Positions 1-64,000 of a DNA stretch of 64,000 bases are shown piece by piece (the stretch's first letter is position 1; each line of letters opens with the position of its first letter). The notes under the pieces were generated by a model. It was not told the DNA's origin. It saw only the letters and a list, made by a program, of their open reading frames with translations, and did no database searches. A program made the position numbers and the translations under genes. This DNA comes from an uncultured Gammaproteobacteria bacterium (lineage in GTDB: Bacteria > Pseudomonadota > Gammaproteobacteria > JACCXJ01), in NCBI GenBank assembly GCA_963764725.1, contig CAVXTM010000001.1, positions 160,001-224,000 of the forward strand, in the 5' to 3' direction.

Positions 1-158
1 GATCTGATCGGCCCCTCCCTGCGCGCCGGTCGTTCCGAGCGATGTCTAAGGACGCGACACATACAGACAACGGCATCGCTTTCCGCAACACCCCCTGGCC
101 TCCGAAATCTCGATGTTTCTCTGAGCTAGCCTAGGGAATAAAGCGGTACCGATAACCA

Positions 159-1583
159 TTACCTTCGCAAGGCGGAGAAAAAACGATGAACTTTACGGCG
201 GAGCTTTTGCACCCCTCTTTTTCCGCGTCTCTGGAACTGATCGTTAAGCTTGATCCACAAGTTCGGCTCGGCGATCTGTTCGTGGTACTGCGCCAGATAA
301 TCCGGAGCATGCGTCGATATTAACGACGTCAGAATCGCAAGTTTTTCGGGTTGTGCCTTCATCCTTCTCCGGGTCGCGGCTACGGTTCGTGAATAAAGTT
401 CTGCTTTAACGTTACTCCGATCCCGAGATCTGTAAAGATACGGCAGCACCTCCGCCAAAATGATGGCCGGATCATGCCGGTAAGGGTCGTAATTGGTACG
501 CACCTTATCGGTTACCTCCAGAAACTTTCTTGCGCAGTTTTCTATGTAACTTTCGCTTCCTTCGGGCCACGATTCGGAAACCTGATTTATCGACGATACT
601 CTAGCCGCATGCCACACATTTCTCATGAGTTCGGCTAACTGGATGTCATCCTCAGGGGCGAAATAAAGCGCACCCGGCGGCGCTTGTTCTCTGTGAACCA
701 GGATATCCGATAATAAAAGACATTGCCCCAGCGCACGCGCTTCCTCGACCACCGTACTCCAACCCTCGAAGAGGCTTGGCTGAATAATGCATGTCGCTAC
801 CTGCATCAGCCGAAGCTGGTCCTCCCTCGGAATGCTTCCCAGCAAACGTACTGACCCTTCGAGGGAGTGCTCCGAAATGAACCCCCGAAGCTCCTGGAAA
901 TGTTTCGGCCAGCGGTGATCGTTAGTATATCCGGTGAAGACGCAGACTATTGGCAGTTCCTTGAGTCTCATTAAGGCACGTAGAATAACAATATGGTTCT
1001 TGTGCTTCCAAAATTGGTTGCAAACAAGATAAAACCTGATTGGCAGGCCATAACGCATACAGAGTTCGGAGGCGTCGGCATCCGTAATATGAGACGCTTC
1101 GATCACGGCGGCGAAAGGAAGGGTTGCAATCGGCACGAGGTCCTGGCCAACGATACGGACCGTGTCGTAATATGCCATCTGGCTGCTGACAACCAGAAAG
1201 GGCGCGCGAGTGGCCAATAACCGGTAATTAAGGTCACGGCGTTCACGCTCAAGCTCATCAAACATCTGGGGCAAGTGTTTATATTGCCAATCCGGGATCC
1301 AGCCAGCCCATGGAGCATCGAAAGGTGCCTCAAAAAGCTGCGTTATGGGGTACACGATATCCAGATTTAATAGGTGGGCACGATCGAATCTTTCGACACC
1401 CGCCACTACACTGGAATAGCCCCGAGCTATAGATTCGCCATCTGGATCGGAATACAGTAAATAAATCGCTGGTCTATCGGGCGGATCAAGGGTATTCAGC
1501 GTCTTAGTCCAATTCAGCACGTAATGCACGCCACCTATCCATGCGGAACTGGATCGCACTCTAAAACCTATGCGTAACGGCAT
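159..1583 (-). CDS. Glycosyltransferase, GT4/GT-B (group 1)
   Basis: 474 aa ORF with NQFWKHKNH and PSLFEGWSTVVEEA (EX7E) motifs. Confidence 0.9.
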   Translation of the reverse strand: MPLRIGFRVRSSSAWIGGVHYVLNWTKTLNTLDPPDRPAIYLLYSDPDGESIARGYSSVVAGVERFDRAHLLNLDIVYPITQLFEAPFDAPWAGWIPDWQYKHLPQMFDELERERRDLNYRLLATRAPFLVVSSQMAYYDTVRIVGQDLVPIATLPFAAVIEASHITDADASELCMRYGLPIRFYLVCNQFWKHKNHIVILRALMRLKELPIVCVFTGYTNDHRWPKHFQELRGFISEHSLEGSVRLLGSIPREDQLRLMQVATCIIQPSLFEGWSTVVEEARALGQCLLLSDILVHREQAPPGALYFAPEDDIQLAELMRNVWHAARVSSINQVSESWPEGSESYIENCARKFLEVTDKVRTNYDPYRHDPAIILAEVLPYLYRSRDRSNVKAELYSRTVAATRRRMKAQPEKLAILTSLISTHAPDYLAQYHEQIAEPNLWIKLNDQFQRRGKRGVQKLRRKVHRFFSALRR

Positions 1584-1667
1584 TGGCTTAAGGGGGTCTG
1601 GCTGACAACATTACGCGCGTGGCTGCGACGACAAGTCCTTTTTTGCAATTCCAGAAGCCGGTCCTCG

Positions 1668-2615
1668 TCAACATACCTGACGGCTCGCCGGTGCGGCCGA
1701 TAAATTTCCAAACGTCTTTTCGGCCGTATGTGACGGATCGTCAAAGGAAATCGTTACTCTGCCACAGTCCTGCACGCTGAACTGGCTGCCCCATCGACGG
1801 AGGTACGTTTTTCGGTCGTAACCAAGCGTAGTGTTATTAGAGACGCGAATGGTCTCAGAAGGATCTAAGTAATGCTCGACGAAAGCACCGGGAGCATCAA
1901 CGATGGTGTAACCGGCTTGCCAAAGTTTTAGACATAAATCACTATCTGCTTTGTAAAAAATATAGCGTTCTTCATCTGCCCAACCGACCGATTCGATAGC
2001 TGTCTTCAGAAACAGCCCATGATTCACCATGAGCTTGCCGCCGAGTGTCTTCTGAACGTAATAATCCTTCTCAAGTGGCCAGTTGCGGAAATAAAATGCT
2101 ACACCCACTATATTGTGATTTTGCCTTTCGAGCTCACGAAAACGTGCCATAGCGCATGTCACCGCGTTCGGTAGCAAAACACAATCATCGCTCATCATCA
2201 AAATGAACTTGCCTTGTGCAATCTTAAATCCGAGATTCATGAAATAACCCCAGCTTCGGCGCTCTACGGGTCTCCCGCGAAACTCGCCGTGGTTGTGCTG
2301 AATGATGCTAATGATATCTTTTTGGCCACTCAGCCACTCCATCGTACCGTCGGTCGACCCGCCATCGATGACAATTATTTCAAAGGGAACGGGAACATCG
2401 TGTGAGCGGATCGAATCGATCGCTTTCACTAAAAGCGGAAAACGGTTGTAGCTACCTAGAACAAAAGATATTCCAAAGCTTCTTAACCCTTGTACGCTCT
2501 TCGATTCATGTTGCTGCGCGTTCGAGTGTCGCCTCTTGAGCCATCGAAACGCAACGAACTCCCGCAGGATACTTAGAGGCTGGTCGATCGCACGAAGTAA
2601 CCGCGGTTTAGTCAT
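1668..2615 (-). CDS. Glycosyltransferase family 2
   Basis: IIVIDGGSTDGT and MMSDD GT-A motifs. Confidence 0.9.
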   Translation of the reverse strand: MTKPRLLRAIDQPLSILREFVAFRWLKRRHSNAQQHESKSVQGLRSFGISFVLGSYNRFPLLVKAIDSIRSHDVPVPFEIIVIDGGSTDGTMEWLSGQKDIISIIQHNHGEFRGRPVERRSWGYFMNLGFKIAQGKFILMMSDDCVLLPNAVTCAMARFRELERQNHNIVGVAFYFRNWPLEKDYYVQKTLGGKLMVNHGLFLKTAIESVGWADEERYIFYKADSDLCLKLWQAGYTIVDAPGAFVEHYLDPSETIRVSNNTTLGYDRKTYLRRWGSQFSVQDCGRVTISFDDPSHTAEKTFGNLSAAPASRQVC

Positions 2616-2713
2616 CGCTTTCGGGGTCCAGAAGCAACCTCTGTATCTTTCTCGCGACTCTCTCCGCGGCTGCGCGTATCTGGGCTTGCTCTCGACACTT
2701 TTGCAGAGCTTCC

Positions 2714-4441
2714 TTAATTCAATCCGTCGTGTATTCCGTACGTTTCTGCCGGGTATATGTAAGGGGTTCCTCCCAAGATTCCATTACAAATGACATCCAA
2801 GCCCGGATAATTTCCCGGCAGCAGATTGTCCAGCTTCTCGATGGCTATTTGAAAGGCCGTTGGCCCTCCGTTCGGAACGAGAAACGGCAGCGGGATCATG
2901 CGCCGGAAAAAGAAATGGTATGCATATTTGCGTGCCCGCCGCGTGATCTCGATACTGTTTCTGCGCCCCAGCGGCAGCCGGTCCAAGATCTCGAAGTATT
3001 GCTCCGGGGATGATGCATCGAGGGTGATCCCTTTGTTCCGTATCCAAGCCTCCCCGGCCACAATCACGGGTATGCCGATGCTGGTTAGCTCAACGCCGGT
3101 CTTGGTGCCGTAAATGATGACGGAATCACAGTGCATCATCGCCGCGTAGGTACTCACCGGACTCTCCGGCGGGATGATGAACACGTTCCTAGGCAACTGA
3201 GGGAAAAACTTTTCGATTTCTTCCGTCAGCGGCTGCCGCGACTTCGCCGTTCCCCGGATCTCCGCAGGGTGGATCCTGATGAGCAACTGCACATCCGGGC
3301 GTCCCTTGAAGTAGCCAATAGTTTGTAACACCCAATCCAACATGTTCGAAAACGCGTTGGCCCGGTAATGTAACTGCGCATCCCACATCACGTTGGTCAG
3401 CATCGCGATGCACGGTTCGCGGGGATCTATACCGGAGACACGAATGAAGCGGTCAAAATCCTCATCGGGTTTTTCGTGAAACCAAATCCAGTCGCGCGTG
3501 CCGCGCCAGCGGCTTTTTAGATAATCCAGAATCTGCGCGTCTTGTTGATCTCCCCACGCCATACCCTCCCATTCGGTTGCAGGCTCCGACAGCAAGGTGT
3601 GATGGTAGGTGTCGCCATGACTGAAGATGAGTGTATTACGGCGGTATGCCACCACCCAATTGCTCAGCCTCACCCCGCATTTTCGGCACGCTTCACCGAC
3701 GATCCCTTGCGGGACATATAGCCCGTGGTGAAAGCACGCCGCAGTGAAATGGACCTCCTTTAGGAGCCGCTGCATGGCATATGCGGTCAAAAGCGACGCC
3801 TCGAAATACCTTCGGAGCACCACTTCACCCAACGATTCCGCGGACAAGTCGCCGCGCGCGTAGTAGCGGAGTGCGCCGGCATGCGCGTGCTCACCGACCG
3901 CCAACCCGTCCTGACGGAAATGCGGAATCTGGGTCGCCGGTGTTTCTGCGGCGAGATGCTTCGCTTGATCGAGATCCTGCGGTGTGACTAACTCGCTCAG
4001 GCGAATGACTTTCGTGCCGATGGGCAAAAACACCGCCTCTCCCCTCTGCACGCAGCCCGGACACAGAACTTTCGGCAGTTCGTATCGCTCAATTGCGCCG
4101 GGATCGGGCAGGCTCGAGATTTCCGCCTTGAGGCAGCCGGGGAGCATCCCATCGCAAAGCAGCGTGTGGACCTGCGCGCCGCGGAGCGTCAGCGCTACGC
4201 CTAGCATGCTCTCGACGACGCTTACCGGGCCGTGTCCGCCGACGTTGGTGGCGATCAGCACCTTGGGGCCATTCGCGGCGGTCCGGGCCGCTTGTTCCCA
4301 CAGCGGCCGATTGGTGCCAAGCAGAACCTCCCAGTCCGGTAAACCTTCCATCGTGACGAAAGGATGCTTCATGCCCGCTATGGCGTTGGTCACTCGCCGA
4401 CCGAGCGCTCCTTCAATTACTTTCCGTAGTCTGATTACCAT
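2714..4441 (-). CDS. Capsule biosynthesis protein (KpsS/Capsule_synth-like; candidate ulosonate transferase)
   Basis: 575 aa; IRIHPAE (HP motif) and GTKTGVE...GIPVIVAG typical of KpsC/KpsS-like proteins; in an operon with neuB and wzm/wzt. Confidence 0.7.
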   Translation of the reverse strand: MVIRLRKVIEGALGRRVTNAIAGMKHPFVTMEGLPDWEVLLGTNRPLWEQAARTAANGPKVLIATNVGGHGPVSVVESMLGVALTLRGAQVHTLLCDGMLPGCLKAEISSLPDPGAIERYELPKVLCPGCVQRGEAVFLPIGTKVIRLSELVTPQDLDQAKHLAAETPATQIPHFRQDGLAVGEHAHAGALRYYARGDLSAESLGEVVLRRYFEASLLTAYAMQRLLKEVHFTAACFHHGLYVPQGIVGEACRKCGVRLSNWVVAYRRNTLIFSHGDTYHHTLLSEPATEWEGMAWGDQQDAQILDYLKSRWRGTRDWIWFHEKPDEDFDRFIRVSGIDPREPCIAMLTNVMWDAQLHYRANAFSNMLDWVLQTIGYFKGRPDVQLLIRIHPAEIRGTAKSRQPLTEEIEKFFPQLPRNVFIIPPESPVSTYAAMMHCDSVIIYGTKTGVELTSIGIPVIVAGEAWIRNKGITLDASSPEQYFEILDRLPLGRRNSIEITRRARKYAYHFFFRRMIPLPFLVPNGGPTAFQIAIEKLDNLLPGNYPGLDVICNGILGGTPYIYPAETYGIHDGLN

Positions 4442-4654
4442 TCAACTATTGCTCCCGCCGGTCATCCCGCGCAGGGTCCTTTGCCAATGACAGTGGTGCG
4501 GTCTGACAACGACGTCTTACCAATTCCACAGGGATATCATAAAGTGCAAAGTCAAGCTGATTTCCGCTTTGTTACCGCAATTTCGGCATGTTGCCACATA
4601 GGATCGTTGGCGAATCGGTGGACGGCGATACGTTCTCCCAACGTTTAGCTCCAG

Positions 4655-5794
4655 TCACGTTCGCCGAGTCTTGATGAGTGTGTAAACACTAAGGAGCCCC
4701 GTGAACAACAATAGAAGCAATGTAGCTATCGTGTTTACCAAGACATAATTGCGGATGTTCTTAATAACCCGCGTTTGAGATCTCTGCGTTTCGTGGACTT
4801 TGCGTAATCCGTTGCTGATCGCTGCTACTCGAAGTGCGGTTAGGACGCCAAAATCGTCAATGCCGCCTAAGCGCGATGCAATTACCGATGACTGCGCAAT
4901 CAGTGCTTGTGCTAGGCTGGGGGAGGTCAATCCGAGCTTTTCAGCGTTTGCGATTGCGACCTCTTCTATTCCGGCCAACCTCAGATCGTCTCTGTACAGC
5001 CTGGCAGCGCGCAAAATCTCACACACCAAGTGCAGCTGACCCAGCACGTTGAGATGAATTTTATCGTCCATGAGAATGTCAGAATCGTATAACAGCAGGT
5101 TGTACGCCCGCACCCGATCCAGGATTCTATCGATGTCTATGAGCAGCGTACGACCTTTATCTTGTGGAGTGGAGGCTGCCCGAATGATCGCGTCGTTATG
5201 TGAATACCCCTTAAAGGGTAGATCAAACGACTTCATATGCCATGGGAACCCACGCTCCCTGTAACGCTCTACCGTCGCATCAAAAACCGTCATCAAGAGA
5301 AGCGTGACACTCTTTAATCTCACCACGGCGGCCCGGAGTTTGCGCATACATGCTTCGTACTGCTTTACATTTCCGTTGTGATCACCCGCGTCTTCTATTA
5401 CCACGATATCTCCGGGCCTGATAATCAAGGCGTCGGAAAGCTGCTTGATACGAGCCGCGCCGTCCGCACAATTTTCAGGCAACCCTATAGGCCCCCCATA
5501 GGCCGCGAAGATCTGTAACGCATTTTCGTTCGCGATGATGTTGATCATGCTTGCAGGAGACCGGAGAACATAAAGCTTATCGGATTCCTGCATCGTATCC
5601 GCGAACACCCCGGTCCCGTAACCCCGCATGATGCTGTCGCCAAACAGATGAATCACCCTGCCATACGAGTCCCGGGCACGTGCTAATTCGTTGTAAAGAA
5701 GATCTGGCGAACCCGGCTGCGCGTATGTCGTCTGCGTAAAACAGCATGTCAACACCGCGCGGATGAGCGTCCCGATCAGGGCCTTCCGTGACAA
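4655..5794 (-). CDS. SGNH/GDSL-hydrolase-like exported, membrane-anchored protein
   Basis: FGDSI block I, DKIH (DxxH) block V, N-terminal signal-like stretch and C-terminal hydrophobic helix; start uncertain (TTG 5794 chosen; track ORF starts 5944 overlapping the upstream gene). Confidence 0.6.
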   Translation of the reverse strand: MSRKALIGTLIRAVLTCCFTQTTYAQPGSPDLLYNELARARDSYGRVIHLFGDSIMRGYGTGVFADTMQESDKLYVLRSPASMINIIANENALQIFAAYGGPIGLPENCADGAARIKQLSDALIIRPGDIVVIEDAGDHNGNVKQYEACMRKLRAAVVRLKSVTLLLMTVFDATVERYRERGFPWHMKSFDLPFKGYSHNDAIIRAASTPQDKGRTLLIDIDRILDRVRAYNLLLYDSDILMDDKIHLNVLGQLHLVCEILRAARLYRDDLRLAGIEEVAIANAEKLGLTSPSLAQALIAQSSVIASRLGGIDDFGVLTALRVAAISNGLRKVHETQRSQTRVIKNIRNYVLVNTIATLLLLLFTGLLSVYTLIKTRRT

Positions 5795-5835
5795 TTGGAC
5801 TTCGTCTTTGACCGCCGCGATTCCTGAACACCGAT

Positions 5836-6897
5836 TCACGGCTCTACATCTATCGCCGGGAATGGAACAGCATCTTGCGGTATCACTCTTGGCGTACGAT
5901 ACCAGGGGCAATGTTGGCGCAGATAATAGGGCTTGCCTGCGCACCGGAATCGATCGAGCAGACTAATATATCGCCCGGTGAATACGTTTTGCCAGTCGCG
6001 TGCGATCGACTTATCTACCCAGCGTGTGCTATTTGGTGACCGCTGTGCATTTATAGTTTTTCGGATGAAACGCGAGACTCTATTATTGAACCACCAGGTT
6101 TTTTTGAATAACCGCCAAGCATTTTTGATGAACGGCTCGCTTTTCGCAATGAACGACGAGGCTGCGCGGATGAACGACCAGGCTGCGCACTTTAGCCTCC
6201 AGATCGGGGCGTTATTTGCTAAACTGCCGAACTTTTCTTCATATAACATCCTAAACCTGCAATGTTTTTGTTCTAGCTCGCTATGCGCTAGCGATCCTTC
6301 TTCCATTTCCCAGCTGCGGTAGTGATGGATTACTATCTCGCGCGTGTAGACAATGTCGTACCCGGCGTAAAACACTTTGGCCGTGAGATCCGGGTCAATG
6401 CCGTAGTCCCTGAAGGTTTCGCTAAAACCTCCCACTTGTTTTAACACGTGCGTCGGTAACATGCCCTGGTTAACGTTCAGTATGCCTATCGTCAACACCC
6501 CGCCTATATAGGGTTGGTTAACGAAGGGACCGCGGACATCTTTCGTCTTCAAGCCCACCATGCCGATACGTGAGTCTGCCTCGAGGATACTTACGGCGAC
6601 ATCCAGGCCCCGGTTGAGGATGACGTTGTCATCGCTGAGCCAGCATACGTAGGGCGTTTCTACGATCTTAAATACATCGTTGTAGGCTTTCGCTTGTCCG
6701 AGCTTTCGGCCCACGAGAATGGGTATGACCTTATCCGAAGCAACGGACTTGAGGTATTTCACCGTCCCGTCGGTCGAGCCGGCGTCTGTAACATATATCC
6801 GGAAGTTCGCCGTTGTCTGATCGAAAATGCTTTCCATGCATCGCCGGATTTGATCCAAGCGATTATAAGTTCCGACCACGATCGATAACTCGGACAT
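5836..6897 (-). CDS. Glycosyltransferase family 2
   Basis: MSELSIVVGTYNR...DAGSTDGT...WLSDD; ATG at 6897 with GAGG upstream. Confidence 0.88.
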   Translation of the reverse strand: MSELSIVVGTYNRLDQIRRCMESIFDQTTANFRIYVTDAGSTDGTVKYLKSVASDKVIPILVGRKLGQAKAYNDVFKIVETPYVCWLSDDNVILNRGLDVAVSILEADSRIGMVGLKTKDVRGPFVNQPYIGGVLTIGILNVNQGMLPTHVLKQVGGFSETFRDYGIDPDLTAKVFYAGYDIVYTREIVIHHYRSWEMEEGSLAHSELEQKHCRFRMLYEEKFGSLANNAPIWRLKCAAWSFIRAASSFIAKSEPFIKNAWRLFKKTWWFNNRVSRFIRKTINAQRSPNSTRWVDKSIARDWQNVFTGRYISLLDRFRCAGKPYYLRQHCPWYRTPRVIPQDAVPFPAIDVEP

Positions 6898-6919
6898 GAC
6901 CTCTATTGCCGATAGCGTT

Positions 6920-7894
6920 TCAACCGCGCATTCCGTAAATCGACAATCCCGCGGGCTTGCACTCTGAGTATATGTTCTGGAGCGCCCACTGGGCATACGC
7001 TTGAAGACCGTCCCCTAGCTGCCACTGAGGGGCGAAACCCAGGCGGGATGCGCACGACGTGTCGGCGACAAGGTATTGCGGATCGCCCGCGCGCGGTGCT
7101 CCAGAAAAAGTGACTGGAATGTTGAGATCGCATGCTTGGAGGAGCGCCTCGGCTGTTTCTCTCACCGTGACAGCCAGTCCACTGCCGCCGTTGACGATAA
7201 GCACTTCGTCCCGCACCGCTTCCGCTACCGCCGCGACCAGCCGCGCCGCGTCTTGCACATACAAAAAATCACGCGTCTCTTTGCCATCGCCCGCTAGCAT
7301 GATCATTTCCGGTTTGTTGATAGCCTGACGCGTGATGTCCCAAAGCAGTTGCTTTCGGAGCTCGGGACCGTACAGCGAAAAGAAGCGGATAATACCAAAC
7401 CGCACGCCGTAATGCCGGTTAGCCGCGAGACAAATATGATCCACAAGATGCTTGTGCACCCCGTAGGGTGACATCGGGCTGGGGCACGCTGATTCCGGGA
7501 TCGGCGCCGACCACCCGTTTCCATAAACCGCCGCGCTCGATGGGTAGATCAAAACAGCATCGTTCGCATGGTTGCGAAGTACTTCGACCACCGCTGCCAT
7601 GGTAGTAACGGTTCGCTCGAAATCCTCGAATGGTCTTTCCCATGAGATCTTGACCGACGCACCACCCGCAGCATGAAATACGAGGCTCGGTTGTCCCTCC
7701 TCCCTTATCAAGGCGGTCAAGCTTTCGATAGTGACATCTGCCTGATACCAGCGGTCAATGCCCCATCGCCTAGCCTCATTGTTATCCAATTTACCGTGAC
7801 CGATTCCGGCCACAGACCAACCGTGCATACGAAGATGGCGTGCCACATGCCGACCTAGAAATCCGGCAGCCCCGGTAATGATCGCACTTTTCAA
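6920..7894 (-). CDS. NAD-dependent sugar epimerase/dehydratase
   Basis: TGAAGFLG Rossmann motif, SSAAVYG, YGVHK. Confidence 0.9.
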   Translation of the reverse strand: MKSAIITGAAGFLGRHVARHLRMHGWSVAGIGHGKLDNNEARRWGIDRWYQADVTIESLTALIREEGQPSLVFHAAGGASVKISWERPFEDFERTVTTMAAVVEVLRNHANDAVLIYPSSAAVYGNGWSAPIPESACPSPMSPYGVHKHLVDHICLAANRHYGVRFGIIRFFSLYGPELRKQLLWDITRQAINKPEMIMLAGDGKETRDFLYVQDAARLVAAVAEAVRDEVLIVNGGSGLAVTVRETAEALLQACDLNIPVTFSGAPRAGDPQYLVADTSCASRLGFAPQWQLGDGLQAYAQWALQNIYSECKPAGLSIYGMRG

Positions 7895-8044
7895 GTGAGC
7901 AGCCAGACCTCAGAGCGCTGCCGACTAACATGGCCCAAAGCTTGGCTGTTTGTGCTCATACTGATCACACCCGGTCGCTCGAGTATTTCGACTGGCTCGA
8001 CCATAAATTATTTTCCTCATTTCCGCCGTAAGCGTTCTGGACGC

Positions 8045-9421
8045 TCAACGCAACGGCGATACGGTGTTCATTAGTGTTCGCTGAGAAATCCGATCCTTGT
8101 TGTTTTCCCGCTCCTGACCGGGCCGCGCTACGGCCGATTCATGGCCTTTATCAACCGCCACGTGATCCCATTCGAAGTCTACGCACAGCGGCCCCAAATA
8201 ACCGTGTGGCAGTTTCCCGGTGCCATAAAAATCGCCGCCGAGCACGGGCAATGTTCGCGCGCATGCCACCTTATCAACGAGCTGTCGATTAACTAGCAGC
8301 GATGCCGTAATCTCATAAACACCTGGCAACAAGGGGAGTTTATGAATCCGGCAAACGAAATTTCCATTCCTGCTTATTTTCGTCAGATTCGTGCGTAAAA
8401 CCTCACTCGGAAGCCCGAAGAGTCTTTGCTGTTTCTCGTTCTGAATTACGATGCATACATAGACGTCCCACGGGGATTCTTCTTCCGATCGTTGGGCTTC
8501 GTATTCTAGGATTATCCGAAGTTCGTGCCCTGTCTGTCCACTATCACAGGGATTTGAATCCTCATCGAGGTATCTAATGCTCGTGAACCGGAAGGTTCCC
8601 GTTCCAGTTCTATCCTTCCTTTGTCTTAGCTCGCCTACGCCTTTTACCGCGACTGAATTCTGATACAAATCGATTCCGGATAAGGTGTCACCATAGAATT
8701 TCATTGAACCGTGATCGATCCATATAAGCCTATCACAGAATCGGGCAACGTCGCCCATACTATGTGAGGCAAAAAGTATAGTCCTCCCTTCGGATACCAA
8801 ACCTTGCACCCGGTTTAGGCATTTCTGCTGGAACGCCAGATCGCCCACGGTCAGTACTTCGTCCAATATAAGAATGTCGGGTTCAATATGCGCAGCAACC
8901 GAAAACCCAAGGCGAATCCTCATGCCGCTGGAATAATGTTTCAGTGGCGTGTCAATAAAGCGCTCCACTCCCGAGAAAGAAACAATATCGTCCGACTTCG
9001 CCGCGATTTCTTTGGGCGTTAATCCATGCAGGGAAGCGTTGAGAAAAATGTTTTCACGGCCGGTGAGGTTTTCGTTGAAACCAGTCCCTACTTCCAAAAG
9101 CGAGGTAACGCGGCCACGGATACGCACCTCCCCCTCCGTAGGGTAGGTCACGCGCGAGAGTATCTTCAGCAAGGTGGATTTTCCAGCACCGTTTCTTCCG
9201 ATGATCCCGACCCGGTCGCCCTTGGCCACATCGAAGTTGATATCCTTCAATGCCCAGAAGTGCTCGTTCTTCCCGCAAATACCTTGGTCGGAACGATTCG
9301 ACGGCAAGCTGCGTAGTTCGCGGCGAACCATACGGCCAAGGTTGAAAGGTTGCCTGCGATCCGGACCTATTTTGTACTGCTTGGATAGGCCACAAACCGT
9401 TATGATCGGCTCCAGCGCCAT
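8045..9421 (-). CDS. wzt: Polysaccharide ABC exporter ATP-binding protein with C-terminal Wzt_C domain
   Basis: GRNGAGKST Walker A, YSSGM signature, ILDE Walker B, long C-terminal extension; ATG overlaps the wzm stop (TGATG). Confidence 0.92.
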   Translation of the reverse strand: MALEPIITVCGLSKQYKIGPDRRQPFNLGRMVRRELRSLPSNRSDQGICGKNEHFWALKDINFDVAKGDRVGIIGRNGAGKSTLLKILSRVTYPTEGEVRIRGRVTSLLEVGTGFNENLTGRENIFLNASLHGLTPKEIAAKSDDIVSFSGVERFIDTPLKHYSSGMRIRLGFSVAAHIEPDILILDEVLTVGDLAFQQKCLNRVQGLVSEGRTILFASHSMGDVARFCDRLIWIDHGSMKFYGDTLSGIDLYQNSVAVKGVGELRQRKDRTGTGTFRFTSIRYLDEDSNPCDSGQTGHELRIILEYEAQRSEEESPWDVYVCIVIQNEKQQRLFGLPSEVLRTNLTKISRNGNFVCRIHKLPLLPGVYEITASLLVNRQLVDKVACARTLPVLGGDFYGTGKLPHGYLGPLCVDFEWDHVAVDKGHESAVARPGQERENNKDRISQRTLMNTVSPLR

Positions 9422-10260
9422 CACATCTCGTCCACGAAGCGCTTTTCCGCGCTTTGAAACATCATGAGGCCAATGACGGCCATGCTGAGAGAAAACATCA
9501 GCGAATAAAACCATTCCGGCCACGGAAACGGAAGATCGGCGCACAGCGCGGAGCGAAAGCCTAGCAAAGCCCCTACCATCGGGTTGAGCGCATACACGTC
9601 GCGAGCCTCTTCGGGGATCATTTCCGGAGCGTAAATAACGGGGGATAGGAATAGGCCTAGATATAAGACCAGGCCAAGAAACTTGCCCCAATCTTGATTC
9701 CAGAGATTCAATGCGGCGAACATTAACCCGATCCCGAAAACCAGCAACGCGAGCTGCAACACGACGGGGGCCAACAACACAATATGCCACCCCGGCGACA
9801 CGCCGTAATAAAACATCATAAGAACCAACGGTATCCCTGCGATGGCGAGTTTACACAGGTTCGTTAGATTAGTCGCCATTGGACTTAAAAGCTTTGGGTA
9901 AAAGACCTTCCGCATCAGGTGCAGATCGCGCCTAACCGCGGTCGAGGTATCCGTGACGCCCTCGACGAGATAGAACCAGAGTATCAGTCCGCTCAGCAAG
10001 TACAGCGGATAAGGAATCGTCACTCCCGTCCGGGCCTCGGAAAGATGCCTAAACAACGCAAATACCACCACCATTAGAAGCGGCCGCGCGACTGCCCAGA
10101 AGTAGCTTAGATACATCTGGTCAAACTCAATCTTGATCTGCCGGACCACCATGCTTTTCAGCAGACTGCGGTAACGATAAAGCTCCCACACGTCCACGCT
10201 GGTAAAACGCCCGGGCGGGCGGATAACGATCTCTTTGGCTTCCGTCTGTGAAGGCATCAA
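9421..10260 (-). CDS. wzm: Polysaccharide ABC exporter permease
   Basis: Six-TM ABC-2 pattern, KVFYP, SPVIY, LNPM; adjacent to wzt. Confidence 0.92.
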   Translation of the reverse strand: MMPSQTEAKEIVIRPPGRFTSVDVWELYRYRSLLKSMVVRQIKIEFDQMYLSYFWAVARPLLMVVVFALFRHLSEARTGVTIPYPLYLLSGLILWFYLVEGVTDTSTAVRRDLHLMRKVFYPKLLSPMATNLTNLCKLAIAGIPLVLMMFYYGVSPGWHIVLLAPVVLQLALLVFGIGLMFAALNLWNQDWGKFLGLVLYLGLFLSPVIYAPEMIPEEARDVYALNPMVGALLGFRSALCADLPFPWPEWFYSLMFSLSMAVIGLMMFQSAEKRFVDEM

Positions 10261-10353
10261 CGTAGCGTTAGCATTTTTTCGTTTAGTCGCTGTATGCGTT
10301 CACGACGGCACCATGGTGCCAGCAGCGTTGTCCGGACTGACCCTCGAAACGCA

Positions 10354-10872
10354 TCATGGCGAGCGAACCTCGGCAAACAAGTCGCATACTTCGCGGACCG
10401 CACCCCGACCTCCCGGCCGGCGCGTCTGATAAACGGCGTAACCTAATACCTCCGGATGCGCGTCGCGCACAACGATCGGCAAACCAGCCTTGCCCAGGCA
10501 CGGCGCGTCGTTGATGTCGTTCCCCACATAGGCGACCTGGGCAAAGCTTAACCCCGCGCCAACCATCACTCGCTTGAGCACCTCCAGCTTGTCGTCACAG
10601 CCGTTGAAACAACGGATCTTGAGCTTGCGGCTGCGTGCAACCACAACCGGGTTCGGCTCTGTCGAGATGATCACCTTGTCGATACCGAATTGTTCGAGCT
10701 TGCGCAACCCCAACCCATCGCCGCGCCAACATCTAACCGCCTCTCTGCCGTCTTCAAAAACGTAAACCATGTTGTCCGTGAAAACCCCATCGAAATCGAA
10801 GGCAATCAAGCGGACAGCAGAAACCCGTAACCGTAACGCGGGGTCATCCGAGTGTCCTATTAGTTCTTCCAA
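10354..10872 (-). CDS. KdsC/YrbI-family HAD phosphatase (ulosonate-phosphate phosphatase)
   Basis: FDFDGVFTD, GNDINDAP and GGRGAVRE motifs. Confidence 0.85.
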   Translation of the reverse strand: MEELIGHSDDPALRLRVSAVRLIAFDFDGVFTDNMVYVFEDGREAVRCWRGDGLGLRKLEQFGIDKVIISTEPNPVVVARSRKLKIRCFNGCDDKLEVLKRVMVGAGLSFAQVAYVGNDINDAPCLGKAGLPIVVRDAHPEVLGYAVYQTRRPGGRGAVREVCDLFAEVRSP

Positions 10873-10878
10873 GGACGC

Positions 10879-11931
10879 TTATTCTGTCACATCGCTAAGG
10901 GTCAAGTTTTCATCCGCCTTGAAACTTCGTCTTGTTACCTTTCCGATGAGATCGCGAAGATAGTAAGGCGGCAGGCCGTCGTTTGGAGACTTCATCGCAA
11001 TGTCGTCACGGGTCAGAACGTGATTCGCAGCAAGCTCGCGCGCGGCAACCAGTTTCTTCGCCATTTTGTAAAGCGGCTTTGTCTCGCTTGGGTAGCGAGC
11101 CTTGATGCCGTTGCCCATCGCCACACGCGCACGGCGTAAATCCCGTACCAACTTTGTCAGACCAGGCCGTTCGAGAGAAAACGCGTGATCGGTACCTTTC
11201 ATTGCTCGGTTCAGAGTAAAGTGTTTTTCGATTACACGCGCGCCGAGCACCCACGCTACAAGCGCCATAGCGATACCGCTGTCGTGTGAAGACAAGCCGA
11301 TGATAATGTCGGGAAATGCTTTCCGCAACGTCTCAATGACGCGTAGGTTCAGCTCTTCATAAGCCGGCGGATATCCGGCTGTACACTGCATGAAACAGAT
11401 CTGCGAATTGATCGGCATGATCGCATCATAGGCGCGTTTCGCGTCTTCCATGGTTCCGCCGCCGGTGCTGACGATCATGGGTTTCTGGAAACTCGCGACG
11501 TGCTCGAGCAGCGGAATGTTGGTCAGATCGCCCGAAGCAATTTTGAACGCTGGAACGTCGAGATCCTGAAGCAGGTCGGCACTCGCGAAGTCAAACGCCG
11601 TTGCGAAGAACGTAATGCCGACCTCTCTAGCGTATCCCTGGAGTTCCATGTACTCGCTACGGCCAAATTCCAAAAACTCACGGTGTTCGCCATAGGTTTC
11701 ACCGAAGCTATTTTCGTTATCGTAATGCGCATCATACATCGCTCTGGTATACAGCGTTTTGTTATCACGCTTCTGAAACTTAGCCGCGTTCGCGCCGCAG
11801 TCTTTGGCCGCTTTAATCAGCTCTCTTGCTTTTTCGACATCCCCCTGATGGTTATTACCAATCTCAGCGATAACGTAGCAAGCGTTGTCGTCATTGATCC
11901 GGTATCCGTCGATGATTAGCCCTCTACTCAT
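10879..11931 (-). CDS. neuB: NeuB-family nonulosonate(-phosphate) synthase with SAF domain
   Basis: IAEIGNNHQG, KFQKR, KIASGD, SSHD, IEKHFTL, GTDH, C-terminal SAF domain. Confidence 0.88.
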   Translation of the reverse strand: MSRGLIIDGYRINDDNACYVIAEIGNNHQGDVEKARELIKAAKDCGANAAKFQKRDNKTLYTRAMYDAHYDNENSFGETYGEHREFLEFGRSEYMELQGYAREVGITFFATAFDFASADLLQDLDVPAFKIASGDLTNIPLLEHVASFQKPMIVSTGGGTMEDAKRAYDAIMPINSQICFMQCTAGYPPAYEELNLRVIETLRKAFPDIIIGLSSHDSGIAMALVAWVLGARVIEKHFTLNRAMKGTDHAFSLERPGLTKLVRDLRRARVAMGNGIKARYPSETKPLYKMAKKLVAARELAANHVLTRDDIAMKSPNDGLPPYYLRDLIGKVTRRSFKADENLTLSDVTE

Positions 11932-12451
11932 TGCCGCCCTCCACGAATGCTCTGCAACCCCGTATGGCTAGAGGCCACTTATCCCAGCGCAATCGGAGTG
12001 CGCGGTCACTCGTCGCACCCTTTCAGATGACCATGTAACGGATGTACCGCCCGTGGAGCACGATTTGGCCGTGGATTACGCATGCAGGACACGCTACTCA
12101 CTCGGCCCTTATGCCTGATTGTTCATATTTTGAACACTATAAGTGACCTGAGTAGATTCCGTCAAACACGCGAGGCCGCTGGACGCGGCATAAGACCGTG
12201 CCCCTTTGTACGCGCATGGCGCCAATAGGGATGTGGTGGAGGCAGTACTTCGACTCTCCGCTTGCCACAAGGGAACCCAGTTATGCAAAATAATGCAAGA
12301 AGCAGCACTGCATTAGAGCTAACGTTGGGTATTAATGACCTTAATCCCTTGCCTGCCGTGGCCCTATAGGCTTACGGGTCGGGTAATCAAAACCGGCGGC
12401 CAGAAACACGGGGTATGCAGCCCACCTATCAAGGTGATTGCCGGATGAGAA

Positions 12452-12610
12452 ATGGCTGAAACCTTGGGCTCCCTCTGAGCCAAGCTAACCATTGCCAAGC
12501 TGAAGCAGTGGCACTGCGAAGATCCACAATGTCTGGCGAGCCTTACCGAACAGGAACGCCGGCTGACCGAAGAACTCGATCGATTTGTGAATGCAGCGCT
12601 CACTGTGAGT
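12452..12610 (+). pseudogene. Remnant of a small helical protein (possibly DUF4254-like)
   Basis: Reads MAETLGSL*AKLTIAKLKQWHCEDPQCLASLTEQERRLTEELDRF with an in-frame TGA; family recalled from memory. Confidence 0.4.
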
Positions 12611-12671
12611 GGGTTTCCCAACGCAGAGTTGCTGGAGGAACTCGCGGGCAGTGCCCAGCTCGTTCGGAGGA

Positions 12672-13289
12672 TTAAATATCGCGCGCCAGCGCCTGCAATC
12701 GCCCGAACTCCCCTCGCGCCGATGGTCGAAGGGACGCCGCGATGTCTAGCACCTCGTTGTCATAGAAATACAGCCCGGTGATTGCATAATTTGACTTGTG
12801 TTTCAAGGGCTTTTCTTCGCCTCGAACTTTCCCAGTAGCGTCAAGTTCGGCAACCCCATAGCGTTCCGGATCGCGGACGTGGTAAGTAAAAACGGTCGCT
12901 CCAGATTCGCGTTTCTCGGCGCACTCCAACTGCATGGGAAGATCATGTCCGTAAAAAATATTATCACCCAGGATAAGGACCGAAGCGCAGTTTCCAACAA
13001 ATTGCCTACCGATGATGAACGCCTAAGCCAGACCGTCCGGGGAGAGCTGCACGGCGTAGCTGAGGTGAATCCTCCATTGGCTGCCGTCACCGAGCAGATG
13101 TTCGAAGCGCGGCGTATCTTGCGGGGTAGAAATGATCAGGATTTCTTGAATGCCCGCCAACATCAGCGTCGTCAGCGGGTAATAGATCATCGGTTTGTCG
13201 TAGCCGGGGAGTAACTGTTTGGAGACGACTTGCGTGGCGGGGAAGAGTCTAGTCCCTGTACCGCCGGCAAGTATGATCCCCTTTCTCAC
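12672..13289 (-). pseudogene. rfbA: Glucose-1-phosphate thymidylyltransferase, disrupted
   Basis: [17 protein letters not shown]...PDGLA* premature TAG at 13023-13025, frameshift near 12960, truncation after PSARGE. Confidence 0.92.
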
Positions 13290-13295
13290 CGTGAG

Positions 13296-14354
13296 TTACC
13301 TTGCTTGGTAGCTCTTATCAATCCATTTCTTATAACTTCCGCTGGCTACCTCGGTAACCCATGCCTGATTTTCCAGGTACCAGGCAACTGTTTTGCGGAT
13401 CCCCGTCTCGAACGTCTCCTTCGGACGCCAGCCGAGTTCCCCCTCGATATTGCGTGCGTCGATCGCGTAGCGGCGATCGTGTCCGGGGCGGTCCGTAACC
13501 AGGGTAATCAAGCGCCGGTAGCTTCCGTCTGGCGATGATCTAAGTTCGTCTAATATGTCGCACACGGTATGTACTACATCGAGATTGGTCTTCTCGTTCC
13601 AGCCACCGATATTATATGTCTCGCCGACGCGGCCTTGCTCCAAGACCGCATGAATTGCGGCGCAGTGGTCGCTCACATAAAGCCAATCCCTGATGTTCAT
13701 GCCGTCACCATAGATCGGCAGTGCCTTGCCTTCGAGCGCGTTCAGGATGATGAGCGGAATCAGCTTCTCCGGGAACTGATACGGGCCATAGTTGTTCGAG
13801 CAGTTGGTGGTCAGCGTGGGCAAGCTGTAGGTGTGGTGATAGGCGCGTACTAGGTGATCCGAGGCAGCTTTGGATGCCGCATAGGGGCTGTTGGGGGCGT
13901 AGGGCGTTGACTCCGTGAAAGGCGCTGCTTCAGGGGCCAGTGATCCATAGACCTCGTCGGTGGATACGTGCACGAAACGGAAGGCGGCGCGATCGGCTGC
14001 GCCGAGGTCGGCGCAGTAAGCCCTGGCGCATTCGAGTAGATTGAAGGTCCCAGCGATATTGGTCCGAATGAATTCCGCAGGCCCCAAGATAGAACGATCG
14101 ACGTGGCTTTCCGCAGCGAAGTTCAGGATAGCGCGCGGTTTATAACGATTCAACAGGCTACCTAGTATGGCAGAATCGCCAATATCGCCTCTTACAAAAA
14201 CGTGCCTCGAGTCGCTGTTCAAACTGGCTAAATTGTTGAGGTTTCCCGCATAGGTGAGCACGTCGAGATTAACAACAGGCTCGTTGCTTAATGCGAGCCA
14301 ATGCAATACGAAATTTGAGCCGATGAAACCAGCCCCTCCAGTGACGAGAATCAC
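13296..14354 (-). CDS. rfbB: dTDP-glucose 4,6-dehydratase
   Basis: [44 protein letters not shown]; GTG start at 14354 inferred. Confidence 0.95.
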
Positions 14355-14945
14355 GCCCCACCCCAGAGTAACCGCATAAATACGAAGTGCCCAACCAATA
14401 GGTTTGCGCGATAGGCGCAATCCCATCCGCGCTCGAGGTCTTTTTGTTTGGTCCCGTTCTTCATTGTAGTCTTAACTGCTTTGGAGATTGCGGGCCGTAT
14501 GGCGTAGAGTAGCGTGATTCTCGGCGGCTTTTACCGCGGCGGATCCGTCACGCGTCTTCGCGAAAAGGTAGTGTTAAAACCCAATATATAGGCAGTTGGT
14601 ATGTCTTCCGAGCACCCTCCCGAGCAACGGAGGGTACCTCACTCAGCAAGCAGAATAATAGCGGCGCGGGAGCAGCCGTCAAGGCTGCGAATGACAGCGC
14701 ATCAAGGAGGACTCCAGCGATAACCTGCTAGACCGTCACCCGCCGAATCGGTTGCCGATCTGGTTGCCAATAAGCCACAATCCCCCATTCCTAGGAATCA
14801 GGCTCGCGATGGGTGGAAAGATGTGTATTTTAAGAATGGCTCGGACCTCCTTTAGTCAACTACGCTCCATCTACCCACAAATTCTCCTGAAGAGCCGAAT
14901 TTCTTATCTTTTTGTCCTGCCGCCTCTTGGCCGGGTACTCGAAAT

Positions 14946-17462
14946 ATGAGAATCGCCATATTGAGCACTGAGGGACTTGGTTTCGGAGGCGCTGTTCGCG
15001 CCACTCGTCGTTTGGTCGCCGGACTTACGCAGCGAGGCCACGAGGCTATCATCATTTCCGTTGTTCCCGGCCATGACCCGTGTGGAATCGGCGTCGAAGT
15101 TTCGCCTGCCCGCGATCACACCGAACGAGTGGCACGGGCGGCCAGTCGCTGCCTGCAGAAAAGCTACATCGACGCGCGCCGAACGGCGCTGTCCAACACG
15201 CTCTTCTCTCCCCAGGTGGCCGGCTACAGCTTCAAGCAAAGCCGCATCCTGGATGATTTCGACATCATCAATATCCATTGGGTTGCGCACTTCCTTGCGC
15301 CGCACACCGTGGCAGAGTTCCTAGCGACGGGTAAACCCGTCATCTTTACCCTCCACGACATGTTGGCCTTCACCGGCGGCTGCCACTACTCGGCCGGTTG
15401 CCAAGGTTATCGCGAAACGTGTGTGCCCTGTCCTCAACTAAACGAAGATGTGTTGAAACTGGCCGCATGGACACTCGACCGGAAAAGGCGTCTGTTTCGG
15501 GCTACCAACGTATCCGTCATCGCCCCTAGCCGCTGGCTCGCGGACTGCGCGGCGGAGAGCGGCGTGTTCGCGCCGGAGAGTATCTCGACGATCCCCAATG
15601 CCGTCGAGATCGACCTGTTCCGCCCCACTAGGAAGCAAATCGCCAAGGAGTCCCTAGGTATCGATCCGAGCGTCAAGACCTTGCTGTTCGGTGCCGGGGA
15701 CAACCGTGAACATCGCAAGGGTTTCGATCTCCTCATCGAGATGCTGCATCGCCTGAAAAGCGATCCCCGAATCGATTCCCTAATCGCCGAGCAGCGCCTT
15801 CGTATCCTCGTCTTCGGCGAGGGAAATCTAGAACTTCAGGCTACCGAGATCCCACTCCTCAACCTCGGCGCTGTTCGGAACGACGCACGCCTTGCGCTCA
15901 TCTACAGCGCCGCGGATCTGTTGATCCTGTCCTCCCGCGAGGACAACCTGCCCAATGTCATGCTCGAAGCGATGTCCTGCGCGACCCCGGTCATCTCCTT
16001 CGCGATCGGCGGCATACCCGAGGTGATCCTCGATCGCGTTGACGGGCGCTTAATACCCCCTTTCGATACCGCTGCGATGGCCTCCACGGTGACGGAGCTG
16101 CTGCATGCGGACGGGGCGACTCTCGCCCTGGGCAGTGCCGCGCGTGACAGGATCGTTTCAGCCTATCATCTCGATGCCCAAGCCACGGCTTACGAAACCC
16201 TGTTCGAAGGCATGCTTGCACAGACCGATTTCCGATTGACCCAAAGCCGATGCGATCGAACGCATACGCCGAAAACGATTCGTCTCCCGATGACGCTGCA
16301 TCCGCAGGTCGAGAAGACATCGATCGGTCTGTTCCTGGAACAGCAAACTGTCATCGACGAAATTAAAGCGAACGAACGGGCACATTTCGAGTTGGACCGC
16401 GTGCGCAACGTTCTCGGCGCCGCAGCCCGCGATATAGTCAGCTCGAGATCTTGGCGCTACACGAGACGGCTACGGCGCGGCGTGCCGGAACCGGCGACGG
16501 AAGCCGACGCGATCCCAGCGGACGCGGCGGCGACCGTCTTGAGGCTCTTGCGATCCAGATCCTGGGAGTTGACGGCACCCCTGCGGCTAATCGCCAGAGC
16601 TATTCGCGTGGCCTCCCGCATGCTAAACCCGGCTCGGACGGTTCGTAAGGCCGATCCGGCGATCGCGCCTGAGAGTTCCACCTCTCCTCCGTCCTCGTCG
16701 GTCGTCCTGTTGGACAGTGCATCACGCACCCGGCAAGATCGGCCGATCGACACCGATCGCCGTCTCAACCCCATCTGTCTGCACCTCTACCATCTCGACC
16801 TTTGGGATGAATTCAAGACTGCTCTCAAACCCATCATAGATCGGAATACCCCCCTCTATATCTCATTACCGGAAAGCAATGCGCACTTTATGGGCAATAT
16901 CTACAGAGATATTGAAGAGCAGTACTGCAGAGTGTTCGTGATCGAGAATCGCGGCTTGCACATATATCCGTTTCTGTCACAGTTCAAGTTCCTGCTTGAT
17001 CAAGGCATAAGACCGCTCACATTGACCAAATTACACACGAAGAAGAGCAAACATCATACGAGCGAACTCGCGGACACCTGGCGAACAGGGCTTTACCAAA
17101 ATTTGCTGGCTAACCACAGTTTCATCGTCGATGAGTTCTATGATAAGACTCTCGGCATGGTGTGCAGCCAGAGGTGGTGGGTCCACGAAACCCCCGGTAA
17201 CCCCAATTATGAAATTGAGCGCCGGGTGATTCATGAGGCATGCAAGATCTTTAACGTGTCCCAGACATATAGCTATGTCACTGGAAGTATGTATATTATC
17301 TCATTTGAATATCTCAAGAGCCTCTTCAGTGAAATAGATATTGACGAATTTCTAACTCGATTTGAAACCGGGTATAAACCCAGCGACACCTTAGCCCATG
17401 GATTCGAGAGGGTTGTGTGCTTCGGCCTGGAAAAGTATGGCCGCAAAGTGGGCCTGCTATGA
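14946..17462 (+). CDS. GT4 glycosyltransferase fused to an RgpF (rhamnan synthesis F)-like domain
   Basis: TLHD, SREDNLPNVMLEAM GT4 motifs; C-terminal LHLYH..ENRG..KLHTKKS..AHGFER RgpF motifs. Confidence 0.85.
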   Translation: MRIAILSTEGLGFGGAVRATRRLVAGLTQRGHEAIIISVVPGHDPCGIGVEVSPARDHTERVARAASRCLQKSYIDARRTALSNTLFSPQVAGYSFKQSRILDDFDIINIHWVAHFLAPHTVAEFLATGKPVIFTLHDMLAFTGGCHYSAGCQGYRETCVPCPQLNEDVLKLAAWTLDRKRRLFRATNVSVIAPSRWLADCAAESGVFAPESISTIPNAVEIDLFRPTRKQIAKESLGIDPSVKTLLFGAGDNREHRKGFDLLIEMLHRLKSDPRIDSLIAEQRLRILVFGEGNLELQATEIPLLNLGAVRNDARLALIYSAADLLILSSREDNLPNVMLEAMSCATPVISFAIGGIPEVILDRVDGRLIPPFDTAAMASTVTELLHADGATLALGSAARDRIVSAYHLDAQATAYETLFEGMLAQTDFRLTQSRCDRTHTPKTIRLPMTLHPQVEKTSIGLFLEQQTVIDEIKANERAHFELDRVRNVLGAAARDIVSSRSWRYTRRLRRGVPEPATEADAIPADAAATVLRLLRSRSWELTAPLRLIARAIRVASRMLNPARTVRKADPAIAPESSTSPPSSSVVLLDSASRTRQDRPIDTDRRLNPICLHLYHLDLWDEFKTALKPIIDRNTPLYISLPESNAHFMGNIYRDIEEQYCRVFVIENRGLHIYPFLSQFKFLLDQGIRPLTLTKLHTKKSKHHTSELADTWRTGLYQNLLANHSFIVDEFYDKTLGMVCSQRWWVHETPGNPNYEIERRVIHEACKIFNVSQTYSYVTGSMYIISFEYLKSLFSEIDIDEFLTRFETGYKPSDTLAHGFERVVCFGLEKYGRKVGLL

Positions 17463-17747
17463 GAATTGGCGAGGTGTTAAATCGCGCGCGATGGCACCTT
17501 TGCCCTCGCGTCATCTCTGTAAGCGGTATTGGTGATCGGTTGACGCCGCGAGACTGAGCGCCACTTGGCAGTTTTCGCTGTCGTCGTCCGCAAAAGAAAT
17601 GCAATAATCGCGTCCATCGCACTAAGGGGCTTAACAGAGTGTACGGGGATGCCGTACATTGGTCATATGAGCAGGATATGAGGATACGGAAGACGACGAA
17701 ACCGAGGCGATCACGCCCTATTTCCGCCATTGCACGCCCGAGGTTTG

Positions 17748-17813
17748 ATAGGATGCGGCGAGCGCCGCGAACCGCATCGATCCCGAATGATTCGGTTCCT
17801 TAGTCACCCATCC
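17748..17813. repeat. Degenerate GTAG-type REP doublet (REPIN-like)
   Basis: ATAGGATGCGGCGAGCGCCGCGAACCGCATCG followed by a degenerate inverted copy GATTCGGTTCCTTAGTCACCCATCC. Confidence 0.6.
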
Positions 17814-17917
17814 GTCCGGGAGTGTGAGGTGGTTCCGTGCGTGTATCCATCCGGCCTTGCATTTGTCGCAGGAGGTAACGGCGATACAACGATACCAAAT
17901 GACCAAGGCGTTCCTTC

Positions 17918-20900
17918 ATGATAGACAACATTAAAAGGCAGCTTGTCGTCGTGCTTGGTATGCACCGAAGCGGCACCAGTGCGATTACGCGTGGGTTGAC
18001 TGCTCTAGGTGTCGAGCTGGGTCAAACGCTTATTCCCGCAATGCCCGATAATCCCAGCGGTTTTTGGGAAGACCGCGATATAACCACCCTGAACATGGAA
18101 TTGCTTCGGCACCTGGGGCACGACTACTACCACTCCTCATTAGTTCCAATTCTAGAGAGCGATCTCGCTTCAGAAAGGATGTCAGCCTTCAGACTGCGTG
18201 CAGTCGAATTACTTCGGCAAAAAACGGCAGCTAACGCCATCTTTGGTATCAAAGACCCACGTACCGCGCGCCTGTTGCCGTTTTGGCAGGCCATTTATGA
18301 CTATCTGGGACTCATAGTAGGCTACGTTATTGCCGTTCGCAATCCACTCAGCGTGGCGCGTTCATTGAGCGTCCGAAACGAGTTCGAGTCGGAGAAATCT
18401 CATTATCTGTGGCTCGAGCACATGGTTCCTGCTGTATTGGAAACGTCATCTGCCCGGCGGGTATTTGTTAACTACGATAACCTGATGGATAACGCCGCGA
18501 GAGAAGTTCAAAGGATTGCTGCAAGTCTGGTGTTGTCCACCGATACGATTCACGATGGATTACTTAAAGAATACCAGAACGCATTCCTAGAAGATAACTT
18601 GCGCCATAGCCAATATACGACGGAGGATCTTCGTCTTGACCCGTCGGTTCCACGACCTGTAATCGAAGCGTATGAACTTCTGGTAAAGCTCGCCTCCGAT
18701 GAACTGTCGCCCGTCGCTGCAGAGGTAACCAGTACGTTCCGCCGCTTGCAACATGAACTGAATGATTTGCGCCCGGCTTTGGGCTATATAACCCGCTTGG
18801 AAGAGAGAATCGCCGGCCTCAACCAAGGGGTGGCCGAGCGCGATGGGCGGATCGCCAGGCTCAACCAGACGGTGGCCGAGCGCGATGGGCAGATCGCTAG
18901 CCTCGACCGAGCGGTGGCCGAGCGCGATGGGCAGATCGCTAGTCTCGACCGAGCGGTGGCCGAGCGCGATGGGCAGATCGCTAGCCTCGACCGAGCGGTG
19001 GCCGAGCGCGATGGGCAGATCGCTAGTCTCGACCGAGCAATGGCCGAGCGCGATGGGCGGATCGCTAGCCTCGACCGAGCAATGGCCGAGCGCGGTGCGA
19101 TAATGCGCGCTATGTATGCGTCTACTTCCTGGCGTATAACGGCACCGCTCAGGTTTGTTGAGAGGGCGGCAAGCAGGCTGCGGTTCCGTCGGAGGTTCCG
19201 AACGGTCATTTCTATCACAGCGAGATCACTCTATCGCGTTCTGCCAATATCCGTCGGCCGGAAGGTCAAGTTGAAGGGCTGGCTTTTCGGGTCGTTCCCC
19301 TTCCTCTTTGGTCAGACGTCCGCCTACCGAAACTGGGCCGCCTTGATGGCCCGTAACGACCGCCAGCGCGCGGTGGACAACTTCGACCGTAACTTCTATC
19401 TCCAAGCCTATCCCGACGTCGCCGAGAGTGGCGTCGATCCCCTTCAGCACTACCTCAACGAAGGCCGGAAGGAAGGCCGGCTGGGTCGAGCGCCTCAACT
19501 GATCGTCAACGCGGATCCGCAGGTGCTCGCTTCCGACCGTCCGACCGTTCTTGTGGTCAGTCACGAAGCCTCACGGACCGGTGCGCCGATCCTCGCGTGG
19601 AACATCTGCCGCGAACTGAGGAATCGCTGCAACGTGATTGCGCTGCTGCTCGGCGGCGGCGGAATCGCCAGCTACTTCGCCGAGACCTGCGACGTCGTCG
19701 TGGGCCCCTTCGACGGGCCCATCCGTAATCCGACGGCCGTTGGTCCCATCGTGAATGATATCTGCGACCGCTACAGCATCGACGTCGCACTCGTCAACAG
19801 CATCGAATCACGCGCAGTGATTCCGCCGCTCAGCGAGCGATTCGTGCCGTCGGTCCTACTGGTTCATGAATTTTTCGCGTACACGCGGCCGCGCGAGGAC
19901 TTCGTCGCGGCACTGCGTCTGGCTGCCGACGTTGTCTTCTCGGCCCAAATAGTCCAGCGCAACGCGCTGACCGAGCAGACCCGTCCGGTGGTCGAAGCCT
20001 CGCACGTGCTCGCGCAGGGGAAGTGCGTGATCCCGGCCGGCGCGCCGGCTGGCCTCGGGACGGCCGCCGAACTAGCGGCCATCGAGCCATTGGTGCGGCC
20101 TGGCGGTCGCAAGCGCTTCTTCGTGCTTGGCGCTGGCACGGTGCAGTATCGCAAGGGTGTCGATCTCTTCGTTGCCACAGCGGCCGAGGTCCGGCGACTC
20201 GGCCGCGACGCCGACGTGGCGATGCTGTGGATCGGCCAGGGCTTCGATCCGGAACGAGATCTGAGCTACTCTGCGTATGTGCAAGAGCAGATTGTGGCTG
20301 CGGGTATCGATAACATCGCAGTGATCGGCGAAGTCGAGAATCTCGAAGCAGTCTACGCGCTCGCCGACGCGCTATTCCTATCTTCGCGTCTCGATCCGAT
20401 GCCGAATGTCGCAATCGATGCGATGTCGATCGGCAAGCCGGTGATATGCTTCGACAACGCGACTGGCATCGCCGAGATACTCGCACATGACCCACGTACC
20501 GCCGAATGCATCGTACCGTCCGCAAGTATCGGAGATGCCGCCCGCCTGATCCTACGGCTGCAGTCGTCGCTGGCGTTCGCCGACGCTGTATCGGCCGGTG
20601 TGCGGGATCTCGCGGCCCGGTACTTCCATATGCCAAGCTACGTCGCGCGCCTGTTCGACATTGCATGGGCAGCGCGGACACGCAGTCTGCAGGAACGTAA
20701 CGACGCGGCAACTTTGCAGGATGCCGCGGACTTCGACGTCGACTTCGACTCGATGCCGGTTACGTACCCTCGGACCCGCGAGCACGCGATCGTCAGCTTC
20801 CTGCGTTCGTCGGCGAGCGGCATCGAGGCGCGGCGTCCGGCGCCGGGTTTCGATTCCGCCACTTATGCACGACACCACGAGCTTGGCCGGGACGCGGCGA

Positions 20901-21721
20901 ATCCCTTCGCCCACTGGCTACGTGCCGGGCGTCCGGACGGTCCGTGGCGTGTCGAGGTCATCGATCCGTCGAACCACACGGAGGCCCCCGTCGCGATCAG
21001 GCTTCGGCGCGCGCTACACGTTCACGCCTTCTATTTCGACCTGCTCGACGACATCGTCGCGCGCCTCGGATCCGAAGGCCCGCCATGCGACCTATTCGTC
21101 AGCGTGGCGTCCGACGCCGACGCAGCGCAGGCGCGCAGGCTTTTCGAAACCTATCGGCGCGGTGCCTGCGATGTGCGAGTGGTACCGAACTGCGGCCGTG
21201 ATATCGGCCCCTTCCTGACGGCTTTCGGCACTAGGCTGCGCACCTACGACGTCATTGGCCACGTCCACACGAAGCAAAGTCACGTGCTCAAAGACCGCGA
21301 GATCGCACGGCGCTGGCGCGAATACCTGCTCGAGAATCTGCTCGGCCGCGAGCATCCGTCGGCCGACGCGATCCTCGGGCGCTTCGCCGAGGATCCGCAG
21401 CTCGGTGTCGTTTACCCGGACGATCCCCATGTGCTCGACTGGGGACGGAACCGCGATTTTGCCGGCGCGCTCGCGCGACGGATGGGCATCGCGAGCCTTC
21501 CTGACCCGCCCCCGAGTTTCCCGGTCGGCACGATGTTCTGGGCGCGCCCGGCCGCGCTGGCGCCGCTGTTCGACCTCGGCTTCGACTGGAGTGATTATCC
21601 GGCCGAACCTCTGCCCTACGACGGTTCTATTTTGCACGCGATCGAGCGCCTGCTGCCGATCGTCGTCGCACATACCGGATACCGTCGCGCTGCCGTCCAC
21701 GTCCCTGGATCGACACGATGA
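17918..21721 (+). CDS. Multidomain sulfotransferase + coiled coil + GT4 + RgpF protein
   Basis: LGMHRSGTS PAPS-binding motif, KDPR, RNPLSVA; 14-aa repeats; STSWRITAPLR; RKGVDLF..SRLDPMPNV GT4; LHVHAFY..NCGRDIGP..HVHTK..HAIER RgpF. Confidence 0.88.
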   Translation: MIDNIKRQLVVVLGMHRSGTSAITRGLTALGVELGQTLIPAMPDNPSGFWEDRDITTLNMELLRHLGHDYYHSSLVPILESDLASERMSAFRLRAVELLRQKTAANAIFGIKDPRTARLLPFWQAIYDYLGLIVGYVIAVRNPLSVARSLSVRNEFESEKSHYLWLEHMVPAVLETSSARRVFVNYDNLMDNAAREVQRIAASLVLSTDTIHDGLLKEYQNAFLEDNLRHSQYTTEDLRLDPSVPRPVIEAYELLVKLASDELSPVAAEVTSTFRRLQHELNDLRPALGYITRLEERIAGLNQGVAERDGRIARLNQTVAERDGQIASLDRAVAERDGQIASLDRAVAERDGQIASLDRAVAERDGQIASLDRAMAERDGRIASLDRAMAERGAIMRAMYASTSWRITAPLRFVERAASRLRFRRRFRTVISITARSLYRVLPISVGRKVKLKGWLFGSFPFLFGQTSAYRNWAALMARNDRQRAVDNFDRNFYLQAYPDVAESGVDPLQHYLNEGRKEGRLGRAPQLIVNADPQVLASDRPTVLVVSHEASRTGAPILAWNICRELRNRCNVIALLLGGGGIASYFAETCDVVVGPFDGPIRNPTAVGPIVNDICDRYSIDVALVNSIESRAVIPPLSERFVPSVLLVHEFFAYTRPREDFVAALRLAADVVFSAQIVQRNALTEQTRPVVEASHVLAQGKCVIPAGAPAGLGTAAELAAIEPLVRPGGRKRFFVLGAGTVQYRKGVDLFVATAAEVRRLGRDADVAMLWIGQGFDPERDLSYSAYVQEQIVAAGIDNIAVIGEVENLEAVYALADALFLSSRLDPMPNVAIDAMSIGKPVICFDNATGIAEILAHDPRTAECIVPSASIGDAARLILRLQSSLAFADAVSAGVRDLAARYFHMPSYVARLFDIAWAARTRSLQERNDAATLQDAADFDVDFDSMPVTYPRTREHAIVSFLRSSASGIEARRPAPGFDSATYARHHELGRDAANPFAHWLRAGRPDGPWRVEVIDPSNHTEAPVAIRLRRALHVHAFYFDLLDDIVARLGSEGPPCDLFVSVASDADAAQARRLFETYRRGACDVRVVPNCGRDIGPFLTAFGTRLRTYDVIGHVHTKQSHVLKDREIARRWREYLLENLLGREHPSADAILGRFAEDPQLGVVYPDDPHVLDWGRNRDFAGALARRMGIASLPDPPPSFPVGTMFWARPAALAPLFDLGFDWSDYPAEPLPYDGSILHAIERLLPIVVAHTGYRRAAVHVPGSTR
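18830..19094 (+). repeat. 42-bp coding tandem repeat, 6 full units plus partial (VAERDGQIASLDRA)
   Basis: Units start at 18830, 18872, 18914, 18956, 18998, 19040, with a partial at 19082. Confidence 0.97.
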
Positions 21722-21851
21722 ACGCGGCTTGCTTCGTGCCTTCTCGGTCTCTCGATCGCGAATTGGGCGAGCACCACATGGCTACGGGACTGCAACCGCG
21801 CGGGGAAACTGCGCGTGTGTTTCCAAAGCGACGGGGACAGGCCGACTTACC

Positions 21852-22781
21852 ATGCGGTGTTTGATCCTAGGCGGTGGCGGGTTCATCGGATCGTTTCTCG
21901 CGGACCGGCTGCTCATCCTCGGTCACGCCGTACGGATCTTCGAGCGACCGCGCGTGCTTCCGTACCGGGCCTTCGGCCGCGAAGAACGCGTCGAGTGGCT
22001 CGCTGGCGACTTCCAGAGCGCGGCCGACGTTGAGGCGGTCGAAGGTTGCAACGTGGTGTTCCATCTGGTTTCGACCACGTTGCCGAAGAATTCCAACGAC
22101 GACCCCATCTACGACGTCGAGACCAACCTCGTTGGCACGCTTAGGCTGCTTGCCGCGGCAGTACGGTGTGCGGTCCAGAAAGTCGTGTTCATCTCGTCGG
22201 GCGGCACCGTGTACGGCGTACCCAGTCGGATCCCCATCTCCGAGGAGCATCCCACCGAGCCCCTCGTGTCCTATGGAATCGTCAAGCTTGCGATTGAAAA
22301 GTACCTGCATCTCTACTGGTGCATGCATGGGTTAGACTACCGCGTTCTCCGAGTCTCGAATCCTTTCGGCGAGCGGCAGCGCGTGGACACCGCCCAGGGC
22401 GCGGTGGCCGTGTTCCTGAGCAGGGCGCTTGCGGGCCAGCCGATCGAGATCTGGGGCGACGGCAGCGTGACACGTGACTACGTCTACATCGAGAACGTCG
22501 TGGACGCGTTCATCATGGCCATGAAGCACGATGGCGAGCCGCGCGTTTTCAACATCGGCTCGGGTGAAGGCCGCAGCCTGAACCAGTTGCTTACGACTAT
22601 GGAGGAGCTGATCGGGCGTCCCGTCGAACGGCGCTACCTGCCGGCCCGTAAGTTCGACGTGCCGGTGAACGTGCTCGACGTCAGCCGCGCACGGGACGTG
22701 CTGGGCTGGCGGCCACGCGTCTCCTTCCGCGATGGGCTAGGACGAACACTGGATTGGTTGCGCACCTCGCAGGGCCGATAG
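21852..22781 (+). CDS. NAD-dependent epimerase (UDP-glucose 4-epimerase-like)
   Basis: MRCLILGGGGFIG, SSGGTVYG, YGIVK; ATG at 21852. Confidence 0.9.
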   Translation: MRCLILGGGGFIGSFLADRLLILGHAVRIFERPRVLPYRAFGREERVEWLAGDFQSAADVEAVEGCNVVFHLVSTTLPKNSNDDPIYDVETNLVGTLRLLAAAVRCAVQKVVFISSGGTVYGVPSRIPISEEHPTEPLVSYGIVKLAIEKYLHLYWCMHGLDYRVLRVSNPFGERQRVDTAQGAVAVFLSRALAGQPIEIWGDGSVTRDYVYIENVVDAFIMAMKHDGEPRVFNIGSGEGRSLNQLLTTMEELIGRPVERRYLPARKFDVPVNVLDVSRARDVLGWRPRVSFRDGLGRTLDWLRTSQGR

Positions 22782-22910
22782 AGACTTGCTCTAACGCCAT
22801 ACCACCTGCCTCCAAGAGGATGGTCTTCATTTCAAAACCGTATTCGCGTCACACGGCCACGCCCCGCCCCTGTCATGTTTTCGACTATGTCTACTGAAGG
22901 AACTCCTGGT

Positions 22911-23012
22911 ATGCCACGGCTATTGCAGGTCTCTTGCCTGCCGTATCTCCTCGTGGCCGCTTGGCTGACTTTCGTCGGGTGGGCGATATGGCAGCACGTC
23001 CAGGCGAGCGGG
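22911..23012 (+). pseudogene. N-terminal fragment of a polytopic membrane protein
   Basis: MPRLLQVSCLPYLLVAAWLTFVGWAIWQHVQASG; runs into the opposite-strand methyltransferase fragment. Confidence 0.4.
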
Positions 23013-23100
23013 CAGCGGTCAAGTGCGTAAAGACGGAGAAGGCATAGAGGAGATCGAACTTCGAATCACCAAGCTCCGTCGGTGGTAGGAGAGAATTGAC
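23012..23100 (-). pseudogene. Class I SAM methyltransferase, C-terminal part (split by IS21)
   Basis: Minus strand reads VNSLLPPTELGDSKFDLLYAFSVFTHLT, the in-frame continuation of DFGTYSV at 30603+. Confidence 0.85.
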
Positions 23101-23209
23101 TGTGTATTCCGCGCCATTGTGATCGGTGATTCCAATTGATTGTGATCACGGTTTCCGACGGATTGTGATCGCTAATTCCGCGCATTGTGATCACGGATTG
23201 TGTGGGATC

Positions 23210-23450
23210 ACCAAGGGTTTCTTATTTCGTTCGGTTTTTAACGGCATCGTTTTTCGGGCCGATGGTGTTTGTGGTGGCGGAGGATGTTTCGGCGCGTGCG
23301 CAGCGCTCGCTGGGATGTCACGGAGTCGCGCTCTTCCTCTGCGCGCTGCCGATGTTCTACCACTTCGAGCGGTCGAGCGCTTCCAGCTCGCCTGGATACT
23401 GGGGCTTCACCGATACCGTTCTTGCGGGAGTGGCGGCGCTCGCCTGCTCG
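23210..23450 (+). pseudogene. Internal fragment of a polytopic membrane protein
   Basis: KGFLFRSVF / LPMFYHFE..SPGYWGFTDTVLAGVAALA spread over two frames. Confidence 0.4.
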
Positions 23451-24569
23451 GTGCTCACAGACATGATAGAAATCGATAAGCTCGACCCCCGGCGGGAGTG
23501 TGGCGCGGAGGTAGGTCCAGTTATCACGCGCCCCATCGGCGAGCTTGACCAAGCCGAGATCGGGCCGTTGCCTGAGTGCGGCTTCTATCTCCTGGGTCAG
23601 CATCGTCTTCAAGCCCGCCTTGTGCCGCTCAGGCATCCGTGCCATCCGCACCGTGGATAGTCGATTGCCTTCCGCGTCATAGTAGGTCAACGTACCGCAG
23701 CCCACTTCCGAATACCCCGCCGGGCCGCACGTGCGCTTATCTTGTGCCTGGGACTCCTCGCGTTTCTGTGCACGCGCCCCGTCTTTCATCGGCACCATCA
23801 CCCCATCGAGGGAGACGGCCAGGGTGACCGCCTCCGTCGGCATCTGTGCCTTTGCACGCAGCTCAGCTTCATAATGGCTCCGCTTCGCCTCCCAGCGTGC
23901 GCTCAGTTGCTTGGGCAGCCGGTCAAGGCTCGATTTCGAAGGTGTCATGTTCCCTAGCTCCTGAAACAGATCCTCGCCTTCTTGCGGCGTCAGATGCGCA
24001 ACCACAAAAGCCACCTGCCGGGCCGCGAGCGGCGTCCAGCGCCCCTCCACAATACCCGCCCGCAACTCCAGCGGACACAGCGTGCGCTCTTCACCTCGTC
24101 CACGCCGATATAAGCTCCGCATCACCTGAACTGGGCCCGCCGCACTCACATAGGTCTCCTCGCAGCGCACCACCCGTCGGTATAACTCACCCTCAACCGT
24201 TACCGCCGGCAGATCCACATCCAACCGTGCTAACTCCTCGGCCAATACCTCACGCTCGGCCGCCACAAAATACTCATGCAGCTCGCGCTCAAAACCCTCC
24301 ATCTCATCGACCGCTTCAGTCGATAAGCGCCGCCGTGCTAAAAATGCCTGCAGACGATCAAAGGCGCTCTCAACACTAGCGTACCCAGCCTGTTCATGTA
24401 AAACTCTCATCGGGGCAGTCCTCCGGATTTTGGTTTGTTCGACAACTCCCTATTATCTGTGAGATGTCCTGCCCCTTCATCTCATCCACCCACCAAACAA
24501 AAGTGTCATATTACAGACCCAGTGACCGCCTAACTCCTTGATTCATCGATCAGTGCTCGATCTACTCCC
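23450..24569 (-). mobile_element. ISKra4-family element, 3'-truncated (transposase ATG at 24410)
   Basis: VSLDGVMVP, KLADGARDNW and IDFYH motifs; homology stops after DFYHVCEH; candidate left end GGGAGTAGATC at 24569. Confidence 0.75.
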
Positions 24570-24666
24570 AAGGAGTTGGTAGTGGGATAGGCCACATCTG
24601 TTTTTCTTGACCACTCATCGGTAGCACACAACCGTAGGGTCTTTCCAAGTGGGAGGACCGGCGGAG

Positions 24667-26229
24667 ATGGCGAAAAAGAGGCTACTGATGAGAAAGTTAC
24701 GTGAGATCCTGAGGCTCAAATATGAGGCCAAGCTTCCGCACCGGGTGATTGGGCGGGCGTGCGGCATTGGGGCGGGCACGGTCTCGATGTACGTGCAACG
24801 GGCCAAGCGCGAGGGGCTGAGCTGGCCCCTGCCTGAAGCGCTCGACGATGACCCCCTGGAGAGCAAGCTATTTCGCGAGCCTTTCCATGAGCGGGTCGCG
24901 CGCCCCGCCCCGGAGTGCGAAGCCATCCACCGAGAGCTGAAGCGTCCAGGGGTCACCTTGCAACTGTTGTGGCTCGAGTACCTCGAGGCGCACCCTCAGG
25001 GGTATCGTTACAGTCAGTTCTGTCACGTTTACCGCCGCTGGGTGAAGAAGCTCCACCCGAGTCTCCGGCAACGCCACCGTGCGGGAGAGAAGGTCTTTGT
25101 CAACTACTCGGGCAAGCGGCTTCATCTCATCGACCCCGAGACGGGTGAACTGATCCCTGTCGAGCTTTTCGTCGGGGTACTCGGAGCCAGCGGGTATCTC
25201 TTTGCGGAAGCCACGGCGGGCCAGACATTGCCCGAGTGGATTGGATCGCACATCCGGATGCTGGAATTCTATGGCGGCTGTCCGGCTGTCTTTGTGCCGG
25301 ACAATTTACGGAGCGGCGTCACGCACCCTTGTCGCTATGAGCCCGAAGTCAATCGGAGCTATGCCGATCTGGCACGCTTCTATGGCGCGGTGGTGATCCC
25401 CGCACGGGTCCGAAAACCCAAGGACAAAGCCAAGGCGGAAGCCGGGGTCTTATTGGCCCAGAGGTGGATCCTCGCAACGCTGCGTAACCGCACCTTCTTC
25501 AGCCTCGCTGAACTCAATGCCGCCATCCGGGAAAAGCTCGCGCAGATCAATAGCCGAGTGATGAAAAAAATGGGGATGAGCCGCCGCCAACTCTTCGAGC
25601 ATATCGACCGCCCGGCGCTCAAGCCGCTGCCGAGCGAGCATTTCGAGATGGCAGAGTGGAAGTACTGTCGGGTCAATGTGGACTACCACGTGGAGATCGA
25701 CCACAACTACTACAGCGTCCCCTATACGCTGCTCCACGAGCGCCTCGAAGCGCGCTTCACCACATCCCTCGTCGAGCTCTACGACAAAAGCCGCCGCCTT
25801 ACCTCCCACAAACGCCTCTACGGTCGCGCGCAGGCATCCACCTACCACCAGCATATGCCTTCCCATCACCGTGAATACCGAGAGTGGTCTCCAGCAAGGC
25901 TTATTGACTGGGCCGCTAGAAGCGGACCGGCGACCGCGCAGATGGTCACCGAAATCTTGCGCCGTCGACGCCACCCCGAACAAGGTTACCGTGCCTCGCT
26001 AGGCCTGATGCGTTTAGGCCGACAATACGGGGCGGAGCGCCTCGAAGCCGCTTGCGCCCGTGCGCTGCGCTTCGGCGCCTATGGCTACCGTACGGTGAAA
26101 AATATCTTGAGTACGGGCCTTGACAGCTTGTGCTCAGAGCAGGAAGCGGCCAAGCCCTTAGCCCCGATGCCCCACCACGACAATATCCGGGGTGCGGCTT
26201 ATTACACCTTGGAGGAAACCCCATGTTAG
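24667..26229 (+). CDS. istA: IS21 transposase IstA
   Basis: MRKLREILRL HTH, YSQFC, HRAGEK, VPDNL, KPKDKAKAE, HDNIRGAAYY; NYSG where DYAG is usual, so possibly inactive. Confidence 0.92.
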   Translation: MAKKRLLMRKLREILRLKYEAKLPHRVIGRACGIGAGTVSMYVQRAKREGLSWPLPEALDDDPLESKLFREPFHERVARPAPECEAIHRELKRPGVTLQLLWLEYLEAHPQGYRYSQFCHVYRRWVKKLHPSLRQRHRAGEKVFVNYSGKRLHLIDPETGELIPVELFVGVLGASGYLFAEATAGQTLPEWIGSHIRMLEFYGGCPAVFVPDNLRSGVTHPCRYEPEVNRSYADLARFYGAVVIPARVRKPKDKAKAEAGVLLAQRWILATLRNRTFFSLAELNAAIREKLAQINSRVMKKMGMSRRQLFEHIDRPALKPLPSEHFEMAEWKYCRVNVDYHVEIDHNYYSVPYTLLHERLEARFTTSLVELYDKSRRLTSHKRLYGRAQASTYHQHMPSHHREYREWSPARLIDWAARSGPATAQMVTEILRRRRHPEQGYRASLGLMRLGRQYGAERLEAACARALRFGAYGYRTVKNILSTGLDSLCSEQEAAKPLAPMPHHDNIRGAAYYTLEETPC

Positions 26230-26382
26230 CCCAACTTTCTCAACTGGAGGGGCTGATCGGTCGGGAAGGCGCATAAAATGGACGACGAGGCCTACAGGTC
26301 TCCACTACAAATGGGGATCGATCGCGTCAGCGCACGAGTTGGCCGCCGGCGGTTATTCGCGGTGGTGGTTGCGGGGGGAGAG

Positions 26383-28156
26383 TCAGGTTAAGTGGTCTGG
26401 GTTGGGCTCGGTGTAACGGCTCAAGATCAAGGTGCGGCCATCGGTGGTCGGGAGATGGACATCGAGCATCTGGATGCCGGCGAACTTATCGAGCACGGCG
26501 CGTGAGGTGAGCCCCTCTGCCAATGGCTTGAGTCGCGCTCTTAAGGTGATGTGCAGGCAATAGGCCATGAAGGCGACAAAGATGTGCGCTTCGATGCGGT
26601 GTTCGAGTTGATGGTAAATCGGGCGCAGTTGCAGATCGTCTTTCAGGTTTTTGAACGCCGCCTCAATCTCGGTAAGCTGGATGTAGAACTGCCAGAGATC
26701 CTCGGGATCTCGCCCACAGAGATTGGTGCGTAGTAGATAACGCCCCTCACGCCGACGCACCGCTCGTAGCTTCTGGCGATTGAGCCGAAAGGTGAACAGG
26801 GGTTGAGCGGTCGGATCGCTCGTGGCGGCAAACGCCTCGGGGTGTGCCTTGGTGTCAGATTCAGGCAAGGCGCCCGCTGCTTCGGCTTGTGGCAACAGGA
26901 GGTCGATCAGCCGCCAGGCGGCCCGATAACGTCCCTTGGCCTCCCCCAGCTTGAGCAGCAACTGGCGCGTGTCGTTGATCTTCATCTGCTGAAGTTGCTT
27001 CAGGCGCTTCACCAGCCTCTTGAGCTGCCGCTGGCGCATGGCGCGTTCCTTGTGGATGCGATCGCGGCTTTCGGCCAACACATAGAGCTCCTGCTCCTGG
27101 GGCAGGAGTTTTACCTGTACGCCCGGGCGCGCGGCTTGCCAGGGCAAGGGCAGGAGGTCTCGCTCCAGTTTGGTGAGCCTGCCTTTGGGGGTGCCGACCA
27201 GGTAGTAGACGGGCGGATCGGCCGCGCGCATTTCCTCGAGGATTTCCTCGGTGGGGATACCGCGGTCCATCACCCAGATCCGTTCCGCTCTTCCATATTG
27301 CATCTCGATCTTCTGCAAGAATACCCTTGAGCGTCGTCTTGTCGGCGGTGTTTCCCGGCAGCACTTCGTAGGCGATGGGGAAACCCTCCGGGGTGACCAC
27401 CAAGGCAATGACGACCTGCACGCAGTCGGGCCGCTTGTCGCGGCTGTAGCCATAGCGACGCTTGTCCTTTTCGTCCTCCGGCAGCGGGGATTCGAAGTAA
27501 GTGCTCGTCAGATCGTAGAGCAGGATATCGAAGCGGACGCCGAAAAGATCCTGCCAGCGCTGGGTCAGATGATCGAACAGCGCCCTCTTGTGGGCAAGCA
27601 CCTTGTCAAGGCAGCGATACAGCGCATTCTTCTCTACCAGCGAATAGTCCGCACTCAGCAGATCGCCCATGGCACTTTGTTCAAACCACAGCCGGTGCAA
27701 GCGCCATTCGCTGCCGGGATCGATCAAGCGGTAGACCACCAGCGTCTGCAGGATGTGATGCCAACAGGTGCCTTCGCGACTATCCGGCAGGCGTGCTTGC
27801 CAAAAGTGATCGAGCCCGAGTTGCTTATACAACTGACAGGCCAGCCAGCAAGCACCCCATTGTCGCGGTCGATGCAACTGTATTGCGTCGAGTCGTACCT
27901 TGACGCCATACCCCTTGGCGTGTTCGGGCACCTCACGCTCGGCGGGAAATAACGCGAGTTGTCTATGCCGCTGCGCGTCTTCATCGAACGCCTCGATCAC
28001 CCGGCACCAACCCTCGCGCTGGCTGTCGTTGATTTCGCCCAAATACAACACCTGGCGTTGCACGACTCTGCCATCGGAGCAGCGCTTGGCTTCGACGATG
28101 TTCCAGTAGCAATGCTCTTTGCCATCCTTGAAGCGCCGGTTGCATCGCAGATACAT
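26383..28156 (-). pseudogene. IS1634-family transposase, frameshifted
   Basis: LYDLTSTYFE, GYSRDKRPD, WVMDRGI, IEAAFKNLK, RPIYHQ; frameshift near 27325 and early stop. Confidence 0.9.
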
Positions 28157-28220
28157 GATGCCGCCGTATTGTATGCAAAACCAGGCGGCTGAAAAGACAC
28201 TTGGTCTACACTACAGCTAC

Positions 28221-29057
28221 TTAACTCGCCGGCCCTTTGCAGCAGATGACAAAGTCGTCCGCGTAGGAGACGATACGCGCTTGGTAGCGCCTCTCACACC
28301 CCAACCGCTTCCACCCCAGAATGAACCGGCGCATATACAGATTGGCCAGCAAGGGTGAAATCGGTGATCCCTGAGGAACACCCCGTTGACTGTCACGGTT
28401 TTGGGTCGTACGTCGCTTGCGTCCCCGCTCGTTTGTCTCCTCAACCGGGGCTTCGAGCCACATCTTAATCAGATGTAACATCTGCCGGTCTACCACCCGG
28501 CGCGCTACCGATGTCATCAACTCCGTATGCGGAAGACTGTCGAAATAACCGGACAAATCCGCTTCCACGACTTGCGTGTGTCCGGTGTTGAGCAAGCTGT
28601 GCACTTCTCTCACCGCCGTCAGGGCGTTGCGCTCTGGCCGATAGGCGTGTTGCTCGGGTGGCAGGTCGGCTTCGAATATCGGCGCTAGCACCACTACCGC
28701 TGCCGTCTGAACCACCCTGTCACGTATCGGGGGTATGCCGATGGGCCGCAATTTTCCATTCGGCTTCTTCAGGTATACCCGCCGGACCGCCTGGGGTCGA
28801 TACGTCTTCTTCCTGAGGTCTTCCGCCAGTTCCCCAAGCCAGCGCTCTACGCCGTACGCCTCGATGTCCTCGAACCGTTCCTCGTCCACGCCCGCCGCCC
28901 CCTTGTTGGCTTTGCAGCAGACGTAGGCGTGTTGCAGAACATCTCCGCGGTGCACCTTGTCATACAGGAGGTAGAACCGATACTCGGGTGCTTCCTTCGC
29001 TTTGACATGTAACGCCGTCTGTAGCTTCTGAATACTTTCCGGAGTTGCCAGGGTCAT
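28221..29057 (-). pseudogene. ltrA: Group II intron reverse transcriptase/maturase, truncated just after YADD
   Basis: NKGAAGVD, RPIGIP, DLSGYFD, GVPQGSPISPLLAN, YADD; no thumb/X domain. Confidence 0.9.
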
Positions 29058-29564
29058 CCCCAATCTCCTATTCCTCACCACGTCTTGCGTTGGCCTTGAA
29101 CCGAGGCACCTTCCCTCCACCGGCATTACCCGGCTTCAACGGTAACTACGAGCCTCTCCGTCACCCCATCGCGCACGGCCTCACCCTCACGGGCGTCCGT
29201 TTGGTCACCACGCCCCGACCACACGATGGGGCTTCCCGTGTTGCAGCGGTCTTCCCCTTGTAGGCATGCTGTCGCCAATACCCCGGCGGAACCCCTGGGT
29301 GCCCTCTTCGCTCGCTTCCCCAAGAATGTCAGCCTTCCCCGAATTCTCGGTCGGGTCGGCTTCCGCATTACCCTTTTCGAGGCTTGCTCAGCGTTCACTC
29401 ACATTACGGCCTGCCTACTCGCCAAGTCACCTAACGTGACCCTCTACACCAGAGGCTTCAGCCCCTTCGTTACCTCCGCGACTGCTCCGATTGCTACCGG
29501 CTGGAGCGAAAGTTGCCGGGCGGGGTTCGCACCCGCTGAAAGACCGTGCCTTTGCACGGCGCAC
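28221..29564 (-). mobile_element. Group II intron, 5' half only
   Basis: Minus strand begins GTGCG at 29564; GNRA-rich domain I-like region; RT ORF follows; domains V/VI absent. Confidence 0.88.
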
Positions 29565-29579
29565 GAGAAAGTTGGGCTA

Positions 29580-30270
29580 GAGAAGATGCAGACGATGAAA
29601 CTCTCCGCAATGGCCGAAGCCTCGCCTAGGACTCCTCATCGATACCGAATGGACCGCGCGGGAAAACCGTAAACTCGCTCGACGCCTGCGCGCGGCCAAG
29701 ATGCGCCATGCCGCTTCCATTGAAAACATCGACTTTAAACCCCCCCGCGGCCTAAACCGCCAAGAGATCCTCGCCTTAGGAAGCTGTGCCTGGATCCAAG
29801 GGCATCATAACTTGCTCATCATCGGACCGACCGGCATCGGGAAGTCCTATCTCTGCTGCGCGTTTGTCGAGCGCGCCTGCCGGCAAGGCTACACGGCTTA
29901 CTATGCCCGAGCACCCCGCTTGCTCCATGAGCTTGCCATCGGACGAGGCGATGGCTCCTATACGCGGCTCCTCAACCGTCTCGCCCGTTTCGATCTCTTG
30001 GCCATCGATGATTGGCTCCTCGGACCACTGAAAGACACCGAGCGCCGCGATCTCATGGAAGTAATCGAGGACCGATCCGAATGTGCCTCCACCTTGATCG
30101 CAACCCAGCTCCCCATCAAAGACTGGCATGCCGTCATCGGGGATCCGAATCAGGCCGATGCGATCTGCGACCGGCTGCTTCACAATGCCCACCGCATCGA
30201 ATTGAAAGGCGCTTCCATGCGTAGGACCAAGAGCGCTCCCAAACCCACAGAGGATGGGCAAAATGCGTGA
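29580..30270 (+). pseudogene. istB: IS21 helper ATPase IstB (start codon stranded at 26223; internal deletion near 29622)
   Basis: GPTGIGKS Walker A, LAIDDW, ADAICDRL; N-terminal EKMQTMKLSAMAEA and RLGLLIDTEWTARENRKL in different frames. Confidence 0.9.
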
Positions 30271-30602
30271 GCGACGGACTTCTCACCAACCCAACACGGA
30301 GAACCCGATGTCCTTAAAAGGAGGGTACCCAAGGTAGGGGTCGAGCCGAGATCGAGGCTCCTAGGCGATTACAGGCGGTCATTTTTCATCGCCGCCCCGC
30401 CCAATCGTCCTCGACAAGCTTCCGAAGGTATTCGACAATGCTCGCGATGAGGACGTAAAACCGAACACTTACTTCCCGTCATCTAGGAGAAAATACAGCT
30501 AAACAAAACGCGTCGTCACTTCGTTCCGATGAGTGATCAAGCAGTTCGGAATCCGTGATCACAATTCCGCGGAATTAGCGATCACAATCGCTGGAATATG
30601 CA

Positions 30603-30960
30603 CTGACCGAGTAAGTGCCGAAGTCGAGATCCGTCCGGCACCATGCGACGAGCTTCTCGTTGATGTCCGTGCCGTGAAACCGGACCTTTCCGGCGAGCGG
30701 CTTCCACCAGCGGATCACACGCCCGCAGCCCACCCCAAAGTCCAGCACGTCACGCAGCTGCTCCACCCTGACACCGTGTTTAGAACACACTTGCTCGATG
30801 AGCTGCGCCGCACGTTGCCCAAGCTCCAAGAACCGGATCGGATCGATGCTATGGGCGACGAGGTGGATCAACAATCGCTGGGGAGAAGATTCTCCTTTCG
30901 GATTCGCTTCTGATCTTCCGACAGGACATGTTCGAACGGGTACTCATTCATTGGATAAAG
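30603..30960 (-). pseudogene. Class I SAM methyltransferase, N-terminal part
   Basis: VLDFGVGCGRV..GTDINEKLVAWC..DFGTYSV ends exactly at the IS21 right end; frameshift near 30875. Confidence 0.85.
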
Positions 30961-31330
30961 GGGTGGACGGTATCCATTTCGGGGTACGGCTGGAGGATGC
31001 GGCCCAGTGCATTCTGGTGGTGATTGGCGCCACCGCCGAGGGTAACAAAGAATTGTTGGCGCTTGCCGACGGCTATCGGGAAAGTGAAGCCTCTTGGCGG
31101 GAGGTGCTATTGGATCTGAAAGCCCGCGGCCTATCCATCGATCCGCATCTGGCCACCGGCGATGGGTACACAAGACGGCTAACGTATTGAACAAGCTGCC
31201 TAAGAGCCAACAACCCAAGGCCAAGGTGGCGCTGCAGGAGATCTGGATGGCGGCCACCCGGCAAGAGGCCGAGCGCGCCTTCGATCACTTTTTGACCCTC
31301 TACCGTCCCAAGTATCCGAAAGCCGCGACG
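30960..31330 (+). mobile_element. IS256-family transposase remnant
   Basis: DGIHFGVR..GYRESEASW..LKARGL..ATGDG and WVHKTANVLNKLPK..KYPKA fragments with an internal deletion. Confidence 0.85.
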
Positions 31331-31606
31331 GCCACGATAAGAGACACTGAGCTTCGCCTCGATCCAATGCCGCAGCGTCGGCGTCCACTTCACGGACGTT
31401 CCATTAGGCCGGAACCGCTGACCCTGAGGCTACCTTGGCGGTAGTCGCTCCATTTACTCTATGCTGACACGATCGTCACGCCAGCTACGATCCACCTTTT
31501 TCACCTCGGCCTCCTAATTCGCGCTGCGAGCGACCAAAGACTGCAACCCCTATGTTTCCGCGCCGGCTTCGGTGCTACCTCTGTGTCGTCGGCCATTTTG
31601 CTATTC

Positions 31607-32509
31607 TTATGGCTTCTGCAGGACGCAAACGGCCTGTGCACCAGAAAATTTAGAGATGATTTCCCTTAGGCGAAAGTATCGGCTCCATTGACGGGCGACA
31701 TATGCATTTGAATGAAACACGTTGCACCTATATGGATCATCTCCCCGAAATGTCGAAACATGCCGACCATCCGGCATATCCTCTATTCCTATCAAATCGT
31801 CTCGGAATTTGAAGAATGTTTCGTTAAGAAATGGAGGCATGTTCTTCCAAGTAACTTCATTATGTATAGTTATTAGTGCAATTGACCCCCGTTTCAAAAT
31901 CCTCCTCAGTTCGAGTAACCAGGCGGTCTCTGTCTCGTCAATATGTGTGAAAACCGACATCGCTATGATCAGATCAACCGAATTGTCTTCGATCGGCAGC
32001 AAAGGAAAATAGGACCCTTGGAATGCCACGAGTCTAGTAGTGTGGAAGTTCTCTAGGTTCCATTCGACGGACGTCCTTTTAAAATCGGCCGTCCAAACGT
32101 CCCATTCCTGTGATTGATACAAGAAGTGCCGGAAAACACGTCCGGTAGACCCCCCAAAGTCGAAGAGTTGACCAGTTGTCACTCCATAACGTTGCGCCAA
32201 TTCCTTAATACGGAAATATTCACCTAGTCCGGAGAGCCAATATGCGAAATGTTGGTCGCCGGCATACCCTTCGCGGTTTAGTTTAGCGGGAATAGGAGCT
32301 GGGTCGCGTGCTAGTGCGGCACCAACGGTTTCGGGATTTAGGCAGTCACCGTAGGAATCGTATAGGTAGGGATATTTTGAGGCCATTTCTGCTGTGAACT
32401 GTGACGGATGTGCTGGCGACGGCTCCAGCTCATTCGCCTGCGCATAAGGATTGCAGTAAGCTAAAAGGCTGCTCACCTTTTCCGCTATTATTCTTTCGCT
32501 TTGTGACAT
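31607..32509 (-). CDS. Class I SAM-dependent methyltransferase
   Basis: LFDFGGSTGR motif I, SVFTHID, LLELRRILKRG. Confidence 0.88.
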   Translation of the reverse strand: MSQSERIIAEKVSSLLAYCNPYAQANELEPSPAHPSQFTAEMASKYPYLYDSYGDCLNPETVGAALARDPAPIPAKLNREGYAGDQHFAYWLSGLGEYFRIKELAQRYGVTTGQLFDFGGSTGRVFRHFLYQSQEWDVWTADFKRTSVEWNLENFHTTRLVAFQGSYFPLLPIEDNSVDLIIAMSVFTHIDETETAWLLELRRILKRGSIALITIHNEVTWKNMPPFLNETFFKFRDDLIGIEDMPDGRHVSTFRGDDPYRCNVFHSNAYVARQWSRYFRLREIISKFSGAQAVCVLQKP

Positions 32510-32790
32510 CGAAATCTCCGACAGTCCCGGATGAGAGAAATTGCAGCGCCGCAGCCGCGACTTAAGTGGAACACACCACGGCGCTCAAGAAACCCCAGTA
32601 CCGGTGGCGGAAACAACGCAGCTAATAAGACAACACCGAAAACGCCCCGCACCGTCACCGCTGGCCATCATTGTTGCGAAACGATTTCGCAGTGCCGTGT
32701 TCCTGACCCAAGGATCGCGGCATTCGCCGGACTGGTACGACGGCGATTGCTGGGATCCCGGCAAGCTCGACAAGTTCTCCTCCTCCCTAA

Positions 32791-34470
32791 CCCGGCATAG
32801 CCGGAACCAAGGTGTTGAATGTACTATTCTGGCGGATGGGCAATAAGAACTGAGATGGGTCGTCGCCATGAACTCCTTTGTTGAACGCCATCAAGCGAAG
32901 ATCGCCGCGGTGCTTTGTTGCTTTGACCGCATCGTGATCACTGGCACGCTTCCGGAGATCGCCCATGCCGAGGCTATGGCCCGGTATTTGGGTGTCCGGG
33001 GTATGCGTCTGTTTGACTACCCCCGCTGGGCAGAACCGCTGCGCGAGGCGCTTCGGACCCATGCCGAGCGGCTGGCCGCTGAGGCTTCGTTGGAAATTGA
33101 ATTCATCCGTCATTACAAGGCGTTTCGTAAAGAAGAACGGATCAAAGCGATTTTGGCTTTGCGCGGTGAGCACCCGGGGCTGGTGCATATCTTCTCGGCG
33201 ATGGAGGCCTGTCCTTCGTATCGCCCCTGGCATGACAAGCTTCAGCATACGACCCGTTTGAAGTCTACCCCGGGCAAGTGTTTGCATTATTACTTCTATT
33301 TCATCGATGAGATCTTCGGGCTCTGTTATGTCCGAGTACCCACCTGGGCACCGTTTCGCCTGCAGGTCTATTTGAACGGCCATCACTGGTTAGCCCAACG
33401 ACTGACCAAGACAGGGATCGCCTTTGAGCGCGCCGATAATGCCTTCTTGTCCATCGGCGATCCCCAACAGGCTCAGGCGCTTGCCGATAGCCTCGATCCC
33501 AAAGGCTTGCATCGGCGTTTGGACCGATGGGCGAAAAGCTTCTGTCCTATCTTGGGTCAGTTTCGCGCTGGTTATCACTGGAGCTTCATGCAGGTGGAGT
33601 TGCATCCTCGGCGCGCCAAGCAGGGCCACTCCCTGGCCCTGGCTTTCTCGACCGATGTCATCTTCCACCGCCAAGCCGATTTCCAACCCCTCTATCAAGC
33701 CATCGTGCGTACCGCCGTGCATGCCCTCAAGGCAGAACACGTCGCCACCTTCTTGGGACGCAAACTCACCTCGGCCTTCAGCGGGGAGGCCGGTAACGAT
33801 TTTCACACCCGCATTCAGGGTACACGCATCCGCCATCATATGGGACCAGCAAGCCTCAAGCTCTACGATAAATTCAGTCTCATGGCTCGGGTGGAATGCA
33901 CCGCCAACGATGTCTCCTTCTTCAAACACCACCGTTGGGTGGAACAACGCAATGGGCGCAAGCAATTCAAACTCGCACCCCTGCGAAAAAACATCTATAG
34001 CCTCCCCGATCTGCGAGAGCTGATGCATGCTGCCAATGAACGCTATCTCAGCTTCATGGCCAGCATCGATAACCCCAATGCAGCTCTGCACGCCATCGAC
34101 AAAATGGCCAAACCTGTACGAGAGAAAGACCGCTCCTATCGGGGCTTCAATCTCTTCCTCGGTGAAGATCATAGCCTTTTTATTACCCTCGCCCGCGGGG
34201 AGTGGAACATCAGCGGCTTTCGCGCCTCCGATCTCCGAGCCCATCTCCGGGATCTCTCCACCGGCCGTGCCTCCTACTGGTTGAAACGCTTGCGCACCCA
34301 TGGCCTCATCAAAAAGATTGGACATCGCTACAAGTACTACCTCACGACATTCGGTCGTCGTGTGCTCAGCAGCGCACTCGCTATCCGAGAGTATGTAGTC
34401 ATGCCTGCTCTCAATACCGCTCATGCATGACACTCTTTGCTTTTTTGCACAAGATTTCATGGATAAGGGA
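32791..34470 (+). mobile_element. Unclassified IS-like element without terminal inverted repeats, flanked by CTAA
   Basis: CTAA at 32787-32790 and 34471-34474; single ORF; interrupts a recognisable coding tail. Confidence 0.8.
32868..34430 (+). CDS. Putative transposase of unknown family (KLYDK...RVE core, C-terminal winged helix)
   Basis: 520 aa ORF fills the element; no evident DDE family motifs; C-terminal RLRTHGLIKKIGHRYKYYLT wHTH. Confidence 0.7.
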   Translation: MNSFVERHQAKIAAVLCCFDRIVITGTLPEIAHAEAMARYLGVRGMRLFDYPRWAEPLREALRTHAERLAAEASLEIEFIRHYKAFRKEERIKAILALRGEHPGLVHIFSAMEACPSYRPWHDKLQHTTRLKSTPGKCLHYYFYFIDEIFGLCYVRVPTWAPFRLQVYLNGHHWLAQRLTKTGIAFERADNAFLSIGDPQQAQALADSLDPKGLHRRLDRWAKSFCPILGQFRAGYHWSFMQVELHPRRAKQGHSLALAFSTDVIFHRQADFQPLYQAIVRTAVHALKAEHVATFLGRKLTSAFSGEAGNDFHTRIQGTRIRHHMGPASLKLYDKFSLMARVECTANDVSFFKHHRWVEQRNGRKQFKLAPLRKNIYSLPDLRELMHAANERYLSFMASIDNPNAALHAIDKMAKPVREKDRSYRGFNLFLGEDHSLFITLARGEWNISGFRASDLRAHLRDLSTGRASYWLKRLRTHGLIKKIGHRYKYYLTTFGRRVLSSALAIREYVVMPALNTAHA

Positions 34471-34699
34471 CTAAGCAGCTCGTTCGATTCCGCCATCACC
34501 TCCGCGGCGAGCCCATCCGGTTCCTCCTCGGGAAGCGGCGGTGGGGGTTCCTCACGGGGAGGCGGGGGGCGGAGGCGGGTGGTAGACAAGTTACAGGGCT
34601 CAAGTCTCCTACCTTGCATAACGTGAAATAGGGGAGACGTGATTCCGTATTTGCGTACAACCTTATTCCTACCGTTCCAGCCCGTGTTCGCGTCCACCA

Positions 34700-34846
34700 G
34701 GTCGATCTTTCCGTGAGTCAACGCCGTATCCGCATGCACGCTGGCCTCCAAGCGATGTGAAACGGAGCTTCAGTCTTGAAGTGCCGAAGTTCGTTCTGTA
34801 GCGCTTTCAGGTGTTCGAGAATCAAGTTTACAACGTTGTCGGTCAT
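34700..34846 (-). pseudogene. Remnant of a small coiled-coil hypothetical protein
   Basis: MTDNVVNLILEHLKALQNELRHFK, then frameshift. Confidence 0.35.
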
Positions 34847-35147
34847 ATCGGCTCTCTCGTAGGAGCGTCGTTGTAGCGTGCAGAGAGAGTGTACCATGAC
34901 CTGATAACTCAAACCGGGGGGAAACGCACGTCGTCGCGGATTATCGTGGTCCCTTGGTCGTGTAAGGGGGGTTGGTTACGGGTTCCGCCTTCGCGGGTTG
35001 TGCGTTCCTCCAGGTGAACGCGCGGGCGGCGGGCTATGTGGCCCCAATCCGTCACAACAAACCGATCCTGAACATCCCTCCTTTAGTCCTTCCTCTAATC
35101 CTTTAATCGCCGGTGAAAGGCTAGGCTGACACCACTTCGAGAAATAG

Positions 35148-36162
35148 GTCGGGTAGACCTGGGTAGTCGCCCACCCAGGTCCCCCTCAGATCCGGACATG
35201 CGCGACTAACGCATCCGGCTCCTCAGACAATGGTTTCGCTGCGCGCTTCAGATATGAATGAACGATGCGGGCAGGTGGCAAAGGATGACGAGCCAGAAGA
35301 CGACTCGCATGATCCCAATTGAAACGCCCTCGCTGAGAGCGGCGCCGTAGCCATTTAAGCCACAGTCGTTCCACATGGTAGCAGAGGCGTTGCAGCAACC
35401 GGATATTGCCGGTGATGCCGTAGTAGGCGTAATGACCGCGTAGCTTCCGCTCCAGGTGGGCGCGCTGCTCGCACACCGGCAGGTGGCGGAACCGGCGACA
35501 CCAGAGCTTGATTCGGAGCAGGGCTCGACGGAGACGGTCCTTGGCCGTCTTCTGCTGAATGACCCAGTAGCCCCGGCGTGAGCGACCCCAATAATGGGTA
35601 AAGCCCAAGAAAGTGAACGTTCCCAGCACCGAAACGGTCCCTCTGCGATGCGCTGGCGCGAAATGCACCAGCCGAGTCTTTGTGGGATGCAGCGTCAACC
35701 CATATTTGGCAAACCGCTTGGGTAAGACAGCCAGCACCCGTCGCGCATCGGCCTCCTCGGCAAAGCACAAGAGCGCATCGTCAGCGAATCTGACAGTGAA
35801 CGCACGGCCTCGCAGCCGCGGCCTCACCTCTGCCGCAAACCAACGGTCCAGTACCTCGTGGAGGTAGATGTTCGCCAAAATCGGTGAAACCACAGCCTGC
35901 CTCCGGAAACGTCACCTTCTCTCGCTCCATAACACCGGCGTTAAGCCACTTGTCAATCAAACGACACAGCACACCATCACGCACCCGTTGCTTGATGAAC
36001 GCACGAAGCTGCGAATGATCGAGCGTATCGAAAAATGACCAATCATCCAGCCACCTCCCATCGCCATCGTCGACTGCCACAAGACATCGAGCGCTTGATG
36101 TGCCGAACGGCGGGGCCGAAACCAAAGGAGCAGTCCAAAAAGTCCTGCTCGAAAAGGGGTTC
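35148..36162 (-). mobile_element. Second group II intron, 3' half only
   Basis: Domain V GAGCCGGATGCG..GTCCGGATCT and domain VI ending CCCGAC at 35148; RT fragments [29 protein letters not shown] plus X domain. Confidence 0.9.
35186..36162 (-). pseudogene. Group II intron RT/maturase, 5'-truncated with internal deletions
   Basis: ORF pieces 35186-35893 and 35781-36125; PQG motif deleted. Confidence 0.85.
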
Positions 36163-37223
36163 TAGTGACCTGTAACAGGCACTTTAGTAGTGATGCGGCG
36201 TGAGGGATCAAAGTATTTCCACTTCACGGTTTTAGGTTTCTTGTTGTAGTGACGGATATAGCGCATGAGTTTTCTTTTAAGATCATTGACCGAAGTGAAG
36301 ATGCCGCGGGCGATGACATCGCGCTCGATCTTGGCGAACCACAGCTCCACTTGGTTTAGCCAAGAGGAGTAAGTGGGGATGAAATGAAGACGCACGTTCG
36401 GATGCTGGTCAAGGAACTCTTCTACCCGCTTGGTCTTGTGAGCCGAGAGGTTATCCGCGATGACATGGATCTCCTTGTTCTTGGGTTGGCTCGCCACGAT
36501 GTCGGTCAAAAACGCGACAAACTCCGCGGAGGTATGGCGATCGGCGGTCTTACCCAGAATCCCTCCGGTTTTGGTGTTGAAGGCGGCGTACAGACTCAAG
36601 GTGCCGTGCCGGTAATACTCAAAGCCGTGCCGCTCGGCGCGTCCCGGGGAGAGCGGCAGCAGCGGGTCTTTACGGTCCAAGGCTTGGATGGCGGTCTTCT
36701 CGTCCACGCAGAAGACCGCGGCGTGTTGCGGGGGGTTCAGATACAACCCAATGATGTCAGCCGCCTTAGCCTCGAAGTCCGGGTCGTTGGAAGCCATATA
36801 GCGCTCCACCCGATGGGGTTTCAACCCATGCTTAGCCCATACCCGCGCTACCATCATATGAGAAAGCCCAAGCTCGCGCGCAAGCTTGCGGGTGCTCCAA
36901 TGCGTGGAGCCATCGGGCGGTTTCTTCTTGGTGGTCCAGGCCAAGATCTTCGCTTCGCCTCGCACATCGAGTTTGTTCGCCGGCTGTCCCCTGTGCCGAC
37001 TGTACAAACCGGCAAGCCGCTCGTCACTAAAACGTTTGCTCCAGCTATTGATAAACCCATCATTGCATGCGAGCTTGCTTCGAATCTCAGCCCATGTGTG
37101 GCCTTGCTCAAGCAACAAAATCAACCGTGCGCGGCGCGCATCCTCCGCACGGCCCGTCCGACTTATGGCTCGCTTGGTCAATTCCACACGTTCGGTTTCC
37201 ATCAATTTTATCGCGGTTTTCAT
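36162..37223 (-). CDS. IS630 transposase, apparently intact
   Basis: THWSTRKLA, CVDEKTAIQ, YYRHGT, ADNLSAHK, PTYSSWLNQVE; stop TAG formed at the target site. Confidence 0.93.
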   Translation of the reverse strand: MKTAIKLMETERVELTKRAISRTGRAEDARRARLILLLEQGHTWAEIRSKLACNDGFINSWSKRFSDERLAGLYSRHRGQPANKLDVRGEAKILAWTTKKKPPDGSTHWSTRKLARELGLSHMMVARVWAKHGLKPHRVERYMASNDPDFEAKAADIIGLYLNPPQHAAVFCVDEKTAIQALDRKDPLLPLSPGRAERHGFEYYRHGTLSLYAAFNTKTGGILGKTADRHTSAEFVAFLTDIVASQPKNKEIHVIADNLSAHKTKRVEEFLDQHPNVRLHFIPTYSSWLNQVELWFAKIERDVIARGIFTSVNDLKRKLMRYIRHYNKKPKTVKWKYFDPSRRITTKVPVTGH

Positions 37224-37262
37224 GACCGCGATTATACTGCTAACTTATATGTTACAGGCCAC
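36165..37262 (-). mobile_element. IS630-family element
   Basis: Inverted ends GTGACCTGTAACA / TGTTACAGGCCAC; TA (in CTAG) on both sides. Confidence 0.92.
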
Positions 37263-37294
37263 TAGTATATGGTTACTGTAATATATTTACACAT

Positions 37295-38008
37295 ATGCCT
37301 GCTGGTGTCATGATGTCCGCCCGAGTCCTCTCGGGAGTCGAGGCCGTGGTGCGCCGCATACCCGGGTTCTGCGCCGACATGGAGATCCTGTTCATCGAGG
37401 GCCACAGCAAGGACGGCACGTTGGACGAGATCCGGCGCGTGATCGCGGCTTATCCGCAATTCGACATCAAGGTGCTAATGCAGGACGGCAAGGGGAAGGG
37501 CGATGCGGTGCGCAAGGGCTTTGCCAATGCGAGAGGCGATGTGCTGATGATCCTCGACGCCGACCAGACGATGCCACCCGAGGCGTTGCCGCGTTTCTAC
37601 GAGGCGCTGGTAAGCGGCAAGGGCGAGTTCGTGAACGGCACCCGGCTGGTCTACCCGATGGAAAAGCAGGCGATGCGCTTCCTTAACCATTTCGCCAACC
37701 AAGTGTTTTCGTGGCTGTTCAGTTGGCTGCTGAACCAGCGTTTCACCGATACCCTCTGCGGCACCAAGGTGCTTTCGAAGCGCCACTACGAGCAGCTCGC
37801 CGCCAGTCGGAGCTATTTCGGCGACTTCGATCCCTTCGGTGATTTCGATCTCATTTTCGGCGCGGCCAAGCTCAACCTCAAAATCATCGAGATCCCGATC
37901 CGCTATGCCAGCCGCACCTACGGTGAGACACAGATCTCGCGCTTCCGCCATGGCTGGCTTCTGCTGCGCATGGTAGTTTTTGCGTTCCGCAAGCTAAAGG
38001 CATTCTGA
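37295..38008 (+). pseudogene. GT2 (polyprenol-phosphate glycosyltransferase-like), probably 5'-truncated
   Basis: EGHSKDGT, GKGDAVRKG, ILDAD, DTLCGTK; homology begins abruptly just after IS630. Confidence 0.75.
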
Positions 38009-38759
38009 TGAGCGAAGAAATCCTGCGGAACCATCGCGAGTTGTGGCGGCAGAAACCAGTCCTTCGTGCCATTTATTCCGACTTCTACGAGAGAATTACG
38101 GCTGCCTGTCGTCCCGGCCTTTCCTTGGAAATCGGCGGTGGATCAGGCAACCTAAAAGACTTCGCGAGGGAGGTTGTATCCACCGATATCGTCCAGGTGC
38201 CATGGCTGGATGCGGCGGCGGATGCTCAAGCGCTTCCGTTCGCCGCGGGAAGTTTCGCAAACGTGGTCTCCGTTGAACGTGCTGCACCACATCGAACGGC
38301 CGCGGCGATTCCTTGCAGAGGCCGAGCGGGTGCCAACCTGGTGGCCGTGTCATCTTGCTTGAACCCGCGATCACTCCCATTAGCTGGGCGTTCTATCGCT
38401 TTTTCCATCCCGAGCCGGTTGTTTTGAGTGCCGATCCTTTGGCGGACGGGCCGCTCGATTCGAACCGGGAGCCTTTCGATGCTAATCAAGCGATTCCTAC
38501 GCTGCTGTTCGAACGCTATCGGCAGCGTATGATTCAGGCCTTCCCTGGCTTAAAGATCGTCCAACTAAAACGGCTCAGTTTGTTCGCGTATCCTCTATCC
38601 GGCGGGTTTCGTTCCTGGTCCTTAATCTCAGCCGCCGTCGTCGGTCCAATGCTAAGCCTAGAGCGGAGGCTTTCTCCTCTAATCGGCCGCTTGGCAGCCT
38701 TCCGGCTTTTCGTTGTCATCGAGAAGCAGGACGCATACGCTAATTCGCGACATTTGTAG
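38008..38759 (+). pseudogene. Class I SAM methyltransferase, frameshifted
   Basis: LEIGGGSG / NVLHHIERP / PGGRVILLEP..YPLSGGF lie in three frames. Confidence 0.85.
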
Positions 38760-38764
38760 CCGTA

Positions 38765-39814
38765 ATGACCGCAGTCCGTCAATCTGGTCGGAGCGAGTCT
38801 TCGCTGAAGCGTGGGGGCTTCGTTCGAGTCGCGGTTACCGTTCTGATCCTTGCCTATCTTGGTTTCAAGGTGCATTGGGCTGAATTGGGGAAACAATTTC
38901 TCAGGAGTGATCCACTTTGGTTACTGCTCGCCTGTTTCATTTTTGGCGCAGCGTTTCTACTTGGGAGCCTCCGTTGGTGGCTCCTTCTAAAGGTGCAAGA
39001 GATCTATTTACCCTTTCGAGTCGTTACGGCACTCACGTTTGTTGGGCAGTTCTTCAACTCCTTTCTGCTTGGGGCAACCGGTGGCGATGTCGTGAGGACT
39101 TTCTATACGTTGAAGTACAACCCTCAGCAAAAGACTCACGCTACACTCTCAGTCATTGTTGATCGGGTTATGGGCGTGGTGACGTTACTCTTTTGTGCTC
39201 TTATCGGATTAGCCTGGCAGCTTGGCCGCGTGATGCAGCGTGATGACATCCGTGTAATCGGCCTCGCGCTGTTAGTCGTTTTCGGAGTAATCGTAGCAGG
39301 CATGACGAGCCTCGCCCTTATACCCTTCAGGCGATTGCCAGCCGTATTTCACCGATTCTGGAATACAATTCCCAGGCGTCACAATCTTGAATTGCTTATC
39401 GGTGGGCTGCGCCAACACGGCAAGTCAGTGCACCTTACGATTTATGCCCTGCTCTGTAGCTTTGCCATTCACGTTCTCGTTTTCACGGCGGCTTTTTGTA
39501 TTGGCCAAGCTATTCATCTCGATGCGACGTATGGGGAGATTATCGTCGTACTCGCGGTCGTAATCTGTGTTGTCAGCTTGCCAATTAGCATAGGTGGTCA
39601 TGGCGTCCGTGAAGGAGCGTTCGTCCTAATGTTTGCTGCGTTCGGTATCATTTCTATCGATCGATACACGGGTATGGGTCAAGAGCCCGCAATCTTGTTT
39701 TCCCTCTTATTTTTTGCCCTGCTCTCGGTATGGAGCTTTATAGGCGGATTGATCTACCTCACCTTCGACCATGCCTACCACAATGCCGGGTCGTCGGCCC
39801 CGCGATACCCATAA
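38765..39814 (+). CDS. Lysylphosphatidylglycerol-synthase-TM / flippase-like membrane protein
   Basis: FFNSFL..GGDVVR, VDR and PISIGGHGVRE motifs; multiple TM segments. Confidence 0.85.
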   Translation: MTAVRQSGRSESSLKRGGFVRVAVTVLILAYLGFKVHWAELGKQFLRSDPLWLLLACFIFGAAFLLGSLRWWLLLKVQEIYLPFRVVTALTFVGQFFNSFLLGATGGDVVRTFYTLKYNPQQKTHATLSVIVDRVMGVVTLLFCALIGLAWQLGRVMQRDDIRVIGLALLVVFGVIVAGMTSLALIPFRRLPAVFHRFWNTIPRRHNLELLIGGLRQHGKSVHLTIYALLCSFAIHVLVFTAAFCIGQAIHLDATYGEIIVVLAVVICVVSLPISIGGHGVREGAFVLMFAAFGIISIDRYTGMGQEPAILFSLLFFALLSVWSFIGGLIYLTFDHAYHNAGSSAPRYP

Positions 39815-39872
39815 GGGCGTCGACCAAGATGTAATGGTCCTCCATGGCTTGCCGCAGCGAGGAACCGTGGAA

Positions 39873-40883
39873 TCACCGGCTGCCTGGCCGCTTTCCGCGC
39901 TGCGCGCCAATTTCCACCGCAATCAGTGCGATCAGTTGAGACAGCAGGGCCGTATCAAGCGGCGCCGGTGTCGCGTCATCGCCGTCGAGGAGCTCGTCAA
40001 ACAGAGGGCCTGGTTCTTTGAGGAAGCGCCGCGCGACTTCTGCGTTGGACACCTGGTAATAAGCGACGATCTCGGCCGCGAGACTTTTGCTCATGCGGTA
40101 ACGGGTGCTTATCGTCCGGGCGGCCATCGCCTTTCCGATAAACCAGTCCAGCTCGCTGATCTGGGTGACAGTGTTTGCGATTCGTTTGAACTCGAGCAAC
40201 TCGGCCGGCAGGCTCGCATTGATGTAATCGTCCGCCGCGGACGCAAGACTATTGATGTCCGCTTCCTCGAATTTGAGATCGCAGGCTTCCAGGACGGCCT
40301 TGGTGAACAGATGCCCCGGCGCCTCGCGCGTAACTCGTTCGAAAACCAAAACGCGCAGGGCAGCGTCTCCGAATTCTCCGGCCCAGGCTGAAAGCTTAGC
40401 ATACCAGTCCCAAGGGGAAGCCTGTCGGGGGGACCAAACCAGAGGCTGTGTGCGGCCCGTTCCCTTCACTTGCTGGTTGTAAATGGACTCGAGAAACCGA
40501 TCCTGCCGGCGCAAGCACACGATGATACGGACGTCCCGCGCGTGAATGCCGAATCGAGCGAGAAGGCGCGCGGTGGCCTGCGGCCCGCAGTCATTTAGGT
40601 ATTCGCTCGATATAAGAATGTGCTTACGTTCACGCACCGCAGCCTCGACTTCTGAAACAACGGCGTCATTGCCGCTGGCTAGAACACTCTGATAGTGCGA
40701 CCACGCAAATCGGGGATCGCTCTTGTCGAGGGCCTCAATCGCAAACCGGTGATGCGCCATGATCCCCAGGGGCGTCCAGTAACCCTTGGGATCTAACAAG
40801 GGACGCAGCTTTTGAATTGCGCCTTGGACTGTGCTTGTAGCGGTTTTCGGCAAGCCAATGTGCAGATATACAGTCGTCATCAA
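39873..40883 (-). CDS. Sulfotransferase-like protein
   Basis: LHIGLPKTATS, ISSEY, LRRQD, SN..VA motifs. Confidence 0.75.
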   Translation of the reverse strand: MMTTVYLHIGLPKTATSTVQGAIQKLRPLLDPKGYWTPLGIMAHHRFAIEALDKSDPRFAWSHYQSVLASGNDAVVSEVEAAVRERKHILISSEYLNDCGPQATARLLARFGIHARDVRIIVCLRRQDRFLESIYNQQVKGTGRTQPLVWSPRQASPWDWYAKLSAWAGEFGDAALRVLVFERVTREAPGHLFTKAVLEACDLKFEEADINSLASAADDYINASLPAELLEFKRIANTVTQISELDWFIGKAMAARTISTRYRMSKSLAAEIVAYYQVSNAEVARRFLKEPGPLFDELLDGDDATPAPLDTALLSQLIALIAVEIGAQRGKRPGSR

Positions 40884-40980
40884 ACGGATCTCTCAGCGGT
40901 GACGGAAAGAGTCATCGCCACGCCGCGGTTAAACGCGCATTGTCGGCTTCATGGAGTTTCGCCTGAATCCGGACTCGCCA

Positions 40981-42006
40981 TTAGTGTTTCGGGCTCTGCG
41001 CCGGAACAGAGGCCGGGCCGCGACGCTCTGACAATTCCGCAGCACATATGGCCAGAAGCTTACACAGCGTTTCAAGCGAAACCGCGAGCGGCAGCGCTGC
41101 GCCTTCCTCGACGTTGCTGTCAAATAAATCACCCGCCTCACCGAGATACTCGGCCGCGACTCTCCGGTTGGAGGGACGATAGTGCTCGATAATCTTATGT
41201 ACCGTACTGGCGTCCAGTCCGAGTGGCAAACCGCCGATCCCGCGAGCCAGCGCCTCGTCCATGAGCCAGTCGAGATCGCCGGGCCTGGTTACTTGTTCCG
41301 CAAAGAGTTTGAAGGCCAGCAGCTCGGTCGGCAGACTGCGATTTTCCCATTTACCGTTCCGCTCTTCGCGTTCGCGCACCAGTTTCGCGTCATAGCGAAC
41401 GCCGCAGGCGTCGAGCAAGCGGCAAGTGATACTTTCCTTTTCGGCGGCCAGGCGATCAAACACCTGAACCTTGATGGCCTGCTTGCCGAATTCCTCGGCC
41501 CACGGTTGCAGCCTTGCGTACCAGTCATGCCGCTGCGTCATGGCGGCGAACGGGGCGAGTGGTTTGGTGCGATTCAGGGCTTTGACATCTTGATTGAAAC
41601 CGGACACTAATATTCGATCCTGCCGGCGGAGAACAGCGATGATGGTGACGTCCTCGCGACTCATCCCCGACGATTCGAGCAACGCTTTGAGCAGTCGCGG
41701 ATCCGACTCGCTGAAGTATTCCGATGAAAGAATGACGGTGTGTGCATTCGCCGTCACTGGCCGGCACTGCTTGATCGCTTCGTCCAGACCGATCGCGGAC
41801 TTGATGTGCTGGAAATCAGGCCTTTGATGTAATCCGCTGCCAACGGGGGTCGCTTCCACGGCTAGCCGGTGACAAGCCAAGGTGGTGGCGGGTATCCAGG
41901 CGCCTTGCGCGGCAAAGCAATCGCGCATGCCTACAAGCACAGCCTGAATCAGGCTGGTCGCGGTTTTCGGCATGCCGATATGAATTCGTAGGCTGGCCAC
42001 AGTCAT
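40981..42006 (-). CDS. Sulfotransferase-like protein (paralog of 39873-40883)
   Basis: IHIGMPKTATS, LSSEY, LRRQD, NRSLP. Confidence 0.75.
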   Translation of the reverse strand: MTVASLRIHIGMPKTATSLIQAVLVGMRDCFAAQGAWIPATTLACHRLAVEATPVGSGLHQRPDFQHIKSAIGLDEAIKQCRPVTANAHTVILSSEYFSESDPRLLKALLESSGMSREDVTIIAVLRRQDRILVSGFNQDVKALNRTKPLAPFAAMTQRHDWYARLQPWAEEFGKQAIKVQVFDRLAAEKESITCRLLDACGVRYDAKLVREREERNGKWENRSLPTELLAFKLFAEQVTRPGDLDWLMDEALARGIGGLPLGLDASTVHKIIEHYRPSNRRVAAEYLGEAGDLFDSNVEEGAALPLAVSLETLCKLLAICAAELSERRGPASVPAQSPKH

Positions 42007-42024
42007 CGTCCGGTACGGCGCTGC

Positions 42025-42200
42025 CTAGCCCATGATATGGCACGCCTTCGAGACATTCCCAAGTTGCTTCGCCAGCTCCAACAATCCTAGCTTCGGTCGA
42101 ATGATCTTCTCACTCTGAGTCATCGTCGTTCTCCTTTGTCGTCATTTATGACCAACACGCGGAGAATACCAACTGGTCAGATAAGATTATAACTAATACA
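42025..42200 (-). mobile_element. IS481-family left-end remnant
   Basis: End TGTATTAGTTATAATCTTATCTGAC at 42200; ORF stub MTQSEKIIRPKLGLLELAKQLGNVSKACHIMG* (42123-42025). Confidence 0.75.
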
Positions 42201-42516
42201 GGTAATCCGATCGGCCAGCCTATCGTCTCCTCCTATGAGCCAACTGCCAACCCGATTGCGGCAACCAACTGAAGCACTGCGTATCGCACTCGAACTCTCG
42301 TCATTGCCGATATCCCAAATAGAACCCATCGTGGAGCAGTCTTGACTCCGTTGGACCCGTAGCTAGAGCATGAACCACCACTCGCGGAAGTGAGCCCTCG
42401 AACCTCTTGTTCCACGTGTCGCTGTTCATGGTATGGCGGATAGCTTTCCTAATGCCATGGCGCCAACAATAACGCTCCGCATCTCTAGGGAAACTCAATG
42501 ATACATTCACTTTCGC

Positions 42517-43605
42517 CTACGGCTTGAGCATAATCGCCACATTCTGCCTGTTTGCAAACTCACCGTATCTTTTAATTTCGACAATCTCAAAATACCGAGC
42601 CCACACTCGTGTCACATAATCAATCGTGTGGTAGGTTGTTTGGTAAAAATCGGGAAAGACATGAGCCCATGCATCGTTGTCAAGAAAAGCGATGCCGGCA
42701 TTCGCTTTCCACAGCTCATCAATCTTTGCTCTATACTCGGACTTGTTTGCTAAGTGGTTTTCGACGTAATCATCCCCGTGGAAAGTTGCAACTACTAGTC
42801 CTCCCGGTCTTACTATTCGCCGCCATTCACCCAGCCAAGCGTTCTGCAGCGCTTCGTCGAGATGAGTCAAGACCGAGATTGCGTAAAGAAAATCCACGGA
42901 GTTTGCGCCTATGGGAAGAGGAGGCTGAGTCGTACCTTCCAAGAACTGTCCCATACGCAAGTGCTTCTTGCACCAGTTGATCGCCGGGCCGTGCAGGTCG
43001 CATCCAACAAATTTGGCAGTGGTCATATCCGCAAGGAAATTCATGACGCGACCGCAACCACACCCAAAGTCAACGACGAGGTTGGCCTGCTCAATCTGTA
43101 GACCACTGGCCGCTGTCCAAACCGCCAAAATTTCCGCGGTCCGAGCGCCGCCCTTCATGAAGGCCTCAGGATCAGGCCGGCCCGTGAAGGCCTGCGCGAG
43201 CCATCCAGGCGGAATCGGATGACCAAACTGGTCGCGCAACGGGTTGAGGTATAGCGGATCCCGCAGCGGATCTATGGCGTGAAAACTGATTTCTCCATCT
43301 TCGACTCGATCGAAAGCTACAACATCGCCCACTGCCAGACCGGCAGTCTGAATAAAATTGCGCCCATAAGCGAAAACGTTCGGCGTGTTCCATGCAACGG
43401 TGCGAGGAGTGCCTGAGTTATTTTTTGCGCGACGAGCAGTGATCCGCCCTCTCTCTGGAACAAAGAGGTCGATTTTTTCTGTAGGGCGAATATTCGCTCT
43501 TTGTGCTACAGAAGTTGGCAGGGGAACACCGACAACTTTTAATGTCGCTGTCGCGAGTGCCCCGGCCGAGGATTGCTCACGGCTTGTCGATGCGTTGAAC
43601 GTCAT
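42517..43605 (-). CDS. Class I SAM methyltransferase with N-terminal extension
   Basis: VDFGCGCGR, YAISVLTHL, RRIVRPGG; ATG at 43605 inferred. Confidence 0.85.
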   Translation of the reverse strand: MTFNASTSREQSSAGALATATLKVVGVPLPTSVAQRANIRPTEKIDLFVPERGRITARRAKNNSGTPRTVAWNTPNVFAYGRNFIQTAGLAVGDVVAFDRVEDGEISFHAIDPLRDPLYLNPLRDQFGHPIPPGWLAQAFTGRPDPEAFMKGGARTAEILAVWTAASGLQIEQANLVVDFGCGCGRVMNFLADMTTAKFVGCDLHGPAINWCKKHLRMGQFLEGTTQPPLPIGANSVDFLYAISVLTHLDEALQNAWLGEWRRIVRPGGLVVATFHGDDYVENHLANKSEYRAKIDELWKANAGIAFLDNDAWAHVFPDFYQTTYHTIDYVTRVWARYFEIVEIKRYGEFANRQNVAIMLKP

Positions 43606-44025
43606 GGTTGATACCTTCTCTTGTCTTGCGCCAACCAAATTATGTCGCAGCGCCTAGCCTGCAAACTATCTTCGCGACAAAACAAGCCGCTTAATGTACT
43701 CAGGGCCAGAGGAATTTGACACCCACTTGGCCAAAGCCTTAGTTCGTCCTAAAAAGAGGTTTGGAACTCGCCAGCAGCTCCGAACCGAATCGTTAGGAGG
43801 GTAGCTACTGCCTATTATTCTTCACGACAGACTCCCCTACTTGTGTCGTCACAGGATCTGATACGCTAACCAATTCCGCATTCGATGCCAGGCACTACAC
43901 CAATTCGTGTCCTCAAGGGCATCGATTAGTGACTGAAATTTGGGACTGGCTAGGAAAGTCCGGGCCCAAGGTAACCAACTCCGGTGACCTAGCGTATTCG
44001 GTGTGAACGCAAATCTGGCGGTCCC

Positions 44026-45068
44026 GTGACCACTCATGAATGTGAAGAAAATGGAGAAATCTCCCACAAAATATTATTACATATCGGAGCGCCCAAGTGC
44101 GGAAGCTCCGCTATTCAGAAGTTTCTCGCTAACAATGCCACCGAACTATACGGTCAGAACATCATTGTCCCAGGACAAAAATTCGAATACCGGAATAATA
44201 TAAGCGGTAACCATATTTGGTATATTGAAGAACTTGCCACAGATATCAAGGCAGCAAAGGAGGTAATCGCTCGTCAATTAAAATCTCTAGTCGCAGAACA
44301 TCTTAATAACGTTGAAATAGGTAAACAACAACCGAAGATAATTATTAGTGCAGAAAACTTGACTAGAAAACAAAATTATTTGTTATTCGAAGGTATTCCA
44401 GAATTCTCTGTGCATCCTTTGATTTATGTTCGGCGTCAAGATGACTTCCTTATTTCTGCGTGGCAACAATGGTATTTAAAGGAGAACGACGACTTTTTGG
44501 CTTGGTTAATATCGAGTATAGGACGACTTGGTAACTGGAGTCATCTGTTGGAGCCATGGGCTAAAACTTACGGCAAAGAGAATATGCTTGTGAGAGCATT
44601 CGACAAAAATAGAATGCACAAAGGAAGTATAATAAGTGACTTCTGTCGTCAGGCCGGAATCGCGGAGACGAGTGTGCAGGATGTGGGCAACGCTAATCCA
44701 TCTCCAAAGCAGTAGGTGAATTGGCCGCTTGCGCGAACGGGGTATTCAAGGATATTCACGACCATGATTTCTTTCATATGATCACCGCTCTGACCGGAGA
44801 CCGTCACTACAAATCAGAAAAGGACGAGTTTTTGTCGTCCGCGCAACGACGAGCAATAATGAGTCACTATGAGGCAGGTAACTCAAAGTTGCGAGAACAA
44901 TTTTTCCCCGGACTCGGCGAGAAGGATGACCTTTTTTCTCCTGTGGTAGACGTGTCTGGTTCAGATGTAAGGGATATCGAGTCAGCCAAATTCGCGCTAT
45001 TAGCAGAGCTCGTTTTTGGATTGTATAAGCGGCGGCTAAAAAATCTGGAAACGGGAAAGACGCTCTAG
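44026..45068 (+). pseudogene. Sulfotransferase-like protein, frameshifted near 44710
   Basis: LHIGAPKCGSS, ISAEN, VRRQD, NANPS; C-terminal half in another frame; visibly AT-rich. Confidence 0.75.
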
Positions 45069-45199
45069 AAAAGAAAGCGAGGCTAGACGGCGGCGCTGTG
45101 ACTTGCCACCAAAAATCAGAGGTTCGCCGCAATGCCGGTCGCGACCTGATTGCGCGAAACGGAGGTTGTCGGAGCGAAGGGGGTATAGGAAGCCCTGGT

Positions 45200-45535
45200 T
45201 CATCCAGCCTTCTTCATTGCGGTCGTGCCCAATGGATCATGTGCTGGAACTCGTGCGCCAGCACACTGTCGAGCTCCGGGTTGCCGGGAGTCTGGTTTTC
45301 GGCGCTGCCGAAGAACAGCTCCTTCTCGTTGGAAAATTCGTTGGCCAGGCGATCGGAGGTCTCCGTCCACACCGGGGTTCCACTCGCTGCCAAAGAATTC
45401 GCGATTGGTGGGGTAGACGTTTTCTTGGAAGTTGTCTACCACGGCCTGCACATCGCGCTCGACGACGGGCACCCCGACCTGGGCGAAGAAATACACGTTC
45501 TCGGACTTGTAGATCAACTCTGCCGTCACCTGCTA
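45200..45535 (-). pseudogene. HEXXH zinc metallopeptidase fragment (immune inhibitor A/M30-like)
   Basis: YPTNREFFGSEWNPGVDGD and, in another frame, NEKELFF..SVLAHEFQHMIHW..NEEGWMN. Confidence 0.7.
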
Positions 45536-45639
45536 TGCCGACGCGATCGATCAATTGCTGTTGCTTGGCGTGCGGAAGCCGTCTGAAACCGAAGCTCTCG
45601 ACGCCCGTCGGCGTGTTTACCCAGCCCGTGTAGATAAAG

Positions 45640-45830
45640 TGGCAGAGCTCAAAGAAAATTTACAGCAGGCTCGTGAGATGCTCAAGCAGCGAGACGAACA
45701 GGAAACCCTGCGATTAGAACTGAACCGGCTGATACGCTCGAAGAGCTAGCGTATTACGGCGCCGCTTCGGAAAACTGCCATGGCGTTGAGGAGGATTTTG
45801 CGAACGCCTGATGGAAAGGGAGCGACATGA
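45640..45830 (+). pseudogene. Coiled-coil / SxSWRITAPLR tail of a polysaccharide-synthesis protein
   Basis: ELKENLQQAREMLKQRDEQ..RSKS*RITAPLRK; the Trp position is TAG at 45747. Confidence 0.6.
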
Positions 45831-45959
45831 TCGACTATGCTCGCATCAGCCACATGCTGGCCTATGAGCATCGGGGGTGTGGCCACTCAATGTAACGCCG
45901 CTCGATCCGACGACGAAGAGCGTCTTTCGGAAAGGCACGCGAGGCTGGGAGTATCCGTT

Positions 45960-46502
45960 GCTATGCTAAAGCGCGGATGAAAGACATCGAGGCCTTCGCG
46001 GAACTGGGAGAGCACTTTGATTACTTGGTCAAGACCTACTCGTCTGGCATGTGCGTGTGTCTGGCGTTCTCCACGTTCATATTCTTGGAACCGCTTGGTG
46101 GACGAGACCCTGAGCGTCGGCGACTTTTTTCGAGTTATTGGCACGCTCGCAGGTGCGGGTCGAGGCACCTATCTCGGCGTAATACTTCACGATCGACTAG
46201 GCCAAGGGATTTTTTCGACACATGTTCATGGTCAAGGAGTTAAGATTCCGCCCTTTGAAGCTGGAGAACTGGTACGCGCGTGCTTCGAAGTGAGGATGTC
46301 GCTTAACCCAGGCGCTTATGGGTTAGTGGTCGTCGCCAGTGCAAGGGACCCGGCGGGCGACCCAAACCGCGGTGTATTTCTTGATCGCCACGGGCAGCTT
46401 GGACCAATCCAGGTTGTCTGGTCGCGCCCGGTTAGGCCATGTGGGGGATCTCATGGCTCGATACGAAAATTGATGTGGAAGTCGTGGAGGCTTTCACAGT
46501 AG
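45960..46502 (+). pseudogene. wzt: Wzt ABC ATPase remnant with Wzt_C piece
   Basis: IEAFAELGEHFD..KTYSSGM, LVDETLSVGD and LNPGAY fragments; multiple deletions. Confidence 0.8.
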
Positions 46503-46535
46503 AGAAAGAGGAAAACATCAGATAGGAGTCAACCC

Positions 46536-47351
46536 TTGGTGACAGAACGATGCCATGAGCTCCCGCCAACAAACTCAAAGGAGAAAAGTGTGGTCTTTAT
46601 TACCATGCACAAAGCGGGGAGCGTTTTCGTCAACGGCGTGATACGGGATATTCTCACCGGGCTTGGCCTGGTTCACATTGATTTTGCGAAAACAGCCTTC
46701 CGGAAGAGTGCATTTGAAGCGGATTACTGCATCGAGCGGTCTCCTTTGCTAAGTATGCCAGGATACTACTTCGGCGCCTTTCGCGGGCCATACGTCGAAA
46801 GCTTTGCGGACCTGTCGAAAAACCGTCTGGTGGTGCAGGTGAGAGATCCGCGAGACTGTATTGTGTCCTTGTACTTCTCGTTCCGCTATAGTCACCCTTT
46901 ACCCGGCGAGGGAGAACTTCGGGACAGACTAAAACACATCCGTAGCGAAACCTCGGCGAAGGCGATCGATTCGTTCGCGATGGATCAGGTTCGCAACCAG
47001 GCGAAAGGGATGACAGTTATCCGGAAGGTTCTAGAGCATTATCCGGAGACGCTTCTGCTCAAGTATGAGGAAATGGTGTTGGATTTTGACGCGTGGTTCC
47101 AAAAGCTCAGGGAGTTCTTGGGAGTGCCTATGTCTCAGGACGACATCAACCGGTATAAAACGGCGGTCTTGCCCTGCCACGAAGACGTCAACAAACACAA
47201 ACGACAGGTTCTTCCCGGGGACTTTAGACGAAAGCTTGAGATCGAGACGCAGGAGGCGGTGACGCGGGGGCTCCAAGTGCACCTAGAGCGTTTTGGTTAC
47301 CTAGATTTTGGGGTTGACCGCGAAATGAAAGACTATGGAGATCCGAGCTAG
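46536..47351 (+). CDS. Sulfotransferase domain protein
   Basis: TMHKAGS, VRDPRDCIVSLYFS, KYEE, PGDF motifs. Confidence 0.85.
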   Translation: MVTERCHELPPTNSKEKSVVFITMHKAGSVFVNGVIRDILTGLGLVHIDFAKTAFRKSAFEADYCIERSPLLSMPGYYFGAFRGPYVESFADLSKNRLVVQVRDPRDCIVSLYFSFRYSHPLPGEGELRDRLKHIRSETSAKAIDSFAMDQVRNQAKGMTVIRKVLEHYPETLLLKYEEMVLDFDAWFQKLREFLGVPMSQDDINRYKTAVLPCHEDVNKHKRQVLPGDFRRKLEIETQEAVTRGLQVHLERFGYLDFGVDREMKDYGDPS

Positions 47352-47409
47352 CGAACAGCTGTTTGGATCATCGATCGGAACGGGGCGTATCCCGTGCCAA
47401 AAAGTTTTG

Positions 47410-48177
47410 TCACCTCCGGCAAACTCTTACGGCTTCCGCGATCTCAAGCTTCTCGAAAACTTCGAGTTCACCCCCCACCGTAGCGTCCCATATATTGCGC
47501 CCGTGCGCTTCGAAAGCCTTGCGCGCTAAAAAATAACCTCGTTCCGATTCCGCTAAATCAGGCAGGTTCCACTTGATTCCCTTCCCGAAATAGTTGGGAT
47601 CGAAATGATTCTGATCATCGCCACGGCTCACGACGAGCTTGTTTGCCGGACCTGCGACGGCGAATGAGTGATCGATGCCAAGAAGGATAACGGGATCGGC
47701 GCCCATATAAAAAGCGAACTGTAACGCCGCATAGCTCACCGTTCCACTGATGCCGACTCCCCGGGTAATGTCGGTCGAAAACGAGCCGTCGGCGAGGTCT
47801 AGAAAATAGGTTGCGCCCCGGCGGTTCTTGCGCGTTATGAACCATCGGCTTTGCCAGGATAAATACACCGGGATCTCAATAGCGGCGTAGCGATCCTGAT
47901 GTTGCGCCATGACGTGTCTATTCATACAGATGATGAGGCTTGGGCGCCATTTAACCCGCGGGAACAGAAGATCGATCTTGTTCATACCGATCGCCGGCAC
48001 ACCGACGAACTCGTCCAAAGGGGTGCTATTCAGGCTCGAGCCGTTGCCGACCACGAGCATGGGCTGATTCGCGAACCGGTTCCTCAATTGCGCGAGCCGC
48101 AAAGCGTGCTCGGTCAGCCGGTAAGTGAGCCCTTCAAGCCGGTACCGAATAGGCCGGATTGTGCGACCCAGTACCAA
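47410..48177 (-). CDS. Maf/MptE-like (DUF115) ulosonate transferase candidate
   Basis: VGNGSSL, GMNKI, LQFAFYMG, LGIDHSF, NHFDPNYF, DATVGG. Confidence 0.8.
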   Translation of the reverse strand: MVLGRTIRPIRYRLEGLTYRLTEHALRLAQLRNRFANQPMLVVGNGSSLNSTPLDEFVGVPAIGMNKIDLLFPRVKWRPSLIICMNRHVMAQHQDRYAAIEIPVYLSWQSRWFITRKNRRGATYFLDLADGSFSTDITRGVGISGTVSYAALQFAFYMGADPVILLGIDHSFAVAGPANKLVVSRGDDQNHFDPNYFGKGIKWNLPDLAESERGYFLARKAFEAHGRNIWDATVGGELEVFEKLEIAEAVRVCRR

Positions 48178-48200
48178 CGAATTAATCCAAGCCCGAGAGG

Positions 48201-49694
48201 CTAGAGCGTCCGGCGCCGAAAAGCTGCCAGCGCAGCGCGTAACCTAAACGCCGCGGAGCGCACAATTCGGGCAATCGCTGGATATTTGCGCTGGAGGTAA
48301 TTTGCGACGAGGTAATGCAGCGAGTACTTCGCCATCTGCATTAACGGCACTTGGGATTTCGCCATTGGATCTGGGGCTACACGAGAGGCGCTCCGCGGGA
48401 TTTGATTTCCTGCCCAGCCATGTCGAGCAGCCGCCTCGACCAAGATCCCGTGAAATCCCGCTCGCACCCCTTCGCAAGCATGTCGCTCGAAGACAAACGC
48501 CCGGCCTCGCTCGCCGAGGTTTCTTGCGTGGTCGCTGTCTTCCGCGAGGCGGCGCAACGCGCTCGACACGCGCAGCGGATCGCGCTCGCTTACGACCTCG
48601 GCCACCCCGTGGTTCGCTAAATAATCGATGGTTGCTAGTCCACGCGGACCATAGGCAAACACTGGAGCTCCGGACGCCAAGCACTCCGGCAATTTGTTCG
48701 CCATGGAATACCGTACGTAGCGCATGCTGGCCTCATCAAAGCTATACGCGATCACGAGCAGATCGCTCTCGAAGAGCAGATGCCGGTGTGCTTCCTCGCT
48801 CATATTGCCTTCATGCACAGTTACGCCTCGGAAACCCTTGAGCGCGCTGCGTCCGGCCGCAAACCACGGGCCCATGGTGTATACTTCGAAACTTAACCCG
48901 CACTCGTCATGCAAGCTATTCACCGCGCGCGCTACATCCACAACGCTCGCGAGCGTCATATCTTCAGCCAAGCCCCCGACGTATCGGATCACCACTGGCT
49001 CGCCGGCTCCGCTAGCCGATCTGCGCCTGCGGTCAAGCACGGTCCACTCTTCGGGTTCAACGCAATTCGCGACCGGATAAAAAGGGACTCCGTAGCGCTC
49101 GCTAAACGCTGCCGACATGGCCTCGCCGATGCTCAAACACGCGGCACTGCGCCAGAGTATGCGCCGAAGCGACTTTTCCGCTTCAGCACCGTCTTTGAGC
49201 CGCGCCATCCAATCGTCCATCAGGTGCGTCACGACCGGAATGCCCAACCTATCGATGACAGCCTCCGCCCATTGGTGAAAGCCTTCCGGCCGGTCGTGTG
49301 GGCGGTAGTAAATCACGTCGGGCTGAAATGCAATGCACGCTTCCCATGCCTCCGCGGCATCCACCGCAGGTGCGTCTTCCGGTAGGGGTGCCCAACCCCG
49401 GTATAATCCCAGGCCTATCCGCCTCCAGGCATGAACTTGTAGGAGCGCCTCGCCCGGCCAGCCGGCAAACAACCGCTTCTTGACCTGTCCGGTGGCAGAT
49501 ATAGATCCCAGGCGGGTGCTATCCAGGATTAAGATGCGCGGAAACACCTCGCGCCGCACCGCAGCTGGCAACGCTTTCGGCGTGAAAAGGCGATCGTACT
49601 GAACTCGCTCAAACACTTCGAGTTCTCCGCCAACCGTCGCATTCAGGGTCTGGACCGCCGTCGCGCGCCGGGCTTCCTCGTACGCTTCGATCAT
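48201..49694 (-). CDS. GT4 glycosyltransferase with a residual Maf-domain tail at its N-terminus
   Basis: HLMDDW, RYSMANKLPECLASG; begins EAYEEAR..NATVGGELEVF. Confidence 0.78.
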   Translation of the reverse strand: MIEAYEEARRATAVQTLNATVGGELEVFERVQYDRLFTPKALPAAVRREVFPRILILDSTRLGSISATGQVKKRLFAGWPGEALLQVHAWRRIGLGLYRGWAPLPEDAPAVDAAEAWEACIAFQPDVIYYRPHDRPEGFHQWAEAVIDRLGIPVVTHLMDDWMARLKDGAEAEKSLRRILWRSAACLSIGEAMSAAFSERYGVPFYPVANCVEPEEWTVLDRRRRSASGAGEPVVIRYVGGLAEDMTLASVVDVARAVNSLHDECGLSFEVYTMGPWFAAGRSALKGFRGVTVHEGNMSEEAHRHLLFESDLLVIAYSFDEASMRYVRYSMANKLPECLASGAPVFAYGPRGLATIDYLANHGVAEVVSERDPLRVSSALRRLAEDSDHARNLGERGRAFVFERHACEGVRAGFHGILVEAAARHGWAGNQIPRSASRVAPDPMAKSQVPLMQMAKYSLHYLVANYLQRKYPAIARIVRSAAFRLRAALAAFRRRTL

Positions 49695-49783
49695 CTTGTC
49701 GACCTATGGATCCTGCCAGGATTGGTCCCGTCATATACGCCGCAAGCGTCCCACCTGGGATGGACTTCGGTCTAGCCGTGCAG

Positions 49784-50545
49784 TTATAAACGCTTGACTT
49801 TTGCGGTGCCCTGATCACGCTCGGCCCGCTCCGCCGGAGCACAATGTCTTAGGGCCGCCTCGTACTGCAGCAGCACGTCCTCAGCCGTGCCTTCGCAACG
49901 CGCGCGCCCATTCTCGATCCAGACCGCCCGGTCGCACAAACTTCGTATGGTGCCGGGGCTGTGAGAGACAACCACCACGGTCTTCTCCGATTTTATTTTA
50001 TCCCTGAGTACAGCTGTCGATTTACGGCGAAACTCCGCATCGCCGACCCCGAGCACTTCGTCGATTAGAAGGACATCTGAATCGAGCTGACAGGCCACGG
50101 CGAATCCGAGCCGCGCTTTCATTCCCGCCGAGTATTCGAACATCGGCTCATCGAAGAATTCGCCTAGTTCCGCGAAGTCGGCGATCGCCCCCAACCGGCT
50201 TTCGATCTCGCGCCGCGAAAATCCCAGCATCAATCCCCCAAGCGTGGCGTTTTCCCGCCCCGTGAGATACGGAACGAATCCCACGTTCAGCGCCAACAAT
50301 GCCGCCCGGCAGCCGTTGTGTGTCACCGAGCCCACGTCGGGCTGCGTTATTCCGGCAAGCACCTTGAGGAGTGTCGTCTTACCGCAACCGTTTCGACCGA
50401 TGACGCCCAAAGATTCCGCGTGATAGAGATCGAATGAAACATCTTTGAGCGCCCAGAACTGCTTACGTTTGAGCAGCCCACGGCGCAACCGGTACTGCAC
50501 CCCGACGTGACGCACCGAAATTAATGTCCGTCTCACTTTGCACAT
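49784..50545 (-). CDS. wzt: Polysaccharide ABC exporter ATP-binding protein (no C-terminal domain)
   Basis: GRNGCGKTT, YSAGM, LIDEVLGVGD. Confidence 0.92.
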   Translation of the reverse strand: MCKVRRTLISVRHVGVQYRLRRGLLKRKQFWALKDVSFDLYHAESLGVIGRNGCGKTTLLKVLAGITQPDVGSVTHNGCRAALLALNVGFVPYLTGRENATLGGLMLGFSRREIESRLGAIADFAELGEFFDEPMFEYSAGMKARLGFAVACQLDSDVLLIDEVLGVGDAEFRRKSTAVLRDKIKSEKTVVVVSHSPGTIRSLCDRAVWIENGRARCEGTAEDVLLQYEAALRHCAPAERAERDQGTAKVKRL

Positions 50546-51310
50546 TCACATCGCTACCTTGGGATAAACGCGGTCATAGCGAATCAGGATCAACAATGCC
50601 GCAGTTACCAGCGCGGCGGAAAAAAGGCTGATGATCCCTAAGCCTTCCCAATCCGGCCATAATCCCCGCAGCAGTACGTTTCGATAGCCGTCGATCAAGC
50701 CTGCCATTGGGTTCAGAAAGAAAAATGACCGCACCTCCGGCGGCAATCGGGCTGGATCAAAGAAAACGCCCGAGAGGAAGAATAGCAAGCGGAGCCCATA
50801 GTTCACGAGTTTATTCAGATCCGGGAAAAACGGTACAATCGCGGCGCATAGAAACGTGACGCCCACGGTAAACAGTAGCTGGACCAACACGATTAACGGC
50901 AAGGCAAGTCCACAAAGGGTCCATTCGATACCGTACCACAGCAAAAATACAACCAGTACGGCGAGCAGCACGGCAAACCTACAAACCCCCATCAAAACGG
51001 CGACCGCCGGGAAGACAGCCTTTGGAACATAAACTAGCCCCATCAGCGCTGACGCCTTGGATATGGTTTTGGCACCATCCGATACCGTCGTGCTAAACCA
51101 TTGCCATACTGCCACGCCAATCATCAAAAACGGCACGTAGTCCACGGTTCTTTTCTGAAGGAACACCCCAAAGACAAGGTAAAAAGTGCCCATCAAAATA
51201 ATTGGATCAATAATCCACCATAGGAAGCCGACATGGCTCGTAGCTGTTTCGGCCTTGAGGTCTGCGTACGTCTTGTACAAGATCAAATCGAGATACTTAA
51301 ATTTCAACAT
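50546..51310 (-). CDS. wzm: Polysaccharide ABC exporter permease
   Basis: GFLWWIIDP, YVPK, FLSGVFF, LNPMA. Confidence 0.92.
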   Translation of the reverse strand: MLKFKYLDLILYKTYADLKAETATSHVGFLWWIIDPIILMGTFYLVFGVFLQKRTVDYVPFLMIGVAVWQWFSTTVSDGAKTISKASALMGLVYVPKAVFPAVAVLMGVCRFAVLLAVLVVFLLWYGIEWTLCGLALPLIVLVQLLFTVGVTFLCAAIVPFFPDLNKLVNYGLRLLFFLSGVFFDPARLPPEVRSFFFLNPMAGLIDGYRNVLLRGLWPDWEGLGIISLFSAALVTAALLILIRYDRVYPKVAM

Positions 51311-51449
51311 GACAATGCATCTGTATCTTGTGTGCTATTGTAGAGCTTCCCTAAACGCGGGGGCCGCTGGCTTATCACGAAAACCTCACAAGCGTCGTGC
51401 CTCGTCGTTACCAACTGATCGAATGCAAGCGATGCTTTTGTGCGGTATT

Positions 51450-52187
51450 TCATTCCGGTTCGTGCAGGCGCGCCGATATCCCGCCGTCCACATCGAGCAC
51501 GGCGCCATTGACGAAGCTCGAGCCGGGTGAACATAAAAACAGCGCTGCTGCCGCAACTTCCCTGGGATCGGCGATCCGGCCTAGCGGATGCATCTCGCCG
51601 AGTCGCGCATAGTCCTCCGGCCGGCCGCGAAAACTCTCCCGCAGCATGGGCGTGGCCACAGCCGCAGGTGCGATGGCGTTGACGCGCACCCGCCCGCCGA
51701 GCTCGATAGCCATGCAGCGGGTCAGCCCCGACAATGCCGCTTTGCTGGTTGCATAACAGGTGAAGGACGGTTTACTGAGCATCGCGTGAATGCTGCTGAT
51801 GCTGACAATACACCCGTGCGCGGACTCCAGCTCCGGCAATAAAGCCTGGCTGAGGAGGAAAGGCGCGAGAAGATTGACGTCCAAGGTCTCGCTCCAATCC
51901 GAAATCGTCAGGCTCTCGATCGGTTTAACCACCTGATGCGCGGCGTTATGGATAAGCACCGCCAACCCGCGCCCGGCAAGCCCTTGCTGGATGTCTTCCA
52001 CGAGCTGCTTCAAACGCTCCGGGACCCGGCACAGCTCGCGCAGGTCGACTAGATAGAACGGATCGCTCTCTTCCGGATCGGCGATCCGGTCGAGACCAAA
52101 GACTGTATAGTCGGCCCCCCTGAAGGTCTCGCATAGGGCTTTCCCAATACCGCCGGCTGCCCCGGTTATCAAGGCTACCTTTTCCAT
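51450..52187 (-). CDS. SDR family oxidoreductase
   Basis: TGAAGGIG, HNAA, YATSK, RVNAIAP, VDGG. Confidence 0.9.
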   Translation of the reverse strand: MEKVALITGAAGGIGKALCETFRGADYTVFGLDRIADPEESDPFYLVDLRELCRVPERLKQLVEDIQQGLAGRGLAVLIHNAAHQVVKPIESLTISDWSETLDVNLLAPFLLSQALLPELESAHGCIVSISSIHAMLSKPSFTCYATSKAALSGLTRCMAIELGGRVRVNAIAPAAVATPMLRESFRGRPEDYARLGEMHPLGRIADPREVAAAALFLCSPGSSFVNGAVLDVDGGISARLHEPE

Positions 52188-52190
52188 CGA

Positions 52191-53135
52191 TCACCGATCC
52201 CTGAGTCCCAAGAACCCACACAGCAGTCCGGCGGCCCGTTCGCTCGTGCGCCATACGGCTTCGGCGGTGTTCGAAGCGTTGTGGGAACCAAAAACGCAAC
52301 ACTCGAAGCCCCGCAAGGGCGAAGATAATGGCAATGGCTCGGTTTCGTACACATCGAGGGCGGCTGAATGCACCCGGCCGCTCGTGAGCGCTGCGATCAA
52401 GGCCATTTCGTCGATCAACGCCCCGCGCGCCACATTGACGATCCGCACCCCGGCTTTCGCCCTTTGCAATGCCTCTTGGTTCAGCATGTGCCGATTGGCG
52501 TCGCTGAGCGAGCAGGTGAAGACGAGGAAGTCGCATGCCTCAAGTTTCGAGGGCCACTCAGATAGCGAGACGTCTTTAATGGACGCATCCGGACGATAGT
52601 CGGGATCATAAACGATCACTACCATATCCGCGGCGAGCGCACGCCGGGCGACGTGCCTGCCAATATCGCCAAAACCGATAAGCCCAAGCACCTTTCGCCG
52701 CAACGAAATACCGCGCGGTTTAGGCCAGCCGCCGCCCCGCACTTCCCGGTCGATCCGGAACGTCTCCCGGGCGAGGGCGGTCACATAGGCCATGGCGATG
52801 TCAGCCACTTCTCCGCCAAACATGTTGGGTGTATTCGTCACCCGAATGCCCAGCGCCTGGGCAGCCTTGAAATCGACATTATCCACACCGATCCCCCACT
52901 TTACAGCGGCTTTCAGCCGCCCTGATCGGCCTGCCCGGAACACGGCCGCCGTGGCCGGATCGTCACCGATGATCCAGCCATCGCATTGTGGCACGAGATC
53001 GATTATCTGCGTTTCGCTCAGGGTCTGCACGACGTTAGGGCAAACGGCGTCTACGCCCCGCTCCGTGAAATATCGTTCGAAGTCGCGCATGACCCCCAGC
53101 ATGGGCGGGCAGGTAATGAGCACCTTCATGGGCAT
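52191..53135 (-). CDS. D-isomer 2-hydroxyacid (phosphoglycerate-like) dehydrogenase
   Basis: GIGVDNVD, GFGDIG, NVARG, LDVYETEP, SHNAS. Confidence 0.9.
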   Translation of the reverse strand: MPMKVLITCPPMLGVMRDFERYFTERGVDAVCPNVVQTLSETQIIDLVPQCDGWIIGDDPATAAVFRAGRSGRLKAAVKWGIGVDNVDFKAAQALGIRVTNTPNMFGGEVADIAMAYVTALARETFRIDREVRGGGWPKPRGISLRRKVLGLIGFGDIGRHVARRALAADMVVIVYDPDYRPDASIKDVSLSEWPSKLEACDFLVFTCSLSDANRHMLNQEALQRAKAGVRIVNVARGALIDEMALIAALTSGRVHSAALDVYETEPLPLSSPLRGFECCVFGSHNASNTAEAVWRTSERAAGLLCGFLGLRDR

Positions 53136-53860
53136 TCACTTTGGTTTAAGCGCACGCTAGGCGCGTTTGCGAACTGGGCGGGTTTCACCGCATTTGCCAG
53201 CGCTTCCGCGAGCGCCCAGTCATCCGGCTCATCGATATCGACGGACTCCAGCTTCGGAGTCTCGAACAGCATCGGCCGCTCGCCGATACGCGCCTTCGTC
53301 TTTGCGAAGCTCTCGCAGGAAAAAATATACAAGCAGGAGTTTTCCTCGAACCAAGGCTCTAAATCCTGCGTTCGGATTAGATTATTCGGATCATGATAAA
53401 CGGCCGAACCGTCCTTGCGGTAGAAACGTGCTTGCCTTCGCGTAACAGCGAACAGAGAGTCTGCATCACCACGGTCAAGGGCACGGCGGTAGGCTTCGAG
53501 TGCTCCGACGATGGTCGGAGCACGGAGAAACGGATTGGTCACGTGGGTCATCAGATATACATCGCCGGGAACGGCGTTGATATCGTCCTCGATAATCCGG
53601 TTCATGCTGACCAGATCGCCACAGATTTCGGGCTTACGATCCCTTACGAGGATGCGTTCCGAGGGAGGGAGCTTGGTCTGAAACAAAACCTCGCGTGCGT
53701 CGGTATTAATCACGATTTGGCCGATGGTTGGGATCGCGAGCAGGGTATCCAGCATCCAACGGAACAACGGTTTTCCTCCCAACCTACGGAAGTTTTTCCC
53801 CGGTACGCGTTCGCTATGCCCCTTCAAAGGCAAAAGGGCAATGGCCCTGTTAGGACTCAT
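53126..53860 (-). CDS. Acylneuraminate/ulosonate cytidylyltransferase family
   Basis: PLKGHSERVPGKN, HVTNPF, RTQDL, ENSCLY, DIDEPDD. Confidence 0.88.
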   Translation of the reverse strand: MSPNRAIALLPLKGHSERVPGKNFRRLGGKPLFRWMLDTLLAIPTIGQIVINTDAREVLFQTKLPPSERILVRDRKPEICGDLVSMNRIIEDDINAVPGDVYLMTHVTNPFLRAPTIVGALEAYRRALDRGDADSLFAVTRRQARFYRKDGSAVYHDPNNLIRTQDLEPWFEENSCLYIFSCESFAKTKARIGERPMLFETPKLESVDIDEPDDWALAEALANAVKPAQFANAPSVRLNQSECP

Positions 53861-54788
53861 GAGATTTCTCTAGCGTATCGCGATAGGCGATCGGCCGCGC
53901 TATCGCTTTCCGAGGGTAGAAGTAGCGCTCTTTCCGTTCCTTCGAAAGCTTACGGTGCAGGTGATTCCCTTGGTAAGCGCCCCAAAACTGCATGAACCGA
54001 TATAGCACGATCTGATGAGCCGTCTCCAGAAAGCGTTCTTCCTGTAAACTCGCACCGAAATCCAGAAATACCCCCGAGAGAAAATAGCGCACAAAATCGG
54101 TAATGCTCACAGATACCTCGGGCATAATCTTTTGTAACGCAAGCGCCTCGCGCTCGTAGCGGTTCCTTATCTGCGACCAGGTCTCGTCGTGTAGGTGGTA
54201 GACCGCCGCGGGAGCAACATAGGCGATCTTTAAGCCATCGTTCGTCAAGCGTTTTCCCAGATCCATGTCCTCGAGACCTGTCAAGTCGTCACAAAACCGG
54301 TAGCGCACCCAGACCTCCCGTAGCAAGGCAGCGTTCGCATTGTTGCAAAAAAACCCTTCCTGAGGGATACGGCTCACGTCGGGAAAATATTTCTTGAACA
54401 ACTGACACTCGCTGAAGCGGCTTGAACCGTTGCCCAACTGTCTGCCATAGGAATAGACCACGATTTGTTTCTGCAGCGGGCTGATTAAACCACTCATCCA
54501 GTGCTCGTTTTCAGGCAGGCAATGACCGCTTATGAAAACGAGGTAGTCGCCGGCGGCGTTTTCGCATCCGCGATTCAACGAACGGCCAAAGGTGAATTCA
54601 TCCCGGCCAATATGAAAAACCCGGCACGCGTAAGCCTTGGCTATCTCGACGGTAACATCGGTGGAACCGGAGTCGATGACTAGCGTTTCGGTGTTTAAGC
54701 CATGCAACTTCTGGGCAGCGATACGCCGGAGCAGTTCGTCCAGATGTCGCGCTTCGTTGTAAGTCCTGATGACGATACTCGCTAACAT
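53850..54788 (-). CDS. Glycosyltransferase family 2
   Basis: SIVIRTYNE, DSGSTD, YGRQ, NANAA, LED; ATG at 54788. Confidence 0.88.
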   Translation of the reverse strand: MLASIVIRTYNEARHLDELLRRIAAQKLHGLNTETLVIDSGSTDVTVEIAKAYACRVFHIGRDEFTFGRSLNRGCENAAGDYLVFISGHCLPENEHWMSGLISPLQKQIVVYSYGRQLGNGSSRFSECQLFKKYFPDVSRIPQEGFFCNNANAALLREVWVRYRFCDDLTGLEDMDLGKRLTNDGLKIAYVAPAAVYHLHDETWSQIRNRYEREALALQKIMPEVSVSITDFVRYFLSGVFLDFGASLQEERFLETAHQIVLYRFMQFWGAYQGNHLHRKLSKERKERYFYPRKAIARPIAYRDTLEKSHES

Positions 54789-54804
54789 CCGTAATACTGA
54801 ATAT

Positions 54805-55590
54805 TTATATAGTCTTTGGGTTGATCTCGAGCGCGAACGGTGGCTGCAGGAGTCTATATAACAACTCGATCTCTTCGCGAAACACCGAGTTTGGCGCAAA
54901 CATATCCCAGTGGATGGGCACCAAGGTTTGCGCGCCGATTTCGGAGGCTAACGAAAAGGCTTCCCGAACCGACATGTTCCCTATGATGCCGCGGCGCTTG
55001 CGAAAGAAGCTTCGTTCATTGACGGGCAGAAACGCAACCTCTATAGGGCTCAAGGACCGCAGTAAGTCAATTAAATCTTCGTGCGGCGACGTGTCGCCAG
55101 CGTGGTAGATACGCTTCCCACAATAATCGATAACGTATCCCAAATAGCAGAATTTGCCGTCCTCGTCCACATCGACCGATTCGTGCGCAGCGGGTACCGG
55201 TATGGCGCGCAGATTCTTGGTTAAATCGATTGCATTTGAATGCGCCACGATGATCCGTTCGACTGCAATTCCCCAGGAGCATAGTAGTCTACCGACCACG
55301 TTTGGGCATACAAAACGGCTCTGGAGCGAGGCAGATGCGATCGGGAGGAGCGTCTCGGGGTCGGCGTGGTCCTTATGAACATGCGTGATGAGGACAAAAG
55401 CAGCGTCGGTTACCCCGTCTGGCGGGAATGGCGCAGGCACCATACGCCGGTGATCTTTTCCCTCCTGCGCTTGGACGGAATCCGACAAATAGGGGTCGAT
55501 ATAGACGATGGTCTCGTCAAACATTATACGAAATCCAGCTTGACCCAGAGGCAACACAGGAAGTCGTGGCTGACCGACTGCGTTAGTCAT
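54805..55590 (-). CDS. Metallo-beta-lactamase-fold hydrolase (UlaG-like)
   Basis: DPYLSD, THVHKDH, HAGDT, PIHWD; start uncertain. Confidence 0.85.
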   Translation of the reverse strand: MTNAVGQPRLPVLPLGQAGFRIMFDETIVYIDPYLSDSVQAQEGKDHRRMVPAPFPPDGVTDAAFVLITHVHKDHADPETLLPIASASLQSRFVCPNVVGRLLCSWGIAVERIIVAHSNAIDLTKNLRAIPVPAAHESVDVDEDGKFCYLGYVIDYCGKRIYHAGDTSPHEDLIDLLRSLSPIEVAFLPVNERSFFRKRRGIIGNMSVREAFSLASEIGAQTLVPIHWDMFAPNSVFREEIELLYRLLQPPFALEINPKTI

Positions 55591-56779
55591 ACATGCGGGT
55601 GTCAGCGCTCGCGTTGCGGATCGCATCACGTACTGTCTCAATGATGAAATCTTGCGTGGCGGGATCGAGATACGGGTGCATCGGTAAGCTTAACACTTCT
55701 TTAGCGAGTTGCTCCGACACAGACAAAGCGGTCGGTGCCGTGGGAAACTCTACATATGCCTTTTGCTTGTGCAGCGGTTTCGAGTAATAAACCGCGGTTG
55801 GAATGTTATATGTTCTTAAGTATGCCGCAACCTCGTCGCGCTGCGGAACCCTTATCGTATACTGCGCCCAGGCACTGACGGCCCCGCAGGCAATTTTTTG
55901 CGTTCTCGTAACATCTTGTAGCGCTTCCGTGTAACGCCGTGCTACGCGTTGCCGTGCGATGATCTCGTCTTCGAAGAGGGCTAGCTTTTCGACCAGTACT
56001 GCCGCTTGTAAAGTATCGAGTCGGCCATTGATGCCAATGCGCACATTGTCATGATCGTCCCGGCCTTGTCCATGGACCCTTATCGACCTCAGGGCGATCA
56101 TGAGTTCCTCATCGCCCGTGAATAGCGCCCCACCGTCGCCGTAGCAGCCGAGCGGTTTGGCAGGAAAAAAGCTCGTGGCGGTTATAGGCGCCAGCGTCCC
56201 CACCCGCTTACCGCTGCGCGATCCCCCGAAACTCTGGGCCGCATCAGCAATCACGAAGAGATCCCAATCGCGGGCTACCTGCATCAGCGCATCATAGTCT
56301 GCGGGCTGCCCGAACAGATCCACCGGTATCAAGATCTTGGGCGTCAGCTTAAGTCTTTCTGCGTTTTCAATAGCCGCATTCACACTCTCAAGGTTTATCA
56401 AAAAATCATCTTCGTTGACGTCCACAAAGACAGGCGTAGCGCCTAATAGAACCACGACCTCAGCGGTCGATACAAACGTAAATGAGGGTAGAAACACAGC
56501 ATCGCCCGGCTTGACCCCGAGCGCCATAAGCGCCATCAGGAGTGCGTCGGTCCCGCTCGCGCAGGTCACAACATGCTTGGCGGAGCAAAATGCCGCCAAA
56601 GCATCCTCCAGCTCATCAACCTCCGGCCCCAGAATATAACGCCCATGCTCTAACACCCTGGTGATTGCGGCTTGGATTCGAGGCCCGACACGCCTCTGCT
56701 GGGCCGCCAGGTCAATAAACTGGATAGACCTAGTCATGACGCGATTCATGTCGGACTTGTCGGGCGGCTGCGCTTCCAT
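55583..56779 (-). CDS. DegT/DnrJ/EryC1/StrS aminotransferase (WbpE-like)
   Basis: SGTDAL, DAAQS, SFFPAKPLGCYGDGG, NGRLD, SLPMHP. Confidence 0.92.
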   Translation of the reverse strand: MEAQPPDKSDMNRVMTRSIQFIDLAAQQRRVGPRIQAAITRVLEHGRYILGPEVDELEDALAAFCSAKHVVTCASGTDALLMALMALGVKPGDAVFLPSFTFVSTAEVVVLLGATPVFVDVNEDDFLINLESVNAAIENAERLKLTPKILIPVDLFGQPADYDALMQVARDWDLFVIADAAQSFGGSRSGKRVGTLAPITATSFFPAKPLGCYGDGGALFTGDEELMIALRSIRVHGQGRDDHDNVRIGINGRLDTLQAAVLVEKLALFEDEIIARQRVARRYTEALQDVTRTQKIACGAVSAWAQYTIRVPQRDEVAAYLRTYNIPTAVYYSKPLHKQKAYVEFPTAPTALSVSEQLAKEVLSLPMHPYLDPATQDFIIETVRDAIRNASADTRMYD

Positions 56780-56789
56780 CGACCTATGC

Positions 56790-57434
56790 TTACTTCCCTA
56801 ATCTCTGCGCACGATCCCCGCCGGCTCGTGCATACATCCCCTCGATGAGGGTTGGAATCAACATGCGATCGGGCGGAACCGTCTTGACTAAGGTATTGAC
56901 GATAGCCCCGTTTCCGCCGACCTCTGTAACGACATAGGCGTCGCAGGGTGGGATGTCCTCGACGCGCACCCACACCGGCAGATCCAGGAATCGCGATGGC
57001 CCGCTGCTCGCGGGATCGTAAGTGCCGAGGATCATGATGTCGTGATCACGAGCCCTGACCGAGCCGATTTCGGCGAGCTCAGAAACGCCACAAAACACAA
57101 TCTGTTTCCAGCCATTCATCGCGCATATCCGATAGATGTCCACGCAGGAAGCCGCCGCCCTCCGATAGAACTCGAAAGACCGGGTGAGATATTTCGCGGT
57201 AAGACGGCTTTTCTCCGCAAACCCCTTTCGAGTTAGGTAGTAAAAGTAGCGGTTAACCGGCGCTAGCTTGATCTTTATCCACCCTTTACGCACGCACCGT
57301 CTTACGTATAGGTTCGTTAGGCCTAGCGCGACGCCAAGTTGACGCGAGAGGTGCCTTTGTGTAACCGTATCGCCGCCGCCCACGGCTTCGAGCAACTCAA
57401 GGGTTAAAGCTTCTTCTTTGTCCGTATCGTTCAT
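56790..57434 (-). CDS. MarR-type winged-helix regulator of polysaccharide loci
   Basis: TQRHLSRQLGVALGLTN..YYLTRKGFAEKSRLT; ATG at 57434 inferred. Confidence 0.82.
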   Translation of the reverse strand: MNDTDKEEALTLELLEAVGGGDTVTQRHLSRQLGVALGLTNLYVRRCVRKGWIKIKLAPVNRYFYYLTRKGFAEKSRLTAKYLTRSFEFYRRAAASCVDIYRICAMNGWKQIVFCGVSELAEIGSVRARDHDIMILGTYDPASSGPSRFLDLPVWVRVEDIPPCDAYVVTEVGGNGAIVNTLVKTVPPDRMLIPTLIEGMYARAGGDRAQRLGK

Positions 57435-57908
57435 TTTGTGAACACTATATGCGTTCACGACTGTCGGCGTCAATCGACCCATGGGCCATACCAGTGAATT
57501 TCGTTCAATCAAGCCGAGGAGAGCCTCGACTTTTGATACCGTTACGCTGAATTGGTGATCGCCCGGCCCACGCAGTATACTTGCGCCGATCGCTGGATCG
57601 TCTCACGGGGCTTGCGCCGCAAGATTTGCCGTGGAGGGTACCTCTTGTGATGCAGGTGATCTCAACTAAGCAGGCGGAACCTGGCATTTTCGCGCGTGAG
57701 TTTAGTACGCGCGACGGAGGGGGATGAGAGATTTCGGATCAAACGCTCTAGCGACCCTGTTCCGCCAGTTGGTGATCGAGCCCGCACGCAGACAGACAAT
57801 GGGATTGAAGGACAGGGAAATCGAGGAGCAGGATTCTCCCGTTGCCCGCGTCGTGAACGGTACACTCGCCGCCTACCGCGTCATTCTGGATCGGAGCCAC
57901 GGCTAGCC

Positions 57909-58964
57909 ATGACAGGTACACACGAGCAGCAGATCCGGGCGGGATGCCGTGTGCTGGTGACCGGCGCCAGCGGTTTTGTGGGGCGTATGCTGTGTGACCT
58001 GCTCCTGCGGACCGGCTACAGCGTTCGCGGCAGCAGCCGTGCACCTGCGTCACCTGCTGTGGGTTCGAGCGCGCTTGAGTGGGCACAGGTGGGAGCGCTG
58101 TCGGCACAGACCGACTGGTCGCAGGCCCTGCAAGATGTGGACGCGGTGGTCCATCTCGCCGCGCGCGTGCACCACCCTGGTGAGCCCGCGATGCGGGTCG
58201 CGGCGCTCCATCATCGCACCAACTGCGAGGGGACCGTCCGACTGGTGGAGATGGCTGCGGCTGCGGGTGTGCGGCGCCTGGTCTTCCTCAGCACGGTCAA
58301 GGTGAACGGGAAGCGCACTGTTCGCCATGCCGGCGGCAGCTGGCAGCGCTATTCCGAAGATGATGTCCCGCATCCCCAGGGCGCCTACGCGCAGAGCAAG
58401 TGGGAAGCGGAGCAGGCGCTGCTTGAGATTGCGGCGCGTGGACCGATGGCAGTGACCATCCTACGCCCACCGCTAGTCTACGGTCCCGGCGTGGGCGCCA
58501 ATTTCCTACGACTGGTGCGCGCAGTGCAAAAGGGTATACCCCTGCCGTTCGCCCAAGTCGTCAACATGCGCAGCCTGGTTTATGTGGAGAATCTCGCTGA
58601 GGCAATCCTGGTTTGCATGGAAAGCAAGGCAGCCGCGAACAAGACCTACCTGGTACGCGATGTCGACGTATCGACGCCTGACCTCATCTATGCGGTCGCT
58701 AAGGTTCTTGGCTGCCGCCCGCGGCTGATGCGCATGCCGCTCTGGGCCCTGCGTCTGGGCGGAGTGTTGACCTTGCGCAGCGCCACCGTCTCGCGTCTGG
58801 TCAACTCGCTCCTCGTCGATGACTCACGTATCCGTCGCGAACTGTTCTGGACGCCTTCGATGACGATGCAACAGGGACTGGCCAGAACGGCGGCGTGGCT
58901 GGGCGTGAAGACTCCGGAGCCGGGTCACAGGGCGTGTCATGAATCAGGCACAGCGCGAAGCTAG
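57909..58964 (+). CDS. NAD-dependent epimerase/4-reductase (WbpK/WbpV-like)
   Basis: VTGASGFVG, HLAARVH, YAQSK, RPPLVYGPG. Confidence 0.88.
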   Translation: MTGTHEQQIRAGCRVLVTGASGFVGRMLCDLLLRTGYSVRGSSRAPASPAVGSSALEWAQVGALSAQTDWSQALQDVDAVVHLAARVHHPGEPAMRVAALHHRTNCEGTVRLVEMAAAAGVRRLVFLSTVKVNGKRTVRHAGGSWQRYSEDDVPHPQGAYAQSKWEAEQALLEIAARGPMAVTILRPPLVYGPGVGANFLRLVRAVQKGIPLPFAQVVNMRSLVYVENLAEAILVCMESKAAANKTYLVRDVDVSTPDLIYAVAKVLGCRPRLMRMPLWALRLGGVLTLRSATVSRLVNSLLVDDSRIRRELFWTPSMTMQQGLARTAAWLGVKTPEPGHRACHESGTARS

Positions 58965-58970
58965 CCACTC

Positions 58971-60008
58971 ATGCCCGGGATGATCATGATTGCGTTGGTG
59001 GTCTTTGGTGCGTCGTGGTTCCTGACGTGGTTCGTTCGGCTGTATGCGCTTCGACGTTCCGTGCTAGACATCCCGAACGAGCGCAGCTCGCACGTCACTC
59101 CAACGCCGCGCGGCGGCGGGCTTGCGATCGTGCTGAGCGTGCTGGGAGTGGCGGCATGGCTGCATAGCCGCGGTCTCATCGAGGTTCCCCTCGCGCAGGC
59201 CCTGTTCGTGGGCGGATCGGCGGTGGCGGTGGTGGGCTGGCTCGACGACCACCGTCCGCTTGGCGTGGCTCTCCGCGCCACCACGCAACTGGCAGCCGCG
59301 GCATGGGTCGTTTACCTCGTGGGCGGCGTTTCCGAGCTGGAAACGGGCTTCGGTCGCCTGCATCTCGGTATCGTGGCTGGCTCTATCCTGGCGACGGTAG
59401 GGATTGCCTGGCTTCTGAATCTCTTCAACTTTCTCGATGGCACCGACGGGTACGCGGGGACGCAGGCGATCTGCACGGCACTCGCCGGCTGGGGGCTGTT
59501 TCTGTTCGCCGGCGAGCCGGGGAATGCGGTGTTATGCATCGCCATCGGGGCCGCGGCGGCGGGATTACTGGTCTGGAACTGGTCACCGGCACGGATTTTT
59601 ATGGGCGATGTGGGAAGCTGCTTCCTCGGCTACGTATTCGGCGTGCTCGCCTTGTTCGGTGAGAAGTCCGGAGCGGCCCCGGCCTATATCTGGCTCATAC
59701 TGCTCGGTGCGTTTGTGTGGGACGCGACGCTGACGCTCATCTCTCGTTTACTCGCTGGCGAGCGATGGTATGACGCCCACCGCACGCATGCCTACCAGCG
59801 TCTGCATCAGCTGGGCTTCGGCCACCGGAAAATCGCCTTGCTCCTTCTCGCCGTGAACGTGCTGCTGCTCTGGCCTTTGGCGTATCTCGCCGTGCTGTGG
59901 AATAATCTGCGCCCGTCGGCGCTCGTCGCTTCGATAAGCTGTCTGGTCGCCGCATGGATCGTGATACAGACAAAATTTTCTCGCCAACCGCCGCATAAGC
60001 ACGCGTGA
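58971..60008 (+). CDS. wbpL: Undecaprenyl-phosphate sugar-1-phosphate transferase (MraY/WecA superfamily)
   Basis: DIPNERSSH..TPRGGG, DD, NFLDGTDG, FMGDVGS, AHRTHAYQ. Confidence 0.88.
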   Translation: MPGMIMIALVVFGASWFLTWFVRLYALRRSVLDIPNERSSHVTPTPRGGGLAIVLSVLGVAAWLHSRGLIEVPLAQALFVGGSAVAVVGWLDDHRPLGVALRATTQLAAAAWVVYLVGGVSELETGFGRLHLGIVAGSILATVGIAWLLNLFNFLDGTDGYAGTQAICTALAGWGLFLFAGEPGNAVLCIAIGAAAAGLLVWNWSPARIFMGDVGSCFLGYVFGVLALFGEKSGAAPAYIWLILLGAFVWDATLTLISRLLAGERWYDAHRTHAYQRLHQLGFGHRKIALLLLAVNVLLLWPLAYLAVLWNNLRPSALVASISCLVAAWIVIQTKFSRQPPHKHA

Positions 60009-60176
60009 TTCGAATCAATCGCCGCACTGCCGTCTCGCCGCACGACCTGATGATGGTCGCGTGCCCGTCACCGAATCGGTGGCGAACGCACCCTCACCCT
60101 ACCGTTTCACAATCGCATCACCGAAGCGCGGTGGACCAGGTGGTTACAGGGCTTGAAGAAGCCGTGAGGCGTAGTA

Positions 60177-62087
60177 ATGCAGCCTAAGGGGAAAACGATC
60201 ATGTCCAAGCGTTTGAAAACATGGCATCTGCGCGGTGCCGCCTTCCTGCATGATCTCATGATGATTCCGCTCGCCTGGCTGTGCGCTTATTGGTTGCGTT
60301 TTAATCTCGGAACGATCCCGCAGGAATTTTTGACCGCGGGGATCGGCGCCCTGTTCGTGGTCGTCCCCATACAGTGCGTAATTTATTGGTATGTCGGCCT
60401 CTACCGGGGAGTATGGCGTTTTGCGTCGCTGCCCGATCTCATGCGCATCGGGCAGGCCGTGCTAGCGGGTGCGCTCGTGTGCGCGACGGTATTGTTCATG
60501 GTCACCCGGCTGCATGGAGTGCCGCGTTCGGTCTTTCCTCTCTACGCGATCATTCTCGGGGGCTTGCTCGGCGGCCCGCGCTTCGCCTTCCGCTGGTTTA
60601 AGGACTATCCCCTGCGCTCCCGCACCGGCCAGCGGGTCATCATCGTGGGCGCGGGACAGGGGGGCGAGTTGCTCGTCCGCGACTTGATGCGCGATCCGGA
60701 ACGCCGCTACCGGCCGGTCGCGTTTTTGGACGACGATCTCGCGAAAACGGGGCGCGAGATCCATGGCCTGCGGGTGCTGGGGACGAGCGATGACTTGCCC
60801 ACCGCGGTGGATCGCCTGGATGCGCGGATGGTGATGATCGCCATTCCCTCGGCAAATTCGCGTCAGATGAAGCGTCTTGTCGAGCTGGCGGAGCGATCCG
60901 GACTGCCGGTGCGCACCTTGCCGAGCATCCATGACGTGCTGGCCGGCCGCGCCGGGATAAATGAGCTCCGGGAGGTGCTGATCGAGGACCTCCTGGGGCG
61001 CGAGCCGGTGGCGCTCAACTGGAACCTGATTCGGTCCTGCCTCTCAGGAAAGGTCGTGTTAATTACGGGCGCCGGGGGCTCCATCGGGGCGGAGCTATGC
61101 CGTCAGATCGCTCAGTTGTCGCCGGGAAAGCTCGTCGTCGTCGATCAGTCCGAGTTCAATCTTTACGAGTTGGAGCTCGATCTCAAGACAGTCTTTCCGG
61201 ACGTGGAGACGAGCGTTCATCTGTGTAATGTCTGCGACGAAGCCGCGGTACGGCGCCTAATGCAGCGCCACGCACCCGAGGTTGTGTTCCATGCCGCGGC
61301 CTTTAAGCACGTGCCCATGCTCGAGTCGCAACTGCGCGAGGCCGTACACAACAACGTGCTTGGGACCAAGACCGTGGCCGAGGCCGCGCTTGCCGCCCGG
61401 GTGAGCCAATTCGTGCTCATCTCGACGGATAAGGCCGTGAATCCCGTGAATGTCATGGGGGCGAGCAAACGCGTCGCCGAGATAATCTGTGAGAATTTGC
61501 AGCATCGCTCCGCCACTCGCTTTACGACCGTTCGCTTCGGAAACGTCTTGGGCTCGGCGGGGAGTGTGGTCCCGTTATTTCGTAAACAGATCGGCTCGGG
61601 CGGCCCGGTGACCGTGACCCACCCGGAGGTCATGCGGTACTTCATGACTATCCCGGAGGCGTGCCAGCTGATCATGCAGGCCGCCGCGATTAGCGAGGGT
61701 GGTGAAATCTTCGTGCTCGATATGGGGGAGCCGGTTAAGATCAGCGATCTCGCCGAGCAAATGATCCGACTCTCGGGGAAAGTCCCGGGCGCGGAGATCG
61801 AGATCGTGTATACGGGCTTACGGGCCGGGGAGAAGCTTTTCGAGGAACTATTCCACGATCAGGAAGCCTTGCGCGCGACCAAGCACAAAAAGATTTTGCG
61901 GGCGCGACACCGGCATGTCGATTCCCACGTGCTTAAATCGACCTTGGCCGAAATGGCCGAAGCCGTGGCCCGCTACGATGAGGAACGCTTACAGTGCTTG
62001 CTACGCCGCTTGGCGCCTGAATTCGCAACCCAAGCGGCCGAGAGCGCGACGGCCGCGGTGGTACCGTTTACCCCGCGCGCGGGATAA
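60177..62087 (+). CDS. wbpM: Membrane-bound UDP-GlcNAc 4,6-dehydratase (WbpM/CapD family)
   Basis: N-terminal TMs, GAGQGG, TGAGGSIG, HAAAFKHVP, STDKAV, MGASK, RFGNVLGS. Confidence 0.92.
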   Translation: MQPKGKTIMSKRLKTWHLRGAAFLHDLMMIPLAWLCAYWLRFNLGTIPQEFLTAGIGALFVVVPIQCVIYWYVGLYRGVWRFASLPDLMRIGQAVLAGALVCATVLFMVTRLHGVPRSVFPLYAIILGGLLGGPRFAFRWFKDYPLRSRTGQRVIIVGAGQGGELLVRDLMRDPERRYRPVAFLDDDLAKTGREIHGLRVLGTSDDLPTAVDRLDARMVMIAIPSANSRQMKRLVELAERSGLPVRTLPSIHDVLAGRAGINELREVLIEDLLGREPVALNWNLIRSCLSGKVVLITGAGGSIGAELCRQIAQLSPGKLVVVDQSEFNLYELELDLKTVFPDVETSVHLCNVCDEAAVRRLMQRHAPEVVFHAAAFKHVPMLESQLREAVHNNVLGTKTVAEAALAARVSQFVLISTDKAVNPVNVMGASKRVAEIICENLQHRSATRFTTVRFGNVLGSAGSVVPLFRKQIGSGGPVTVTHPEVMRYFMTIPEACQLIMQAAAISEGGEIFVLDMGEPVKISDLAEQMIRLSGKVPGAEIEIVYTGLRAGEKLFEELFHDQEALRATKHKKILRARHRHVDSHVLKSTLAEMAEAVARYDEERLQCLLRRLAPEFATQAAESATAAVVPFTPRAG

Positions 62088-62090
62088 GGC
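62007..62090 (+). repeat. 84-bp direct repeat copy 1 (wbpM 3' end)
   Basis: 75/84 identical to 63913-63996 by manual alignment. Confidence 0.92.
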
Positions 62091-62427
62091 ACAGATCCCG
62101 CCGTCATTGCGGCGCTTGGCCCGCGGGGCGCGCACGAGGCTGACGCCCACCGACCATGAGTTTCTTCAGCATGATAATAGTCTCCAATTGTTGTTGAAAT
62201 TAAGTTCCTCGAGCGCTCTGCCGTCTTAGCTTAGCGCACCTTTGCAAACCTGACCGCGGCGGGCGTAGGTGATCGTGGTGAGACCGCTGATGACGCCTAC
62301 CACCAGCAGTAACGTGGCCATCGCCGCTTTGGTTTCGATCCCAAAGTCGTCTCCTTGGCCAACGCCTAGCGGGATCGCCTCGGAGCGCTGACAGCGCTCG
62401 GCACCCGCCTTCTCCTAACCTTCGGCC

Positions 62428-63834
62428 CTACAGCGCCCGCAGGAACGAAACCAGGTCCTTCTTCTCGGCTTCGGTAAGCTTCGTTCCAAGCACGAGATTG
62501 AAGAATTCTACCGTGTCGTCCAGAGTCGGCAGCCGTCCGTCATGCAGGTAGGTCGGCGAGTCCTTGATTCCGCGCAAGGGGAAGGTCTTGATGGGGCCGT
62601 CAGCCGAGGCCATCCGGCCATTGATCATCCGCGGCTCGTAGAAACGCTCCACCTTCAGGTTGTGCATGAGGTTGTCCGTGTAATAGGGTGGGGCATGGCA
62701 GGTGGCACACTGCCCCTTACCGAAGAACACTTGTTGGCCGCGCAACTCCGCCGCACTAGCCTGGGTCTTGTCCAGCTTGCCAAACACATCCAGTTTGGGT
62801 GCCGGCGGGAAGTCTAGCAGTTCCTGGAACTCGGCCATAGCGTGGACCTGGCTGCCGCGCTCGAGGATATTCACGCCCTTCTTCTGGGCGATCACGGGAT
62901 CGCCGTCGAAGTAGGCCGCGCGTTGCTCGAACTCGGTGAAGTCCTCCACGCTCCGTAGGGCGCGCTGGGAGCCAAACAGGCGCTGGATATTGACCCCCCG
63001 CAAGGAAGGGGTGTCGATGCGGTGGCGAAACTCCTGAGGCCGGATGTCGCCCACCAAGTGGGTGCTGGCGTTGGTGTGCCCGTTCGCGTGGCATTCGAAA
63101 CACACCACACCCCGGCTCGGCTTCTCCGTGCGCCGGTCCTCGGTCTGGTTGAACTGTTGCTGTGGGAAGGGAGTGACCAACAGTCGCACTCCCTCAATCT
63201 GCTTCGGATTTAGGATGCCGTTGAACAACTCATAGTAGTTCATTATAGTCACCAGCTTGCCCTTCGAGACATCCCCGAGATCAGGCCGCGTGGTCAGGAA
63301 GATTGGCGCTGGGAAATCAGGTAAGAAGTGCTCCGGCAGGTCAAAGTCCAGGTCGAAACGGGTGAGGTCTCGGTCTTCCTGTTTCTTGATCTCCTCAATG
63401 TGAAATTCCGGGAAGACCATCCCACCTTCCCCGTGGTTGGGATGAGGCAAAGGGAAAAATCCTTTCGGAAATACGTCTTGCTGCCGGATGTCCTCTGGGG
63501 TCATCGCCGCCAGCTTCTCCCAGGTCATATCCTCGGCCAGTTTGACCCGCACGCCTTCCTGGAGTGCCTTGCCGCCGGTCATGGTCACGCCTTCAGCGGG
63601 GCGATCGGACAGGTCATAGCGTTCCTCAAGCAAGGCCTCTTGCCGTTGCATGACCTGGGGCTTAGCCGCCTTCATGCGTGCCATGGTGCTGGCAAAGTTC
63701 TCCGTGATATTCACGGGCGCGTAGCTCGATGGTGCTTCTTCGGCAGACGCCGAGCCAAATAAGCCCAGGCTGGCGGCCGCCACACCGAAGAGTATCCGCG
63801 TCGGGATGAGGACGTTTCGCTTCTGTTGCAACAT
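62428..63834 (-). CDS. Exported di-heme cytochrome c (bacterial CcP/MauG superfamily)
   Basis: Signal peptide, CFECH and CATCH heme motifs, DTPSLRG, PLRG..PTYLHDGR. Confidence 0.85.
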   Translation of the reverse strand: MLQQKRNVLIPTRILFGVAAASLGLFGSASAEEAPSSYAPVNITENFASTMARMKAAKPQVMQRQEALLEERYDLSDRPAEGVTMTGGKALQEGVRVKLAEDMTWEKLAAMTPEDIRQQDVFPKGFFPLPHPNHGEGGMVFPEFHIEEIKKQEDRDLTRFDLDFDLPEHFLPDFPAPIFLTTRPDLGDVSKGKLVTIMNYYELFNGILNPKQIEGVRLLVTPFPQQQFNQTEDRRTEKPSRGVVCFECHANGHTNASTHLVGDIRPQEFRHRIDTPSLRGVNIQRLFGSQRALRSVEDFTEFEQRAAYFDGDPVIAQKKGVNILERGSQVHAMAEFQELLDFPPAPKLDVFGKLDKTQASAAELRGQQVFFGKGQCATCHAPPYYTDNLMHNLKVERFYEPRMINGRMASADGPIKTFPLRGIKDSPTYLHDGRLPTLDDTVEFFNLVLGTKLTEAEKKDLVSFLRAL

Positions 63835-63912
63835 GATTCACTCCTCCGCGCTATTAAGGCGCAAATTCAACGTTAACACGCTACCAGAGTTTTTTTCCAT
63901 TCGAATGGCGGG

Positions 63913-63996
63913 CGCTTGGCGCCTGAATTCAAAACCCGGGCGGGCGAGAGCGCGACGGCCGCGGTGGTGCCCTTTACCGCTCGCGCGGGATAAGGC
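63913..63996 (+). repeat. 84-bp direct repeat copy 2 (orphan wbpM 3' end)
   Basis: Encodes RLAPEFKTRAGESATAAVVPFTARAG*. Confidence 0.92.
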
Positions 63997-64000
63997 TGAT

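Follow-up and report, generated by a model that had tools for sequence, protein, structure and literature searches.

Within the 64,000-nt stretch of DNA analyzed here (the window), a 1,680-bp segment (positions 32791–34470) is bracketed by the tetranucleotide CTAA, at 32787–32790 on the left and 34471–34474 on the right. The original prediction regarded this segment as an insertion, a view borne out by its boundaries, by multiple copies, and by an empty site within the same genus. As also anticipated, it holds a single open reading frame (ORF; 32868–34430, forward strand), which encodes a putative transposase of 520 amino acids, the family norm being 505 (AlphaFold2 pLDDT 92.0, pTM 0.83). The left non-coding end of the element spans only 77 nt. 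Scanning positions 32700–34560 returned no sigma-70-like promoter sites and three terminator-like sites, all of which lie inside the ORF and are within chance expectation. Four contigs from an RNA run (X15) cover parts of the ORF at 95–99% identity, which is not proof of transcription.

In G008, a genome of the same genus, the interrupted gene is intact (locus L098), reading ...TCCTCC-CTAG-GCAGCTCG... across the site and encoding a 570-aa product with the N- and C-terminal domains of DUF2207 (PF09972 and PF20990) and the C-terminus GGGGGGGW. The DUF2207-like identity first given to this gene is supported through the orthologue, whereas the window's own flanking ORF pieces have no Pfam match. 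A single CTAG occupies this empty site, compared with CTAA at both window junctions. In metagenome run X5, one contig joins 32788 to 34475 with CG between them, so that the site reads CTCG; the shorter side of this joint measures 28 nt, at a depth of 12.6. Since the empty sites contain one tetranucleotide, insertion adds 1,680 plus 4 bases; deletion of the element with one tetranucleotide restores the reading frame, as had been claimed. Given CTAG and CTCG at the empty sites and CTAA twice in the window, the original target in the window's lineage would have to have been CTAA. When the flanks of 10 copies were searched against their own genome, none had both flanks adjacent elsewhere, and the left flank of L004 had no match in 30 other genomes.

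The element is real, mobile, and present in multiple copies. Its own genome (19 contigs) contains at least eight near-full-length copies plus fragments, each with different flanks, and five of the copies are nearly identical (99–100%). Alignment of eight copies showed CCTAA on the left in seven (L007 has TGAA) and ACTAA on the right in seven (the end of L008 has decayed). In metagenome runs X1 and X2, loose ends at 32786 and 34474 lead into new flanks. Several other genomes are also multi-copy, such as G005 with seven matches. The family comprises 7,444 representative clusters at 50% identity and at least 504 confirmed stretches in contigs from one genome per species, with members in Proteobacteria, Acidobacteriota, Nitrospirota, Planctomycetota, and other phyla. 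Collecting homologs with their flanks, as originally suggested, returned multi-copy elements in unrelated surroundings rather than single-copy genes in conserved synteny, and an orthologous empty site exists for the element in the window.

Databases name these homologs as MarR family transcriptional regulators, ArsR family transcriptional regulators, or hypothetical proteins; the ESM Atlas returned only "hypothetical protein" clusters. Taken literally, such labels describe an immobile chromosomal regulator gene, and the C-terminal winged helix of the protein is indeed genuine. That domain, however, makes up only the last ~115 of 505 residues, whereas MarR and ArsR proteins are small (~150 aa). 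Many identical copies with sharp common boundaries and unrelated flanks, together with an orthologous empty site, leave this explanation a negligible probability; identity as a MarR/ArsR regulator is contradicted by the copy and empty-site data. Searches of the open-access literature and bioRxiv found no description of the family as a transposase, nor of any Rep_trans-type or TBP-fold transposase.

Junction variation was analyzed across 84 unique insertions from many phyla, 69 of which had both ends located. The left junction, C-CTAA (32786–32790, forward strand), reads CTAA in 72 of 84 insertions, CCAA in 9, and another sequence in 3, and the preceding base is C in 75 of 79. The right terminal box, TAAGGGA-CTAA (34464–34474, forward strand), ends in CTAA (54/69), CTAC (7/69), CTAT (4/69), or CTAG (4/69), with CTA invariant. 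The paired tetranucleotides are identical in 47 of 69 insertions and unlike in 22, and every difference among the unlike pairs falls at left base 2 (T to C) or right base 4 (A to C, T, or G), with no reciprocal pattern. Even two 99% identical copies of one composite, formed by the element and an adjacent paralogue, differ in this way, with CTAA on the left of L018 and CCAA on the left of L019. Variation confined to these two positions places the exchange point inside the tetranucleotide and supports CTAA as a strand-exchange site rather than a true target duplication. The initial suggestion had allowed for either a recombination core or a duplication; the former is favored by the position-specific variation and the latter is not.

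A conventional DDE-type insertion sequence, duplicating 4 bp of a preferred target, would likewise leave a 4-base repeat around most copies, as seen in the 47 identical pairs, and IS5- or IS701-like elements are known for YTAR targeting. Random decay of such a duplication would nonetheless be unlike the position-specific differences recorded here. The ORF also lacks any Pfam or NCBIfam transposase match, although the same Pfam library recognized neighboring transposases; no RNase H-like fold was matched; and terminal inverted repeats are absent. We therefore regard a DDE-type element as highly improbable.

That the ends are not inverted repeats was part of the original prediction and agrees with our search, in which none of the 25 longest of 71 repeat pairs joined the two termini; the nearest among them, 32866–32880 with 34448–34462, is subterminal. 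What the left end offers instead is a conserved box (32791–32812, forward strand) consisting of C, the hairpin CCGGC-ATA-GCCGG, and AACCAAGG, with 15 of 40 columns invariant among 60 distinct left ends from many phyla. The small hairpin noticed at the outset (32792–32804) was corroborated by its single-strand DNA folding energy (−6.4 kcal/mol, z −2.06) and by 96.3% paired cells in the 60 left ends; in two sequences, one base pair has changed in a compensatory way from C-G to T-A. The hairpin starts 1 nt from CTAA, such that CTAA lies one base 5′ of it. At the right end, the inverted repeat or hairpin TCTTTG-N-CAAGA (34434–34454, forward strand) has moderate support from 36 right ends for a helix specified by hand: 63.9% of cells are paired versus 58.1% in shuffles (0 of 500 reach the observed value), and 31 cells carry double changes versus 17.3 ± 3.5 in shuffles and 8–16 in slid controls. 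RNAalifold found no consensus structure for the same 36 right ends, and the local fold has a z of −0.62. A natural head-to-tail junction (right end-CTAA-left end) occurs in contig L043, and CTAA stayed outside any hairpin loop when this junction was folded (z −0.54 and −1.25). Next to L052 there is a solo right end.

Searches of the protein against Pfam and NCBIfam yielded no family assignment and matched no transposase model. The absence of a recognizable DDE, HUH, or IS110 DEDD motif, noted from the beginning, is mirrored in these searches, where no such row appeared at E ≤ 1. The sole NCBIfam row was a weak Sso10a winged-helix match (E 0.084), and Pfam contributed weak helix-turn-helix rows (HTH_45, E 0.19; HVO_A0261_N, E 0.032), with no MarR or ArsR rows listed. 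As a positive control, the same Pfam library recognized IS110, IS630-type, and IstB proteins nearby, including an IS110 transposase on contig C11 (E 1.1e-23; other domain, 7.2e-18), while the ORF matched neither DEDD_Tnp_IS110 nor Transposase_20. PF02486 likewise gave no row for the ORF at E ≤ 1 (curated cut-off, 29.6 bits), and in a six-frame search of the genome its best score was 11.9 bits (E 0.318) at another locus. Comparison of the family with a RepC-type alignment by hhalign returned a probability of 0.13% (E 0.45), a weak test because the RepC side comprised only 10 close sequences (81–93% identity to the first). Profile searching of the PDB matched the winged helix only, through weak hits to MarR-type chains. 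At the level of sequence profiles, membership of PF02486 is not supported.

AlphaFold models (pLDDT 92 and 87) were compared with 48,161 PDB representatives, and the N-terminal ~390 residues were modeled as a two-lobed TBP-like β-saddle (residues ~1–402; 32868–34073, forward strand) for which structure matches and invariant residues predict a catalytic role. Matches extending over both lobes were confined to TBPs and all three solved Rep_trans entries, barring two weak matches with rmsd above 8. RepDE aligned with a Z of 6.3 (4cwc_A; rmsd 5.0 over 179 aa) and 6.1 (4cwe_A; 178 aa), RepSTK1 with a Z of 6.0 (4cij; 176–185 aa), and TBPs with Z values of 6.0–7.3, or 8.7 when the full-length model was used; Z scores of 6–7 are middling, in a range that the structure-comparison tool describes as common for chance arrangements. 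A BFVD search ranked A0A345MNV4, an Inoviridae Rep_trans protein according to PMC13107129, sixth with a probability of 0.91 and an E of 1.3e-2, which is above the 0.001 cut-off; all rows of this search were weak. Foldseek found no PDB match to the full-length model at E ≤ 0.001. The fold searches provided no RNase H-like match, the listed Tn5 row having a probability of 0.08 and a TM of 0.10, and the row for the HUH relaxase TraI reached a probability of 0.41 with a TM of 0.11. The structural comparison proposed in the original prediction thus returned Rep_trans and TBP two-lobe matches instead of an RNase H/DDE fold, and the models show a TBP-like/Rep_trans-like fold class. The C-terminal winged helix it had foreseen is predicted to bind DNA (residues ~403–520; 34074–34427, forward strand) and is matched by HxlR, MarR, and PadR with VIA-align Z values of 8–9.6.

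The proposed active-site strands (33858–33896, forward strand) bear the KLYDK and RVE sequences singled out at first sight, here K331-L-Y333-D-K335 and R341-V-E343 on predicted strands 328–335 and 339–346. Across 62 sequences with identities down to 28%, D20, R21, E113, Y142, Y144, E244, K331, Y333, R341, and E343 are invariant, and D263 and K335 are conserved in at least 90%. The motif order is that of RepC: FD, xxD-hydrophobic-F, I[RK]xY[ND]K, and [WL]R[VI]E. Set side by side, the family and RepC read LSCFD20R and LSFD46A, YATD263VIF and RLD142LAF, IK331xY333DK335 and IR189IY191NK193, and LR341xE343 and WR212VE214. The 4cwc alignment, which pairs residues 13–398 with 39–279, sets D20 on RepDE D46 if the first strand is gap-free, and hhalign also pairs these two residues. 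In RepDE, D46, D142, and E214 are described as metal ligands and Y191 as the nucleophile (PMC13107129). According to PMC4797284, religation depends critically on R189 and K193. We propose Y333 and the acidic residues as putative counterparts of the RepDE active site; the candidate metal ligands D20, D263 (with E244), and E343 are conserved, and their predicted locations are the opening strand of either lobe and the strand that follows the tyrosine.

The tetranucleotide itself also points to this enzyme group: PMC9371924 reports that Rep_trans and MOBT enzymes have a conserved nick site, CT′AA beside a GC-rich hairpin. The pT181-family Rep_trans proteins (RepC, RepD, RepDE; also RepSTK1) share with the family described here a two-lobed, crescent TBP-like sheet, a tyrosine on a β-strand, flanked by two basic residues, with an RxE strand after it, and an N-terminal FD and central xxD in the same order. 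Both also have CT′AA beside a CCGGC/GCCGG-type hairpin, pT181 carrying CCGGCTACTCTAATAGCCGG, and a separate C-terminal DNA-binding domain, which in Rep_trans recognizes an inverted repeat near the nick and may do so here. Differences include a catalytic domain of ~220 aa in Rep_trans versus ~390 aa with large helical inserts here, a Tyr-to-Glu spacing of 23 versus 10 residues, and the placement of CT′AA in the hairpin loop rather than at the hairpin foot. Rep_trans proteins act on one plasmid origin, whereas two nick sites are proposed around a 1.68-kb, multi-copy chromosomal element; no HMM or profile similarity connects the two groups.

MOBT relaxases of ICESt3, Tn916, and ICEBs1 (RelSt3, Orf20, and NicK) are Rep_trans-related transesterases that nick CT′AA, and PMC9371924 ascribes to them strand-transfer activity and an added HTH needed for efficient nicking. 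Their HTH is N-terminal, in contrast to the C-terminal winged helix here, and they act at one oriT for conjugation rather than at two ends of an insertion sequence. MOBT enzymes are reported to be widespread in Firmicutes, unlike the family described here, with its distribution across Proteobacteria, Acidobacteriota, Nitrospirota, Planctomycetota, and others. By description, a similar domain order is that of Rep-Arvir (DUF7845) from archaeal viruses and plasmids, in which PMC13107129 describes a TBP-like catalytic domain with a MarR-like winged helix after it, a kinship to Rep_trans visible by structure only, and an essential tyrosine. Rep-Arvir proteins are archaeal replicon initiators and have the tyrosine motif KHYYM, unlike the present family. 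PF25227 had no match to the ORF listed at E ≤ 1.

Element anatomy is likewise shared with IS200/IS605 (HUH Y1) and IS91/ISCR (HUH Y2). These elements have no terminal inverted repeats and no true target duplication; a junction carries a fixed tetranucleotide, the hairpins are subterminal, and the nucleophile is a tyrosine of an enzyme that derives from something like a replication initiator. The nucleophile of the present family is presumed to be tyrosine as well, although HUH enzymes have an HUH/RNA-recognition-motif fold with the tyrosine on a helix, in contrast to the TBP-like fold and strand-borne tyrosine predicted here. No HUH, Y1, or Y2 domain row was obtained for the ORF from Pfam or NCBIfam at E ≤ 1. 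The strand bias of IS200/IS605 was not detected either: relative to GC skew, element orientation is positive in 8 of the 12 copies in its own genome and at 22 of 47 loci elsewhere, a lack of bias that does not speak for IS608-style targeting of the lagging-strand template. Copy orientation alternates within one 3.08-Mb contig. IS110 elements (DEDD) resemble the family in that their ends lack inverted repeats and both junctions contain a short core, but differ in their transposase domains, DEDD_Tnp_IS110 and Transposase_20, which the ORF lacks, and in the left non-coding end, which is 77 nt here.

Fold, motifs, nick site, and junction variation constitute four independent lines that support derivation from a replication initiator. 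The original proposal of a tyrosine-nucleophile transposase descended from a Rep_trans/CRI-type initiator gains from each of them, with catalysis itself extrapolated from the characterized enzymes. We weighed whether the protein might instead be a new double-strand, site-specific recombinase with a 4-bp core, unrelated to Rep_trans and using the TBP-like fold only as a DNA-binding saddle. TBPs score equal to or above the Rep_trans structures at middling Z values, a core shared by donor and target would also yield identical junctions, and the absent strand bias fits. Yet TBPs lack KxYxK...RxE, FD, and xTD, which match Rep_trans motifs in order; the core coincides exactly with the nick sequence published for Rep_trans and MOBT; and the mismatched junction pairs show no reciprocal pattern. 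A recombinase of this type is unlikely on this evidence. On the probable reading, the element belongs to an undescribed family of insertion sequences and is autonomous, with a protein that combines a Rep_trans-like, TBP-fold tyrosine transesterase domain with a winged helix and acts by nick-and-join at CT^AA.

Under this nick-and-join reading, the winged helix and/or the saddle would bind the hairpin box of the left end and the inverted repeat of the right end. Y333, on its β-strand between K331 and K335, would then nick CT^AA on the coding strand at the two ends, forming a 5′-phosphotyrosine link, with D20, D263 (with E244), and E343 holding a metal ion. Rejoining would seal the donor as flank-CT plus AA-flank, and a single strand that begins with AA...CCCGG and ends with ...GGGACT would be released or copied out, probably as a circle. 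If CT^AA is nicked at both ends, this mobile segment would span 32789–34472 (forward strand; 1,684 nt). We infer the cut position, CT^AA as opposed to CTA^A, from the published nick site, copy boundaries, empty sites, and junction asymmetry. The strand would subsequently join another C-CT^A-A site and create hybrid junctions, the left from target (C-)CT and element AA and the right from element CT and target AN, so that both could read CTAA without duplication. The donor copy might be kept, as in rolling-circle copy-out, or lost, as in peel-and-paste; either is compatible with the scheme. A less likely variant is that the pseudo-symmetric N-lobe, with invariant Y142 and Y144, supplies a second nucleophile and that one protomer handles both ends.

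A rival reading is that of a tiny rolling-circle replicon (a mini-plasmid or satellite) whose Rep integrates it at CT′AA, the chromosomal copies being integrated replicons. The enzyme class is that of replication initiators, most homolog clusters reside on contigs of only 1.6–2.5 kb, and the right-end-to-left-end junction of L043 is as expected from a circle. Element-length contigs are, however, also expected from collapsed repeats, and long-read chromosomes and large contigs hold several integrated copies in unrelated flanks. Where plasmids matched, the element had inserted into large ones (199 kb to 1.95 Mb); among 50,697 phage records none matched, and 2.9 million viral contigs yielded a single partial match. 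A 1.68-kb unit without a single-strand origin or second gene further argues against autonomous replication, and we judge a replicon origin for the element to be quite improbable. Contigs from four runs contained no right-end-to-left-end circle junction, assembled contigs being prone to drop rare forms.

We lean toward the view that this family represents the first transposase class built on the Rep_trans/TBP fold, a further mechanistic class of prokaryotic insertion sequences beside DDE, DEDD, HUH, serine, and tyrosine-recombinase elements, with one-strand CT^AA nick-and-join and a presence in many phyla unnoticed under MarR/ArsR regulator labels. If true, transposition has also drawn on the second superfamily of rolling-circle initiators, the non-HUH one, in parallel with IS91, Helitrons, and IS200/IS605, and the protein would be a compact enzyme that nicks and joins DNA on its own, with sequence specificity for a short defined site. 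If confirmed, a large cross-phylum family of mobile elements has been missed by annotation, as PGAP-type pipelines label the genes as regulators or hypothetical proteins. Insertions of this kind disrupt genes (DUF2207 here), break assemblies, and go uncounted in mobile-element censuses.

The copy in the window bears a secondary, in-frame insertion of 45 bp (15 aa; 33600–33644, forward strand), a hairpin mini-repeat found genome-wide that here interrupts the conserved strand QxE|YATD. By itself, the 45-bp unit has matches at roughly two dozen other sites in the genome; the insertion is absent from copies L006–L008, and is skipped by metagenome contigs that join 33599 to 33645. Model pLDDT falls below 50 at residues 243–254, around the insert. 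All five near-identical copies carry these 15 residues, and the position of the insert inside a conserved strand suggests that these copies may be inactive and moved in trans.

The element in the window consists of a 1680-bp body that, together with the CTAA on either side, occupies 32787-34474 on inspection of the sequence. Its single long ORF (32868-34430, 520 aa) leaves non-coding ends of 77 nt on the left and 40 nt on the right. A DNA search of the organism's own assembly (4.2 Mb, 19 contigs) retrieved eight near-full-length copies (L001-L008) and several fragments. Identity to the window copy is 99-100% for five copies and ~92-96% for three, the latter lacking 45 bp; other insertions interrupt two copies. 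The ORF is intact in L001, L002, L004, and L005 (520 aa) and in L007 (505 aa), and broken in L003, L006, and L008. The copies lie in unrelated flanks, with similarity beginning just past the left-hand (C)CTAA in seven of the eight copies and ending at ACTAA on the right in seven of eight. These limits support the original prediction of an insertion bracketed by CTAA. Its further claim that the ends are not inverted repeats agrees with a repeat search in which no inverted repeat linked the element termini. One copy (G000:C18:264427-267495) is split by a 1379-bp insertion at which element positions 1005-1012 (8 bp) are duplicated; this is presumably another insertion sequence.

A search with the left flank across 30 other genomes matched one, from the same genus (G008), which provided an empty site. 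Both flanks adjoin there as TCCTCC-CTAG-GCAGCTCG, within an intact 570-aa gene that carries both DUF2207 Pfam domains and terminates in a glycine run and W. In one contig of metagenome run X5, the dinucleotide CG links position 32788 to 34475, so that the site reads CTCG (shorter side, 28 nt). A tetranucleotide stands at both sites in place of the window's CTAA-element-CTAA; thus, the predicted in-frame rejoining of a DUF2207-like tail upon removal of the element plus one CTAA is correct. Given that the empty sites read CTAG and CTCG, the target in the window lineage would have to have been CTAA before insertion, which is plausible at the 5-12% divergence of the flanks. The window retains no more than ~200 nt of the DUF2207 gene, about 94 nt upstream and 110 nt downstream of the element. 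Compared with the G008 orthologue, whose end reads GGGGGGGGGGGW followed by a stop, the tail at ~34555-34580 is apparently frame-shifted in a G-run, and an X5 contig carries 1-2-base indels at window 34569 and 34573. The neighborhood is a mobile-element graveyard, with an IstB (IS21 helper) fragment (29701-30270), a class I methyltransferase (31607-32509), a group II intron reverse-transcriptase fragment (35186-35893), and an IS630-type DDE_3 transposase (36162-37223).

CTAA had been proposed to be either a target duplication or a recombination core, and junctions across loci distinguish the two. A left-end pattern was located by script in 85 loci, 84 of them unique. The left tetranucleotide of these 84 insertions was CTAA in 72, CCAA in 9, and TGAA, CTAG (at a contig start), and CCAT in one each, the last being a spurious pattern match in locus L063; the preceding base was C in 75 of 79. 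Right ends were found by pattern in 69, the other 15 being uncalled because of a contig end or pattern failure. These 69 ends, a few of which may be miscalled given odd element sizes, read CTAA (54), CTAC (7), CTAT (4), and CTAG (4), and 47 of the 69 pairs were identical (CTAA/CTAA). Among unlike pairs, excluding L007 and the spurious L063, the left varies at base 2 only and the right at base 4 only. A duplication made by repair would begin identical and then decay randomly; the position-specific differences are instead what a single exchange inside the tetranucleotide is expected to leave, which argues against a target duplication and for a recombination core. Two 99% identical copies in one genome, each a composite of the element and an adjacent paralogue (L018 and L019), differ on the left as CTAA versus CCAA. 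With a single exchange, the left junction would comprise target C(T/C) followed by element AA, and the right junction element CT followed by target A(N). Exchange at CT^AA and at CTA^A both fit, and the published nick position favors CT^AA. In L043:1-100, part of a 3.5-kb metagenome contig, the last 77 nt of a right end lead through a single CTAA into a left end, a head-to-tail junction that could represent tandem copies or a circular form. Another copy (L052) adjoins a solo right end, as expected if the site at the right end can also serve as a target.

The 60 distinct left ends share the consensus CCTAA-C-CCGGC-nTA-GCCGG-AACCAAACAGG; 15 of the 40 columns do not vary across phyla. The 5-bp hairpin is paired in 96.3% of cells; three pairs are invariant, and one changes from C-G to T-A in two sequences and to T-G in two. 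At the right end, a short inverted repeat (TCTTG-N9-11-CAAGA type) lies about 20 nt before the terminus, which is conserved as TAAG-G-K-A-CTA. Supplied by hand, the right-end helix contained 31 double-change cells, compared with 17.3 +/- 3.5 after shuffling (0/500 reached this value) and 8-16 in slid controls; RNAalifold reported no consensus structure for the right ends. ICEBs1-type MOBT relaxases are described as nicking at a conserved CT'AA that occupies the loop of a GC-rich hairpin (PMC9371924), whereas CT'AA lies at the hairpin foot in the element. Plasmid pT181 contains CCGGCTACTCTAATAGCCGG once, at 4359-4378.

At several loci (L010, L018, L019, L023, L029, L034, and L039; e.g., L018:4561-6045), the right-end CTA of the first element is followed directly by a second one that is distantly related to it (CTAC-GCTTTTTCC...GGAAAAAG). 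It starts with its own hairpins, and its ORF of about 545 aa (open frames of roughly 550-600 aa) is ~25% identical to that of the first, has no Pfam match, and retains the FD, KxYDK, and RxE residues. In one genome, the two elements recur together as a 3.1-kb repeat. Short tandem arrays of 7-8-nt units ending in CCTA(A) also abut element ends (L064:4550-4625; L065-L067:2880-2920; L069:2340-2362 and 4003-4035). Examples are nine units of GTACCTAA after the right end in L064, units of TACCTAA preceding the left end in L065-L067, and units of TTCCCTA on either side in L069. Such arrays could be products of repeated nick-and-join between neighboring sites or preferred targets.

Pfam and NCBIfam returned weak C-terminal winged-helix rows alone for the 520-aa protein, and NCBI curated models did not match it. 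A word-indexed protein search found 7819 proteins at E<=1e-3 among 8000 candidates scored. The best 120 of these were 68-91% identical and nearly all 505 aa, with no precomputed Pfam domain and, where named, the labels 'hypothetical protein' or 'MarR family transcriptional regulator.' Exhaustive searching of representatives at 50% identity gave 7444 (E<=1e-3), 3469 (E<=1e-10), and 683 (E<=1e-30) matches, and ESM Atlas clusters of the family are named 'hypothetical protein.' In one-genome-per-species contigs, a relative is encoded by at least 504 of the 587 stretches that matched the pattern. The 80 loci kept span Gammaproteobacteria, Nitrospirota, Planctomycetota, Acidobacteriota, Armatimonadota, Gemmatimonadota, Desulfobacterota, Chloroflexota, and others, and several genomes hold multiple copies. 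Fifteen annotated plasmid records carry a relative, including Paraburkholderia phytofirmans pOLGA1 (49% identity, labeled 'ArsR family transcriptional regulator') and plasmids of Burkholderia, Caballeronia, Rhodococcus, and Mycobacterium (about 25%, 'hypothetical protein' where annotated). Phage records yielded 0 matches among 50,697, and IMG/VR one partial match. Literature searches of open-access PubMed Central and bioRxiv turned up no account of a transposase with a Rep_trans or TBP fold, nor of this family.

Foldseek of the full-length AlphaFold2 model (pLDDT 92.0, pTM 0.83) against the PDB returned nothing at E<=0.001. VIA-align against 48,161 representatives matched residues 403-520 to HxlR, MarR, and PadR proteins (Z 8-9.6), in keeping with the predicted C-terminal winged helix, and aligned residues 6-401 with the TBP 1mp9_B (Z 8.7, 180 aa). 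A separate N-domain model (pLDDT 86.7; weak at residues 283-309) was built from the insert-free copy L007 and 37 homologous fragments translated from loci. Its wide search retrieved the TBPs 1mp9_B (Z 7.3, 173 aa), 7o4i_O (Z 6.7, 172 aa), and 5fur_A (Z 6.5, 167 aa), a phosphoglucomutase domain that matched one lobe only (Z 6.7, 118 aa), and the rolling-circle initiators RepDE (4cwc_A; Z 6.3, 179 aa) and RepSTK1 (4cij_A; Z 6.0, 185 aa). In a second look at 998 Foldseek-ranked chains, matches to both lobes at Z >=6 were TBPs (Z 6.0-7.3, 159-175 aa) or three Rep_trans entries, namely 4cwc_A (Z 6.3, 179 aa), 4cwe_A (Z 6.1, 178 aa), and 4cij_C (Z 6.0, 176 aa); other rows covered one lobe each, except one weak match (rmsd 8.8). 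In BFVD, A0A345MNV4, described as an Inoviridae Rep_trans protein (PMC13107129), ranked sixth (probability 0.91) at E 1.3e-2, above the 0.001 cut-off. The same source describes a TBP fold for Rep_trans endonucleases and a TBP-like domain plus MarR-like winged helix for the archaeal Rep-Arvir family, and the sheet of Rep_trans initiators is reported to have TBP connectivity (PMC4797284). The N-domain Z values lie within the range possible by common arrangement, and the modeled fold by itself is suggestive rather than decisive.

Conserved residues extend the comparison. In 62 full-length relatives, down to 28% identity, D20, R21, G104, E113, Y142, Y144, G151, P162, N170, L175, N191, E244, K331, Y333, R341, and E343 are invariant, and D263 and K335 are kept in at least 90%. 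Given the invariance of K331, Y333, R341, and E343, the KLYDK...RVE motif singled out by the original prediction is the family's most conserved block. Motifs described for Rep_trans are N' with D, RxD, T/SxY/ExG, YxKxxE, and W/LxRxE, with the tyrosine on a β-strand, unlike in HUH enzymes (PMC5714925). The RepDE active site is reported to contain Y191 with D46, D142, and E214 (PMC13107129), and R189 and K193 are described as critical for religation (PMC4797284). RepC and the element family present four motifs in identical order: an N-terminal FD (LSFD46AMTIVG in RepC, LSCFD20RVVITG in the family), a central xxD (TRLD142LAFDF, (E244)YATD263VIF), a tyrosine strand (FIR189IY191NK193, SIK331MY333DK335), and an RxE strand (LWR212VE214IE, VLR341IE343TT). 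By predicted secondary structure, the FD and xxD motifs each occupy the first strand of a lobe (1 and 2, respectively), and the tyrosine and RxE motifs occupy consecutive strands of lobe 2. D20 falls on RepDE D46 if the first strand is ungapped (VIA range 13..398 to 39..279); hhalign also pairs D20 with D46, at a probability of 0.13% with a shallow RepC profile (10 sequences). PF02486 does not match the element ORF, which places the protein outside that Pfam family. Its Rep_trans likeness is one of fold, motifs, and DNA site, in agreement with the proposed relation to Rep_trans-type initiators.

We read the element as an insertion sequence mobilized by a Rep_trans-like tyrosine transesterase. 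From the inferred chemistry, the enzyme would nick one strand at the CT^AA of each end and then rejoin it, a mechanism likened to Rep_trans initiation/termination and to HUH insertion sequences. Details of this nick-and-join model are opposed by the hairpin-foot position of CT'AA, the CTAG and CTCG empty sites, the lack of a circle joint in the contigs of four metagenome runs compared with the window, and the lack of orientation bias relative to GC skew (8/12 own copies and 22/47 other loci positive).

The 45-bp in-frame insertion (window 33600-33644) lies between the invariant E244 and the YATD strand of the window ORF. This repeat, which has an internal hairpin (AAGCAGGGCCA...TGGCCCTGGCTT), is in frame within the transposase gene of five own-genome copies and absent from L006-L008 and from abundant metagenome variants. 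The unit also occurs alone elsewhere in the genome, at some two dozen sites (e.g., C18:697033-697079, C15:171900-171948, and C1:466599-466644) and is extremely abundant in X5, with a word depth of about 85,000 at window 33566-33634. The near-identical insert-bearing copies may either be still active or be mobilized in trans by an L007-type protein. Within the mini-repeat of one element copy (L093, G000:C11:178521-179674), a 1154-bp insertion encodes a 317-aa IS110-family transposase (PF01548, E 1e-23; PF02371, E 7e-18), which makes the mini-repeat a possible target of this IS110 element.
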